Shown: positions 1 through 64,000 of the stretch, piece after piece | Position numbering within the stretch: position 1 is the first letter of the stretch | Layout: each line of letters begins with the position of its first letter | Program-made: the position numbers and the translations under genes | Assembly: GCF_964194025.1 (NCBI RefSeq) | Contig: NC_134470.1 | Span: 65,224,001-65,288,000, forward strand | Length of the DNA: 64,000 nt | Direction: 5' to 3' | DNA from: Convolutriloba macropyga | Lineage: Eukaryota | The notes under the pieces: generated by a model | What the model saw: the letters and a program-made list of their open reading frames with translations, nothing else | Database searches by the model: none | Told to the model about the DNA's origin: nothing

Positions 1-2745
1 CAGGAAAGTTGATAGAGAAATTTTTTTTAATAATTGGCCCATGGCATTTAATGAAAACACTATATAAACTTCAAATGAAACTATATAGCGCAAGAGAATT
101 TTTGATTTTTGAGAGCAAAATCTCTTCTAAGCAATGAAAAATGATAGCATTTACTGGAAAATTCTGAATGTACGCTTTTAAATTATTCCACAATTTTAAA
201 GTTAGGAGATTGTTGAATGAAAACTAAAATGAATATTTGAGTCATTTTGTTTGCTATCAGTCAATTAAGATTCTAAAATCAAGTAAAAGAAAGTAATTTC
301 AGCTAAAAGCATATAGGAGTTCTTTTGACCTGTTTAACGTTGTTCTGCGTGTGCAGAAGCGGTCCCGCGCACTTGTAAGTTACTTTTTAAGTTCTAAATA
401 CGAAGAACTACCAATTGAACTCCAAAAAATTTCTAAATACGAAGAACTACCGAAAGAACTACCAAAGACAAAAAAAAACAATTGAACTCTCCTGTAGAAA
501 TTGAGTTGCTAAGCGTAAAACCTGGGTAAACAATTTACCGGAAAGCCAATGACAGAAACGATTCAATTAAACTCCTATGCAAAAAATAGACTGCCAAATG
601 TTTGAAGCTGACAAGAGAAGTGTCGATTTGATTTTTTTATCCGATGACAGTTACATACAACAACCACGTATAAAAACAACTATTGAGAAAACAAACAAAG
701 CATTTTGGCAGCTCCTGATTTACTGCTTGGAACCTTTGCCAAAACAAATGAAAAGAATATCAGCTTTTTCTGAGGGCAGCAGGTTTTGCTTACCAATAAG
801 GAACATGACCCAATATACGCAATAAAAATAAAAAAAATTGTAGCAATGAGAATATAGGCATGCAGAGAATTTATCTTTTTTTTAACAATCAGATAGAAGA
901 AAGTTTATTTTCCCTTCTTTTTACACAAAATGAAAAATTAACCAAAAAACATCAAGGATTATGATTAAAAAACAAACGAAGACAATCAGCCAAGTTGATC
1001 GAGAAATTCTTCTCAGCAAGTGACCTGGGGAAACCAATGAAAACAATAAGTAATTTTAAAATGCAACTTCATAGCGCTAGAGATTTTGTTATTTTTGAGA
1101 TCAAAACTTCTCCTAAAAAGAGAAAAACGATAGCTTTTACTGATGAATTCCAAATATTTCTCTTTTAATTTTTCCACAATTTTGAAGTCAACAGATTGTT
1201 ATATGAAAACTAAAATGAATTTTTGAGTCATTTTTTTCGCTAGTAGACAATTGAGATTCTGAAATTACACAAGAGAAAGTATATTCAGCGAAAAGCATGT
1301 AAGAATTGCTTTGACCGGTCTGACGTTATCCTGCGTGTGCAAAAGTCGTCCCGCGCACTTGTAACGCATTTTATTAAAATCCAAATGCAGCAATGAGAAC
1401 ATAGACATGCAGAGAAGTTATTTATGTTTTCAATAATCAGATAGAAGACAGTTGATTTTCCCTCCTTTTAACACATAATGACAAATAACCGAAAAACAAC
1501 AAAGACTGTTATTAAAAAACAAGTGAAGACCATCAGCAAAATTGATTGAGAAAATTTTCTCAATAAGTGACCCGGGGAATTCATTAAAAAAATAAGTAAA
1601 TTTAAAATGCAACTTAATAGCGCTATATAAATTATTATTTTTGAGATCAAAACCTCTTCTAAAAAGAGAAAAACGATAGCATTTACTGATAAATTCCAAA
1701 TGTTTCTTTTTACATTATTCTACAATTTTAAAATCAATAAGTTGTTATATTATAACTAAAATTACTTATTGAGTTATTTTGTTTTGCTAGTAGACAATTG
1801 AGAATCGAAAATCACACAAGAAAAGTAATTTCAGCTAAAAGCATATAAGAGATCTTTTGACCGGTCAAACGTTGTTCTGCGAGTGCAGAAGTCGTCCCGC
1901 CCACTTGTAATTTAATTTTTAAGTTCTAAATACGAAGAACTACCAATTGAACTCTGGTGCATGCCAAAATTTGGTCACACACTTTACCAAAATCCAAAAG
2001 CAGAAAAAAGTAAATTGAGTTCTCCTGCAGAAAAACCTGTGTAAACAATTTGCCGAAAATCCAATTTCAATTAAACTCCTATGCAAAAAATAGACTGCCG
2101 AAGGTTTGAAGTCAACAATGTCGATTTGATTTCTTTTTCGATGACAGTGACATACACCGACAGTGTATAAAAAAACCTAATTGGAAAACAAACAAAGTAT
2201 CTTGACAACTCCTGATTTACTGCTTGGAAACCCCGCCAAAACAAATTAAGTGAACATCAGCTTTTCTATGAGGGCAGCGGGTTTTAGTTACCACCAATGA
2301 GTTTGATCCAATACACGCAAAAACCAAAAAAGTAGCAATGAGAACATAGACATGCAGAGAAAATATTTTCATTTTGAACAATCAGACAGAAGACATTTTT
2401 TTCTTTTCTTTTTACACAAAATACAAAATAACGAGAAAACATCAAGGCTATGATTAATAAACATATGAAGACTATGAACAAATTTAATCGAAAAAATTTT
2501 CTCAATCAATGACCCGGGGCATTTAATGAAAACAAAAAAGATATTTAAAACGCAACTTCAAAGAGCAAGAGATTTCGTTAAGTTTGAGATCAAAACCTCT
2601 TCTAATAAGACAAAAATGGAGCATTTACCGCAAAAATCCAAATCTACGCTTTTAATTTAATCCACAGATTTAAAATCAAGAAATTGTTATATGAAAACTA
2701 AAACAACTTTGTGAGTTTATTTTGTTTTGCTAGCATACAATTGAG
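1..2745. repeat. Degenerate tandem array of a ~0.95-kb unit (one copy shortened to ~0.55 kb), probably in an AGA intron
   Basis: The marker ctgcg(t/a)gtgca.aag..gtcccgc.cacttgtaa recurs at ~346, ~1331 and ~1877. The marker gcaatgagaa.atag.catgcagagaa recurs at ~844, ~1390 and ~2335. Confidence 0.9.
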
Positions 2746-5700
2746 GCATGTCAATAAGGGATTAATTCAAACTTCAAAAAACAGTACGTCAGAACTCAAA
2801 GTTCAATATATTGAAATCAAAAGATTTCAGTAATATGAAAGGCTTTTGCAGCAACTGAAATCTGTGTATATGTCAATTTATGCTTCCGTTCAGAATCAAT
2901 GAAACAGACAAGCAATGAGACTTAAAGAACTTACTAAAAAATAAACAACATATACAAGACGAAACTCAACACAGGCCATAAAAAACAGCAGCCCCTAACT
3001 TTGATTTTCAATGAGTTCTCTGAGGCCGGGTTAATCTCACTTTAATTATGTTGCCGGAAATGAGAGCCTGTCAATTATGCGATTGTATGGTATGAATACA
3101 AAATAGAAAATACGAGCAGTAGTCGATATTCACAATTGTTTTGTGAAAAAGGTGTCAAAATCACACTAAAAACAATGGAATTCAAGTGATGAATTACAAC
3201 AAACGCATACATGCATCATTAGACACAATACATGCATCAACCTTTATAGTTTTAGCACGCACATCATGAACAAAAACTGAAAGAAATTAGAAATTAAGGT
3301 TCCTCGTTTCACTTCAAAAGGATTGTGAAAAACGAAGTTTTTAAACGCCTTTCGTTGCCTGTTCATTGTTCCATTGTCATAAGTTTGATTTCTTTGTATC
3401 ATCAAAAAGTCCCAAAAAAAATGTAATTAGGTCCTTAAAAAGACAGCACGCAATTTAATTTAACCGTATTGACTTGCTTACAACCACAATGAGAGCACCT
3501 GTTCCCTTGTTATGGCTTTTCCACTTATATAAAAAAAGTAATTAGTTTAAAAAATAATGCTAAATCTGGAATACGTCAAAAATGACACAAAGGCGTCAAA
3601 CTGACCTACATTAGCAGGAAGACCGTCAAAAATACTGCTCAAATATTTTGCTAGACAATAGAGGTTCAACTTATGTCAAAATTAGCCATCGTATTGCAAA
3701 AACAACAAGAGAGATAATTAGGAAATCCTATTTCTTTGTAAATGTTCAACAATAGTATAGCAGTAAATTTTTTTCGGCATACCACGACACAATTTGAGCA
3801 AAAAAATTCAAATGATTGACCAAAAACGGGGAAAATCAGCCAATTCTTACTAAAAAGTACCGATAACTTATAATTCCAGAAGGCCTCATAATTTTTTATT
3901 GGTTTCGGGTTCTCGAATGATACAATTCCCATTTCTCTAAGAAAGATAATACATGGTTTCAGAAAGAAAAAGAAACCATGTTGAGCTGATAATTACTCCC
4001 CTGAGCTTGGGGTCGAAAAAAATATGTTGAACTCATGAGCAGGACACTATAATCTCCGATAGTTTATCGTTAATGCTGTAAAAGAAGTTCCAAGCAAAGC
4101 TGAAAATAATTTAGGTTTCGAAACACTTTTGTACTGTCAAATCTGAAAAAGCTCTAAATTCAAAATCATTGCCTGGGAAAATTCGCTATTCTACGCAAAC
4201 TTAATTATAATTCCAAGAAAATGAATTGTTTTGGTAAGAACTGGATTGTATTGGTGCTCTTTATTTCTTCTATAATCCAAGAATTGGATTGTATTGTTTC
4301 TCTATCTCGTTTTTTGTAAGATGTGTTCGCAGTTTTTCTATAACTTTGAGCTTTCAAAGAAAACGGGATAAACATGTAACGTTAAATAGGTATTAGGTTT
4401 TGCTAGAAGCCCTGAGCTGGCTTGAGTAGACTCTCAAGTGCTTGAATATGCTCGGAAGGCCTATAATCAAAATGAAAATGTCATTTTTGAAGTTTTTGCG
4501 AAAAAAATGGTTCAACTTTTCACTGTTTTTGGTCATTTTTGAGTTTTTTGCTACCAGGGTATAACGCTTTTAGCACTGTCAATATTTTTTAGTTTCCCGG
4601 AAATTTCTCAGACTCTACTATTTGGCTGTCATTGTTCAATCGGTCGGACGGTCAGGGCTAGTAATTTTTAGTTTTTCAATCAATTCTTTGGGTTATAAAT
4701 CAGTTGTAAATTGGGTGATACCACTGTTCAAATAATGCATAATTTTGGATTTTTTGAGCCAAATAGGGCAATTAATAATTTTCAAGACTTAGAGGCTATT
4801 TGTAAAAAAAAAATTTGTGATTTTGTTGCTTTTGCATGTTTTTGTAGTCCTTTTTGTTTTTTTGTTATTTAATGACGGTGATGACGTATCTCAATGGCTC
4901 TCTGTTGAAGTTTATTCAAATTGGTTCACTGATTAAGCGGAACTCATAACAGTTTTAGCAAATTTGACACACTTGTTTTGAAACAAACTACAGGAATTTT
5001 TGGATTATTACTTTTTATTGTATTTTCTATCGTTCATATCGAACGGTTTTCACAACTTTCACACGACTTGGGTTCATAAATTATTGTTTTCTTTTTGGAT
5101 TTCGCCTATTTTTTGTTGTCTGTTGCATCTGTCACTTCGTGTCTTTAATGGTAGATTTCACTGGCTTTTCTATTAAGCATGTTTGATTCTATCTAATTTT
5201 TCAACTTAAAATTGATGGTTTTAACGGATTTGAAAAGACTTTTTTCCCAAAAAAAATGTTTTTTCTTAGATTTTCCTATTTCTGGTGTATTTTTCTATGT
5301 TCTGTCGCTTTTTGTCACCAATGAAACATCTTTATGTTCTCCAATGAATTAGTTGTGAACTAAATTGACGTTTTTTTCATAGCTAATTTTTCTCACGGAT
5401 TTGACGTGACTTTTTTTTTAAAAAAAGATCTTTTGGATTTTGCCCGTTTTTCGTTATTGTTTTTGCTTGTTCTGTTGTATAGTCACTAAAAAGTAGATCT
5501 CATTTGATCTCCCGTCAGAAAAAAAAATCTAAAAACTTTCACTTCTGTTACAGTTTTTAATATTATAGATATTAGATGTATGTTTTAAAAATTTTTTGAA
5601 ATTTGATTGTTGTCTGCATTTGATGCTACTTCTGTTACATTGTACCTCATTTTTAATTGTTTTAAAATAAGTGGATATTGCATTCTCTCTATGCATAGTA

Positions 5701-6960
5701 AATAAGGTTGATGAGTACAGGTTTTTCGCATTATTCGATGACTTTGATGGGACTTATTTGAAATGAAATTGTACAAAAGAAGTTATTTTCCATTTCTTTG
5801 TTGTCCCTTAAATAGATATTTCAGTGGTTTTATACAAAGTTGACGTTTGCTGTCTAACTTTCCATTTTTTAAAAGTCTTTCGAATTTGACGGTCTTAAGT
5901 TTAACAATTTAGATAAAGCTATAATTTCCTAAAAGTGAAAAAAAATTACTTTGGTTTTAGATTTTAGCAGTGTTCTGTCTACTTTCGTGGACGTGGTCGT
6001 TCAAGATTTGTTTATAATCGAAGGCTGCACTTTTAACGAGGCTTATATTTTGTCCTTTTTTCGTCCAATTCCTTGAATTGTTGTACAATACTTGTTCTGC
6101 TAGGTTATTTTGTAGAAATTCCATGGGACAAGGAGTTGGACAAAGAATTGACAAAGAAAAAACACTACGGTAATATGAACAGTCAACTTATTCGTATAGA
6201 AGTAATCATCTTGAATTGAAATTTATTTCAACCATATCATGTTACTCAAAAAGGAAGCTATGTTTATTGGTAGTATGAGATTTGAGTCTATGATGACTAC
6301 GGAAGTGCTTTTCCGTACCCTTTAGTATAAGTAATAATTATTCGTTTGCAATTATGTTTGTAACTTGTTCTTTGTATTCTATTGCTGTGAATATTAAGTT
6401 TTCAGTTGAAAAACGAATTAATCAAAAATTTAATAGTTTCTTTTGCTATTTGTTTCTCAATTATGGCAAAAATACTAAGATTGGATGTACAGATAGCAAC
6501 ATAAATTTCAATTTATTTCAATTTATTCTTTCTTTTATCCGAAAAGTCAAAAACTCAAAAAGGTATATATTGAGTTTTTCCCAATTTCTGCGTCTGTCTC
6601 TTTGTAATTTGATATATTTCTACTCAAAATTTTGATAAATAAATCTCAATCTTTGCTGAAAACCTATTTTGACTACCGGAAAGGGAAAAATAACCATAAA
6701 TCGTATTGTGTAGTAGAACTATTGATATTTTGGACTGTCATGAAATCAGAAATCTTTTCAAAAGTTCTCCCTTTTGTTACTTTTAACCAAAAAATTAAGC
6801 GTTAACAATTTAACAAAAAAATAAATCGTAAATTTTTATACCATTTTCACCAGCTCGGTGCATTCTGCATCCATCCAGCTATGTTTAACTTTTTGTCTTT
6901 TTAAATTTGGGCAACTAATTTCCATTGCAGGCTTAATACTGGTGAGGTGAAATGGCTAAC

Positions 6961-7047
6961 CGTAGTGCCATCGAATATCATGGCATCCAGGGTAACCTCG
7001 CCTTGCTCGTCTGGATCGCCACCCCAGCCTACAGTGCCATTGCAGTC
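6961..7047 (-). CDS. AGA: Aspartylglucosaminidase exon 3 (gene probably continues beyond the window start)
   Basis: Acceptor tttag, donor GTTAGC, phase 0/0. Encodes [29 protein letters not shown], matching AGA CDGSVGFGGSPDE.GETTLDAMIMDGTT. I recognised no further AGA exon in 1-6960. Confidence 0.92.
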
Positions 7048-9240
7048 CTAAACGTTAGAACACTTTCTTACAACCTGACCTCTATTTGCTCTTCTCAATA
7101 GATCTTATCACAACAGTTGAGCAAATTTTGCTATTCAGCAACAGGACTTGAACTTCAGATTAAATCAATTAGTTTTAGTTCCAAAAAATTTCCTGCTCAT
7201 AACTGACTATCTAGTTTGGGTTATTTTCCTCCACCTTTGGGAAGAGCATTTCAAAAATCTGTTCTATGGAATATAAAGAATGATCGGCAGAGCGATCAGA
7301 AAAATTCAGCAAAAATAGTCAATTTAAAGGCCAACAGCCAATGAAGTCTTTTTTCATAATTGCCTAGATCGTATAAATTAATGTTTCATAGAAAAGAAAA
7401 CATGACATTCGTTAAAATTTTCATTTTTTAAAAGATTTCTTTCTAACATACTGCACTTCTAATCAATTTTAACAAAATTAATATCTTGTCACATTGAGTT
7501 AATTTCTGCTTGCCTATTATTATTCCGTTTCCGGTCTTCTTTCATTGAACACAATTAAAGCAAATGTAATTTTTATATTGTTGCCGGGAGCTGAAATCAG
7601 AAAATTGAATTAGACAAAAGAGTTTTTCAGAAGATTATCAATGTTTTATCGCTCTACATAATAAATGGGTTTTCCTGACCAGGAGTTACTATAGTTGGCA
7701 GATCGCAAAACAACAAACATGTTAGAGAGCATGTTTTTTTTGCAAATTTGTTTCGGATCCTCTTATTTTCGGTCACTTCACTGTGAAAAACACTTTTAAG
7801 TTAGCTCTCCATACAATCAGAACAATTATATTAACGCAACCTAACAAAGAAATGTGTTCAAAGTACTGATATAAAAAAAACTTTTTTTACGATATATTCC
7901 TGGTCCGTACTATAGATACTTAAACGACGGGGATAAATTTGGGATCACATGTATAATTTGAGAGTTCAACCCCTAGTTCTGCACTTGGTATATAGTCAAT
8001 GACAGATTAATGATAATTAAAGGCAAGTATGAATTCATAATGATTAAATGCAAGTATGATTGTTTCCTTACACGACATCAAATGTGAACCGAGCGTGAAG
8101 GGATAAAGTCTTTATACTGGGCGAGTTTAAAGAAAGTTCAGATAACGCAAGTTGAGTAAATTTAATTTTTTTCTATCTCAGCTAGAATTTAGGAGAAATT
8201 AGATAGTCAGATTGGACTTGCCTCAAATCCAATATTTACGCTAAATTTCAAATTCTTTCTGACTGAAAAAAAAATATTAAGTGAAAAATTGTCACGTTTT
8301 ATAATTTAAGATTTAAGCAAAAGCTAACAGCACGGGAATGTAATATTTTACTGCAATGTTTAGGGACCTAAAAGTTTTGATAGCTCAGTGTGCAAGCTTC
8401 GTGTCTACTATTTGACACGTCGTTTCTAGTGTCCTATTGGATAGAGACAAGGATGTCGACAGTGGTATCAAAACTTGTTTGCTATTCTCATGGTGATATG
8501 GTGTTATCAAATCATGATGGTATTCTCTAGAGTTTGTTTTTTTTTCAAATAGTAGTTTCTCAAAACTGTGTGGAAATTGTTCACGTAATACAATGGACTT
8601 TGTTCCAGTCGAAATTTTGCTTCACGTACTTTACTTTGATTCTTAATCGAATTTCGCAAATTTATCATGCTTTTTTAATGAGTGTAGCACACTTCAGAAT
8701 ACTGAATTTGCAATTTTTTACAATTTTACACTGAATTTTACAATTTCGGTCGCTCATAACCTAATTAGCAATGATTGTTTTACTCTCCAATTGTGTCATG
8801 CAATCATTAAAAATTGGGCCCAAAAACTGCTACTATACCAACTGTTTCAGAAAGCAGGTGGCTCTCTTTATCGACAATAAATTTGAGAGCTGTGAAAAAC
8901 TCAGCCTTCAGCTTTTCAAAATTTTCCAGATTACTATTGCTGACAAAACTCGTTTTTGTACAAAGTTTGTGACAATTTTTTTTTGCTTCGATCAGTAAAT
9001 CCTTTTAACTCCCGAGATCAGAATTTTCCCGCAAATTGAAGATATACCAATGGTCTGATTTATTCAGATAGAAATATGCGAAACACAATGTAATGACAGG
9101 AAAAGCTATGTCTCATTTCATTAGCCTCAGCAACAGATGCACACAATTGGCTAACGAAAAATTAATCTCTATTGTTATTGCTAAAAATAGGATAACTGTT
9201 GGGCTTAGCTGGATTCATATCAAGCTATAAATAACCCTAC

Positions 9241-9377
9241 CGTTGGTTCCTTTTTCTCCTCACAGACATTACACCCTCTCTCCACTGCATCTAAGACACT
9301 CCCTGTTTGTGCAAGTGTATTCCATGCAACCTCATTCGCCACATACCCAAATGCCCACGTGTTCAACACTATCTGTC
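9241..9377 (-). CDS. AGA: Aspartylglucosaminidase (N4-(beta-N-acetylglucosaminyl)-L-asparaginase) exon 2
   Basis: Acceptor tttag, donor GTAGGG. Encodes QIVLNTWAFGYVANEVAWNTLAQTGSVLDAVERGCNVCEEKKEPT, matching the AGA N-terminus (VVNTWPF..A..AAW..L..GGSALDAVE.GC..CE). Not in the ORF track. Confidence 0.9.
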
Positions 9378-10505
9378 CTAAAGTTTATTGAAGCAGGTTC
9401 TTCTTCATGTCGATCAGTTTAAGTAAAAATCTATTTGATAGGCGACATAAGACTTCGCAAAATTCATCGATGAACAGCTTAAATGAATTCAATATCGGAA
9501 TTGTGTACGTGTAAGATCGATGAAGTTTGTAAAAAAAATTCACTCAAGTTATCTTCCGATTTTACTCAATTTAAAGATTATTTTGTACCCGCTCTCCCTT
9601 ATGTTTGAAAACATAGCAAATTTTAGCTCATAAAAGTGTCTCAGTCGATACATTCCCTAATAATTATAAGCTTACTGTTATCTAGGTAGAGCAACTTTTT
9701 TAAAGCCATATATGGTAAAAACAATTTTGCGCGTTGTTTAAAGATTATACCAAATTGCCAAATAATGACAAGCGACATTTTAAGTGCTGCTTTCTGATCA
9801 AGGTAATCAATTTCTCGCTCAGATTCAAGTTTTCAAAAATCTAACACAATTAGGCAACTGAAATCTATTTGAAAGTGCTCTAGTTACATTATAAAAGCGC
9901 GATAAAAAATTCAGTAAAAATTGAGCTCGCATTAGAGATACCTTCTGAAACCGAACAGATCCAAAACACTTTTTGAAAACTTCACAAAACTTTTATTGTT
10001 ATATTAATTGTAGTATGCAAGGAGAAGTAATCTGTCTCACAAACTATAATTTTATCATAATTTTTACTATTTTTTATTATCAATACTACTAAAATATTAT
10101 TATATCTCTATTATTTTGAACTTTTGAAATTTAATTTTTTTCATTTTAAATTTTTGAGCATTTAAAAATCACTTAAAACTGTTTCAATTACATGATTGCG
10201 GTATGTATGCAGAAGTTTCATTATTTTTCTTGAAAAAACCTAAGCTAATGCGTATAGTATAAAGCGCTCATAAAATCAGTCATCCTTCAATATCCGTTCG
10301 AAAATTCTTGACATTTCTGGCTATGAATAAGCGTTCGAAAATTGGGCTGAAACGGAGTAAGTTTATCTAATTCATACATCTTACTTGAGTTCAAAATGTT
10401 TCCGCCTAAATAAAAGGAATCTACTGTAAAGACAAATGTGAATTATCCGTGTTATTTGAACTTTTAAATGAAAATATGTGGTTTGATCCACATTATTGAC
10501 ATTAA

Positions 10506-11597
10506 TCCAGGTTGAGGTGCCATCAGTGACCTCTGATCAGACCCTGCCAGACGAAGGTAACCTCTGATCAGACCATCCCAGACCAAAATGTCCACTAATC
10601 AGAGTGAAGTGCGCTCGAACCACCGTGTGCACTCAGAGTGCACTCGAAGTCGTCTCTGATCAGACTTTGCCAGACGCAAATGACCTCTGATCAGACTGAA
10701 ATCAAGCCAATGTCCTGACGATTGTGCGATCATAGCCCAGACCAAACCCAGACCATTGTCCATGCGCTTCTGCGCACAAAAGTACATCTGATCAGCGTAT
10801 TGTGCACTCGAAAGCGACTCCTGATCCGACTATTGTGCGCTTGAAATCGCCTCTGACAAGACACAATTGTGCTCAAAATTTTCTGATCAATGAATGATTT
10901 TCACCATGAATGAATCTCGTTAATTTTGCTAAAATTTATTTATTTCATAAGAATTGAATTTTGCAGTTTTAAATTTATCTAAGGAAAAACCAATTCTTGC
11001 TAATAAAAAAATCCAATTGTTGAGAGAAACAATTTAATTAGTATATCATTAGTTCATGTTTTTGACTCAATGGATGAACTTAGACAGCTTTCCATATAAA
11101 ACGTCGTGGTCTTCAGTTAACCAAAATTTCCTCCTAAATCGACCGGCATTTGCTTGCTATCAGCTGCACCCCTTAGGTTCTGATTAGAGCCTTCAGACTC
11201 TGGATGTGTCTCTGATCAGAATGCTGCTCTTTTGTTGCCTCTTTGCAGAGCAAAATCCTCTCAGTCAAAAAAATACAAGAGAATGAAAGTGAAAAAATGT
11301 AATCGAAATGGTCTGTGATCAGACCCAATTGCGCTCAAAATCTTCTCTGATCAGACTAATGTGCGCTTGAATTTGCAACCGATCAAACCCTTCCAAGAGG
11401 AAATGGCCTCTCATCAGACCATAACCATCTGGAACTGACCTCTGATTAGACCATCCCCAGATCTAAGCGACCTTTGATCATACTATTGTGCGCTCGAACC
11501 AAATCCCAGACCTTGTAGTTTTTGTCTGTAAACACACCCTGTGCCTTGAACTTGGTCCTGATCAGAGGTCACTTCCGTCTGGCACCTCAGCCTGGGA
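10506..11597. mobile_element. ~1.1-kb non-autonomous TIR element with internal arrays of the TCTGATCAGA palindrome
   Basis: The left end ccaggttgaggtgcca..agtgacctctgatcag is the inverse of the right end ctgatcagaggtcact..tggcacctcagcctgg. About 15 degenerate ctctgatcagac copies occur at ~31-bp spacing. Confidence 0.7.
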
Positions 11598-11688
11598 AGT
11601 GTTAATCTTAGGATGTAGACGTAAAAAAATTTCAGTGAAAAGTTTGAATGGAAAAAAATTATTGAAAAAATACAATTCATTTCCTTAC

Positions 11689-11764
11689 CATTTATCCCCG
11701 TCACATAAACAGAGAGTATGCACATTATCATGATGTCAAATTTATCACATCCACAATAATTCAT
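11689..11764 (-). CDS. AGA: Aspartylglucosaminidase exon 1 (putative signal peptide MNYCGCDKFDIMIMCILSVYVTGING)
   Basis: ATG at 11764 (alternative ATG at 11731), a hydrophobic stretch, and a strong donor G|GTAAGG at 11688 in phase 1. This matches the phase-1 acceptor of exon 2 (G+GA=Gly, then QIVLNTW). Confidence 0.65.
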
Positions 11765-14700
11765 TCTCGTTTAGTCAAGCACTTCAAATTTCATAAACTA
11801 AGATTCGAAAAGATTCAATATGTTGATTTCTGAAATAGAATGAGAAATGTATTTTGAGAAAATTAGTTGCACTTGAAACTATAAAAGCGGTGCAAAGCTC
11901 TTTTACATTCCAGTGATAGCATTTAATGCGAGGGATCACATTGATAAGTCTATTTGAGCACGCTGAAACAAAAGCTTTGAAGAAAGCAACCTGATGAAGT
12001 TCCACTAGATGTTGAACAAAGATTCTTCCAAGATTTACTAAGAATCGATCGCCAACGACTTTTGAAAGATTTTGCTAGTGTGTTTTTATTATATTCTTGT
12101 ACTGAATAGATTTTTTAATTTTAGAAAATTTTGCGATGATCTATCTTGCAAGATCTTACACGCGCTCATATTCAAGATTCTAACAAGTCAAGAAAAGAAA
12201 AATTTGATGATTTGCTACAAAACAAGAACAAATTAATTGTATTGAAGTACGGTGCTGTCCAGACAAGACAAAAATTTCTGCAACAATCCCAACGGTGCCC
12301 GTAAAAAGGTTGAGAGTAAAAAACGGAATGTAGATTGTGCAACGTATATTTGGCTATAGAAATGAAGCCTTGAGTAACAAGAAACAACGTTAGAACGGGT
12401 TATAAAAGATGCCCCAGTTCGATATCTTAAGACCAGTTGGTGGAACACAAGGATTGAAAGTAAAAGATGAACCTCCTGGTATTCCATTTTCACAGTAGGT
12501 TCACTTGCTGAGACCTTCGAAGAGTGTCCAAGAAGTTTAAGAAGATTGTTTTTACAGCAGCATTAATTACTCGTCCATATAAGAAGATTGCCTCGTTTTT
12601 GTTCATTACTTCAGAAAACGCCGTTTAAAATCAGTATTTCTATCTACAAAACTTAGTAGATGGTTTTGATGCACAAGTTATCACCAAAAAATAAACATAT
12701 TACTTGGTTCATTGCTGACATGGTTCAAATGTAAACTACTAATGCAACAGTCCACTAATTGAGTTTAGCGTCCAGCTCCTATTCCTTAATTTCATAAAGA
12801 GTTTTATTCACATTTTCCGTCAACTGAAGCAATTTAATCAACTCCCCTCTCATTGGGTGGGTCCAGAAGAATGAATTAATAAAAAAAGTCCCCTCGCATT
12901 GAGTGACATATTATTTCAGCCCCAATATTGAAGAAATCATTCTCCAAGGTTATCACTTAATTTGTTCGACATATATAGATCTCGCTTTTTTTGAGCGAGC
13001 TATTAAGAAGGTTGGTTTCTACCCTCTTTGGGTGCCAATTGATCAAAATAGCGTATGTTGAAACTATTAGTACTTCTTCAAGAATCAAAAGTCTAATCTT
13101 CGAAATGGAAGGATTGCTTGGGCATCTCTTACCTCGTATACGAAGTTGTGATGCAGGTGCAAATTGAAAAAAACTGGTATAAAGATATTTCTTAAAAATT
13201 ATGCGCGTGGCAATTTTTTTATCATCCCACAACATGCCTTGGTTTCTCAACAATAAAGCTGTTTCTCAAATTAGCTAAGATTTATGCTCAGCTAGACTGT
13301 GCCTACAATAAGCTTACAAAAAAATTTGATTAACATTATCAGAAGGAGAAAAATCTTAATTTTGTATAGTTCCAAAATAATTTTAAATTGAGTTGTTTTA
13401 ATTCATTCAGTTGCACAAAATCTTTTGTGTACGTTTTAGTGACCACTATCTCGTGTATAATAAAAAACACACTTCTGGTTGATAGACAAGTAATTAGTTA
13501 AGTAATTAGTTCTCAAAAATATTATGGATACTTGGGCTTCACAGTAACGTATTACATTCTACTCTAGAAGAGAAACTAGTAATTTTCATCTCAGAAATAG
13601 TTTCGTTAGAGCAATTTGAATGCGCACTATCAAAAGTCATTTATCTTTATGAAACAGTTTTTGGTAACAGCAATAAGAGTTGTCCTATACTTAGAACATT
13701 TGATTGTTTAATTTTTTGAGCTTCTCAAAAAAGCTAGTAAATATTAACGGAACATTCTTTAATCAAAAGTGGATAGACTGAACTGTATTGAACAGATTAA
13801 TTCTTCACTAAACCAAATTTGGGCTTAATTGACGTTTTTTTCAGAGACAATTTTTGGTTCGATGACTGATTTTTCCTGTTTATTAAAGATGTTAATAACG
13901 AAAAACAGACAATTAATTGAAGGAAAAAATCAGCAAATATTTCTCTGCCCATTTTTGTTGTAGTATCAACTATTTGTTGCGACCCCATTTTAGTTGTGGA
14001 GAGAAGCATATGCATAATTGTTTTTTTTTCGTTCAGTCATTCATAGCTGATCGACACACTCATCGTAAAGAGTTGTGAGAAGTATCTTTAGAAAGCTTGT
14101 CCAGCATAAATTTGAAATCAGAAGACACTTTTTTTACATTTTGTTTCTTTTTCTGAGGAGTCATAGAGGTTCAAAATTTTGTGAACGTTATCCTCATTTC
14201 TATTGTCTTGTGTTTAGTTCAGAATTTTTTTTGTAATTTTTGCTCAAATATTAATCAATTTTGATACAAGTTTTATGTAGGTATCTCTACGTCTGGTTAT
14301 TAACTTTTTCCCCAAATGTTTGAAACAATCCTTTCGGCTAAAAAAATTTAGCTGATATTTTGAAATCTCGACATTTTTTTTCTTTTTGCAAAAAATGGCA
14401 CCAAATTCTCCCCTAGCTCATTCTGTTCGAAAAAAAAATAAAAAATAAAATCTACTGACTCAACTTTAGTTGTCTGAGTTGAGGAAAAATTTTCATCCAG
14501 ATCCTTCCTAGGAAAGAGTTCTGGAACTAACAAGTTGAAGTTCTGTTGCAAATTAAAAAAAGATGTTTATCAAAAATGCATCAATTGTTTTGAATATTTG
14601 ACTCTATTTTGAATATGGAAAACTTTTGGAAAACTATCATTTACTTTACTTTTTGGAACAATTTTCTTTAACGCCGTTGAAGTGATGACAAGGCCAGACT

Positions 14701-17159
14701 TTGCTGTCATGGGAGGCTTCACAATCGAGTTGGAATAAGATTTTATTGGGGGTTCTGTTCTTTTTAAATTCTTTTGGAAATTTTTTCGTTGTCCGTTTTG
14801 GTTAAATTTTATCTATGAGCCATTTCATTTACGTTGAAATGAGAGCCAAGAAATAAGTTTTACTTTTTCAGATTAAAACTCATAGCACTCCGATAAAATG
14901 TTATCGTAAGCCTTCGATGACTTCTTGAGTTTTACAACATTCTTGGTCCATTTTTTAAACCTCGTAACTTAGTCTCTGTATTCAGAGACTGATTTAGTTG
15001 TCTAAAGTGGTATTGGTAAAACTATCCAATTGTTCATATGATGCGCATCGGCTCTTTTTTATTCGAGTATAATTCATCTGAAGAATTCATCTTTTATCTC
15101 GGAGTTTTCTTCATCTTAATTTTGTAATCCTGTAGCTAAGTCCTGTAGATGACAAGATTCATTTTCTTACGCGTATAACAAACGTTAAGTGTTAGCTGTT
15201 TCATGATTTAACTAACAGTTTTATGATTTCCAAACTAGGCGCTTTATTAAAAGTTTTTATGATTTTCGATCATTTTTCAGTGTTTGTAAATTCTTGTTGT
15301 TGTACTGTCACTATATCACATAATTTGCAGGCCATGTTGGTGCGAATAATACTAATTCTGTTGCTTATAGTTTTCAAGACCTTTACACTGAGTTTTCCTA
15401 AAAAATTGTCAGCTTTGGCTACTGGTCAACATTTATGGTTATCTTTGTTGTCTTTTTGGATTACCCTTTTAAAAACAAAACCTTTTGATGCTTGAAATAG
15501 GCCCAAGTTGGCAGATACAAATTTTTTTTTCTGTTACCAGTTGATAATATTGGTTTTGGTGGCTTCAAAACCATATCTTTTCTGTGTTTTGTGGTTTGTT
15601 GAGAGCCTTTTTTTTAGTTATTTTTTAATCGTTTGACTTAGTGTCACTAAAAACAGGTGAATTCTTTTGTGTCTATTAGTTGTACTGTTGTTTGGTTTTT
15701 AATGGTTGTTATGACTTGAGAGGTTATATAATTTTCGAAGGATTCCTTGGATTTTTGAACTTTGCCCTCTTTTCTTTCTTGTCTTAATCAACTTAGTACC
15801 TCGTTGGTTTAAGGACAGGTCCCATCTGCTTTGTAATAAAATCAGGTTAAACTGTTTAGTCTATGTTTTATCCGCTAAAATTTAATTTTGATGCGAAATT
15901 TTATTTATTTTTTTTTAAAATTTTTTTCTCGAGTTTATATTTTTTTAGTCTCTTTAGTGGCAGGTCTCTACCAATTTTGTGTCATCTTGATTAGATTTGA
16001 AGTGAAGGCAATGAAATTCATTAGAGTATGTAGAACTTGCTAGACTTGAAAGGGTCTCGAGATCTTTGTCGTCATTGAAAAATAAAGTTACACAAGATAT
16101 ATATGCGTAATACTTGAAACATTTTCTGTTTTTGAAGAGATTCCTAGGATACGCAAAAAAATTCCCATGGTTGCGCTAGTTCTGTAAACATTTCGCATTG
16201 CTTGCACAAAAAATCTGGATTTAGTGAAAACTGTTTTAAGTTCTTTGTTTTCCGAAGACAAAGCTTCCAGCTCCGACAAATATCAAAAGGAAAAGCTAAA
16301 CGGGCATTTTGTGGGATGTGAAAAGTTTGTTGGATGTGAATAGATTTGTGAAAGCATTGCAATTTTAAGATCCAAATATTGGAAACATTTAAAATAACAT
16401 AACTCTTTGAAACAATAAAGATATTGTTTGATGTTTTCAAAAACAGGCAGCGGAATTGTTAGTTTAAAATTTTTAAAACAATAAGCAATCACAAAACATT
16501 ATTTCTATTTTTTTATATTATCAGTAAATTTTTGCCGAAAATTAGCATCCAGTGATCAAAATATTTGCAAAGGAAAAGCGGAAACATTTTTAAAATGGAA
16601 GGAAAAATCAAAGTTTTTTGTCCTTTACAGGGGGCGAGTTTGGTGTATTGGGCATATATTTCCTCCTGTTCAAGATAAAACTAGTTTGATCAACGAGCTC
16701 ACAATAATTTGAGCGATTTAGTCCTTCTTCAAGAATAAATTCAAAATCATTCGGAAATTTTACAATCTTTTTTGGAGAATTGGATGTTGCATATTTGACG
16801 CACTCTATGACCATTCATTACGAAATAACTTGATTGAAAATGACAAATTGCGTAATCAAATCTAGGTAGTTTGAGACTTTGTAGAAACTGTAACTGAAAC
16901 GTTTGAGTTTCCGTTTGAACTAAGCTGCCTTTTGTCCAATGTTTGTAAAGCTTAACAGCCATATAGCCTGCTTACATTTATCTCTCCGCATTTATCAACA
17001 GCATAAGGTTAGTGAAAAAGACAGCAGAAAAGGAGAGGAAAAATGGGACATTCTAATTGTAACGCTACCACTATTCTCCCATCGCGTTTACCATAAAAAC
17101 AACAAACATACTCTTTCTGTACATTCGGGGCATGCTACATTTTTAGATATACTCTTTTT

Positions 17160-17808
17160 CACGTGCATATAGTTAATTCTGTTACACGTTATATTTCTGC
17201 GCTACTTGCTTTTTACGAAGCTACAAATTTTCCCCAATTTTTATGGAAATATCCCAACCACTACCACTAGCAATGCCTCCGCTTTTTGATGCTTAATTCC
17301 ACCTATACATCCAATTTGTGCCTTCCCCGCCACGAAAGCAAAATGAAACCCTCCTGACGTATGTAATCTACAATTCACGTATACACACATATATACATAC
17401 GTACGCCAATTGCAGCGTACACCCACGTGAATAAACATGCTGGCGTATTAATTTTCCACCCCCCTCTTTTTCCCTGTTAACCGTTTGATGTCTTTATATT
17501 TGCATACACCATTACAACACTGTTACCTTCTGTTTAAAAGCATACTACTGTGCATTTCCTTTTATGGAAATCTTTACCGTGACATTTTGAACAACTTCCT
17601 CGTTATCTACTTTTAATCCTAACTATCAGAGTTGGTAGTTATATTATTACGCGCTCCTTGCTTCGCATTTTTTAAAAAGCAGTTTAGTAAAAAAAAAAGT
17701 ACTTTTTTGCAAAATTAGCATAATTAGTCTCGCTAGAATTCGATATTATGGCTCTATCAAACCCGCTTTTAATTTATCAATCCATTAATTGATCACGTGA
17801 GAACGTCA
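17160..17808 (+). promoter_or_regulatory. Probable promoter region of PAL exon 1A with an E-box/ACGT cluster
   Basis: CACGTG at 17160, 17424 and 17794 (TCACGTGA), plus TGACGT/ACGTCA half sites at ~17355 and ~17803. All lie within about 730 bp upstream of ATG 17882. Confidence 0.4.
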
Positions 17809-17881
17809 CAAACCCCCCAAAGGAATTCCTCATTTTTCCCTTTTTCTTCCTCAACCTGAGAACGGGAAAAGGTTGGGAAGT

Positions 17882-17995
17882 ATGAACAAAGTTATAAAAA
17901 TTGTGCTGTGTGTGTTTGTTTCGGGATTACAGCTCACAAATGCTTATGTGGTGTCAGAGTTCGGCTATTATGGAACACAACGGATTTCTAGAGAG
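17882..17995 (+). CDS. PAL gene alternative first exon 1A, signal peptide (MNKVIKIVLCVFVSGLQLTNA-YVVSEFGYYGTQRISRE)
   Basis: ATG plus 38 open codons with a basic n-region, hydrophobic core and TNA cleavage-like site. Perfect donor GAG|GTGAGT in phase 0, compatible with the exon at 27230. Confidence 0.65.
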
Positions 17996-19121
17996 GTGAG
18001 TCCTTTCGCCCGAAATTTCAATTAAAATAACTTGAATCTATTTTGTGGTACAATCAGAAGAGATGAAAATTTGTTTTGCAGGCGCAATTTGAACCCAGGC
18101 TATGCAGGAAAAGATGGACATCTGTTTTTTCTGACGACTTAAAAAAGCTTTTCAAAAAAATTGTTTTGCGCTACTTTCGCACTGATGAGTAAAATGAATC
18201 ATTATCATTTCAACAATTGTACGTTCCTAACACGAACGATAATTTTTTTCAAAAAGGTTTTCGCCTCTCTTTCTTTCAAAGATTATTTTCAACAATTACT
18301 TAAAATAACGGTTTTTCCATATTTAATTGGAAACATAATGTTGAAAAAAAAAACAATTCGATTTTAGGAAACTATAATAATTACTCTTCTCCAAAAATTT
18401 GGTAAAACAAGCAAAGACGGGGGTTTTGATGGAAAATTGAAGGTCTACCTACTGAAAATATGACAAAAGTTAGCCAGAATGATTTTTGAAGTTTCAAAGG
18501 GGCGTGAGATATTAGGCAAAAATTTGATTAAACGAACAATTTTTGTAGCCTTTAGGTAAAAATTTTGAACCAAACTTTTGTGGAAACTAGGCAAATACCA
18601 ATTCAAACAGTTAATTGTAGTACTAGAAAATCCACCTGATGCTTTAAGAAACCCTATTGAATGTCCCTAACAATTCTCTCTATATTTTAATAGTGTTGAA
18701 AAACACAGTTAACTTTTAAAAAAGTATATTGAGATTTGAAGCGTTTAAGTATAGGTCAATCCAGCAACTGCAGCAACATTTGTCATGAATTCTTCTATAG
18801 CTCTTAAATATTCAGCATAAAACCGTGAACATTTTTGTGATAAGTTCTCTACTTTTTCCCCTTATTTTTTGGCAAATGCAGTTGCCCAAAAATTGCCTGG
18901 CCGAAAGGCTGAATAAACTATGTACATTTTGAAAAGAGAAAGTGAGCTTCACTTGTGTTTTTTAAAGCATTTTTATGTAAAGACAATGGTCAGAGACATT
19001 TGAGTTTACTGCGTTTGGTAGATTTCGGAGTACCCTCTTTAAGTGGATTAATTGATATTTGCCTAATGTCCACAAAACTTTTTTCAAAATTTCTGCCTTT
19101 TGGCTACTTAAGTGTGTTCCC

Positions 19122-19124
<3 letters not shown>

Positions 19125-19160
<36 letters not shown>
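19125..19160. repeat. (AT)n microsatellite
   Basis: About 18 perfect AT units. Confidence 0.97.
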
Positions 19161-19162
<2 letters not shown>

Positions 19163-22100
19163 CCCTTTTTAAAACTGAAAATGTAGGAAAATTGAATGAA
19201 CCGTTGTAGAATTTTAATTATTATCTGAAGCGGGATTGTTTTGCCCACAAGAAATAATTGTTGTCGATTAAAAGTGTCGAAAATATGAATATACAATATG
19301 GTGAAAATGTTTTCCATGTACGAAACAAAAAATGCACCATTCTGAACGGTTCCAACGAAGTTGCATTTCTTAGAAGTTTTTGACCAAAGTTTGAACTTTA
19401 GACATTTTTAGAAATATGTTTTTCGTGAACAACCGCACGCCAAGGTACATCAATTCTCACTTGGACACTAGTCAGAAAATTAATATCCATTTTTTAACAC
19501 TTTTTAGGATTAAATTTATCGAGTTCGCAACTTACCGACTGTTAACGAGTGCATCAGGAAACAAAGCATGTGTTTTATTATAGCGTAATTAGTTTCAGTG
19601 ATTTTCTTTCTGTACATATTGACTAATTATCCGTAAATATTCATTACTTAAACTTTTCAAAAAGTCATATTGCTAACAAAAGTACTTTAAGAATTTAAAA
19701 AAATATAAAGAAGAGAAATGGAAAATTTTTGGTGTGAGTTTTGACTACTATTTTTTTTTATTTATAAGAAATAACAGCCATTTCATAGAATAAGCTTTCA
19801 TAGCAGCTGATTTTTTTTTAAAAAAATGAGTTTCAAAATACATATGGTTCAAAAACAAGATAACAAATTGAAGAGATACACTGTAGGGTCTCTACTGTTA
19901 TATTTATTTTGGATAGAAAGATTAGAAAATACGGGACTACTATAGAAGGAACCAAAAAGACATGAGATTTAAAACGCTCTGTGATCGTTTGTAATCACAC
20001 TTTAGCACCGATATCATAGCGTGAGTACTTAAAATAGGACGTAACAAGGACGTAAAAATTTGGCGTAGCAATTTCCCGAACCTGAACCTATTTGGTAGTT
20101 TTTTTAAACAAAATTCAGCAGATCTTAAAGTTAAATTTTGTTTTCAAAGCACAGAAACTAAACTTAGGTTTAATTCCAGGAAATCAAAAACTCCGCCCAT
20201 GCTGAATCCAAAAAATTGGAATGCACAATTATTACATCTAAACTTTATTCTGGATTGATTTAGTTTGGCTCTTAGTTCAAAGACTCTTCTGTCAAAACAG
20301 AATTTTATTTCCGCTTCCATAAATGTTTTTGCATAAAAATTAAGTTAAAAAATTCAAAAGCCGCAGCTTTTTCAACAGTTAATGTTTGAAAGTGGTTTCA
20401 ACAGCCTGTTTTACATAATATTGAGACAATGATTATAAAGCGAACACATTTGAGTAACTAAATGCTAAATTTGGTTATTACTTCTTTGATTGGACACACC
20501 AAATACATATTATTTCAGTTTTATTGTCTAAATGATTACAGATTCAGGCGAACAGAACAATATTTAAAATGTAACAAGATTAGAGAATGTCAAACTCATT
20601 TCAGGTAATATGAAGTTTAATGGAGCACATCACCTGTGAGAAATATGACAAAATCCTGAGAAAATAAATATTTACAAACTTTGGCATTTATTCTCAGAAG
20701 TTGTTGAGAATATTTGGAATTTGTTCTCACCTTGGTAATCATTTTTTAGTAAACTCAAGTAAACGGGTCTGAGTGCAAAATATTCTGAATTAATACCAAT
20801 CCTTATTGTAAAATTCAAAATTCCTCATTAGAGTCTTACAATATCATTATTTTATCAAATTATCCTGCAGTTTAAGCATTCAACATTTTTTGTGTCATTT
20901 GCGCATAATCTCGTTAATAATATTGTAATATTGTAATTTCCATTATATTGCAATGCCCAAAAAACTGATACTATTGTTAATTTGAGAAAACAGTAGTTTT
21001 TAGAGTCCAATTTTGAAAAAAAGTTGCCTGGAGTACAAGAATCTTTTCAGAAGCAAACTTCAATCTGACTTCTTCGATGTTAACTGTATGGTAAAGAAAA
21101 TCTCTATATAAAAATCAGAGAACCCAGGATACGATTTCATCAGTCTCTAAAATTTCGAGGCAGATAGCTTAGTTTGAAATATTGAACTTAGACTTTAAAA
21201 AATAAAAATGAGAACACTACAAATAATCGGCTGCTTCGCTATCGGAGACGGAGACGTTTGGTTTAATTTAATTCTTTTATATTTTAAGAAGAAAACTTTT
21301 CTTTCACTAATCTGTAAAATTGTACTCTTAACTTCAATTTCAAATGAAATTCAACACTCTCGTACCCCTTGGTTCTCTAAATACGTTAGAAAAAAGTCGT
21401 ATTTCCTTTCGTTTCTCGTGCCCGGCACTCAGTAAAAGCACCCCAGTATCAGGCTACTAAATTCCTCGGGCGGCTAAGATTTTGTTCTTAAAAATTCTTA
21501 AACGCACTTTGACATTTTGCACGGATTTTGACATTGACAGTTTTCAAACTTTAGAGACCATTTTCATAAGCATTACTCTAGTAGACTTTTTTCGTAAGCA
21601 GACTGTTACAAACTTATAACGAGTTAACGCAAGATTATTATTAGAAATATAATTAATTAGTGTTTAATTGATTCCGGTTTGAAAAGAAAACCCAAAATTT
21701 TGCTTACTGAATTTTTTTTCCAAACATGTAAAAAAAATAATATAACAGAAAATTTGCATGTCTTCAGAATAATAACAAAAATATGTTCAAACGATCAAAA
21801 TTATGCATTAATTTATTAATAATATACTGATTTTTGTTTGACATTACCAATTGAGCTGTTCTTTCCTATATATAAAAATCCTGTACAGTGCCAATTTACT
21901 GAAGGAGGCACTAAATTGCACCTCACCTAAAATATGTTCGATTTTATCATACCTACACCATTTCAAGTACAAATTGTGTTTCGCAGTTCAGGAATTTTAT
22001 GTTCGTTTGAACAATTTTGAATCCTAGCGGTGATTATGGAAAACTGTAAAATTTTCCGACTCGTTTATCTCTGTGTATGTATTTAAGCCTGCAATTTGAG

Positions 22101-22362
22101 CGTTTTTTTTCCTTCATGACAGTACTGGTACGAAAAAAATTGGCAACAATCGTTAGAAATTCAGAAACTTGAAAATGATTCCTCTCAACTTGCTTCTTTT
22201 GATTATTGCACTTGGCTATTTTCTTTTAGCTTAAGGATGAAGCAACAAATGCATTGATTATTTTGCCGCACGCTATTTAGATTTTAGTTTTATGCTGGAC
22301 TTACATTAATCAGACCCGACGTTATGAAATAAATAATTATGTCGCAATGAGAAACGAAAAAG

Positions 22363-22519
22363 GGATCTATTCTGTTTTGGCCCCTAGCTTAGAAAACATT
22401 TAACTTCTAAGACGACCCCCCCCCCCCCCACACACACTCACCCCCACGTGCTAATTTTAGTAATTTTATAATAACACACAATTTCCAAGTGGGGTGCAAG
22501 GGGGGACAGAATAGAATCC
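22363..22519. mobile_element. MITE (GGATCTA-ended family), copy 1
   Basis: TIR GGATCTATTCTGT / ACAGAATAGAATCC. Direct repeat AAAAAG on both flanks (22357-22362 and 22520-22525). Confidence 0.75.
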
Positions 22520-22525
22520 AAAAAG

Positions 22526-22675
22526 ATGAGTGGTAGTTATGTACCAGTGGCAGTAGTGAGTGCGTGTTTAGTACTTGTTTTACTGGCTTGTTTTTTAACT
22601 GGAGGTTTGCAACTGTCCCGAACGAAGTCTCTCGAGCAAAGCATTCCAGAGAACAAAACTGACGGCAAAGATGAG
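22526..22675 (+). CDS. PAL gene alternative first exon 1B, signal peptide/anchor (MSGSYVPVAVVSACLVLVLLACFLTGGLQLSRTKSLEQSIPENKTDGKDE)
   Basis: ATG plus 50 open codons, a long hydrophobic segment, an NKT sequon, and donor GAG|GTTTGT in phase 0. Confidence 0.65.
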
Positions 22676-22964
22676 GTTTGTTTTATTCAGAATTAACAAA
22701 TGTGCGGACCAATCATAGTAAAATGAAGTGCAAATCTAAGGATATATATTTTGAATTTTAAACATAAAGAAGTCGCTGAAGTTTAAGACGTCATAATTAG
22801 GTTTGAATAAAAGAACTGTTATAATACCTAAAATTTGAAATTCGTGCACATTGTGGCAAAGATTTTGTGGTGGAAAGTTTTCAAGGTAAAACGACATCGG
22901 GGTGAAAACGTTAAATATGGGCGAGGGGGGTAAATGAAACCGAATTAATGGAAGTAGTATCGTT

Positions 22965-23115
22965 TGCATCGAAACAGTGCACCAGTGAGGACCGAAAACA
23001 ATGAACACACGAACTGAGCCTGAGCATGAACGCCCGAAAGTCTGTTGAAAGCACGAAAGTTTAGCATGAACGCACAAAACTCTGGTGAACGCGCGAAAGT
23101 TTGGACATAAGAACT
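22965..23115. repeat. Degenerate ~20-bp minisatellite
   Basis: Recurrent tgaacgc.cgaaagt-like units. Confidence 0.6.
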
Positions 23116-23682
23116 TTCCATCTGGGACGATCTGGACATAGACATTTTCTGGTCTGGTATCTCAACCTGAGCTGGGATAATTTGCAAGCGATACACTTTT
23201 CACTTGGCTTCAAAAGTCTAACAATTTTGAAAGAAATAATTAGAGTGGCTTTGTATATTTCAGCCGTGGAAAATTTTTACTCCCCAATAATCTTCAAAAT
23301 CAAACCCAAACTCTGCGAATCGCTTATTTTTCGATATTAATTATAACAAAAAAGGTTCGCTGGTTCTGTGCGTGGCACAGAATGTTCCCACATTAGACTT
23401 TGAAAACATAACATATCAATACAACTAAAAGGATATTTCAGAAAAGTTTGCTTTAGCACCAAAAAGTGTTATTATCAAGCTGAATCGAAAAAGCTGAAGT
23501 TAATTAGTTGAAGTTTGAACAGAAACAACAGCGGAAAACAGTTTCCAGAGGAACAAAAAACCTGAGTAACCTTCTGTTACGAAGTACTTAGTTACACTTA
23601 AATATTAATAAATATTATCAAAAGAACATTCCTATTACGTGTTGTATATAAACACTGAGCCTTTAAGCCTGAATTCTTTGGG

Positions 23683-23801
23683 TCTTTCCCATTATAGCCC
23701 CCCATGAAAATATAGCCCCCTATTATGGTATATTTACCATAATTGGGGGGGCTATAGGTTTTCTGACCACTAAGCTGGGAAGGGGGCTAAAATGAGAAAG
23801 A
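23683..23801. mobile_element. MITE with 20-bp TIR and an internal hairpin
   Basis: TIR tctttcccattatagccccc / gggggctaaaatgagaaaga (18/20). Internal inverted repeat tatagccccc..ttatggta..taccataa..gggggctata. Confidence 0.75.
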
Positions 23802-23883
23802 ACTAAATCTTTTGCACTATTGAGGAGTTTGATTGAGCTTGCTTGGTTTTTTCTGAAATTCTTTGCGAAACTGGAGATTTTTT

Positions 23884-24049
23884 GGATCTATCAAGTTTTG
23901 TCACCGCCCCCCTGCTTAGTGGGCTTATATGTTTTACGCCCACCCCCCGGCGCAAGTGCTATTTTTTTACATCGTAACGTGCTAAAAAACAACATAAAAA
24001 TTGTAACTGGAGGCGTAAAAAACATTGGGGATCAAAACTGGATAGATCC
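23884..24049. mobile_element. MITE (GGATCTA-ended family), copy 2
   Basis: TIR GGATCTATCAAGTTTTG / CAAAACTGGATAGATCC. The internal sequence is shared with copy 3. Confidence 0.75.
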
Positions 24050-24959
24050 AAAACTATCCAACTCTTCTCAGTTCAAGTTTTTCGTACTGCTAACACTCTA
24101 GTTCAGAAATGCAAAAAATCTGGAAACTGAAACAATTTTTTATCAATTTTCTTATTTATTTCGATTATGTGGCTCACATTATCAACGGGACAAAAACAAC
24201 CAGACAAGATTTTTCTCTTAAAACACCGAGGAACTAAATAGAATGTAGAAATCCAAATACATATATTTAGACAGTTGTACAATCAAGCGGCACGAGCAAG
24301 TGAAATGAACAAATCTGAATAGGAAACTCATGAACATAGGACAAGTCATGGTATACAAACAAAAAAGCCCCAAAAAATGCAACTCTGACTATCTGATTGA
24401 TTTTTTGACTGTTGTTGACGCGTTCTATTAACGCTGAGGCAAGTGGGGTTACATAATTGAATGTAAAAAGAAGGTCCTTGAAACATGTGGTTTCAAACCA
24501 ATCAAAAACATATCAATAAACCGATTGAACCAAGAACCAAAAAAACGCATTCACACCAAAAGATGAAATAATTACAATAAAATCTATGCCGAGATGAACA
24601 GCGTAGAAAAATTAGTAAAGTTGATTTGGTTATTCATTTGGCGTCTTACTTATTCCGAAATCTGCCGAAATTGATTGCTTTAGAAAGAACAAGAAAATGA
24701 AAAGAACAATTGAAGCGTTAAGATATATAAAAGACTAATTTTCGTCAAAATATGCGCTTTCAATAATAAAGAGCTTTCTTCTTCCCATCTTGAGAGATGT
24801 TTTCCTATGTGACAACAGTGAGTTAGTAAGCAAGCTTTGGCAGCTTATATATAGAAAAACTGGGCAGTTCGATAGAAAAATTTTTTGAGGCACTAAGAAG
24901 AACAGTAAAAAAAACATGCTTCAATTTTTGTTTAAGCACTCCGAGAACGAATAATTTTT

Positions 24960-25109
24960 GCATCTATTCCGTTTTAAAACCCATAGCTCAGTGAGGTCAT
25001 ATTTTTTACGCACCCAAGTGCTATTTTTTTACATAGAAAGTGCTATGTTTTAGCATGTAATTTGTAACGGGGGACATAAAAAGACTTGGGGCCAAAACTA
25101 AATAGATCC
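24960..25109. mobile_element. MITE (GGATCTA-ended family), copy 3
   Basis: Ends gcatctattccgtttt ... ccaaaactaaatagatcc. The internal caagtgctatttttttacat is shared with copy 2. Confidence 0.65.
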
Positions 25110-27229
25110 TATTTTTTTGTATGGCCATTAAATCTAAACAATTCAAACTCTTGAAATTAATATTAATTTTAATAGAATCCTATGCTGCGTTTTAGAAGGG
25201 TCAAAAAAATGGTATATTCAACAACTCAGCATTTTAGACTGCTTATTTGAATTTTGATTCGGACAGAAGGACGAAACGTTCATCGTTAGCAAATTAAGAA
25301 ATTAATCTATTTTATATCATAGTTGTAAACTTTGTTTCCCCGAAATCGACGTCAAATTTTTAAATGGAGAAAAAGACAAAAAAATGATATCCAAATTGTT
25401 CTAGATTTCTTTATTTATATATTGGAAAATTGTCAAAAACAGGAAGGAAAATAGAGCGAAAAATAGAGAAAGCACACCAGAACAAAATTAAAAAGACTGA
25501 GTTTTTTTTTGAAATAAATGACAGTCGTTTCCAAGCAGGAATTATCCATGAGTATAATTCGCGGTAAATTCACCAAAAAAAGTAATTGTTATCATTGTTA
25601 TCATCAGGCAAGCCATCAAAAAGGACTACGGACAGAATAATTAGAATTAAATATTATCGACAATTTTTTTTTCAGAACATTTTTTTTCGAAGTCAAAAAT
25701 CATCAGACTCATAATGAAATGAAAGCTCAATTAAAGCTCAGCAATAACGGGAGTAAATCGTTATTTTTAACTAACATTCGTGAAGGAATCCGATTTTGAA
25801 AAAGGGATGAAACTTAAAGCAGTAGTTAGAGCCCGACAAGAAGATAAAGACTCGCGAAAACCTGATTTTTCTTTTTTCTCAGAAATAGCCAATCGAGCAC
25901 TAAAACCTAAGGCATTTTATCCTCATTTTGATTAGGCGCTGGGCTACCAGTGTTCCTTCTGAAATTTAACTTCCAATTAACCTCAGAAAACATCAGAAAA
26001 TATGAAGAGTTCTTTTAAAAAGACTGTACACAAAAACAAATTTAGTTATATGAAGTTGGAATTAATTAATAGTTGACTGAGTAAGTGCAGCCATTCCCAG
26101 CAACCCATAATTGTTGTTATCTTAAAAAATAGCACAAATAGGTTAAAAAGATCCATTCGAGGCATCAAATGTGACTAATCTTTAAAAATCTCTTTAAAAC
26201 TTTCTTTTTTCAAATCTCAGAGTTGTCCAAAAAGTACAAAATGCAGATTAAATCAATGTTGATTGGTATTCAATCAGTTCAAAACATGACCAAAAAGTGC
26301 ATATTTTCACTGAAACCTAAAAATTTTTCAGTTTTTTATTTTTCAAATGAAAAATCATTACATTTATTTGAGTTTGGAAATATTTTTTAAGAATTAACTA
26401 TCAATGAACAGATCTGAAACGATTGTCTCCCTGTTTTTTAAGAGTTAAAAAGATTTTAAATGAACTTGACTTTTGAGGCAACATTTAAGTTAACACAGGT
26501 GAGAGACGGGTTAAAAGTTCACAAAATTTTATAAAAATTGGCTGAAAATTGGTTGCAAATTTTGTTCTCGAAACGATAATTTTTTTTTGTATTTCTGTGC
26601 TATATGGAGACTTTGACAAAACAATAATATACTTGTTTTTCAAAAAAAATCCTCAAAAAAACCGCTAGTTGATGTAAATGAGTGAATTTTGACTAAAATT
26701 TTAGCTAGATTTGATCAAAGATAGGGTTGAATTGTCTGAAATTGTTGGTAGAAAATGGTGAATTTTTTTCAAAAAAAATCCCATTTTTTTGAAGTGAAAT
26801 TCTAGACGCAGGGAGCTTCAAATTGAAAGGCTAACACATTCGCTAGCCTAGGATGCCATCCAAAATGTCAAAAACTGTCTGAACAAAAAAAAAGTTGGGC
26901 TAGCATTAAGTTCTCTCATTTTTTTTCAAAAAATGTGGTAACAAGTAAAATTAGAATAAAAATAGGTGTTAAATGATTAGGGTAAAATTAACCGTCATAT
27001 CTTTTGTCAAGGAAGAGCAGGTACACAGTTTGCAACTAAACTTGGGATTGTTTCCTTCCTCCCCAAAGGAAAATATAAAAATCCTTTATTATTCCGAAGT
27101 GGCCTATGGGTAAAGAACTTCTGTGAAAATATTGTGACGCTTTTTTGATTGTTGATTCAATTTCCAGAATTCACATGATTTGCTAATTTTTTGTTTTCGC
27201 TATGATGAAAGTTATTCTTTTTGTTCCAG

Positions 27230-27441
27230 ATAACGATAAATTCCTTTGAGACTAGAGGCACCAATCGAGAGTTCATTTACTGCAAGGGGTCAAAGGTCAG
27301 CTCACCCTTCCATATTAACGACATAGTTCAACACCCTGTCCCAAGGCAACGCGGAAAGGGCGCGGAAGCAGAGGAAGATGTGAACATAATTGCAGCAATC
27401 CATGTCTTCACATGTAGTGAAATCACCACCGATAAACTTGT
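27230..27441 (+). CDS. PAL gene exon 2, degenerate PHM-like N-terminal domain part 1
   Basis: Polypyrimidine tract plus CAG acceptor, donor GTAAGG, phase 0 to 2. Encodes ITINSFETRGTNREFIYCKG...VNIIAAIHVFTCSEITTDKLV. Confidence 0.8.
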
Positions 27442-29004
27442 GTAAGGATTAGTTTTTAACACTTTCATCTAAATAAGTCTCATTTGACTGACTTCAGATT
27501 TAAGATTTCTACCGCAGTTGTGGAAATATCTCAAAATTATGCAAAATGCAAAATCACCGCTGACATGCTTGTACAAAAAATTTTTCACAAGAGTCTTAAA
27601 ATAAGTAAAGTTAAATTGGTAAAATTATGCAAGATCACCGCTCAAAGGTAGATGTAGCCTTTTATAACTTTAACCGAACAAGGAGGCTCGTTAATGTGTG
27701 TTCGCACATGATGTTCCGACCCGCGCTCATCTACATTTTTGAATAAACTGTCTTTTGAATTACATTTTTGACAAAGCGATAATCAAAAGTAGATGTTTGA
27801 GTTCAAAAAAACCGTTACACAACCAAACTAATAATTGAATTAAATAATGCGATGTCTCATTACAATAATATCTGCATTGAAAAGACTACGAGAAAAAAAA
27901 CAACAACTACAAAAAAGCAAAAACAAAAAGTTTCACGTCAAAATTCAATAACTAATTTTAAAAGCACCTAGTAAAAACGTCACATTACAATTAGACAAAA
28001 TCCTAATTACACGAATTTAGTTTTTCCTAACTACACAACAGACGAGATTTTTTCTTAATGAGACTAGGTAACGATTCTACAAAAAAAAATAATTATGTGA
28101 AATTCAAAAATCAGTCAACATTTTTTAAAACGAATAATTTTAAGTCTCAAAAATCAATGGCTTTCAACGAATTAATTCTCAATAAATTTACTAAAGAGCC
28201 ATAATGAAACCAATAGGACCTGTTTTTGGTTAGACTAAGCCATTGGAACCGACTATAGATGCAAAAAAATTACAAACATTGCGAAAACACAAATTAGTGA
28301 AGCCATTAAAATCATTAGCTTTTATCTGAATTTTAAGTATTTTTATTTCAATTTCCATTTATACTAATTCAGCTAAATATATAATGAATGATTAAATAAG
28401 TTCAATTCAACCACATTTGAAAATCATTGGGATCTGTTATTACGCGATTGTGCTAAAGGAAGAGAAAAAGAAACCCAAGTACACCACTCATATAACTTTT
28501 TATGAAAACACATGCTCCAACAAACAAAACATTAGTTACGTCATAATATCAGTAAAGCTGTTAATTTTTAAAATACCTGGGACCTTTCAATGATGAGAAC
28601 ACGTTACAAGTTAATGAAAACAACAACAACAAAAACCGAAAAAATTGAAAATTCCTTAAAATCTCAAAATTGTATAATAATATAAACTTGAAGACTAATC
28701 GCTATAAACTTCTTCGTGTAAATTTATTCAATCAATCCTCACTTACAATTTTATGAGACTTGTCACCTTTTTACGGCTATCTAAAGATTAAAAACAGGCT
28801 AACACAGCAAATTAAAAAAAATGAGCGAGGAAAGTGTCGAAGCCATTAAAAAATGAACTTTTCAGTTAAAATTTTTCCAATTTCAATTAATTTCTAACAA
28901 CAATGGGATTCTTCGTTTTAACAATTTGACTGCTATAAATCAACAAACATGAACAAACACTTTAAAACAACGAAATTTTTTTGAGAAAAACCGTAGTAAC
29001 AACG

Positions 29005-30085
29005 CCATTAAATTCAATAGCCTTCAACGGGAGCTAATAAATATGCTAAGTAAGGATTAGGTGAGACAACAAAATAATGGGATGTTTGGCATTCATAACT
29101 CATCAACAAGAAATTACAAAAAGTCATTGACTGTGAAAACAACAAAAAACACAGGCAAGATCCAAAAAATTGGTAGAAAAATGCGCGAGGAGTGTCGAAG
29201 CCTTTTAAACCATAAGCTTTCCTCTGAAAACTTTTTTTATGATCCATTGAACGTCGTCATCTCTAAGCCCATGAAACTATCAACATTAGGATAATGTTTT
29301 AAGATTCCAAAAGGAACCAGAATTAAGAGAAAGAGAAATTTTTTAATTTTTAAAAAAAGTTATGAAAACTCGTGCATCGAATTCATAACACCAATAGAAA
29401 GAACATAAAACAGCTAACTAGATTAATTTTGGTTGAATTAGAAAAAAATATCCGTTCATTTTTGGGACTGACTTACAGTTTACGAACTAAGGGTTAAGAT
29501 TGTTTAATAATAAAAATTTCTCGGAAAATCACTTTTAAAGTCTTAACAGCCATTAAATCCAATAGCTTTCAACGGAAGCCAATAAATACGCTCAGTTGTC
29601 CCTCGGTTGGACAAAAAGGATATTTTTCATTCATAGGTAATCGATAAGACATCACAGCAAGTCTTATGACTATGGAAACAACAACAAATACAAGCAAAAA
29701 GAAAAAATTTATGGGGAAAGTGCGCGAAGAAAGTGTCGAAGCCGTTTAAACCATAAGCTTTTCTCTGAAAACTTTGTCCAAGATCCATTGAAAACATTCT
29801 CTAAGCTAATGGGAGATATTAATATCAGGAGAATGTGATAAGATTTCAAGAGGGACCAATAAAACGAAAAAATCCATTTTTTTTAATTTCGAAATTTTGT
29901 ATCATTGAAGTCATATAACAAATAATAAGATGATGAAACCGCTAAGCAGAATAATTTTGGTTGCAGTAGAAAATAAGGGGGTCGTGTCTTTAATGAAGTT
30001 GACCTACATTTCACGAAATTAGTTTAGGATTGGTTAATGTTAAAAAAATTCTCGGAAAACCATTTTTAAAGTCTTAACAACCATT
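29005..30085. repeat. Diverged tandem duplication, period ~545 bp (PAL intron)
   Basis: gccattaaat.caatagc.ttcaacgg.agc.aataaata at ~29005 and ~29550. The segments gtgtcgaagcc.tttaaaccataagcttt and ttctcggaaaa are repeated in register. Confidence 0.85.
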
Positions 30086-30649
30086 AGTTGTCCACTCAAA
30101 GCTCTAGATGGGTTCTCTTAATGCTCATCATGAAACCTATTGAAATTTTAGGCAATTTAGGCAAATTTTATGCCTTACCACTCCATGCCTTAGCATCCTC
30201 AAAAAAATCAAAATTTCATTTGAAATTCAGAGTCGTAGCCAAAAAAAAATACGAGTTGTTCATTGGGCTTCATTAGACTGTGAATCAAGTTTATCATTAA
30301 TTGAACCTTGGTATGAAAAGTGACTAGTCTCTATGCGACATAAGAAAACAAAAACATGATTTTTTTTTAAAAAAGAGCTCTAAAATAGAATTCGATAATT
30401 TTTTTGATAGTAAACTTCCCTATGAGATCAGAACTATTCTTTTTATCGCCTTTCGTATATTAGAAACTCAATATTGATTCTTTTTAAGGCGTGAAACGTA
30501 ATTTTGAATCAAAATATTTTATATAAAAACTATCTTAATTTGAAGAATTACACTAAGTTACACATAAATTACACTAAAAGTGAACAAAATAAGTGAACAA
30601 AATACACTATTAAAGTGAACTTCAATCGTCGATAACTCCTCGAAAAAAA

Positions 30650-30820
30650 AAGAAATTCAAAAAATTCAAAAAAATCTTTTTAATTTCGATTTCTACGCTG
30701 GACGAGCTTCTTAATGATACCACTCACAATTCTCTACGATGAATATATCGATCGGCCAAAATTGGCTGAACAAAAAAACCCATTTGAGTATATATTTCCT
30801 CCCCCCACAAGTGGGGTTGG
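30650..30820. repeat. Dispersed repeat with inverted copies at ~40820-40990 and ~14020-14170
   Basis: ctctacgatgaatatatcgatcggccaaaattg.ctgaacaaaaaa is the reverse complement of ttttgttcagtcaattttggccgatcgatatattcatcgtagag. Confidence 0.85.
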
Positions 30821-31336
30821 AACAAAAATGCGTAAGATTATAGTGCATAGCGTTGGATAAATACTATTAAACGGTGATAGTTATATTTCATAAGTGCACC
30901 GTATTTGCCTTATTCGCTGCTCTCTGGGCCTCGAAAAATCAACTCGCACCATGCGAAACTTTATTGCTTACTCTAAATGTCAGTTATACTTATGATTGAT
31001 TTAAACACGCGTTTGCCTCCATGATAAATTAATTGGTTTTGGTATTATTGTTTCTTGGTATTACAATGAGACAAATACTAGTTGTCTTAGTCGTCTGTAG
31101 AGAACTGCAATGAAACTACACTGCCCTAAAAATACTACGATACAACTGTTTTTCAACTAAAAAGCAATTTCCCAATAAATAAATCGCTGCCGCCGTAGAG
31201 ATTTCCAAAACGCTTTTGACCATTTCGGATTATATTGTTGACTTTAATTGGTCATTATCATTATACCAAAATTTGATTACACAGATTTTTAATTTTATAT
31301 TAATTCATAAACTTTTTTAATCTGTTTTTGTTTCAG

Positions 31337-31526
31337 AGAGTGCAACACGAAAGACAAGTTTGAGTCACTGTGTAAAGGCAGTGGATTGGCTGCTGTGTGG
31401 ACCCCAGACATGGTTGAGAGTGGGGTGAACAGGGTGCAACAGCCAGACACTCTCTTCACTGCAAATGCTATCATACTCAGAGTAGTCTATGATGATGTTA
31501 CTCCTGTCATCACCCCAGCCGTAGGG
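31337..31526 (+). CDS. PAL gene exon 3, degenerate PHM-like N-terminal domain part 2
   Basis: tttgtttcag acceptor, donor GTATGT, phase 2 to 0. Open frame ECNTKDKFESLCKGSGLAAVWTPD...AIILRVVYDDVTPVITPAVG. Confidence 0.82.
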
Positions 31527-32558
31527 GTATGTTAACCATAGTGATGATAGGACTCAAATCTTGCAAAATGTGATCCTCGGTTAAAATTGTTTCCTCATTC
31601 TCTGTAGTATGTTTGGATTATTTTGTACTTGGTAACGCTTGTTTTAACTCCAATCGATAGCGAACAACACTCAAGAGCAGTCTTGTACACTCTTGTACAA
31701 CAAAAACAACGAATGGGAAAATAAATAAGCCTTCCCGGACTTGAGTCGCAGAGTATTTCAGTGCTGAATCAGTATATTTCAGTAGTAAAAATCGAATTCA
31801 GTTTTGATACATTGCATATCAAGTGTCTATTAAGCTTCTTTATGCGCAGTTTCTCTTCATTATGATAATATTGAGGTCACTGAGTTCTCCCGTACAGGAA
31901 AAACAGAATGTGTTTAGACTGATTTAGCGCTGATTTACTCTACCGCCAACCCCCAGGGGTTCTACTAAGATCGCAAGCCCCGAAAAATGATTCTTCACAA
32001 TAAAATAACCTCAAAAGGGTTCCTGGCTGATTAACGTTGCCAGGGTCTATAATGCTATCACATTAATTGCACTGTTTAAATTCTTTGTTAATGCATAATA
32101 CAGAATTGACGCTATCTCGGCATTAGGAAGGTGTCCCCCCATTATGAATGAATGGAGCCACTAACAGTCTTAAACCAAAATGGTAGTTTTCAATTTTTGA
32201 GCAGCGCTACCCCAGAACAGAATCTAACTTTAATCAAATAACTTCAAATAACGTTCAAAGGAGCTTACGGTTCACAAGACCAGGCTTGGTAGAAACGTTG
32301 TCTAAAACACATGATCAAATTTTAAAATTCCAAGAGTCTGCAGCGCCAGAAGTTTCTGCATACATAGCCAGAAATGCGTGTTTCAAGCGAGAATGTGACT
32401 CCGCAGAAATGACATCAAAATTTTGGCTAGCACCACCTAGAACCACGCCGTGTTCACGATAACCGCCAGAAGTTCTCAGTGAATTCAAGTAGTCACGTAA
32501 CCTATACATGAATTTCATTGAGAGGAAATAAAATGCGGTAGAATACTTTATTTTTAAG

Positions 32559-33620
32559 GTTGAAGTGACAGAGGAAGAAAGCGTGGGCGATCAAGGCCAC
32601 TTTCTAGACCGCTCTGCTGATCATAACAAATTATTCGGATTGAAAAGCATCCAGCATGGCCTGTTGTCAATTCCTCAACCAATCATAGAGCGAGACAATT
32701 CATGGCACCTGACCTGGTCAGAGGGCAAAATCGGACAGGCTTCAGGCGTTGCAGTTCTTGACCAAGATTATGTCATAGTGTTTCACCGTGCAGAGAGATC
32801 GTGGACTGGATCCACTTTCAAGGATTTAAAGATGCAGAATATGACCAAGATCGATTCAGACACGCTTCTCAAGTGCCGAATCAGAGATGGAGAGTGCACC
32901 TCATCAATGGGGAAAGACATGTTTCTACTTCCACATGGTATCAGCGTGACTCCTGACAACAACTTCCTTCTCTTGACGGATGTTGGAAGACATCAAGTAT
33001 TTGCCCTCAGCATCGAAACTGGCGAAGTAACCTTGACGTTGGGAACCTTTGGAGTCCCAAAACAAGGCGACTACCCAGATTACTTCTGCCAACCCGCGGA
33101 CGCCGAAATGGACCCAGAAACTGGCCTGATCTTTGTTGCCGATGGTTACTGCAACTCTCGCGTGGCTATTTTTAACAATGACGGCAGTTATAATACCAGC
33201 ATTAAAGGATGTGTCAAAGATGATGACTTCCGAATTGTTCACGACTTAGCGATCGATGCCGAGAATCGAGTTCTATTCGTTGCCGACAGGGAGAACGGCC
33301 GCATTTGCATATTCAGCATTGACGTTGGACACAAGTTTGGTGAAGCTTTGGACTTGATTGAAACAGGACAGAGTACAGTGTATGCTCTGGATTACAACAT
33401 GGGCAATCTTTACTCAGCCGAGTGGGGGGCAAGAGGCAGTGCACACAAGGCATTCGGAACCATCATTCCCACGACTACTGGGAAAACAGAACAGGTGGAG
33501 CAGTTTTATGATTCCCACATGCGAGATCCACACGACATATCAGTGTGGGAGAACACGTACATATTCATGAGCGACTTAAAATCTCCCTCGAAAGTGTTCA
33601 AATTTATCAGAATGGACTAA
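32559..33620 (+). CDS. PAL: Peptidyl-alpha-hydroxyglycine alpha-amidating lyase (PAL, NHL beta-propeller), terminal exon; full protein about 525-537 aa
   Basis: tttttaag acceptor in phase 0. Contains the PAL motifs FHR, LPHG, TDVG.HQVF, FCQP, VADGYCNSR, IVHDL, VADRENGRI and PHDI, so the Zn-binding His residues and catalytic Tyr/Arg are present. Stop at 33618-33620, no C-terminal TM. Confidence 0.95.
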   Translation, partial: VEVTEEESVGDQGHFLDRSADHNKLFGLKSIQHGLLSIPQPIIERDNSWHLTWSEGKIGQASGVAVLDQDYVIVFHRAERSWTGSTFKDLKMQNMTKIDSDTLLKCRIRDGECTSSMGKDMFLLPHGISVTPDNNFLLLTDVGRHQVFALSIETGEVTLTLGTFGVPKQGDYPDYFCQPADAEMDPETGLIFVADGYCNSRVAIFNNDGSYNTSIKGCVKDDDFRIVHDLAIDAENRVLFVADRENGRICIFSIDVGHKFGEALDLIETGQSTVYALDYNMGNLYSAEWGARGSAHKAFGTIIPTTTGKTEQVEQFYDSHMRDPHDISVWENTYIFMSDLKSPSKVFKFIRMD

Positions 33621-36600
33621 CTATTGTGACAAAATTTGCTACTTTAGTTCCACAAAACATGCTTTGATTTGAGGATCTAATCCCTCTATCCACACATTTA
33701 AAATAGATTTTCAGAAAATGGGCATTTTAAGAAAGCAGCAAAATTAAAAATTGGGCACTTAGGCAAAGATTGGTAAATTTATGATAATAATATAACAAGA
33801 GGAAAAGCTAGTGGTGGTTTGAAATCCACATACACACAAGAAAACGCCATGAATGGAAATGAATGACTGCTTTTCTTCCGTGAGAGAGAGAGAGAGGGAG
33901 AGGGGGAGTTTCAAATTTCATACTCCCCTTAGCTTACTTTTAATCCGAAAAGCGGAACTTGGCAAACAAATGAATTGACATCCTCAGCTTTGTGCCGTAT
34001 GTGAAAGCTAGCGTTTGAAGCTATACAGTTATGAGTGCCAAGAATATTACGGAAGCTACAGTTTGCAATAGAATAGTTATCTGAATTTATTGTTGCTGCA
34101 CTGGTTTTTTGAAGAATTGAAGCACTAGTTGTCTGTGAATGCATACTAATAGACCACAGTATAATTAGCGTTGAATGATGTTCATTATTTTCTGCGAAAA
34201 AAGTGAAATAGTTGTATGTATTGCCTTACTTCGTTGGATCTCATCGGGAGATCAAAATTGGTCGCGAATTAGATAAAGAGACACCGTCAGTATACAATCA
34301 TCATCAGCGAAAAATCGAGATACGACACAAAGTAGATCGAATGAAAAAACGTAGTCATGCCCTTCAAAATGCTACTCGCTTAATAATGAAAAATGCCGAA
34401 ATAAAACAAGAAAGCTCGCATGATTCTGTGCACTCAAAACCAAGCTAACTCTCCAGCACCAAATTCCTTTCGCCACGTAAGTACAAATTGAAAAATTCTC
34501 TACTGCTTCGAAGATGCAAGCTCAAATTGAGTATGAAGGTATGTGCCAATTTCATTGAACTTTGAGATAATTATTCCAATTCGGACAGCGCGGATCAACG
34601 TCTGAGGACTGACTCCACACCCAGTGAATTTGGGGAGCTTATCGCATAGTTATGTCTATCCAACTCAAGATTCGAATTCATAAGTAAAGCTCCGTTCCAC
34701 ACGCAGTTGAAACAAAAGCCGGAAAACTTCAAAAAATAAGTTGAAACAAGTTTTGAGTTTCTCCTATTAAACTGACATGCCGTGCGTATTAAAGCCAAAC
34801 TCCTTAAGCGTTAACAAACTTGGTGTCTTTTTTCTGGGTATCATATTAGTGATTATACAGCCTCACTTAACTTTGACTTGCTGAAGAGCGAAATAACTTT
34901 GATATTCTCAGGCCTTTTTCATTAGGAACAAAGTTTCGACCTGAGAAGAAATTTGTACCACGTACAGAGTCAGCTTCTCTTTCTGGCATTAACGACACCT
35001 GGCATAGTTCCACTATTTTTACTATTGAGCAAACGAGTGAAAAAACACGAAGCGCGATTCTTGTTGCATTTGTTAAATTTGATGGGCGGAAAAAGTCTCT
35101 GAAAATATCAACACATCTGACATAGAAATTATTTTCCGTAAACAGTTACATACATCTGAACATAAGGGATTTTAAAATTTTAATATATAACCTGAGTTAT
35201 TAATAAAACCCAAGCTGAGTTCGATTGTTTCCACTTTGAGTTGTCTTGATATTCTGAGCGAATCAAATTTATTAGACCGCAAAGCTAAACAATTATTTAT
35301 TGGAAAACATTGAATATTCAAGTAATGCAACGTAATGTACAAAATAGTGGAAAAGACAGTTCAAAGATAACCGCAAAAACATAATATCCGGACAGATTTG
35401 AGACTTTTGAAACGAACTGAACGATGCAAAGTTTTCGTTGCCATTGATAGGAGAGCAGCCGTTTCATTGTGAGCGACCTTCAACAACACTTGGTTTCCAA
35501 ATTTGCGAATATTTTTAAAATAGTTTTGAAAACAGTGGTGCTATGACTCCTATTTGCAGTGATTGATTGCAGTTCATATAGATTTATACAAGATATTATA
35601 TAATCCTAAAGAAGATCAATATCAACTCAGCAGCAAGCAAAAAAATATTTTTTACAAGAGTTCTGGAAAAGCCAAGTAAATAAAGAGTATGCAATGAGCA
35701 AATTGTACATAAAATTATTTAAAAAAAAGTACAAATTCAATTTTCTAATTTATTTGACCTCTGCACATCGAAAAATTGAACTCTTGAATAAAATTGAAAT
35801 TTTGTAAGCCTGGAAAGTTTTACGGAAAAAATGGAAAAACGGCAAAAGCAAGCTATGCGAAACAAACAAATGTTTTACGAATTAAAACATCAGATTACAA
35901 AATAAAACAACGAATAAAGTATTTGGCAATCAGTACCATTGGAACACCAAACTTTGACAGTTTTTCAAGCTTTTAGGAAAGTTTTAAATTCGTCCAAATC
36001 ATAAGCGTCAATTTCTATGTTCTTTAATGTGTGTTTGTTTGAAAAAAACAGGTAAAAATTTTGAACAAAAAAACAATAAGTTGAAGCAACAAAGCTAGAA
36101 CAAAAATTTTACTAATGTTTTTGAAAATCAGAGGAATCAATGTCATCCAGACAAATATGAATTTTTAAAATCTAACCATATAAAAGTGGTTGCCACCCAA
36201 AAGCCTATAGTTTCCTATTTTTCAACCTCTCAAAGATAACTGACATACTGAAAAAATAACAACAAAGTCATCTAATAGTTAAATGTTGAGTTTTTATTGA
36301 TGAGAACTAGATGGGACCTTTATTTTTTATATAAACTAACAAATAAAAAAAGAACAAAAAACATGCTGCTCATCACAAAACTTCGCCACTTTTTATGAAT
36401 ACAAATATTGTTTGTCAACAAAATTGCTAGCTACAAACTGAAGCAACTGATAATTTAAATTATGACTCATTAGCAAATCGAAGAAAAACATTCAATGCTG
36501 AAGCAAAGTAATAAAAAATGAAAAAAAAGAACGATTGAAATAACACAAAATGTCGTTAAAGCACTTGCCTACAAAACGCAATTGCAAAACTCAATTGTAC

Positions 36601-38620
36601 CTGATAGAGAGTCAACAAGAACAGTCGTTCCTATGTCGAATTTTCGAACAACGCAGAGAGCAAAACTAACAGCTTTATCACAATAAAGAAAGTCAAAGCG
36701 ATATGAACAACTATTTACCCATCGCGGTACACGAGCAAATAAAACTTTGCACCATTAGAAGAGAGGTATATTTCTTTTAAAAGCAATAGTTTAAAAATAA
36801 CAAAACCAAAGTCAAAACAGAAACAAAATTTTCACACGGGACAAAATTTCTCTCTCAAAAGCAGAAATTTTTTGAAATTAATACATTTTCACCCCAGTTA
36901 AAAAGTTTTTTTTACTTTGCGCTCTATTTACTATTTCTGTAATTCTTTATTGTCACTGACAAACAATTGAATGGAGCCGACGATTTTAAAGTAAAAGACT
37001 ACGCTCAAGCAAGAGTAGATGGAGCGGCTTTTGAGAGAGCGCATTTTTTTCTAAAAAGAAAACCGATGTATAAAAGTTAAAAAATATTCAGACAAACGTT
37101 TCTCAATAAGTGTTTAATCACTTGCAGGTTTGTTTACAAATCTTCAATTCTTAAAAGCAGTTAAATCAAAACAAACAAGTTTTGTTGAGTGTTGCTCCTA
37201 GTTGAAGTTTGTAGCAATTATATTAGTCCTCCGATTTTTTATACAACTTTCAGCGCGAAAAAATGTATTCTGACGATTTTAGTTTTATTTTTGCTCTCAA
37301 CGAAATTGGAGCATTTATTGTACAGGAGCGTCTTTTTGCACAATTTTTACTTGACTGTTTTTGCACTGTTGTTCAAAAACATCCTTTGACATTTCAATTG
37401 ACTTTTGAACGCTTGTCTTCTTCCAATTTTACCCGCGAACGAGCCAGTTTTTATAAAACCCATCTCGCACTATTCATATTTGCTCTTCGATATTAATTAG
37501 CTTTATGAACTTCGCCGTTTTTTTTCGAAAGAACATGAGAATTTGAAATATAGCATACGTTTCCGTAATATATCTAACGTTGAAATTAAAAGAAGTTAAG
37601 ATGCAAATTGAGAGCCTAATTTTTATCTTATTTCCCAAAGAAAAAGCTATTAATCATAATACTACTTCCGATTATGATTTTTTATAACCTTGATATCCTA
37701 AAGCACTGAGTTAATGTCAGGGCAGTACTGGTTTATCCAATTGCGTTTGAATTTCCTTTTTTATAAGGAATTAAACTTGTTACGTGCGCGAACTCTAGAT
37801 GCAGAGAATGATAACCATTTTTTGGTACACAATAACACCAAAAAAGCTGCTAACTGTCTGAACTGATTGAATTCTCACCTAATTTTGTTTAAAAATTTTG
37901 ACCACAATTCGCCAAATTGGACTGTAAACAGTCAAACTTTGTGCTTGAACATGTTCAGTTTGAGATTTTACTCACAGAGCTTGACGATGATCCCCGTATG
38001 TGAATCTATTTGCATAAAATTTGCATTAAAAAGACACACACGTTTACAATAATTGCTATGAACTTCCTTCAAGAGCAATTAAAAAATTTTGATTTACATT
38101 GTTTGGTTATGTACATTTCATTACGCGCAAAGTGTATATCTCACAAATTACGATTCATTTACAGCGACAGGTGTGCTTAGCCAGGGTTGTGTGTAGTTAG
38201 TTAAGAAGAATAGGCAGCTATGGGTCAGGAGCATCTTGACCCGTAATGGGTTAAAACTTCTCCAACTGATAATTTCTTCTCGAATAAAACTAGCATCTAG
38301 GATACATGAAAACTATGTGTTTTCTCAATTTTAAAGCCCCATATAAACAGAACGCCCCATATAAACAATTTTAAAGCCCCATATAAACTATGTGTTTTCT
38401 CAATTTTAAATCCCCACTATAAAACAGAAGTCAATCGCCACAAAATCATGGTTGTTTGAAGACATTAACAATCCGTCAGGATATTAGCTTCATTTTTTGT
38501 AAGAAAAATACACAGGAATAATGAATTAGCTCAATCATGAGAAAATTGCAGAAAATAAGAGATCTGAATGAAAATCAAGTCAGTTTGATACAGTTCCTTT
38601 CAACTTCCTTCACACTGGAA

Positions 38621-38803
38621 TCAGTAAGTGGGTATGAAGAATTTGCGCATGGCAGCACATGTAGGGTTCACACAGTTGGGACATCTGACTGTGAACTGTT
38701 TGGAGTGTTTGTAGCCATTGTCCACATGCTCCTTCACAATATCAGCTAATGCTTCCAGGAATATTGGCCGGTCATTCAGAGTTTGTGCTCGTTTTATGTC
38801 TAC
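38621..38803 (-). CDS. FECH: Ferrochelatase last exon with [2Fe-2S] ligand motif
   Basis: Acceptor tcag, phase 0. Encodes VDIKRAQTLNDRPIFLEALADIVKEH...RCPNCVNPTCAAMRKFFIPTY*; the CxxCxxxxC motif is as in animal FECH. Total protein 386 aa. Confidence 0.93.
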   Translation of the reverse strand, partial: VDIKRAQTLNDRPIFLEALADIVKEHVDNGYKHSKQFTVRCPNCVNPTCAAMRKFFIPTY

Positions 38804-38933
38804 CTGAGTAACAATTAAAAATGTTCTTAAAATGCAAGCAATAATTTTTTGGTCAAGCCTATCTGAAGTACCGAATTATTCATCAATGGATATACTATTA
38901 TAGATACATGTTATTCATAAGCATCCTAATTTC

Positions 38934-39039
38934 GAGTCTTTCCCATTATAGCCCCCTCATCACGGTATATTTACGGTAATGGGGGGCATACTTCATAAGA
39001 GCACTAAGCGTGGGGGGGGGGGGCTAACAGGGAAAACTC
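38934..39039. mobile_element. Second copy of the tttcccattatagccccc MITE, in the FECH intron
   Basis: Ends gagtctttcccattatagccccc ... gggggctaacagggaaaactc. Shares internal ggtatatttac and cactaagc with the 23.7-kb copy. Confidence 0.72.
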
Positions 39040-39174
39040 CTACTTTCTATAACGATAAGCTACAATTTAGCTGCTCCATGATTATAACTACTGAGTTTGA
39101 ACATTTGGTAGGTTTATAGCATTTTTAACATTTTCAATGATTTTGTCAAAATGCAAAAGTAGACAAAAGCAAAC

Positions 39175-40152
39175 CTGTAACTTTTCACCTAACTCGTCAA
39201 TGTACTCAATATCCAACTCATGTAACGTTTCGATATGGTCATTTACAAATGCAATTGGAACCAGCATGATATTCTTTTTGCCCAGTTTCGCCAAACCTTC
39301 AATAGCTTCATCAGTTTGAGGTCCCAGCCACGTTTGAGGTCCAACTTTCGACTGCCAAACTAGACGATAATGATTTGAAAAATCTAGTTCTTTCATTGTA
39401 TCCCATACTGTAGCGGCAACTTCGGCTGGATATGTGTCGCCACGAAATGCAACACTAATCGGCAGAGAATGAGCCGAGAACAAGATTACAACTTCGTCTC
39501 GTTTGTTCTCGGGAAACTGCATTAGACACTCTCGTATCGAATCGGCGAAACCTCTTACAAGTTTCGGATGCGTCGGCCATCGATCTATCACTGACCATTT
39601 GAGTTTCTGAGATACTGAAAAAGGATCATCGTCCGGTTTTCTACACATGCTCAAATAGTGTCTATAAACTGCATTTAGATTTGATCCAGTAGTTGAACAA
39701 GAGTACTGTGGGTATTGAGTAAATGCAATTGCATGTTCGATTCCATCGTTTTCCATTTCAACTATTGAGTCTTCGACTAAAGGGTCGACATAACGAAAAC
39801 CGATGTAAAACTTATGCGGCGCCGAAATCGGGCTAATTTTGTCCAGCATCTGGACCATTGCCTTTCCTTGGGTTTCCGTCCACTCTTTAATTGGAGATCC
39901 TCCTCCTATTTCCGCGTACTTTTTCTGAATCTCCGGAGTCCTCCTTTTGGCTATGAGTGGACCCAAATATTTCTGGAGCGGACCCAACGGAATCAGATCC
40001 TTGTCTCGGAACAATCTCGTCAAAAACAAGTTCACCTCGTCAACAGTTGCCGGCCCTCCCATGTTCAGCATCAAAATGCCAGTTTTGGGTTTGGCCGAGG
40101 CACTTGCACACATCAGACGCCGAGAGATTAATGACGCCCAATTCAGCTTCAT
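39175..40152 (-). CDS. FECH: Ferrochelatase (mitochondrial), first coding exon
   Basis: Motifs [55 protein letters not shown] and [10 protein letters not shown]. The ATG at 40152 lies 2 nt after a tttttcag acceptor. Donor CAG|GTTTG, phase 0. Confidence 0.96.
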
Positions 40153-43100
40153 ATCTGAAAAACAGAAACAAATTTTTGAAAAGGACACATGAAATCAGAA
40201 GCAATCAAATAATCTTCCTGAACTCCCTCCTTTCCGCTCCGTATATACTATGTAAATCTGTGTTATGTTCATGTATGACTAGAGCGCGGACAAAATTAAT
40301 TCCTTCTTTCTGTTCTGTAGTAGCGAAAAAAATCAGAGACTGGAAAAAATAATGAAGTTACGTGACACAAAATGTATTGCCCATAGCCTTTGCACTCTAT
40401 TGACACCAGTGAAACGAGCCCGGGTTGACCACCACAAATAAATCTTGGCAACCATATCCAAGCCAAATATGGTGACCAAAAACTTGGCAAAAATATACCT
40501 GACCAAACAAAATTTCACAATTATTTGAAAGTAGCCGCCCAATATACAGTTTCAATTACCCTAGCTAACCATGAAAATTTATAAATTGATTTCTTTTGAC
40601 AGTAACAAACGCGGCTTGTTAAAAACAGTGAACAGGGTACTTGAAAGAGCCATTTAATCGTACTATGAGAAATATTCGAGAGTTTTGAAATCCTTTTGAA
40701 TTCACAATATAAGTTGATAGATAGATTAACTCAAAAATATAACACAAAAAGAAAAAAAACAAGAAAAAACAATTTGGCGAAAAAAATCCCAATGCTTTAA
40801 TTCTTCCGACCCCTCTTGAGGGGGAAGGAACTATATACTCAAACGGGTTTTTTTTTGTTCAGTCAATTTTGGCCGATCGATATATTCATCGTAGAGAGTT
40901 GAGACAGTATCATTAGAAAGCTTGTCCAGCGTAGAATATGGAATTAAAGAGATTTTTTTAATTTTCGTTTTTTACAGGGAGTTATCGAGGTTTAAATTTT
41001 GAGAAAATAGTGTGAATCCCGGCGAGATTTTATTCACTTTTTCCGGAATTTTTGAATAAAACTTCGCCAATTTTGCTAAAATTTGTTAATTTTTTTTAAA
41101 AGTGTTGTTGATTTTTATTTGTAAAAACAAAAAAAAATCAAAAAGAATATTGTAGGCTATTTTTATTATTTTTTTGTCAAAATTCCTGCTAAATATTTCA
41201 AAATTAAGACTTTTTCTTCAAAAACAGCACGAAATAAGTTTCTTTAGTCCATTTTGATTAAACTTACAGGAAGTACAGACCCAAACACCACAAACACAAT
41301 TTTGGTAGACTCAAAAGGGGGATTTCTTTAGCTTTTTTACATCAAATTCCGTTGAGAGTGCTCTGTAGTTAAAACATTGCCGTTTTTTGCTAAATTTATT
41401 CGTTGATTAACAAAAACGCAGCATTGATTTTTGATTTTTTAACTAACAAAAAATCAATATCTAAAACATTCAAATAATTAAGTGTTCTTAAAGAACAAAC
41501 AGCATTAGCAGGGCTAGTTTTTGACATATCTTGGACTGGTATAATCCAAAAATAATTCGGATTGTAAACAGTCGATCTTTTTTTTAAAAAAATTCGATCT
41601 CTTCTACAGTAATTAAATAACAGAACATTTCAAAAAAGCTCACTAATAATCCTTCCAATTGGGTTCCTAATTAGCACCACTTTATTGTATCTAGTTGATC
41701 ACTTGAAAGCTTATGGTCGTTTTGACTTTTAAAAGTATTTGATTTTCAAATAAATAATGACTTTCTGAACTTTTGCCTCTATTTTTCTCTTTTTGGTCAG
41801 CATGTAGCTTATTGTCCGCAATGAACGAATGCTTCTTCTTTCTACTGAAATCAAATTCAATCTTTATTGCGGTTTTACGCCTTAAGTTATAGCTACAGGC
41901 TTTGATACAACTAGATTTCAAATTTTCTTAATCTTTTAGGTATTTGCTCATTTTTCACGTTTTCTAGTTTTGTCACATTATCACGTTATTGACAATTCAT
42001 ATATCACATTATTGGCTTTCAAAATAAAACACAATTGATATTATTAAATTGTTTGAAGATATAGAGTATGATTTCAACGGCTTCGACACTACTTTCTCGA
42101 ATAATTTAATTGATTTTTTTAAATTGTCTTTATCTGCCGTTTTTACTTTATCTTTTTTTTGGTCGCATAAAATTCTTTTGTACAATGACCCGGTTTCATT
42201 GCCTTTTCATGTAAAAATAGATGAGAAGATTTTCTGATTTTAGTAAATAGCTGATAGCTTTCATGACTCTGAAAACAATTGTTTTCCAAACTAAAAAAAA
42301 AAAAACATTTTTTAACTTTGCAATTCTTTTCCCTTTATTGTCTGTTTGTTATCTAGTCTCTTTAATTACAGGCCAATTATGACATTATTGTTGTCAAAGG
42401 AAGGTTTCAAAATGGATTAGTGTCACACAATCTATTGTTTTTGAAGAGTTCATTTACTTTACTGGCTTCGATACGAAAAAAAAAGTAAATTATTTTTGAT
42501 TTTTGTCATGTTTGACGTTCTTTTTGTAGACATAAGACATATTCTGGATAATTGAAATTCTCATAGGCTTCTTGAGGAGGAATATACGAACCTAATTAAT
42601 TTTTTAATTCTGTAATTAACGGCGTTCATGTCTTTGGAAATATTTTTTTTCGAAAAAAATTTAAAATGTTACATATTTTTGCATTTTGTTTTCCAATTTT
42701 ATCTACTTGTTACCTTGCTTCATTAATGAGAGGTCACATAACATTGGTGGTTAAAGAGGGTGCAATTGGACACATTTTGATGGCCATAGTACGGCTTTAC
42801 GGTTTCGAAAGCGTTTTCTGCCATGTTTTATTTGATTTTTTGGTTGTTGCTTATATGTTCTTTTTGTAATCGCGTAAAAAAATGAATACCGGCAGCTCTT
42901 AATTCCTTCAATAGAAGTATTGGTAATCGTACACCTATGAGATATTTTATTTGATTTCTAATGGTTTTAATTATTTCAGTTAATTGTTTAAAAAAAATAA
43001 GCGAATTTTTCACCTTCGCTGTTTTTGTTCTTTATTGTCTAATTGTTACCAAGCCTTTTTATTGACCACTCCCTTATCTTTTCTGTTGCATTACAACTTA

Positions 43101-44147
43101 TTTTTTTTAAATATCAGTTTTATCTGACGGTATTTTGACTTTGTTTTTAAGTTTTGTTTTTTAAAACGGACATGAAGTTTTTGATGTAATTAATTTTTGT
43201 TGTTGCTGTTGTTTGATTTTGCTGTTCGTCTTGACTCGCTTTCTTAATATTTGCAAATCTAATCAATTTAATGCGCCATTTTTACTCCACCACAGTTATT
43301 TGCTTTGGAGACTTTTATTTCGTTCATACACCAATTTTTTTAAAAAAATACTTGAATTTTTGGATTTTTCTATGTTCCTCATTTGGTAGACAATCAAGCC
43401 AAAATTGTGGATGAGCGGGGTCGGAACCTTATGTGCGATCGCACATTACCGAGTTGCCTTGTTTGGTTTATACACTTGGTGATAAACTCCAAAATTATTT
43501 TCAGTTTTACAAAAAAGGAGCCCCATGCTGATTAAAATAGAGCAATAAAGCGAGAATTTGTACTATGTCCAGTCGGCCACTCAAAGCCGAAAATATACAA
43601 CGATACCTTCGATATTTACAACAGGGTAAAAAACATTTTTGAGGGTTTAAGTTTTAAATGATAGAAGTAGTACTTCTAGAAAACTTTCAAGAGAAAGTTT
43701 GAAAATCTCTTAGGCATGTTCATCTTACCTCTCAGGATTATAACATAAGCACATTTTTATCGAAAATCAAAATCAACTTCTGCCAAACGCCGTGAGCTCA
43801 GTTTCAGAAGCTGTACACCAGTCCTAACCTACAATCTTAAAATTGCGACAATCAAAAACAACCATATTTTAACACTAGCTTATAATTAGAACATAAAGAC
43901 TAAGGCCGGATGCATTGATCTCGAAGAACAGGATGGCGCGATTTAAATTAGAGGGGGTGTAGGTTAAAGCTTAATTGAAAGTAAAAATTTCCGCCCACGT
44001 AGATTAGTCAAAAGAACTCAAGCGTAAAATCTCTATCAACAAGTCAAAGAATCGTCTAGAAGAAAGTGCAAAAATGAACAAGCAAACATTTTACATGACA
44101 GAAGGCTACAAACACGTTTAGACACGCGCGGTTACAAGTATATGTTA

Positions 44148-44249
44148 GAGTATAGTTCTGGGAAACCCAAAGCAATTAGAGCTCAAAGCTGAGGACGCTT
44201 GCGCCCGAGGCTGAGCTCGAATTGCCGAAGGCTTCCCAGAACTATACTC
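44148..44249. mobile_element. ~100-bp foldback MITE
   Basis: Perfect 17-bp TIR GAGTATAGTTCTGGGAA / TTCCCAGAACTATACTC, extending imperfectly to ~37 bp (gcaatt.gagctc). Confidence 0.75.
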
Positions 44250-46631
44250 AGAACTTAATTAGACCCCAATTTCGCTGTTCAAAACTCAAAGAGAGAATTC
44301 AATTAAAATTTATAGTAACATTGCAATTCTCGTGCAGCGAATCAATCCAACAATTGAATAGTCGTTCAACCCAAATAATATTTTTTTCTGAATTCCTTGG
44401 TATTATTGCAGGAGCGAATGGATCGCAGAGGTCGTCAGCCGGCTCAGTTGTGTCACTCTTATTGTCACTCTTTATGGTTTTTAGAAAAATGAGCAATTTA
44501 TTTAAAAAATAATTCTTTATATTGACTCCATTATAGACCTCAAAAAAGTCCTCTTAGCCGAAGTTGTTATATTTTGAGACTGTTTCCTGTTTTCAATTAT
44601 CTCATACTTTGTCTGATCAGGAAAAAATGGGCTTCCAAAAAAATTTTAAAATTTTCCAAGAAACATGCCTTAAGGCTTCCAAGAACTTTTTCCCAGAAGT
44701 TTGCTCAGTTGATTGCTTATTTTAAAACATTTTGTAGGGTTGAACTCTTCGAGACAAGTGTAAAAAGTGAGCGAAAAACTGATTAAGTTCAAAGTCAAGT
44801 GTGATATGAAACGTGAAATCTTGAAAAAAGTGGGACGCTTGAAAAAGTATGAAATAATGACTTCTTGCTTGATCAACTTTCAAAATTGGTGATCGAACCT
44901 AACTTTATTGTTGATTTTCTTTAACAGCAAAATTGAGGTCTAAACTTCGTTCGAGGCAATTAACAAAACATCAAATGGATTAAGAGCAGGCAGGGAAAAA
45001 ACTAGATTCAGACCATAGCTTAAACAATGGAAGAGTGACAGCAATTTTAGTCTGTCCTACCTTGTGAAACTTATTTCAACTGTCAGCTGCGGTAATCGAA
45101 ACCAGTTATAAGAGTTTATCGTTGACCAAGGAAATTTGAATACCATAACCGACTAACATCGCGCGAATTGCTCTCAAACAACTAGTGGGCTGTTGGCTTC
45201 ATTGACGATTAGCTGAGGTTTAGGGAGGATAGCTAAAGCTTAACAGAGAGAGGCAGAAAAAGGAGTAGAAAAAGGGGATAATTTCAAGCGTAAAGTATAA
45301 CATCATCTAGTACGTTTTCGAAAGAATTTTTGCAACAATGATCCATTACGCTACTTTCCATGTGAGCAAATTTTTGGGTTTCCATGTTACCAAATGTGGT
45401 AAAAACGCTACTTTTTACTTACAGTAGTCCCGGCGTATAGAAAAATGAAAACGCTCCCTTCAGCTTTCGCCTCAAAGAAAAAAAATGATAACAATAAGTG
45501 ATCTGCGTTGATAATGTTGGAGCTGGAAACGAAAGCGCGCTAAACATCCAGAGAAGAAAATGTATGAATAACTCTATAGATTATGACAACTTTCATAATT
45601 CTACGAAAATATGATGGCTTTCATCAACTTGACACTGATAGGTCAGGTGATGCAATGCAGCGTTTCTTGAAGATCACTTTACTTAAAATTAGCGTAGGGG
45701 AAATTAGTACAACGTTTCTTTAGCAAAATGTACACAATAGTAAGGTTTGGTAAAAATTGATTTTCAACTTTGTAAAAGTACCCGGTTCCGCCTTATAATT
45801 TCGTTCAGTATATTTTGATGCTCAAACATTGAGAAACTATCGGTTAAACTATCATTTTGGTCAAATAAAAATGGCATAAGACCGACAGGACTAAAAGAAC
45901 AATGTTTTTTCGTAAAAAACAAATCGCTACTTTGATTTGTTTTTTTAGATTGAGAGAATAATTTTCTAAAACAATTATAGTTTATGGAGCGCTTATGGAG
46001 TCGAAAAAATTTAAAACACCGTAAAATTTGATATACAAAGTAGAGGACTCACCTTTTATTCCTCAAACTTCACGCAATTTTTTTCAATTATTTGTTCACT
46101 TTGTCTTCTGACATCCGGTAAAATCATGTAATTTAATACACTCATTCTTCTCTAGCTTTGTGTAGCGACAGAGCATTAGGAGTTTCTCGGCTTCATTTTT
46201 CTCTAGCAACTGTTATCCGAAAAAAGATATAACAAAAATAGTTTTATTTGAGAGCTTATAAAGCGTAAGAAATTGAATTCACTGTGTCAGATTAAGTGCC
46301 ACAATGGGCTCAAAAATAGCACATTATGGTTACTTGTGCCTCTTATTCATTGGGTACTTCAGTTGAGATAATTAAACCAGTCGAAACGGAACAATTTTAG
46401 CACTTAATTGTTATTATTAATAAATAAGGACAAAGCGACAAGTAAAAATAAAGCAATTGATTGACAACTGTGGGGCGCGTATGTTCGTTTGCCAGTGCAT
46501 TGAAGGCGGCGGAAATAAAGTGGAAATTTGTGGAATATTCTGCTTCCTTGGGAACAATAACCATTCAAGTCGGGGGGGTTATTTAAGTGGAAATTGGGGA
46601 AGCAGTCGCAGTCGTCGTTGTTTAAGTCATT

Positions 46632-47027
46632 TTAGTCTCCTGCGTATATTATCATGAAACACATCACTCCGAATCCAAGCAATAATGAGGCCACCTTCTG
46701 CATTCGCCATCGACTACAGTTGAACTCAAGAGGGAGCACCTCGAAGAAAGTGATGTACAGAAAGGTTCCAGTCGCGAGGCCCTGCAATACGGTACTGAGT
46801 CCCAGAACGAATAGACCCTGTTCCTGTGACACAATGATTCCGATGGCAATTCCAATGGGCGATGCAGCTGCGAATCCCAAGACAGAAAAGAAGGTCTCTT
46901 TTAAGGACATGTTGCTCTGGACAACACTCATACCCAGACTGAATGCCAGCACCGATTTGTGGACTATTAGGGCTCCGAACAGCTGGAACACTTTGCTGGC
47001 GGTGCCCTCCAAACCCACGGCAAGTCC
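46632..47027 (-). CDS. ZIP1/2/3-like zinc transporter last exon (TM4-TM8); total 367 aa
   Basis: tttttag acceptor. Splicing restores the HSVFE-GLAVG signature. Also contains HKSVLAFSLG, SPIGIAIG and GLATGTFLYITFFEVL. Stop TAA. Confidence 0.95.
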   Translation of the reverse strand, partial: GLAVGLEGTASKVFQLFGALIVHKSVLAFSLGMSVVQSNMSLKETFFSVLGFAAASPIGIAIGIIVSQEQGLFVLGLSTVLQGLATGTFLYITFFEVLPLEFNCSRWRMQKVASLLLGFGVMCFMIIYAGD

Positions 47028-49905
47028 CTAAAAATTGGGTCTCATAAATATCCCAATGGCCATCGTCAATTGAGTAGAAAGCGGTAACCTTAGCTTTGGT
47101 AGTCATTTTCCGGTAACTGATGGACCGTGACTTCTATGAACAATTCGGCATATACAGTCCGTTGAAATGTTTCATCTGGAAACTCTTCACAATGTAGAGT
47201 CCAGTAGCAACAAGAGCTTCAATGAGCACAAAAGGACCAATAATATATCTTGCTAATAATGGAACGAAAAACCGAATGAAGCGATAAAGTACACACCGCA
47301 CGGAAGCATGAAAAATATTCAAGGCCTACCGAATTTGAGGACTGAGGCCAATCCAAAGTTAGGTTAAAAAATCTAAGGTTAAAATATACCGGGCAGATTG
47401 CCGCAAAATAGCAACCGTTTATTCCCATAACCAAGATTGCGATTGAAAGAAGAGAAAAAAAACTAGTGACAAAAAAATATTTTTATACACAAATAATTTT
47501 AAAGTGCGAAATATTTTGATGTCAATTTGGGGCTGAACATACTCATGTTTCGAAATCAGACAACACAGGGGCTAGTATCAATACCAATAAGCATTAGAGA
47601 TGGTAACTAAGAACAAGTTCGAGCATCAACGGCATCTAGAATTGGACTTTATGGGTTCATCCTGTTTCTATTTCTGATTTCGTTTTTGATACTGACTCTG
47701 TTCATTTTGAATTGCATTGCTGAGCAACATTTTGCAGAATGAGGGAAGGTTGAAACAAGCCTAGAGAAGTCAAAAAGACTTCACGCAAAATGTTGAACAA
47801 GCTAAACTGATTTTAACTAAGGTAAAGAGAAAAAATTAGTATGACGAAGTAAAAATACATATCAGGACAAGTCCTGAAATACAAATCAAAGAACTGTATT
47901 ATTTTATGAACTGACAATCATTACTCCGCTTTAAAAGGCAAATGAAAGCTGTTAGCAACGAGACTAAGCAATAAAACAACACCAGATCAACAAAATTCAG
48001 CAGGAGTAAAAATTAAAATTTTTTTCAGACAAGATCAACATAAAAAAGGCTATGAACTCAAAATGCCAACTATTTTCTTTATTTCTCCTTAGCGTCATCG
48101 TATGTCGATCAGTCCTCTCACTAATAATATTAAACAATAAGACAAAAACAACCAAATATCGCAATAAAACTGGCTGAAATTTTTTGAAAACACTTATTGT
48201 AAAAGTCACAAAGCGCAACAGCTACTGAAAGATACAATTATATCAGTTATTTGAGTCCTCAATGGCCAGAGTTGAGACCTGTCATCAATGAGATAAAGTG
48301 ATAAGACAGCAATAAGTACAACAAAAACTAGCAAAACTAGAAAATCACTAAGATTTCAAAAAACGAACAAGCGGATAAGCAACAAAATCAATAGCTGTGA
48401 ACTGAAATGACTGGCGTTAATTGGAACCTCTTTAGGAACCAATAAAGTTTCTAAGTTAAGACGACAATGTAGAAAAGAAAAACTCGCAAAACTCAAAAAA
48501 TTCGATAATTTTTATTGAAAACAATTAGTGTCAAAGTCATAAAAGCACTAGATTTGAAAAAAAATGATTAAATCGATAAACATAACCCTTATTAGCAGCA
48601 TCAGAGACTTGTCCCCCAATGAAATTGAATAATAAAACATCAGAAAGTACAATAAATACTTGCAGAACTGAAAAACTCATTAAAAATGTTTGAGAAAAAG
48701 TAGTGTCAAATTCATAAAAATCACTAGCTATTAACTCGAGTTGTTGATTAAATCCGTTATGCTTAATTACTAACCAGTCAGACCTGCCATTGATGGTGCT
48801 AAGTGCTAAGACAAAACAGATAGTTTTTAAAAAAAGGCTCAAAACCTAAAATTCACTAATACTTTATGACAACAAATAGTGGCAAAGTCAAAAAAAGTTT
48901 TAGCCGCCCTTAATGAATTCAAGCAAAGACAAAAAAGCACAATAAGAACACACATGTGCCGTCAGAAAAGCACTGAAGGAGATTGAACTCTGAAAACAGA
49001 AGTCAAATTGACTCACCTGAAAAAATCTATCTCAAAAACCGCTAAAATGTTCAAACACTAATTTCTCACTCCACTTTAAAAGTATCCTGAAGAAAGTCAT
49101 GCCTCAAACCTACTAGATTTTCCGCTCCCTTTACTATTTCAGTGTCACCAAAACCAAATTTTAATTTGACTTCTCAGTGACGTGAAAAGGCCGAAAAAAG
49201 CGTGAGCAGATCTTAAAAAAGACAGCGCACCAATACAATTCAAATTGTTTGCATTGTAAAAAAACATAGCAGGACAAATCCTGACGTACAATTCAAAGAA
49301 TTTTCATCGACTAAACAAAAAACTAGACCTATAACAGACTATGAGTGAATGGGAAAAACCATTTCTAAAAAAATCAGATCCAAAAATAAAAAAAAACAGA
49401 AAATCAATGTCAAAATGCCGCATGTGAACAAAAAACTACTAGCGGGAAATAAAAAATTATTTCAAACAAAATACTAGGCCTAGAATGAACTATAAATGGA
49501 TTGGGAAAACCATTTAGAAAAAAATCCGATTCAATTGAGAAAATGGAAAATTGAAAAAAAAAACAGTAAAAATCAAAGTGAACTTGCCGTATGTGAACAA
49601 AAGAAACACTAGCGAGAAAGCGAATTTTAAAATTAAAACGCTCTAAAATTAGAGCAAAAAATTTCACGCCGCAAAACCACTTGCTTTTTCGCTTCACTTC
49701 CTGTTTGGGTGTGACCAAAATCGCTACTCCAATTTGACTTCAAATATCATGAAAATGTATGAACAGATCTTAAAAAAATGACAGCGCCCCAATACAATTC
49801 AAATTCTTTGCATTGTAATAAAAAAATAGGAGCGGTATAATAGCCGGCTATTAAATATCCAATAACAAAAAACATACATAATTATTAGCTAAATTAATGA
49901 TATAC

Positions 49906-50169
49906 CTCAAACACTGAATGTACAGAGAGTGCCAGCAGGAGAATTGCAGCTCTGATTTTGGAGGGTTCTAAAGATTCCTCCTGTTCGTCGCCCATCGTAT
50001 CCGTAACGGTAAACTGATGGTTCTCGTGTTCATTGTTCTGTTGCTGTTTGATTCCTCTAACGGATCCCAGTGTAGAATTCCGCCTCCCACTGCTAGTTCT
50101 CGTGTCTTCCATTCTATCAATGTCCATCGAATCATTGCCCCCAGTAGCACCATTATCGTTTACTGATCC
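49906..50169 (-). CDS. ZIP zinc transporter exon 4 (cytoplasmic loop and TM4 start)
   Basis: ttctag acceptor, GTATAT donor, phase 0/0. Ends LLLALSVHSVFE. Confidence 0.92.
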
Positions 50170-51179
50170 CTAGAATTAAGCAAAATTGCTTCAATTTAAC
50201 TCTTCTAGTTCAAATAAGATCGTGTTTGTAAGAGTCAACTAAAAGGACAACTTATATCGAAAAGACATCTTAATTCAAATAATAATCTGCTTAGATCACT
50301 GGTTCAATTAGATACCTTCAAGTGCAACTGCACCATCACACAAAATGCGTATTTCGTGTATTTCCTCATGATGTATGCTCACTATTGATCAAAGAGTAAC
50401 CAATCTGATTAATATGGAGATTGATCAGAAGCATTAAAAACGGAAGCCGAAAAGTTAAAACTTTTGAAAATGACCTTTTTATCCTTTATTAAACAAACAG
50501 CCCTCATTATTATACATCACATGCTATGCATGCTCTGAAACCTAGAAAATGTACTGTTGAAAGAAATAATATGTAATTTGTCGCGACCTAAATGTTAACC
50601 AAAATATCTAAATATGCCCCAGCTAGAAAAACATGTCAAAAACCAACATTCCTCTTCTCTTTGCGTCCTAGAAATACAATCAACCACTACAAAAACTGAT
50701 AAAATCTTCATAAAGAATTCCAGGCTGAATCTGCTCCCCAAGTAAGATATCTTTTGGTCAGAAGAAAAAGGCACGTAGACATTAACACCTACTCCAATGT
50801 AAAGCTTTAAGTACTTTGTTTTCTTGTTTCCGGTGCTTAGTAAAATTTGAAACTTGAAAGAAACTGTTAACGTTCTCTCGATTGATTTAGCTTTAATTTG
50901 TTGATTAAAAATACTGAGCAGGGAACTTAACCCCACAAAAATTCTTCTGCTGACGTCTGCTCGTTTACCCTACAAATTTAGCAAGATTGACGTTGACGTT
51001 AATCGGAACAGAACCGAAGCTGAACACCAAAAGAAAAAATATATTTCCACAAGAAATAACGAAAACTGCTGCATTAGGTTTTGTCTGAATCACCTTTGTC
51101 ATAGAAAGTGGTTAGGTTGAATCTACTGAATTGGAAAATTCAAATCAAATTTTTACAGCAAAATTATTTACATCAAAAA

Positions 51180-53255
51180 CATACCCGCCAGATTGTCGGA
51201 AAATAGCTGCCGTTGATTCCAATAAGCATGATTGGGATTGCAAGAATGGAAGATATTGAAAAAAAAAAGATTTTTGTACAAAAATATTTTTTAAGTCAGA
51301 TTTATTTTGATGGCATTCCGTAGTTGAACATACTTCGGTTTCTTAGAGAGAGGCTACAGGGGCTACTATCAATACCAATAAGCATTAGAGAGGGTAACTA
51401 AGACTTATAGGAACGACGTTCAAATAGCGGGCATCTGAAATTGGGCTTTATGGGTTTATCCCGTTTCTATTTCTGACTTATATCTTTTATACAGACTCTG
51501 TTCATTTTGAATTGCTTGACTGAGCAACCGATGTTCAAAATCACTTTTATCAGAATGAGTGAAGAGAGAAACTAGGCTAGAGAAGTCAAAAAGATTTCAC
51601 GCAAAATGTTGAAAAAGCGCAAAATGAGGTAAAGCGAAACATTTTTTTGTTCAGCGAAGTAAAAAAAAACATAACATGACAAGTCCTGAAATATAATTCA
51701 AAGAATTGAATGAAAAACTTAGAAGTACTCTACCTGACCAGCAGAGCAATTGAACAATGCCAGCCAAAACACAAACGAAATCATCTAAAAAAAATTGGGA
51801 TACTAAAAGAAACAAACAATATAAACAAAAAAGTACGCATTGCTAAAACTTTTGAAGATTTACCCTAAGGCAATATTTGATCCCTTTAAAAATACCCATT
51901 TCAAAAATATGTTCAAAACCAATTTTTGTTTCTGAAATCGGTCCAGTATTATCTCTGCAAGACCTGAAGAAATCCATTGGCCCTTGAAGATCGATTAACT
52001 CGAAAATGAACAAAACTTTTGCTTTAAGTGAAATTAATTGTATATTTTAGTGAGATGTTGCCAGAAAAATTGTGATATTATCATCTTCAGAATCAATTCT
52101 GTGTCTCTAGAGGCTATTCAACAACCCAATTCCAAGCCTTAAGAAATTCATTGATTCAAAGTTCTATAGGCAATAACTTTTAGAAAAAATTTCAGATTTC
52201 AAAAAATAGAAATTCGCTCTATAAAAATGTTGAAAACCATTTAATTGTCCCGTAGCAACTATGAAACAGCACACTATCAAACCCTGGATGAGGTTATCTA
52301 GCTACTGAGGCAGAAAAACTGAATAAAAGACAAATGTTTTGCAAAACCTTAAAAATTGCAAATTTTATCAGAAGATTAACTAGAACTTTTAAAATTAGAA
52401 AGATGAAGTTGTTGAAAACAAATCCATTGAAATTAACAACCATGCAGTAACTTTTTTATTAGACTGTGGAATAGTTTTTCTGGCACTTGAGAATGGACAG
52501 ATATCAAAAATTGACAAAAATTTTAGGAAACCTTGAAAAAAATTGCAGATTTGATTAAAAAAATGCTAAATTCGAGACATTAAAATGTTGAAAACCAGTC
52601 CATGGTAACTAGAAACTGTGCAGTGTTACATCTCAAATCCTCAAGGCAAAAATGGCATGCCAATTTACAGCTCACGAACATGCGCACACAGAATGATTTT
52701 TTTCGAGACTGCTTCGGGTTCTTTAAGCATCTGGGGAAATCTGTACTTTTTACAGAAGCTATATAACATATCCGGTAGATGGCCGGAAAATAGCCGCCGT
52801 TGATTCCAATAAGCATGATTGGGATTGAGGAAAGAAAGATATTGAATAAAAAAAATTGTGTACAAAAATATTTTTTTAAGTCAGATTTATTTTGATGGCA
52901 TTTCGTAGTTGAACCTACTTCTGTTTCTTAGAGAGAGGCTACAGGGGCTACTATCAATACCAATAAGCACTAGAGATGGTAACTAAGACTTATAGGAACG
53001 ACGTTCAAATATCGGGCATCTAAAATTGGGCTTTATGGGTTTATCCCGTTTCTATTTCTGACTTCAATTTCTCATAGTGACTCTATTCATTTTGAATTGC
53101 TTTGCTGAGCAACTGATGTTCAAAATCACTTTTAGCAGAATGAGAGAACAGAGAAACTAGCCTAGAGAAGTCAAAAAGATTTCACGCAAAATGTTGAAAA
53201 AGTGGCAAAATGAGGTAAAGCGAAACATTTTTTTGTTCGACGAAGTAAAAAAAAT
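51180..53255. repeat. Two close copies (~51180-51670 and ~52770-53255) of a ~490-bp dispersed repeat; a more diverged copy lies at ~47385-47880
   Basis: Long shared runs such as gccgttgattccaataagcatgattgggattg and tttcttagagagaggctacaggggctactatcaataccaataagca. Confidence 0.92.
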
Positions 53256-55100
53256 TACGAGCGCTATAATAGCCAGCTGAGAAGATGAGGGCGGCTATTA
53301 ATAATGATTTCCTAATAGCATTTTTTAACTACTATTTTGAAGTTCGGCTTCAAAAAAGTGGCCAGATTAGCAAATAGAAGTTATGAAATGCACTGTACAT
53401 AAATTGAGTTTTCTTATTCCAATCTGCCATTTCTATGAAGCAAGCAAGTCGCTTCCGCTACTTTTTAAAATCGCAATAATTAAATTTGACTTTTTATGTA
53501 TTTCAAACATTTCGACCAAAATCAAGCTAATTAACGATCAGTTACTTCAAATAAATTTCAGTAATTTCAGATCAATGTGTCTCAAATTTGCAAACATAGC
53601 AACTATTAACTCGCTCAAGCAGTTTATTTTCTCATGCTTATTTTTATGCTGCTACTGGAGCTTCAACACTGGGTTTCACAGTTCAAGCTTATAAAACTTT
53701 AAAAGAAACAATTATTTAAGATTGAACAATTCAGTTTCTGTCCTATAACGGATTATGGTTTCCTGTTTGCCATTATATTCAAATAAAGTTGGTACCTAAA
53801 AATTGAAGGTGTTGTCAATAGAGACTCCGAAAAAATTATTGAGACTAACTTAAGGCTTTTTTACAGCTACTAATTGGAACAGTTTTTCCTCTCAAACACC
53901 ACCGAAGAGAGCACATTTGAAAAACTTGAGAGCTACTAACGCCTAAAGTGCCAGCACGCTGTCAAGAGCAATCAGCAGCAGCGAAAATGTGAATTAGAAT
54001 ATACAACAGATTTTCACTCACTGTTTAACCCATTATTGGCGTAAACCTATTTTAATTTTCGGAGTTCACAATGTGTGTGTGAAAAAGAGCGCGTAGGCCT
54101 GAAATATTCTTGCCAGAGAATCAAATGCATGCATTTGCAAGTTTTTCGTTTCATCGATCATTAAGATCAAAACTATGTCAAAAACGTTCAAATGCTTTAG
54201 CCTCAAAAATTTTCTCAATAATTCCTCAGAACTTCCTCAATAATTCTAAATTCAAGTGAAAATCACAATACAAGTGCTGATAAGTCGACTTTTTTGTATA
54301 ATTAGTAAGTTTAAATTGAGAAAGATTGTGAGCATATTAATTTTATTTCCTACATTAATTAGCACTGCTCAAAAATTATTTTTGAGCAGCGCAAAAATTA
54401 TTTACTGCTCAAGCGCAATCATTTTATTGTAAACCAACATAAGTTAATTTTTGCATTGACAAAAATAGAAAGCTCAGCACAGACATGACTCACCATAATG
54501 CGATTTAGAACCTGTAAAAGGATGTCAAAAATTCACAGAAGCCCATTTTTAATTTGAGAAATATTATAGAAACAGCACGCATAATAGAAAATACACACAT
54601 GTTAAATGTTGTGAACAGCTTCATATCGAAATCAGCTGTTTTTTTAGAATGATGAGGGGATTGGTCGAAGAAGAATAGGTGCAAGCTATGTAAAGCACAA
54701 CAGTTCCCAGAGATCTGAGAAATGAGAGCGAGGGAGAGAAAATTAGGAGTTGAAATTTCCAAAATTATGAAACTACAGCAGCTTCGGTGAACCTAACGAT
54801 TGGAGCCTAATACTGCTCTAAGGGTGATACTCATTTTATTAACTGCATAAAATGGTTTCTCTACAAATGAATTTTTTTAGCCTTTGCAGAAAATATTTAT
54901 ATTTAGTCTGTTGTAATTTTATATAAAGGGTTTTATACGATTTATATAGGGTTGAAAAATTGTGCTATAACGGATCACCGATTCCCATCTTATTCTCAAC
55001 CTTCTTATTTGAACTTGTTTGAAATCATCAAAACGCACCATACCCGCGGGCAAAAAAAGTTCACCTATAGCGTATGTTTTATTTGGATTAGTGATCTGAC

Positions 55101-55262
55101 CTGCATGACAGACGAGGAGCGACTTATGCTGTCGAGGGAAGGTGTACGTGGAGGTAGAGAGAGTTCCTTGATGTAGAGCACGAGCTGTTCCAGGAATAGG
55201 ATCAGGAAAAAGCCCACACAGGCCGTGAACTCCGCAAACGGGAAGTCTATATCCAAGCCAGC
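55101..55262 (-). CDS. ZIP zinc transporter exon 3 (TM3)
   Basis: ctgcag acceptor, GTCAGA donor, phase 0/0. Encodes FPFAEFTACVGFFLILFLEQ. Confidence 0.92.
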
Positions 55263-55755
55263 CTGCAGGAATAATTTCATTTATGTTGTTGGTTTGATTA
55301 AATCAATTGTGTATCAGTGAACAATTGTGTATTTGTTATCAAGATTTTCCACCACGTAATCGCAATTTGCTTGCTCAAAACCTGACCGTTCCAGTGTCAA
55401 ATCTTCTCTTATCTCGAAATTCAATTCTACTAGGCAAAAGGCATTTCAATCCAATCAAATTTCATTGCCGTTTCGAATTCCTATTTTGTTGATCAAGAGT
55501 AGGAACGGTCAGAGAAATCTTAATTGCACGTCTCGCTTCACCATTTTTGAGGACGTAAAGTCAAATGGCCAGATGAAAAAGATGGGTAGCTCAAAAAATT
55601 GCTCTAAAACACCAACAGGACTAATATAATTGCTTCAAACTTCGTTTTGAGAGCAACTTATTACTGCGAATTTGAAGGAGGGCTGGGTGCTCATTGAAAA
55701 AAAAGTTCAAAAGCAATACAGTGGAAAATAAACAGCGGAATCTTATGATACTTAC

Positions 55756-55897
55756 TTGTTCAAAGAACTCTTCGAAGTCTTCAGTGACATCGACTAGAAG
55801 ATCCAACAGACACGTGGCTAAGAAGACTCCTCCTCCAAAAGTACCCGCGAGAGACACAAACAACTTCCTGTTCTTCTTTGACACGTGATAGAATTTT
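55756..55897 (-). CDS. ZIP zinc transporter exon 2 (TM2)
   Basis: ttttgcag acceptor, GTAAGT donor. Encodes FGGGVFLATCLLDLL, as in ZIP1/ZIP3. Confidence 0.92.
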
Positions 55898-58800
55898 CTG
55901 CAAAATAAAAAATCGCTGTTACATTTTATCTTTGCCTGCGTGTTTCCCCAAGCCTTCCGACATTGAGATGAAAGCCAACATAAAGCCATACCTCGAGGAA
56001 CTCTTGTCTATAAAGAAAAACATACAAAGTTATGCAAATTTCTGAAAATGAAAAACTATGCAAATTTGAATAGTATTTTCAATTTTCAGAAACAAAACTG
56101 CTCAACACAATGCGGGAGTTCTGAGAGATCCATGATATTGTTTCATCTTCACAGTTAAAGTTGCAATATGCGATTTCAAATGATGTAGTAAAGAACTAAC
56201 TTTGGCAATTTTGATCTACCTTGGTGCTGAAAAAAGTATTTGCGTGTTTTATTTTTCTCTCAAATTCTAAATTTCTGACATTTTCCTTTAAGTTTCTAGA
56301 CGTCCCTTCATTTCAAAAAATCAGCTCGTTTCTAAAGAAACAAATGAAGTGAAATATGATGTCCTGCCTTTCTAAATGCAAGACATGGTCATGAAAAAAG
56401 ATGGCCAGTAAAAAAACAGCACGAGCAAACTAAATCTTCATCTCTCTGAAGCAGTGAAAATAAAATTTTTATCGAAATCAACACAGTGACGTCAAATAAA
56501 CGATCTCAAATGAAAGTTGGTATCACCCTAAAATCCAAACAGCACTAGTTTAAAAAAAAACAAGATTGAAAAGTGATATCTCAGCGCACCAACTTGTAAA
56601 TGTCACTAAATTTTTCCCAATTGTGGCAAAAAATATTCAATCTCCAATCTTTCTTGCACTCTGCCCCAGTATAATTAGTAGAATTTCAGTAACGCTTTGG
56701 CAGCTTTACTGAAAACATTTATTGCTTAATTGCCACCACTTCAGAGAAGCTGATCCAAATCTGAGTAAAAAAAATGACCACTATTCACGGCAATGCTTCT
56801 CATATAAGGTGTAGTGTAATCCAGAAAACGCGTTGCACCAGTGCACTGACGGAAAATCTTGTCTCTTTATATCGCCATTTCATCTGAACGCTGAAGTGTC
56901 GCGCGGTTCAGCTGATTCTATTGGGAATTTTCTGCTGATTCTATCTCAAATATCTCAAGCATTGAAAAATTCAATTTTATTACAAAATTTTAAAATTCGA
57001 CAAAATCACAAGTCTGGATATTTTCCGAGGAATTCTCCAGATAGCAGATCCCAGATTTTAAAAAACCCTATTTGTATTCTTTTATTGAAAGTTTTTGAAG
57101 GCATCACAGGCTAAAAAACTTGGAATCTTGGTAAAAAAAACTCTGCGTCGATAATTCAAATTGATACAAAACATCAAGTTTTTCTGCTTTAGGACGTTAG
57201 GGTGACAATTGTTCTTCGCCTCAATTAACTTTGGCAAATTCTTAGCTCGTTCACTATTTTGTTCCACTTTCCAACCTGAGGATTTTTTGCTCATCTTTCT
57301 AGTTTCTCATATTTTTTCTCTTTTTTCAAATATAAAGTTAAAAGCAACTGTATTTTGTTGTCATAATAACAATAACCGCAATAACTTCGTAGAACTGCAG
57401 TCTAAAAAAGAAAGTAAAAAAACAGACCAAAAAGAAACTATTCTTTTCATTAAGGGCTGAGATTTTAGATTTTTTATTAAGAATCTGTATAACTTACGCA
57501 ATTCAGTTGAAAAAGCATGGATGAATGAACAAAAAGCAGATTTGAAGTGATTGTCATGTCATATAGTCATAACGAAAATCTTGACAAAATTTAAGAAAAA
57601 CCAAGAGAAGGCCTCAGCTATTGCTTCTCGGCTATTAAAAACAAACAAATTATAAATCAATTACAAAAGATCTCAATTCGTTGCCAGATTGATAATAAAA
57701 CTCTTCTTGGCAAAAAAAAGATACATATAAATTCGGAAGTGTAATGTTGCCTGAAAATACTGATTTGATTAGCAACTCAGCCAATTCCACGCTAGTGAAA
57801 ACTAATGTCACGCACTTTCAGTAATATTCCAGTTGGACGTGTTCTATGCATTAAAAAATGTTTCCTGATTTTTCGCTGCTTATCTTGCTTTTTGTTATAG
57901 TAATTCAAAGTCACCTAGCTTTCTCCAACGGTCATTAAAATCTGAATTGGTTAACGGCTCATTATTGGGGCTCTTCTAACTAATTCAAATCAAAGTGTCA
58001 ATTTAAAAAAAAGTTAGTACATTATTGCAGAACTAAAAAAGTTTTGTCATTTTTTGTTGTTGTACTTTTTGGGGGCAGCATAGTTTTCCCAAAAATTTTG
58101 TTTGCGTTAATATGTTGATTTTGACAGCACCTATTTGGTTTTGAGCACGTCAGTTTCCAGAAAATCAGCAGTTCTTCGATAACTTCTTGCCATTTTTTTT
58201 TAATTTTGAATTTTCTATTGTTGTTTGAGCTATCTCTTTATCTCCTACGACCAATCCGTTTTATGATAATTTTCGAGATAATTGTTCTGTATTTATTAAC
58301 TATACATAATGTTTTGAAGCAAAAAATCAAGAAGCCTGCTGTTTGTGTCTTGTTCTTCAAGTCTTACTCATTATTCTTGTCAATTTCATACGTTATGAGC
58401 TCAAGAGGTCAAAAAATTTATAAGCTAGGGGCTCCCTCTATGCAGATTTCTATAGCACAAATTTTGACACCGACAAGACCTTGACACCACCAAGATCTAT
58501 CGAATATTCGGTATTTTTCGAACATGAATTTTATTCTACGATTTAATTTTTTCACTGCCTATGCTGACTTCCTTTATGTTAAATCAGAAATTTTCGTTTT
58601 TGCATTACTTTATATTTTAAAATGTAAATTTATTTTCCTGAGGATTTGTTGAACTGTTTTTGTCTGTTTAACTGATTATGTTCAAACGGCCTGCCAGTTA
58701 GGTAAAGCAAATATTACTTTTTCTTCAATCCTTGAAATCTATTTCAGGTTTTGTCGTGTTGTTTTTTCATTGAAACTCAATAATTCAAAGCCTTGTGGGC

Positions 58801-59589
58801 GGTGTTCACTTTTGAGACTCAATTTTTTCGATTTTTTTGTAGTCAATGATAAATAAAATGATTATAGGAATATAGTGTCTAGCAAGTAATTCGAGGCAGC
58901 AGATTCTTTCAAACTGCCTTTGAAGCGCAACAAAATGCTGTTTGAAAAGATTTTCAGTTTTTGAAAAACAAACATTATATGAGCCAAAAATACTCTTAAT
59001 TTTGCTGTTCTTCCCTTAATTTTCCAAACCAATGTCTTCAAATTGTCACACATTCGTTTTATTTATGCACAGTTGTATCTTTTGAATTAAAAAAGAGCAG
59101 CAGTAATTTATTTGAATCACAGACATTGTCTTCTTTATTTAAATATCAGTTATTTTTAAATTTTACCCGTTTGGCAATCTTGTTATTCGCCTATTTCCTA
59201 ATCGAATTGATGGCTAGTCTACCTGGCTCTTTGATACAAGGCAATGAAAGCTTTTTATTTCGATTGAATTCTAAACGCTTTCCTTAACTACTTTTTCACA
59301 GAAGATTTTCATAAACATTAGTGATCTTATTAATTCTGCCCCGCTTTTTAATTATTTTTGTTGTCCTGTCCTTGAGTCTCATTAATAGCAGTGATCACTA
59401 GTTCTCATATGCGGCTTTGTTGGAGTTGTTTACTGATTACAGTTAATATGGAACGACTTTTTAATTTAGATTCTTTCCAACAAAAATGAGTGACTTTTTG
59501 AGTTTCACACCTTGTTTGTTGGGAGAGCAATCAGTTAGTCTGGTTAATATCGGTTTCTCACAGCTCTCTAATAATGTGCCATAGACACA

Positions 59590-62320
59590 TTTTATCAATT
59601 TCATTTGTTCTCGAAATTTGCTAACAACTTTGTCACACTTTGTTTTCAAAAAATTTTAGTAATTTCTGTAGTTCTTTTTGTCATCATGTCACTTAGCCTC
59701 AATAATGGTTTCTGCCCCAAAAAAATCAATTTAGAGTTTTGTATGCACAGGTCATTTTTTACTTCTTTTATAAATCCACTCTCACTTGAGAATTAGAATG
59801 TAATCCAAATTAAATAGAGGCCACTCAAGTTTTTTTTAAATGTTGCTAGTTTAGACATTACTGTTTTTAAAAAAGTTTGATAACGGATAGACATTGATTC
59901 CAAAATCTCAATTTTTGTCGGGCAATATGAATTGTTATTTCATAACTCTTTGTTCTAATTGACAAAATTGCATCAGAGTTGAATTCATGCCTGTCGTTCC
60001 GTTTCCACTAATGCTCACTCTAATGAAACAAAGAAGTTCGATTGCACTTGTCATATATTAACACTTTTTTGTGCACATCTATTCTTTTTGAATAATCTGT
60101 CAAAATGAATACAACAAAATTTTAACTACTTTATTTTCTATTTGTAACCTTTAATTTGAACTTTTAATTCGTAACTTTTAATTCGTAGAGCCTATTTGTA
60201 ACTTTTAATTTGCTGCGTGGGTATCAATATTTGATATAGTTTTTGTGAATGGCGTAAATCTATTATTATAAGTAAAACTCAACTCTCTGAATCTGAAATC
60301 TAACGCGCCCTAATATAGTAAAAAAAAAATAAGCCGAAAAATTTTTAAGCTCTATGAATGCATAAATGCTGAAAACAATTCAACTGTTGAACAGAAGCTC
60401 GGCTCGGCCAATGCAATTATGAGGAGAGATTTAAATTTCTTGCTCTTTGGTTCAAGCAGAACAAAAAAACTTCTTTTAAAATTGCCATTTGACGTTCTAG
60501 AAACGCAATGTCTAAAAGATGCAGTTTTTTTGGCAAAGCTCCTATAATTATTTTTGTCAATGCATCAACAAAAAATGACTCATCCAAGTGCGTTTAACCG
60601 CCAACTTACAGAAAAGCTCACTGTTTCTACCCATGCACTGTATGATAACTTACACTTTTCTCAAATTAAAAACATAGCTGGCAGATTGCCAGAAAATATC
60701 CGCAATAGCTTCGTAGATCTGCAGTCTCTAAAACACAGTAAAAGAGACAGACCAAAAAATTCGCCATTTCATTGAAGGTTGATATGTTATATTTTGATTA
60801 AAAATCTGTATAAGTTTTTCCTGCCTCTATTAGCTGCTCTCAAATAACCTTCATTTAGAGCGACACACACCCATTTGACTTTATCTCTTTGAATTAAAGT
60901 AAATAAAAGTTAATTTCAAAATTGCACTGTATGATAACTTACACTTTTCTCAAATTAAAAACATAGCTGGCAGATTGCCAGAAAATAGCCGCAATAGCTT
61001 CGTAGATCTGCAGTCTCTAAAACACAGTAAAAGAGACAGACCAAAAAATTCGCCATTTCATTGAAGGTTGATATGTTATATTTTGATTAAAAATCTGTAT
61101 AAGTTTTTCCTGCCTCTATTAGCTGCTCTCAAATAACCTTCATTTAGAGCGACACACACCCATTTGACTTTATCTCTTTGAATTAAAGTAAATAAAAGTT
61201 AATTTCAAAGTGAGGGAGTCATTTTTAAGAGTGAGGTAAGTCAAGTGTGACCAAAAATTTAATCACACGAATGAACGAAAAACTCGCTCCACTAAGAGCG
61301 AAAAATGACGTCACACACAAACTTCAGTTGAAATTGCATGAACGAATGAACAAAAAGCAGATTTGAAGTGGTTGTGACGTCATATGATCGTAACAAAAAT
61401 CGCGACGAAATAAAAAAAATAGCAGGACAAGTCCTGACGTACAACTCAAAGAATTTTCATTGACTAAACAGAAAACTAGACCTAGAACGGACTATGAATG
61501 GCTTGGGAAAACCATTTAAAAAAATCCGATCCGAAAAATCGAAAAAACAGTAAACATCAAAGTGAATTTGCCGCAATCAAAAATCAATTTAGAGTTTTTT
61601 GTACTCAGGCCAATTTTACTTCTTTTAAATCTAGTTTCGCTTTTTAATCTATATCAAGAACTAGAAAGTAATCCAATTTAAATAGGTGCCATAAGTTAAA
61701 AAGGTGCCATATACTCTTCTTATTAATTTCATTTGTTCTCGAAATGTTTGAACAACTTTGTCACACCTTGTTTTCAAAATATTTTAGTAGATTCTGTAGT
61801 TCTTTTTATCATCTGGAGTTTTTGTGTGCACAGGTCAATTTTACTTCTTTCTATAAAATTTGCTTTCATTTATTAATCTATATTGAGAATTAGAATGTAA
61901 TCCAAATTAAATAGAGGCCACTCAATTTTTTTAATGTTCATTTATAGACATTGTTTTCTGAAACATGAGATAGATGTTGAATTCGAAATCTCAAAAAAAT
62001 GAATAGACCGAAAGCTCTATGACTGCACAAATGGTATAAATAATTCAACTGTTGAGCAAAAGCTCAGCTCTCCCCCACGAATGCAGTTATGAGAAGAGTT
62101 AAATTACTTGCTCTTTGGTTCAGAAAGAACAATAAAATTTTCTAAAATTGCCAATTGACGTTTTAGAAACACACATGAACCTTTTACAAAAAATGGTTCT
62201 AGGCAAACCTGCTAAAATTATTTTTGCCAATGCATAACAAAAAATGACTCTGCCTTTAATCGCAAACTTACAGAATTACGCAATTTTTCTGTCCATGTAC
62301 TATATGATAACTTACACGTT
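59590..62320. repeat. Mosaic of duplicated repeat blocks in ZIP intron 1
   Basis: ~59590-59900 resembles ~61720-61990. ~60345-60660 resembles ~62010-62320. ~61420-61570 resembles ~49270-49420. Confidence 0.8.
60634..61209. repeat. Near-perfect 287-bp tandem duplication (period 289)
   Basis: 60634-60920 versus 60923-61209. I saw one mismatch (aaaatatccg vs aaaatagccg). Confidence 0.95.
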
Positions 62321-62446
62321 GCTTGAAACGAAAAACAAACTTTCCAAAAACTGAGATATTCAAAATTCTTACCACTCAACTATTCTAATTAACTTTTGGA
62401 ATTAAAGGGTGTGAAAATTATGTTGTTCCTCATATCAATTGGTTAC

Positions 62447-62586
62447 CTGGTGTCTCTAATGTATTCTCTGTATGGTTGCCCGGGCTGTCTCTTAGGAGGT
62501 ATTATGATACGTGGAATGAACCCAAACAGAAGACAGTCAGCTAACAACCCAAACAGACAGATCACTTTGGCACCGGTAGCATTCAT
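62447..62586 (-). CDS. ZIP (SLC39 subfamily II) zinc transporter exon 1 (TM1)
   Basis: Encodes MNATGAKVICLFGLLADCLLFGFIP... Donor AG|GTAACC in phase 2 matches the next exon. Confidence 0.8.
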
Positions 62587-64000
62587 ACTTCTCCTTCTAA
62601 TCCTCACAGTACTTGGAAATGATCAGCAGCTTTCATCAATTGGTCCTTAGTTATCACAAATATATCAATTTCATATAAAACAACGAATCAATATAATTCT
62701 TATAAAAAACAATAATTATCAGCCGTGTATTTTAACTTGAGGTAAGAACTTGGTTCAGCGTGCGATATTTTGACTACCGTCAAGAAAAGAGAAGCAATCG
62801 TAAAAATGTTAGCTTTTCTAGCTTTTGAATCAAAGCGAACAGAAAGTGCAAATTCGAGTCGTGTTTATAGTAAAGCGAACTACAGCCCAATGAAATGAGA
62901 TTGTTCCGATGTTTCCTGTCAACAAATGCAAGAAATGTTGCTTTGCAAACACCTGTTGAATGGTGCTTTTCTTTAGAATGGATAGTTTGTTTCGATTCTC
63001 TTCTTTATTTGGCAACAGGTTGCTCTAGTGGTGCCATTGACTACACACGGTCAATTCACTGTTAGTTCTGGATGTAGATAAATTCATGGCTCAAAGCAAA
63101 CATCCAAACTATCTTCAACATTCGGTTCAGACTCTCCGAAGCATGCACCATCGTCATATCAAAACCACCCAACGCAAACTGCTATGCAGAATACAACTGT
63201 AGACTACACTAAAGACGTCAGTATATAACTTGATTACCATAATCACATAGTTAACATCACTGTAATGGTAACAATGTCAAACTGCACTCCTTCAGTCGAG
63301 TATATTCAGACACTAACTCAAACTCAATGCAAAAGCAATGAAGGTCTTTGAGAATAATTTATAAATAGTTGAGAGTAATTACAAAGTATCTTAAGCAAGA
63401 ATGGTACACAGTTGTGGTATCCAACGCCCTAATATGAAGATATAATTGTACCTACCAACTGTGCTAACAATTAATGATGTCGATGGTTATAATCCAACAA
63501 GCATTCATAGGACTGATTAACTGGGCTTGAACAAAACAAATTCAAAGCGCAACAAGTTAAGCAACTTTTGTGGCCAAATCAGATTCTTATCCACTATCGT
63601 TTCAACTCAAATACTTGATCGGATCTATTTGATATGGCTCGCATATAATGTGGTAATCTAATTATGACTGCTGTTTAGTATGTAATTCGAAACGATTCCT
63701 TGGCACGATTGGTTAAATGATGATCAATTCATCGCTTCTCTCACCACTCGCACCCACTACTCTCTCCTCTCTCCTGCTCCCCCCAATTGTGGTCTAATTT
63801 TTCACATTGATCTGAAACCTAATTGGATAACGCCCTCTTGCTCAGCTAAGCAGACAGTCTAATGCCAATCGTGACTGCCGTTACAGTATTGATCAAGTAA
63901 ACACGTTCACAACTTAAACAAATACCTTGACTTCATGAGTTTATTTTAAGGCGACAATTTGTGAATACAAACCTTAATCTCGCTAGTTTCTCACCTTGAG

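Follow-up and report, generated by a model that had tools for sequence, protein, structure and literature searches.

A pgal-1 gene with two alternative signal-peptide exons

The window analysed here, a 64-kb stretch of the Convolutriloba macropyga genome, carries a gene that is named pgal-1 in RefSeq and whose coding exons are collected in Table 1. Exons 2, 3 and 4 splice into a single open frame that runs to the stop codon. Exon 2 begins in phase 0 at the position given in the table, a small correction to the earlier reading, and the splice junctions are canonical (acceptors TTCCAG, TTTCAG and TTTAAG; donors GTAAGG and GTATGT). Joined to the upstream first exon, exons 2-4 reproduce RefSeq XP_075241253.1 (P0001, 525 aa), and joined to the alternative first exon they reproduce XP_075241252.1 (P0126, 537 aa), in both cases with every residue identical. 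P0126 equals P0001 from exon 2 on, so that the two isoforms differ only in the signal-peptide exon. The N-terminus of an orthologous transcript (L001) resembles that of the upstream exon, YVSSQFEYYGARE, and in the orthologue contigs L001 and L002 the signal peptide, the N-domain and PAL lie within one unbroken ORF. The initial annotation had described about 135 aa from exons 2-3 in frame with PAL; the spliced translation gives 134 aa, both RefSeq isoforms bear out the frame, and all of the motifs then quoted (EFIYCKG, NIIAAIHVFTC, LVEC-(9)-C, GLAAVW, IILRVVY and AVGVEVT) are found in it.

Table 1. Coding exons of the pgal-1 gene, in positions of the 64-kb window
Feature	Position	Strand	Content	Evidence
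First coding exon, isoform X2	17882..17995	+	38 aa; signal peptide and start of N-domain strand 1; donor GTGAGT	tblastn with P0001; exact P0001 reconstruction
Alternative first coding exon, isoform X1	22526..22675	+	50 aa; strongly hydrophobic signal peptide	ORF list; exact P0126 reconstruction; hydropathy
Exon 2	27230..27441	+	First half of PHM-N-like beta-sandwich: C56, insert at ~73-90, IIAAIHVFTC, C100	Spliced translation; RefSeq match; AlphaFold model
Exon 3	31337..31526	+	Second half of PHM-N-like domain: C111, C121, W130, LRVVY with V159	Spliced translation; RefSeq match
Exon 4	32559..33620	+	Last N-domain strand VEVT, ~45-aa linker, complete six-bladed NHL propeller PAL, TAA 33618-33620	Pfam NHL 2.7e-18; hydropathy

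Exon 4 matches Pfam NHL over three stretches, and the best non-acoel matches are PAM and PAL proteins, at 1e-37 and weaker. In rat PAL, we take H585, H690 and H786 to be the Zn ligands, Y654, R533 and R706 the catalytic residues and D787 the Ca site, in a numbering that reportedly follows the rat PALcc crystal structure (first author Chufan, 2009). The equivalents of all these residues are conserved in exon 4, and the alignment columns FHR, LPHG, DGYCN, VHDL, ADREN and PHD are conserved in P0001 and in all acoel-type orthologues. The PAL disulfides are C634-C655 and C702-C713: equivalents of C634 and C655 are present, each of the six acoel-type proteins has Phe at the position of C702, and the Cys around 713 lies one position off. 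The claim that PAL keeps its catalytic motifs stands for the Zn, Ca and catalytic residues, in a propeller that appears to have lost one of its disulfides. The domain most likely still turns peptidyl-alpha-hydroxyglycine into amidated peptide and glyoxylate.

The CuM half, the transmembrane segment and the cytosolic tail of PAM had been reported as missing, and their absence is confirmed. tblastn with PHM-containing proteins found no relic of the PHM C-domain at E<5 in the window, where only the PAL exon was matched, and the PHM C-terminal CuM domain (PF03712) is absent from both isoforms. By hydropathy, no 19-residue window apart from the signal peptide is sufficiently hydrophobic for a membrane span, and the stop codon lies directly after the PAL propeller, leaving no cytosolic tail.

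Fold, copper ligands and selection of the N-domain

The Pfam/HMM test proposed for exons 2+3 came out negative: PF01082 (Cu2_monooxygen) was not matched at E<=10, whether by a single exon or by a whole N-domain (three full orthologues and the P0006 fragment), and only chance-level Pfam matches (DUF3377, AGH, AsnC) were obtained for exon 2, exon 3 and whole N-domains. The sequence profile of the N-domain found nothing at E<=10 among PDB chains. Searched exhaustively with an HMMER profile, 1.8 billion proteins gave no link to PHM; the search returned three acoel-type orthologues and two spurious matches, one a repetitive, probably bacterial protein (P0122) and the other of low complexity (P0123). 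A word-seeded homologue search with the N-domain alone retrieved only the self match, BLASTP of the P0001 and P0004 N-domains against that of Saccoglossus was not significant, nor was hhalign of the acoel-type N-domains against a small PHM-N alignment (probability 0.1%), and an ESM Atlas feature search was uninformative (scores <=0.70).

At the level of fold, the reading of exons 2-3 as a PHM N-domain devoid of CuH ligands holds. AlphaFold models were built for the N-domains of P0001 and P0004, which are 24% identical to each other, both on one shared, shallow alignment of seven rows. The P0001 model reached a pLDDT of 80.2 and a pTM of 0.75, with a poorly modelled insert at around residues 73-90, and the P0004 model a pLDDT of 80.4. 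In the AlphaFold and Foldseek comparison that had been suggested, rat PHM was the top PDB match for both models (CuH domain, residues 58-197), and with P0001 PHM filled ranks 1-23, all at probability 1.00. VIA-align placed the P0001 model onto PHM 58-197 with Z 11.2 (124 residues at 2.9 Å). A Foldseek-independent search of 48,161 chains with this model gave Z 10.7 and 10.5 for PHM, 9.2 for the DBH CuH domain and 8.2 for the top unrelated chain, and such a search with P0004 gave 11.7 and 11.4 for PHM against 8.1 for the top unrelated match, so that PHM stands only about 2.5-3.5 Z units above generic jelly-roll matches. Superposition of the N-domain models onto DBH 208-356 yielded Z 8.2-9.2. In the Swiss-Prot part of the AlphaFold DB, P0001 finds its leading matches in the N-domains of PHM, PAM, DBH and MOXD, rat PAM 60-194 being one, and P0004 matches PAM N-domains at TM 0.57-0.63; the leading ESM Atlas clusters for P0004 are PHM (0.66) and PAM (0.64). 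Across the two models, PHM or PAM, through the CuH domain, is the first-ranked match in all four structure libraries tried. The models thus support a highly diverged descendant of the PHM CuH domain that would have kept its fold. Because the sequence profile tests are negative, the case for homology rests on this fold, on the position ahead of PAL, on the cysteine pattern and on the hemichordate intermediate described below.

The CuH ligands of rat PHM are H107, H108 and H172, and its N-domain disulfides are C81-C126, C114-C131 and C47-C186. Our residue-level equivalences with PHM come from sequence registers, not from structural superposition. The hhalign local register, in an overall match that is not significant, places AA of the exon 2 strand IIAAIHVFTC under H107/H108, as in the earlier by-eye alignment. 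In exon 3, V159 falls at the H172 position, LRVVY lying under xxVHY of PHM-type domains in all three MAFFT modes; the HH strand, however, falls into another register in the MAFFT global mode. The substitutions first noted by eye, HH to AA and VHY to VVY, would accordingly sit at the same positions, the first in the hhalign local register and the second in the three MAFFT modes. The P0002 and P0004 N-domains lack His altogether, and the orthologues share no conserved His in this domain. Changing any one of H107, H108 and H172 to Ala inactivates PHM (PMC6123673); with the three CuH histidines lost and the entire CuM domain gone, hydroxylation is impossible.

Four cysteines with the spacing x-11-10 are kept in four orthologues, and A94 is as far from C100 as H108 is from C114 in PHM. 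In the by-eye register the four would correspond to C81-C126 and C114-C131, with no partners for C47 and C186, and of the three disulfides in the PHM N-domain, two are probably kept. The dN/dS comparison with orthologues that had been proposed gave 0.175 over 108 codons at a dS of 0.74, that is, purifying selection. The pseudo-domain is conserved across two deep groups of acoel-type orthologues, and the residues common to their N-domains look like core (the cysteines, LRVxY and P-x-V). Purifying selection maintains the dead half-PHM as a module without catalysis of its own.

Hemichordate counterparts and known amidation enzymes

Peptide amidation is the work of one enzyme family. With bifunctional PAM, the acoel protein shares the order of signal peptide, PHM N-domain fold, linker and PAL propeller as well as the Zn and catalytic residues of PAL, but it lacks the CuH histidines, the CuM domain, any transmembrane or cytosolic domain, an equivalent of C47-C186 and, as it appears, the C702-C713 disulfide of PAL. 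With stand-alone PALs (C. elegans pgal-1, insect PAL1/PAL2, mollusc pgal-1), it has in common a PAL without hydroxylase activity; in those sampled, the propeller follows soon after the signal peptide or after Cys-poor extensions, whereas the acoel-type proteins have a conserved four-Cys, PHM-N-like domain. The PHM mutants H107A, H108A and H172A (PDB 6ALV, 6AO6, 6AMP), which are among the top structural matches, likewise carry Ala or a non-ligand at CuH positions; these proteins still fold but have no activity (PMC6123673). They are single-site laboratory changes in a complete two-domain enzyme, whereas the acoel protein is natural and selected, and all three ligands and CuM are gone. The architectures given in a 2019 review are membrane PAM, soluble PHM+PAL, PHM alone and PAL alone (PMC6529398), and searches of the literature turned up neither an acoel PAM nor any description of a half-PHM architecture. 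Soluble and apparently active PAL joined to a conserved pseudo-half-PHM adds a new variant to the PAM family.

A screen of the other homologues for long N-terminal extensions found a Cys-rich N-domain only in the acoel-type group, hemichordates and true PAMs. The hemichordate 'PAM B-like' proteins (Saccoglossus XP_002736199.1, Glandiceps and Ptychodera XP_070542218.1; P0023, P0124 and P0125) resemble the acoel protein in having only the PHM N-domain ahead of PAL, in lacking Cu2_monoox_C and in having lost the H107/H108 pair; NR or DR replaces HH, and an acidic linker precedes PAL. Unlike the acoel protein, they keep the equivalent of H172 and measure ~590 aa, and Pfam still recognises PF01082 in the N-domain of Saccoglossus (4e-10, followed by NHL) and, from precomputed domains, in that of Glandiceps. 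The hemichordate version is a less decayed counterpart of the acoel pseudo-domain. A free PAL-domain tree, in which the acoel stem is long (1.68), does not recover a clade of acoels and hemichordates. Such a joint PAL clade is not rejected by the AU test (p 0.187); both analyses have a long acoel branch and a sample that the length window of the homologue search left without full-length PAMs. It seems very doubtful to us that a dead CuH half-PHM joined to PAL is an ancient, required architecture shared through common descent by Xenacoelomorpha and hemichordates (a Xenambulacraria character), with the pseudo-domain as an obligatory non-catalytic partner, for example the place where a separate PHM would dock to be coupled to PAL.

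Origin and possible role of the ligand-less module

We consider it probable that this acoel PAL gene encodes a soluble protein composed of a CuH-derived, ligand-less module and PAL; the gene structure, the fold, the lost ligands, the conservation and the PAL residues have been shown, and homology to PHM, the PAL activity and the role of the module are what we infer. The protein, made up of a signal peptide, a ~140-residue beta-sandwich, a ~45-residue linker and the PAL propeller, would travel the secretory pathway, and PAL would act on intermediates made by a separate PHM. Our best guess for the dead half-PHM is a structural role for PAL, which may concern its folding, its stability or its handling in the secretory pathway. 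The protein may have arisen by truncation of a bifunctional PAM, and its N-domain might serve in docking, substrate recognition or sorting, as the initial annotation proposed. The sorting role gains no support, since in AtT-20 cells every soluble monofunctional PAM protein was packaged into granules (PMC2289459).

An unrelated disulfide-bonded jelly-roll or beta-sandwich that resembles CuH by analogy, joined to PAL without any PHM ancestry, would be in keeping with the failure of every sequence and profile test and with the Z of 7-8 that generic jelly rolls reach against the same N-domain models. We nevertheless judge it highly unlikely: PHM and PAM rank first in four libraries for two models and across the entire CuH domain, the N-domain occupies the exact position of PHM relative to PAL in PAM, the A94-to-C100 spacing is that of H108 to C114, and a Pfam-recognisable version of the same architecture exists in hemichordates. 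That the N-domain still binds metal or performs redox chemistry through non-canonical ligands is extremely improbable, even though H96 of P0001 lies two residues past the H108 position on the same strand, because the remaining three N-domain sequences (P0002, P0004 and P0121) carry Glu there, the first two having no His at all, and because the CuM domain, the holder of substrate and O2, is absent.

Within PHM, the N-domain is packed onto the C-domain. Such packing, together with purifying selection on a non-catalytic domain, could favor an N-domain that is kept specifically to dock a separate PHM or a PHM C-domain-like protein and so couples the hydroxylation and lyase steps, but the core-like character of the conserved residues speaks against it; we regard this specific function as unlikely, and docking ranks below a structural role for PAL. 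The interdomain arrangement of PHM has been described (PMC6123673). Instead of an ancestral bifunctional PAM having been truncated, a fragment of a PHM-only gene could have been fused to a PAL-only gene by exon shuffling. Many animals have PHM and PAL in separate genes (PMC6529398) and the PAL tree does not group acoel PAL with vertebrate PAM, yet PHM part, linker and PAL follow each other exactly as in PAM, and a tree dominated by the long acoel stem and devoid of full-length PAMs decides nothing between fusion and truncation. Fusion as the origin appears decidedly unlikely.

Under the preferred reading of a CuH-derived module, a ligand-less half-PHM that is under purifying selection, conserved in two deep acoel-type groups and less decayed in hemichordates suggests that the CuH domain itself has a function other than catalysis. 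Such a function fits experimental hints of non-catalytic PAM roles, the inactive PAM1/M314I restoring proANP storage in atrial myocytes (bioRxiv 10.1101/2020.03.08.982777). Since Pfam detects only the NHL repeats in the acoel protein, caution is called for in annotation. The acoel protein is a natural construct with which to ask what the PHM N-domain does besides electron transfer.

Gene structure and product

The base composition of the window is AT-rich and that of animal DNA. The Convolutriloba gene is already annotated, as PAL only, with two RefSeq isoforms, X2 (P0001) and X1 (P0126), whose sole difference is the signal-peptide exon. Canonical AG/GT signals are found at every junction, and the spliced frame of the initial annotation is present with all of its quoted motifs and open to the terminal TAA. 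Extra exons that would restore the copper ligands or the CuM half are found in neither isoform. The strongly hydrophobic windows in a hydropathy scan of both isoforms are the signal peptides only, and a tblastn search of the full 64 kb with PHM N- and C-domain proteins matched the PAL exon alone. The initial annotation is thus confirmed: the product is a secreted protein, made of a ~140-residue N-domain, a ~45-residue linker and PAL; the CuM domain, a membrane span and a tail are all absent.

Features of the PAL gene and its surroundings (window coordinates)
Feature	Position	Strand	Remarks
First exon, isoform X2	17882-17995	+	Spliced translation is exactly P0001
Alternative first exon, isoform X1	22526-22675	+	Spliced translation is P0126 (XP_075241252.1, 537 aa)
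Exon 2	27230-27441	+	One open frame when spliced to exons 3 and 4
Tandem units, intron 2	28850-30100		Head to tail, ~530-540 bp
Exon 3	31337-31526	+	Same spliced open frame as exons 2 and 4
Exon 4	32559-33620	+	TAA stop at 33618-33620
C702/C713 region of P0001	~33270-33310		
Ferrochelatase, large exon	39088-40188	-	Pfam PF00762, 4.6e-93
ZIP-family metal transporter, exon	46632-47018	-	Pfam PF02535, 2.1e-23
ZIP-family metal transporter, exon	55621-55989	-	Pfam PF02535, 3e-05 (below Pfam cut-off)

The tandem units lie within the 3.9 kb intron 2, where segment pairs 77-91% identical are spaced 528-541 bp apart. The ferrochelatase gene is convergent on the 3' end of the PAL gene, and the two transporter exons are ~9 kb apart.

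Pfam recognizes NHL in the PAL part (2.7e-18). We aligned acoel-type PALs by MAFFT with vertebrate PAM fragments and with hemichordate, cestode, nematode, mite and bivalve proteins. Equivalents of R533, H585, Y654, H690, R706, H786 and D787, as well as the C634/C655 pair, are all kept, in agreement with the earlier statement that the catalytic motifs are intact. The rat numbering and the residue roles are those of the rat PALcc crystal structure. The second disulfide, C702-C713, has probably been lost in this clade, because all six acoel-type PALs (P0001-P0006) have Phe at the C702 position and a Cys one residue before that of C713. The clade's stem in the PAL tree is long (1.68 changes per column).

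The acoel-type orthologues are the nearest relatives, grouped with the Convolutriloba protein in one starred clade of the PAL tree. Two nucleotide contigs from relatives, L001 (2159 nt, JGI sample 3300008998) and L002 (2652 nt, Logan assembly of SRR19327882), each have a single unbroken ORF for the complete protein. Since introns divide this region of the Convolutriloba gene, these ORFs point to spliced mRNAs in which the domain order is the same. Upstream of its called start, L001 has coding sequence for a signal peptide and for a YVSSQFEYYG segment resembling Convolutriloba isoform X2. An Illumina adapter (AGATCGGAAGAGC...) at the contig end, L002:2627-2652, is an assembly artefact beyond the ORF. 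In a genomic contig of a relative, L003:3001-3504 encodes the N-domain from its first Cys on without the intron that divides Convolutriloba exons 2 and 3, and a DUF1759 retroelement-like ORF lies directly downstream.

Relationship of the N-domain to PHM

The initial annotation proposed that the N-domain resembles the N-terminal half of PHM, to be checked by profile and by structure. Profile searches gave no match: Pfam found no PHM link from single exons or from complete N-domains, taken from three full orthologues and one fragment, nor did a word-seeded homologue search. A profile run against all PDB chain sequences returned nothing at E<=10, and an exhaustive HMMER search of 1.84 billion representatives recovered the orthologues P0002, P0121 and P0006 plus two spurious proteins, one repetitive and probably bacterial, the other of low complexity, and no PHM. 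BLASTP against the Saccoglossus N-domain was negative, and hhalign against a small PHM-N alignment gave a probability of 0.1%.

Structure comparison did recover PHM. An AlphaFold2 model of P0001 residues 22-185, built from a 7-row alignment (Model 1; pLDDT 80.2, pTM 0.75), is a confidently predicted all-beta sandwich. In a Foldseek search of the PDB, ranks 1-23 were all rat PHM (E from 6e-4, prob 1.00, TM by query 0.43-0.57), with human DBH soon after. VIA-align, applied to the top Foldseek candidates, placed model residues 10-160 onto PHM 58-197, the CuH domain (Z 11.2, 124 residues, 2.9 A), followed by DBH 208-356 (9.2); the best unrelated chain was a phage cement protein (8.2). A Foldseek-independent search of 48,161 representative chains gave PHM 10.7 and 10.5, DBH 9.2 and unrelated chains <=8.2. 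The best matches in AlphaFold DB Swiss-Prot were N-domains, from C. elegans PHM and PAM, MOXD, DBH and vertebrate PAM (rat PAM 60-194, for instance).

Model 2, the N-domain of the orthologue P0004 (24% identical to P0001; pLDDT 80.4), gave PHM Z-scores of 11.7 and 11.4, DBH 8.2 and 8.1 for the best unrelated chain. PAM/PHM took 8 of the 9 top ranks in Swiss-Prot (TM 0.57-0.63), and the two best ESM Atlas clusters were arthropod PHM (0.66) and vertebrate PAM (0.64). The margin of PHM over generic jelly rolls is ~2.5-3.5 Z, with both models drawn from one shared shallow alignment. As modeled, the match to the PHM fold is nevertheless specific; it spans the entire domain and recurs in four libraries.

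Copper ligands, cysteines and selection

In PHM, the CuH ligands are H107, H108 and H172, and replacing any one of them by Ala inactivates the enzyme (PMC6123673). The initial annotation read the HH pair as AA and VHY as VVY, with all four Cys aligned. The second substitution stands: LRVVY (LRVKY in the other acoel-type group) aligns with MEVHY/LMVHY in all three MAFFT modes, and the H172 position is therefore V or K. The first depends on the register. The sole local hhalign alignment (overall probability 0.1%) sets IIAAIHVFTC under SVHHIILSGC, as originally read; P0001 and P0002 then have AA there, and the other group has VQ or VK. This register and the equal spacing of A94 to C100 and H108 to C114 (6 in each) place AA under HH. 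MAFFT in global mode chooses another register, with TT under HH. No register tried puts a conserved His at this strand; P0002 and P0004 have no His in the N-domain, and the three of P0001 are all unconserved.

Four Cys with spacing x-11-10 occur in all four N-domain sequences, which fits the PHM disulfides C81-C126 and C114-C131; C47-C186 has no counterpart in the N-domain. Comparing the N-domain of P0121 (genomic, L003) with that of P0004 (L002) gave dN 0.129 and dS 0.737 over 108 codons. The resulting dN/dS of 0.175, a comparison suggested at the outset, shows purifying selection on a domain predicted to be incapable of catalysis. P0001 and P0002 differ by a dN of 0.25 over PAL and 0.43 over the N-domain.

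Possible role and a hemichordate counterpart

The gene product is soluble and secreted; its PAL active site appears competent, and its CuH-fold N-domain lacks copper ligands and a CuM partner. PAL would still cleave the peptidyl-alpha-hydroxyglycine that a PHM from another gene supplies, and the N-domain would be a non-catalytic module derived from PHM. We tentatively favor, at slightly under an even chance, a structural role, in which the domain helps PAL to fold, stay stable or pass through the secretory pathway. That it docks a separate PHM, as suggested initially, is rather improbable, and some other role takes the rest of our allocation. PHM binds peptide mainly at the CuM domain, so substrate recognition by the N-domain is unlikely. 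A sorting role gained no support: in AtT-20 cells, all of the soluble monofunctional PAM proteins are reported to enter regulated granules (PMC2289459).

The half-PHM-PAL fusion appears to be new within the PAM family, because the forms named in a 2019 review of the evolution and cell biology of PAM are membrane PAM, soluble PHM+PAL, PHM alone and PAL alone, none of them with half a PHM (PMC6529398), and no description of the architecture was found in the literature searched.

Among hemichordates, the 'PAM B-like' protein of Saccoglossus kowalevskii (P0023, 589 aa; also deposited separately in GenBank as ALR88639.1) has a Pfam Cu2_monooxygen N-domain (4e-10, above cut-off) followed by NHL, and Pfam finds no Cu2_monoox_C. 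Its orthologues from Glandiceps talaboti and Ptychodera flava are 66-68% identical in the N-domain, which Pfam recognizes in Saccoglossus and Glandiceps. All three proteins (~590 aa) consist of N-domain, acidic linker and PAL without Cu2_monoox_C; the H107/H108 pair is NR or DR in each, and the H172 equivalent is kept. A ligand-depleted half-PHM joined to PAL is thus conserved over these three acorn-worm genera. Among the other 119 PAL-containing matches, within a length window that leaves out full-length PAMs, no further N-extension rich in Cys turned up except in true PAMs. In the PAL tree the acoel-type clade and the hemichordate clade stay apart, and the AU test does not reject a joint clade (p 0.187). 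The hemichordate N-domain is still recognizable by sequence.
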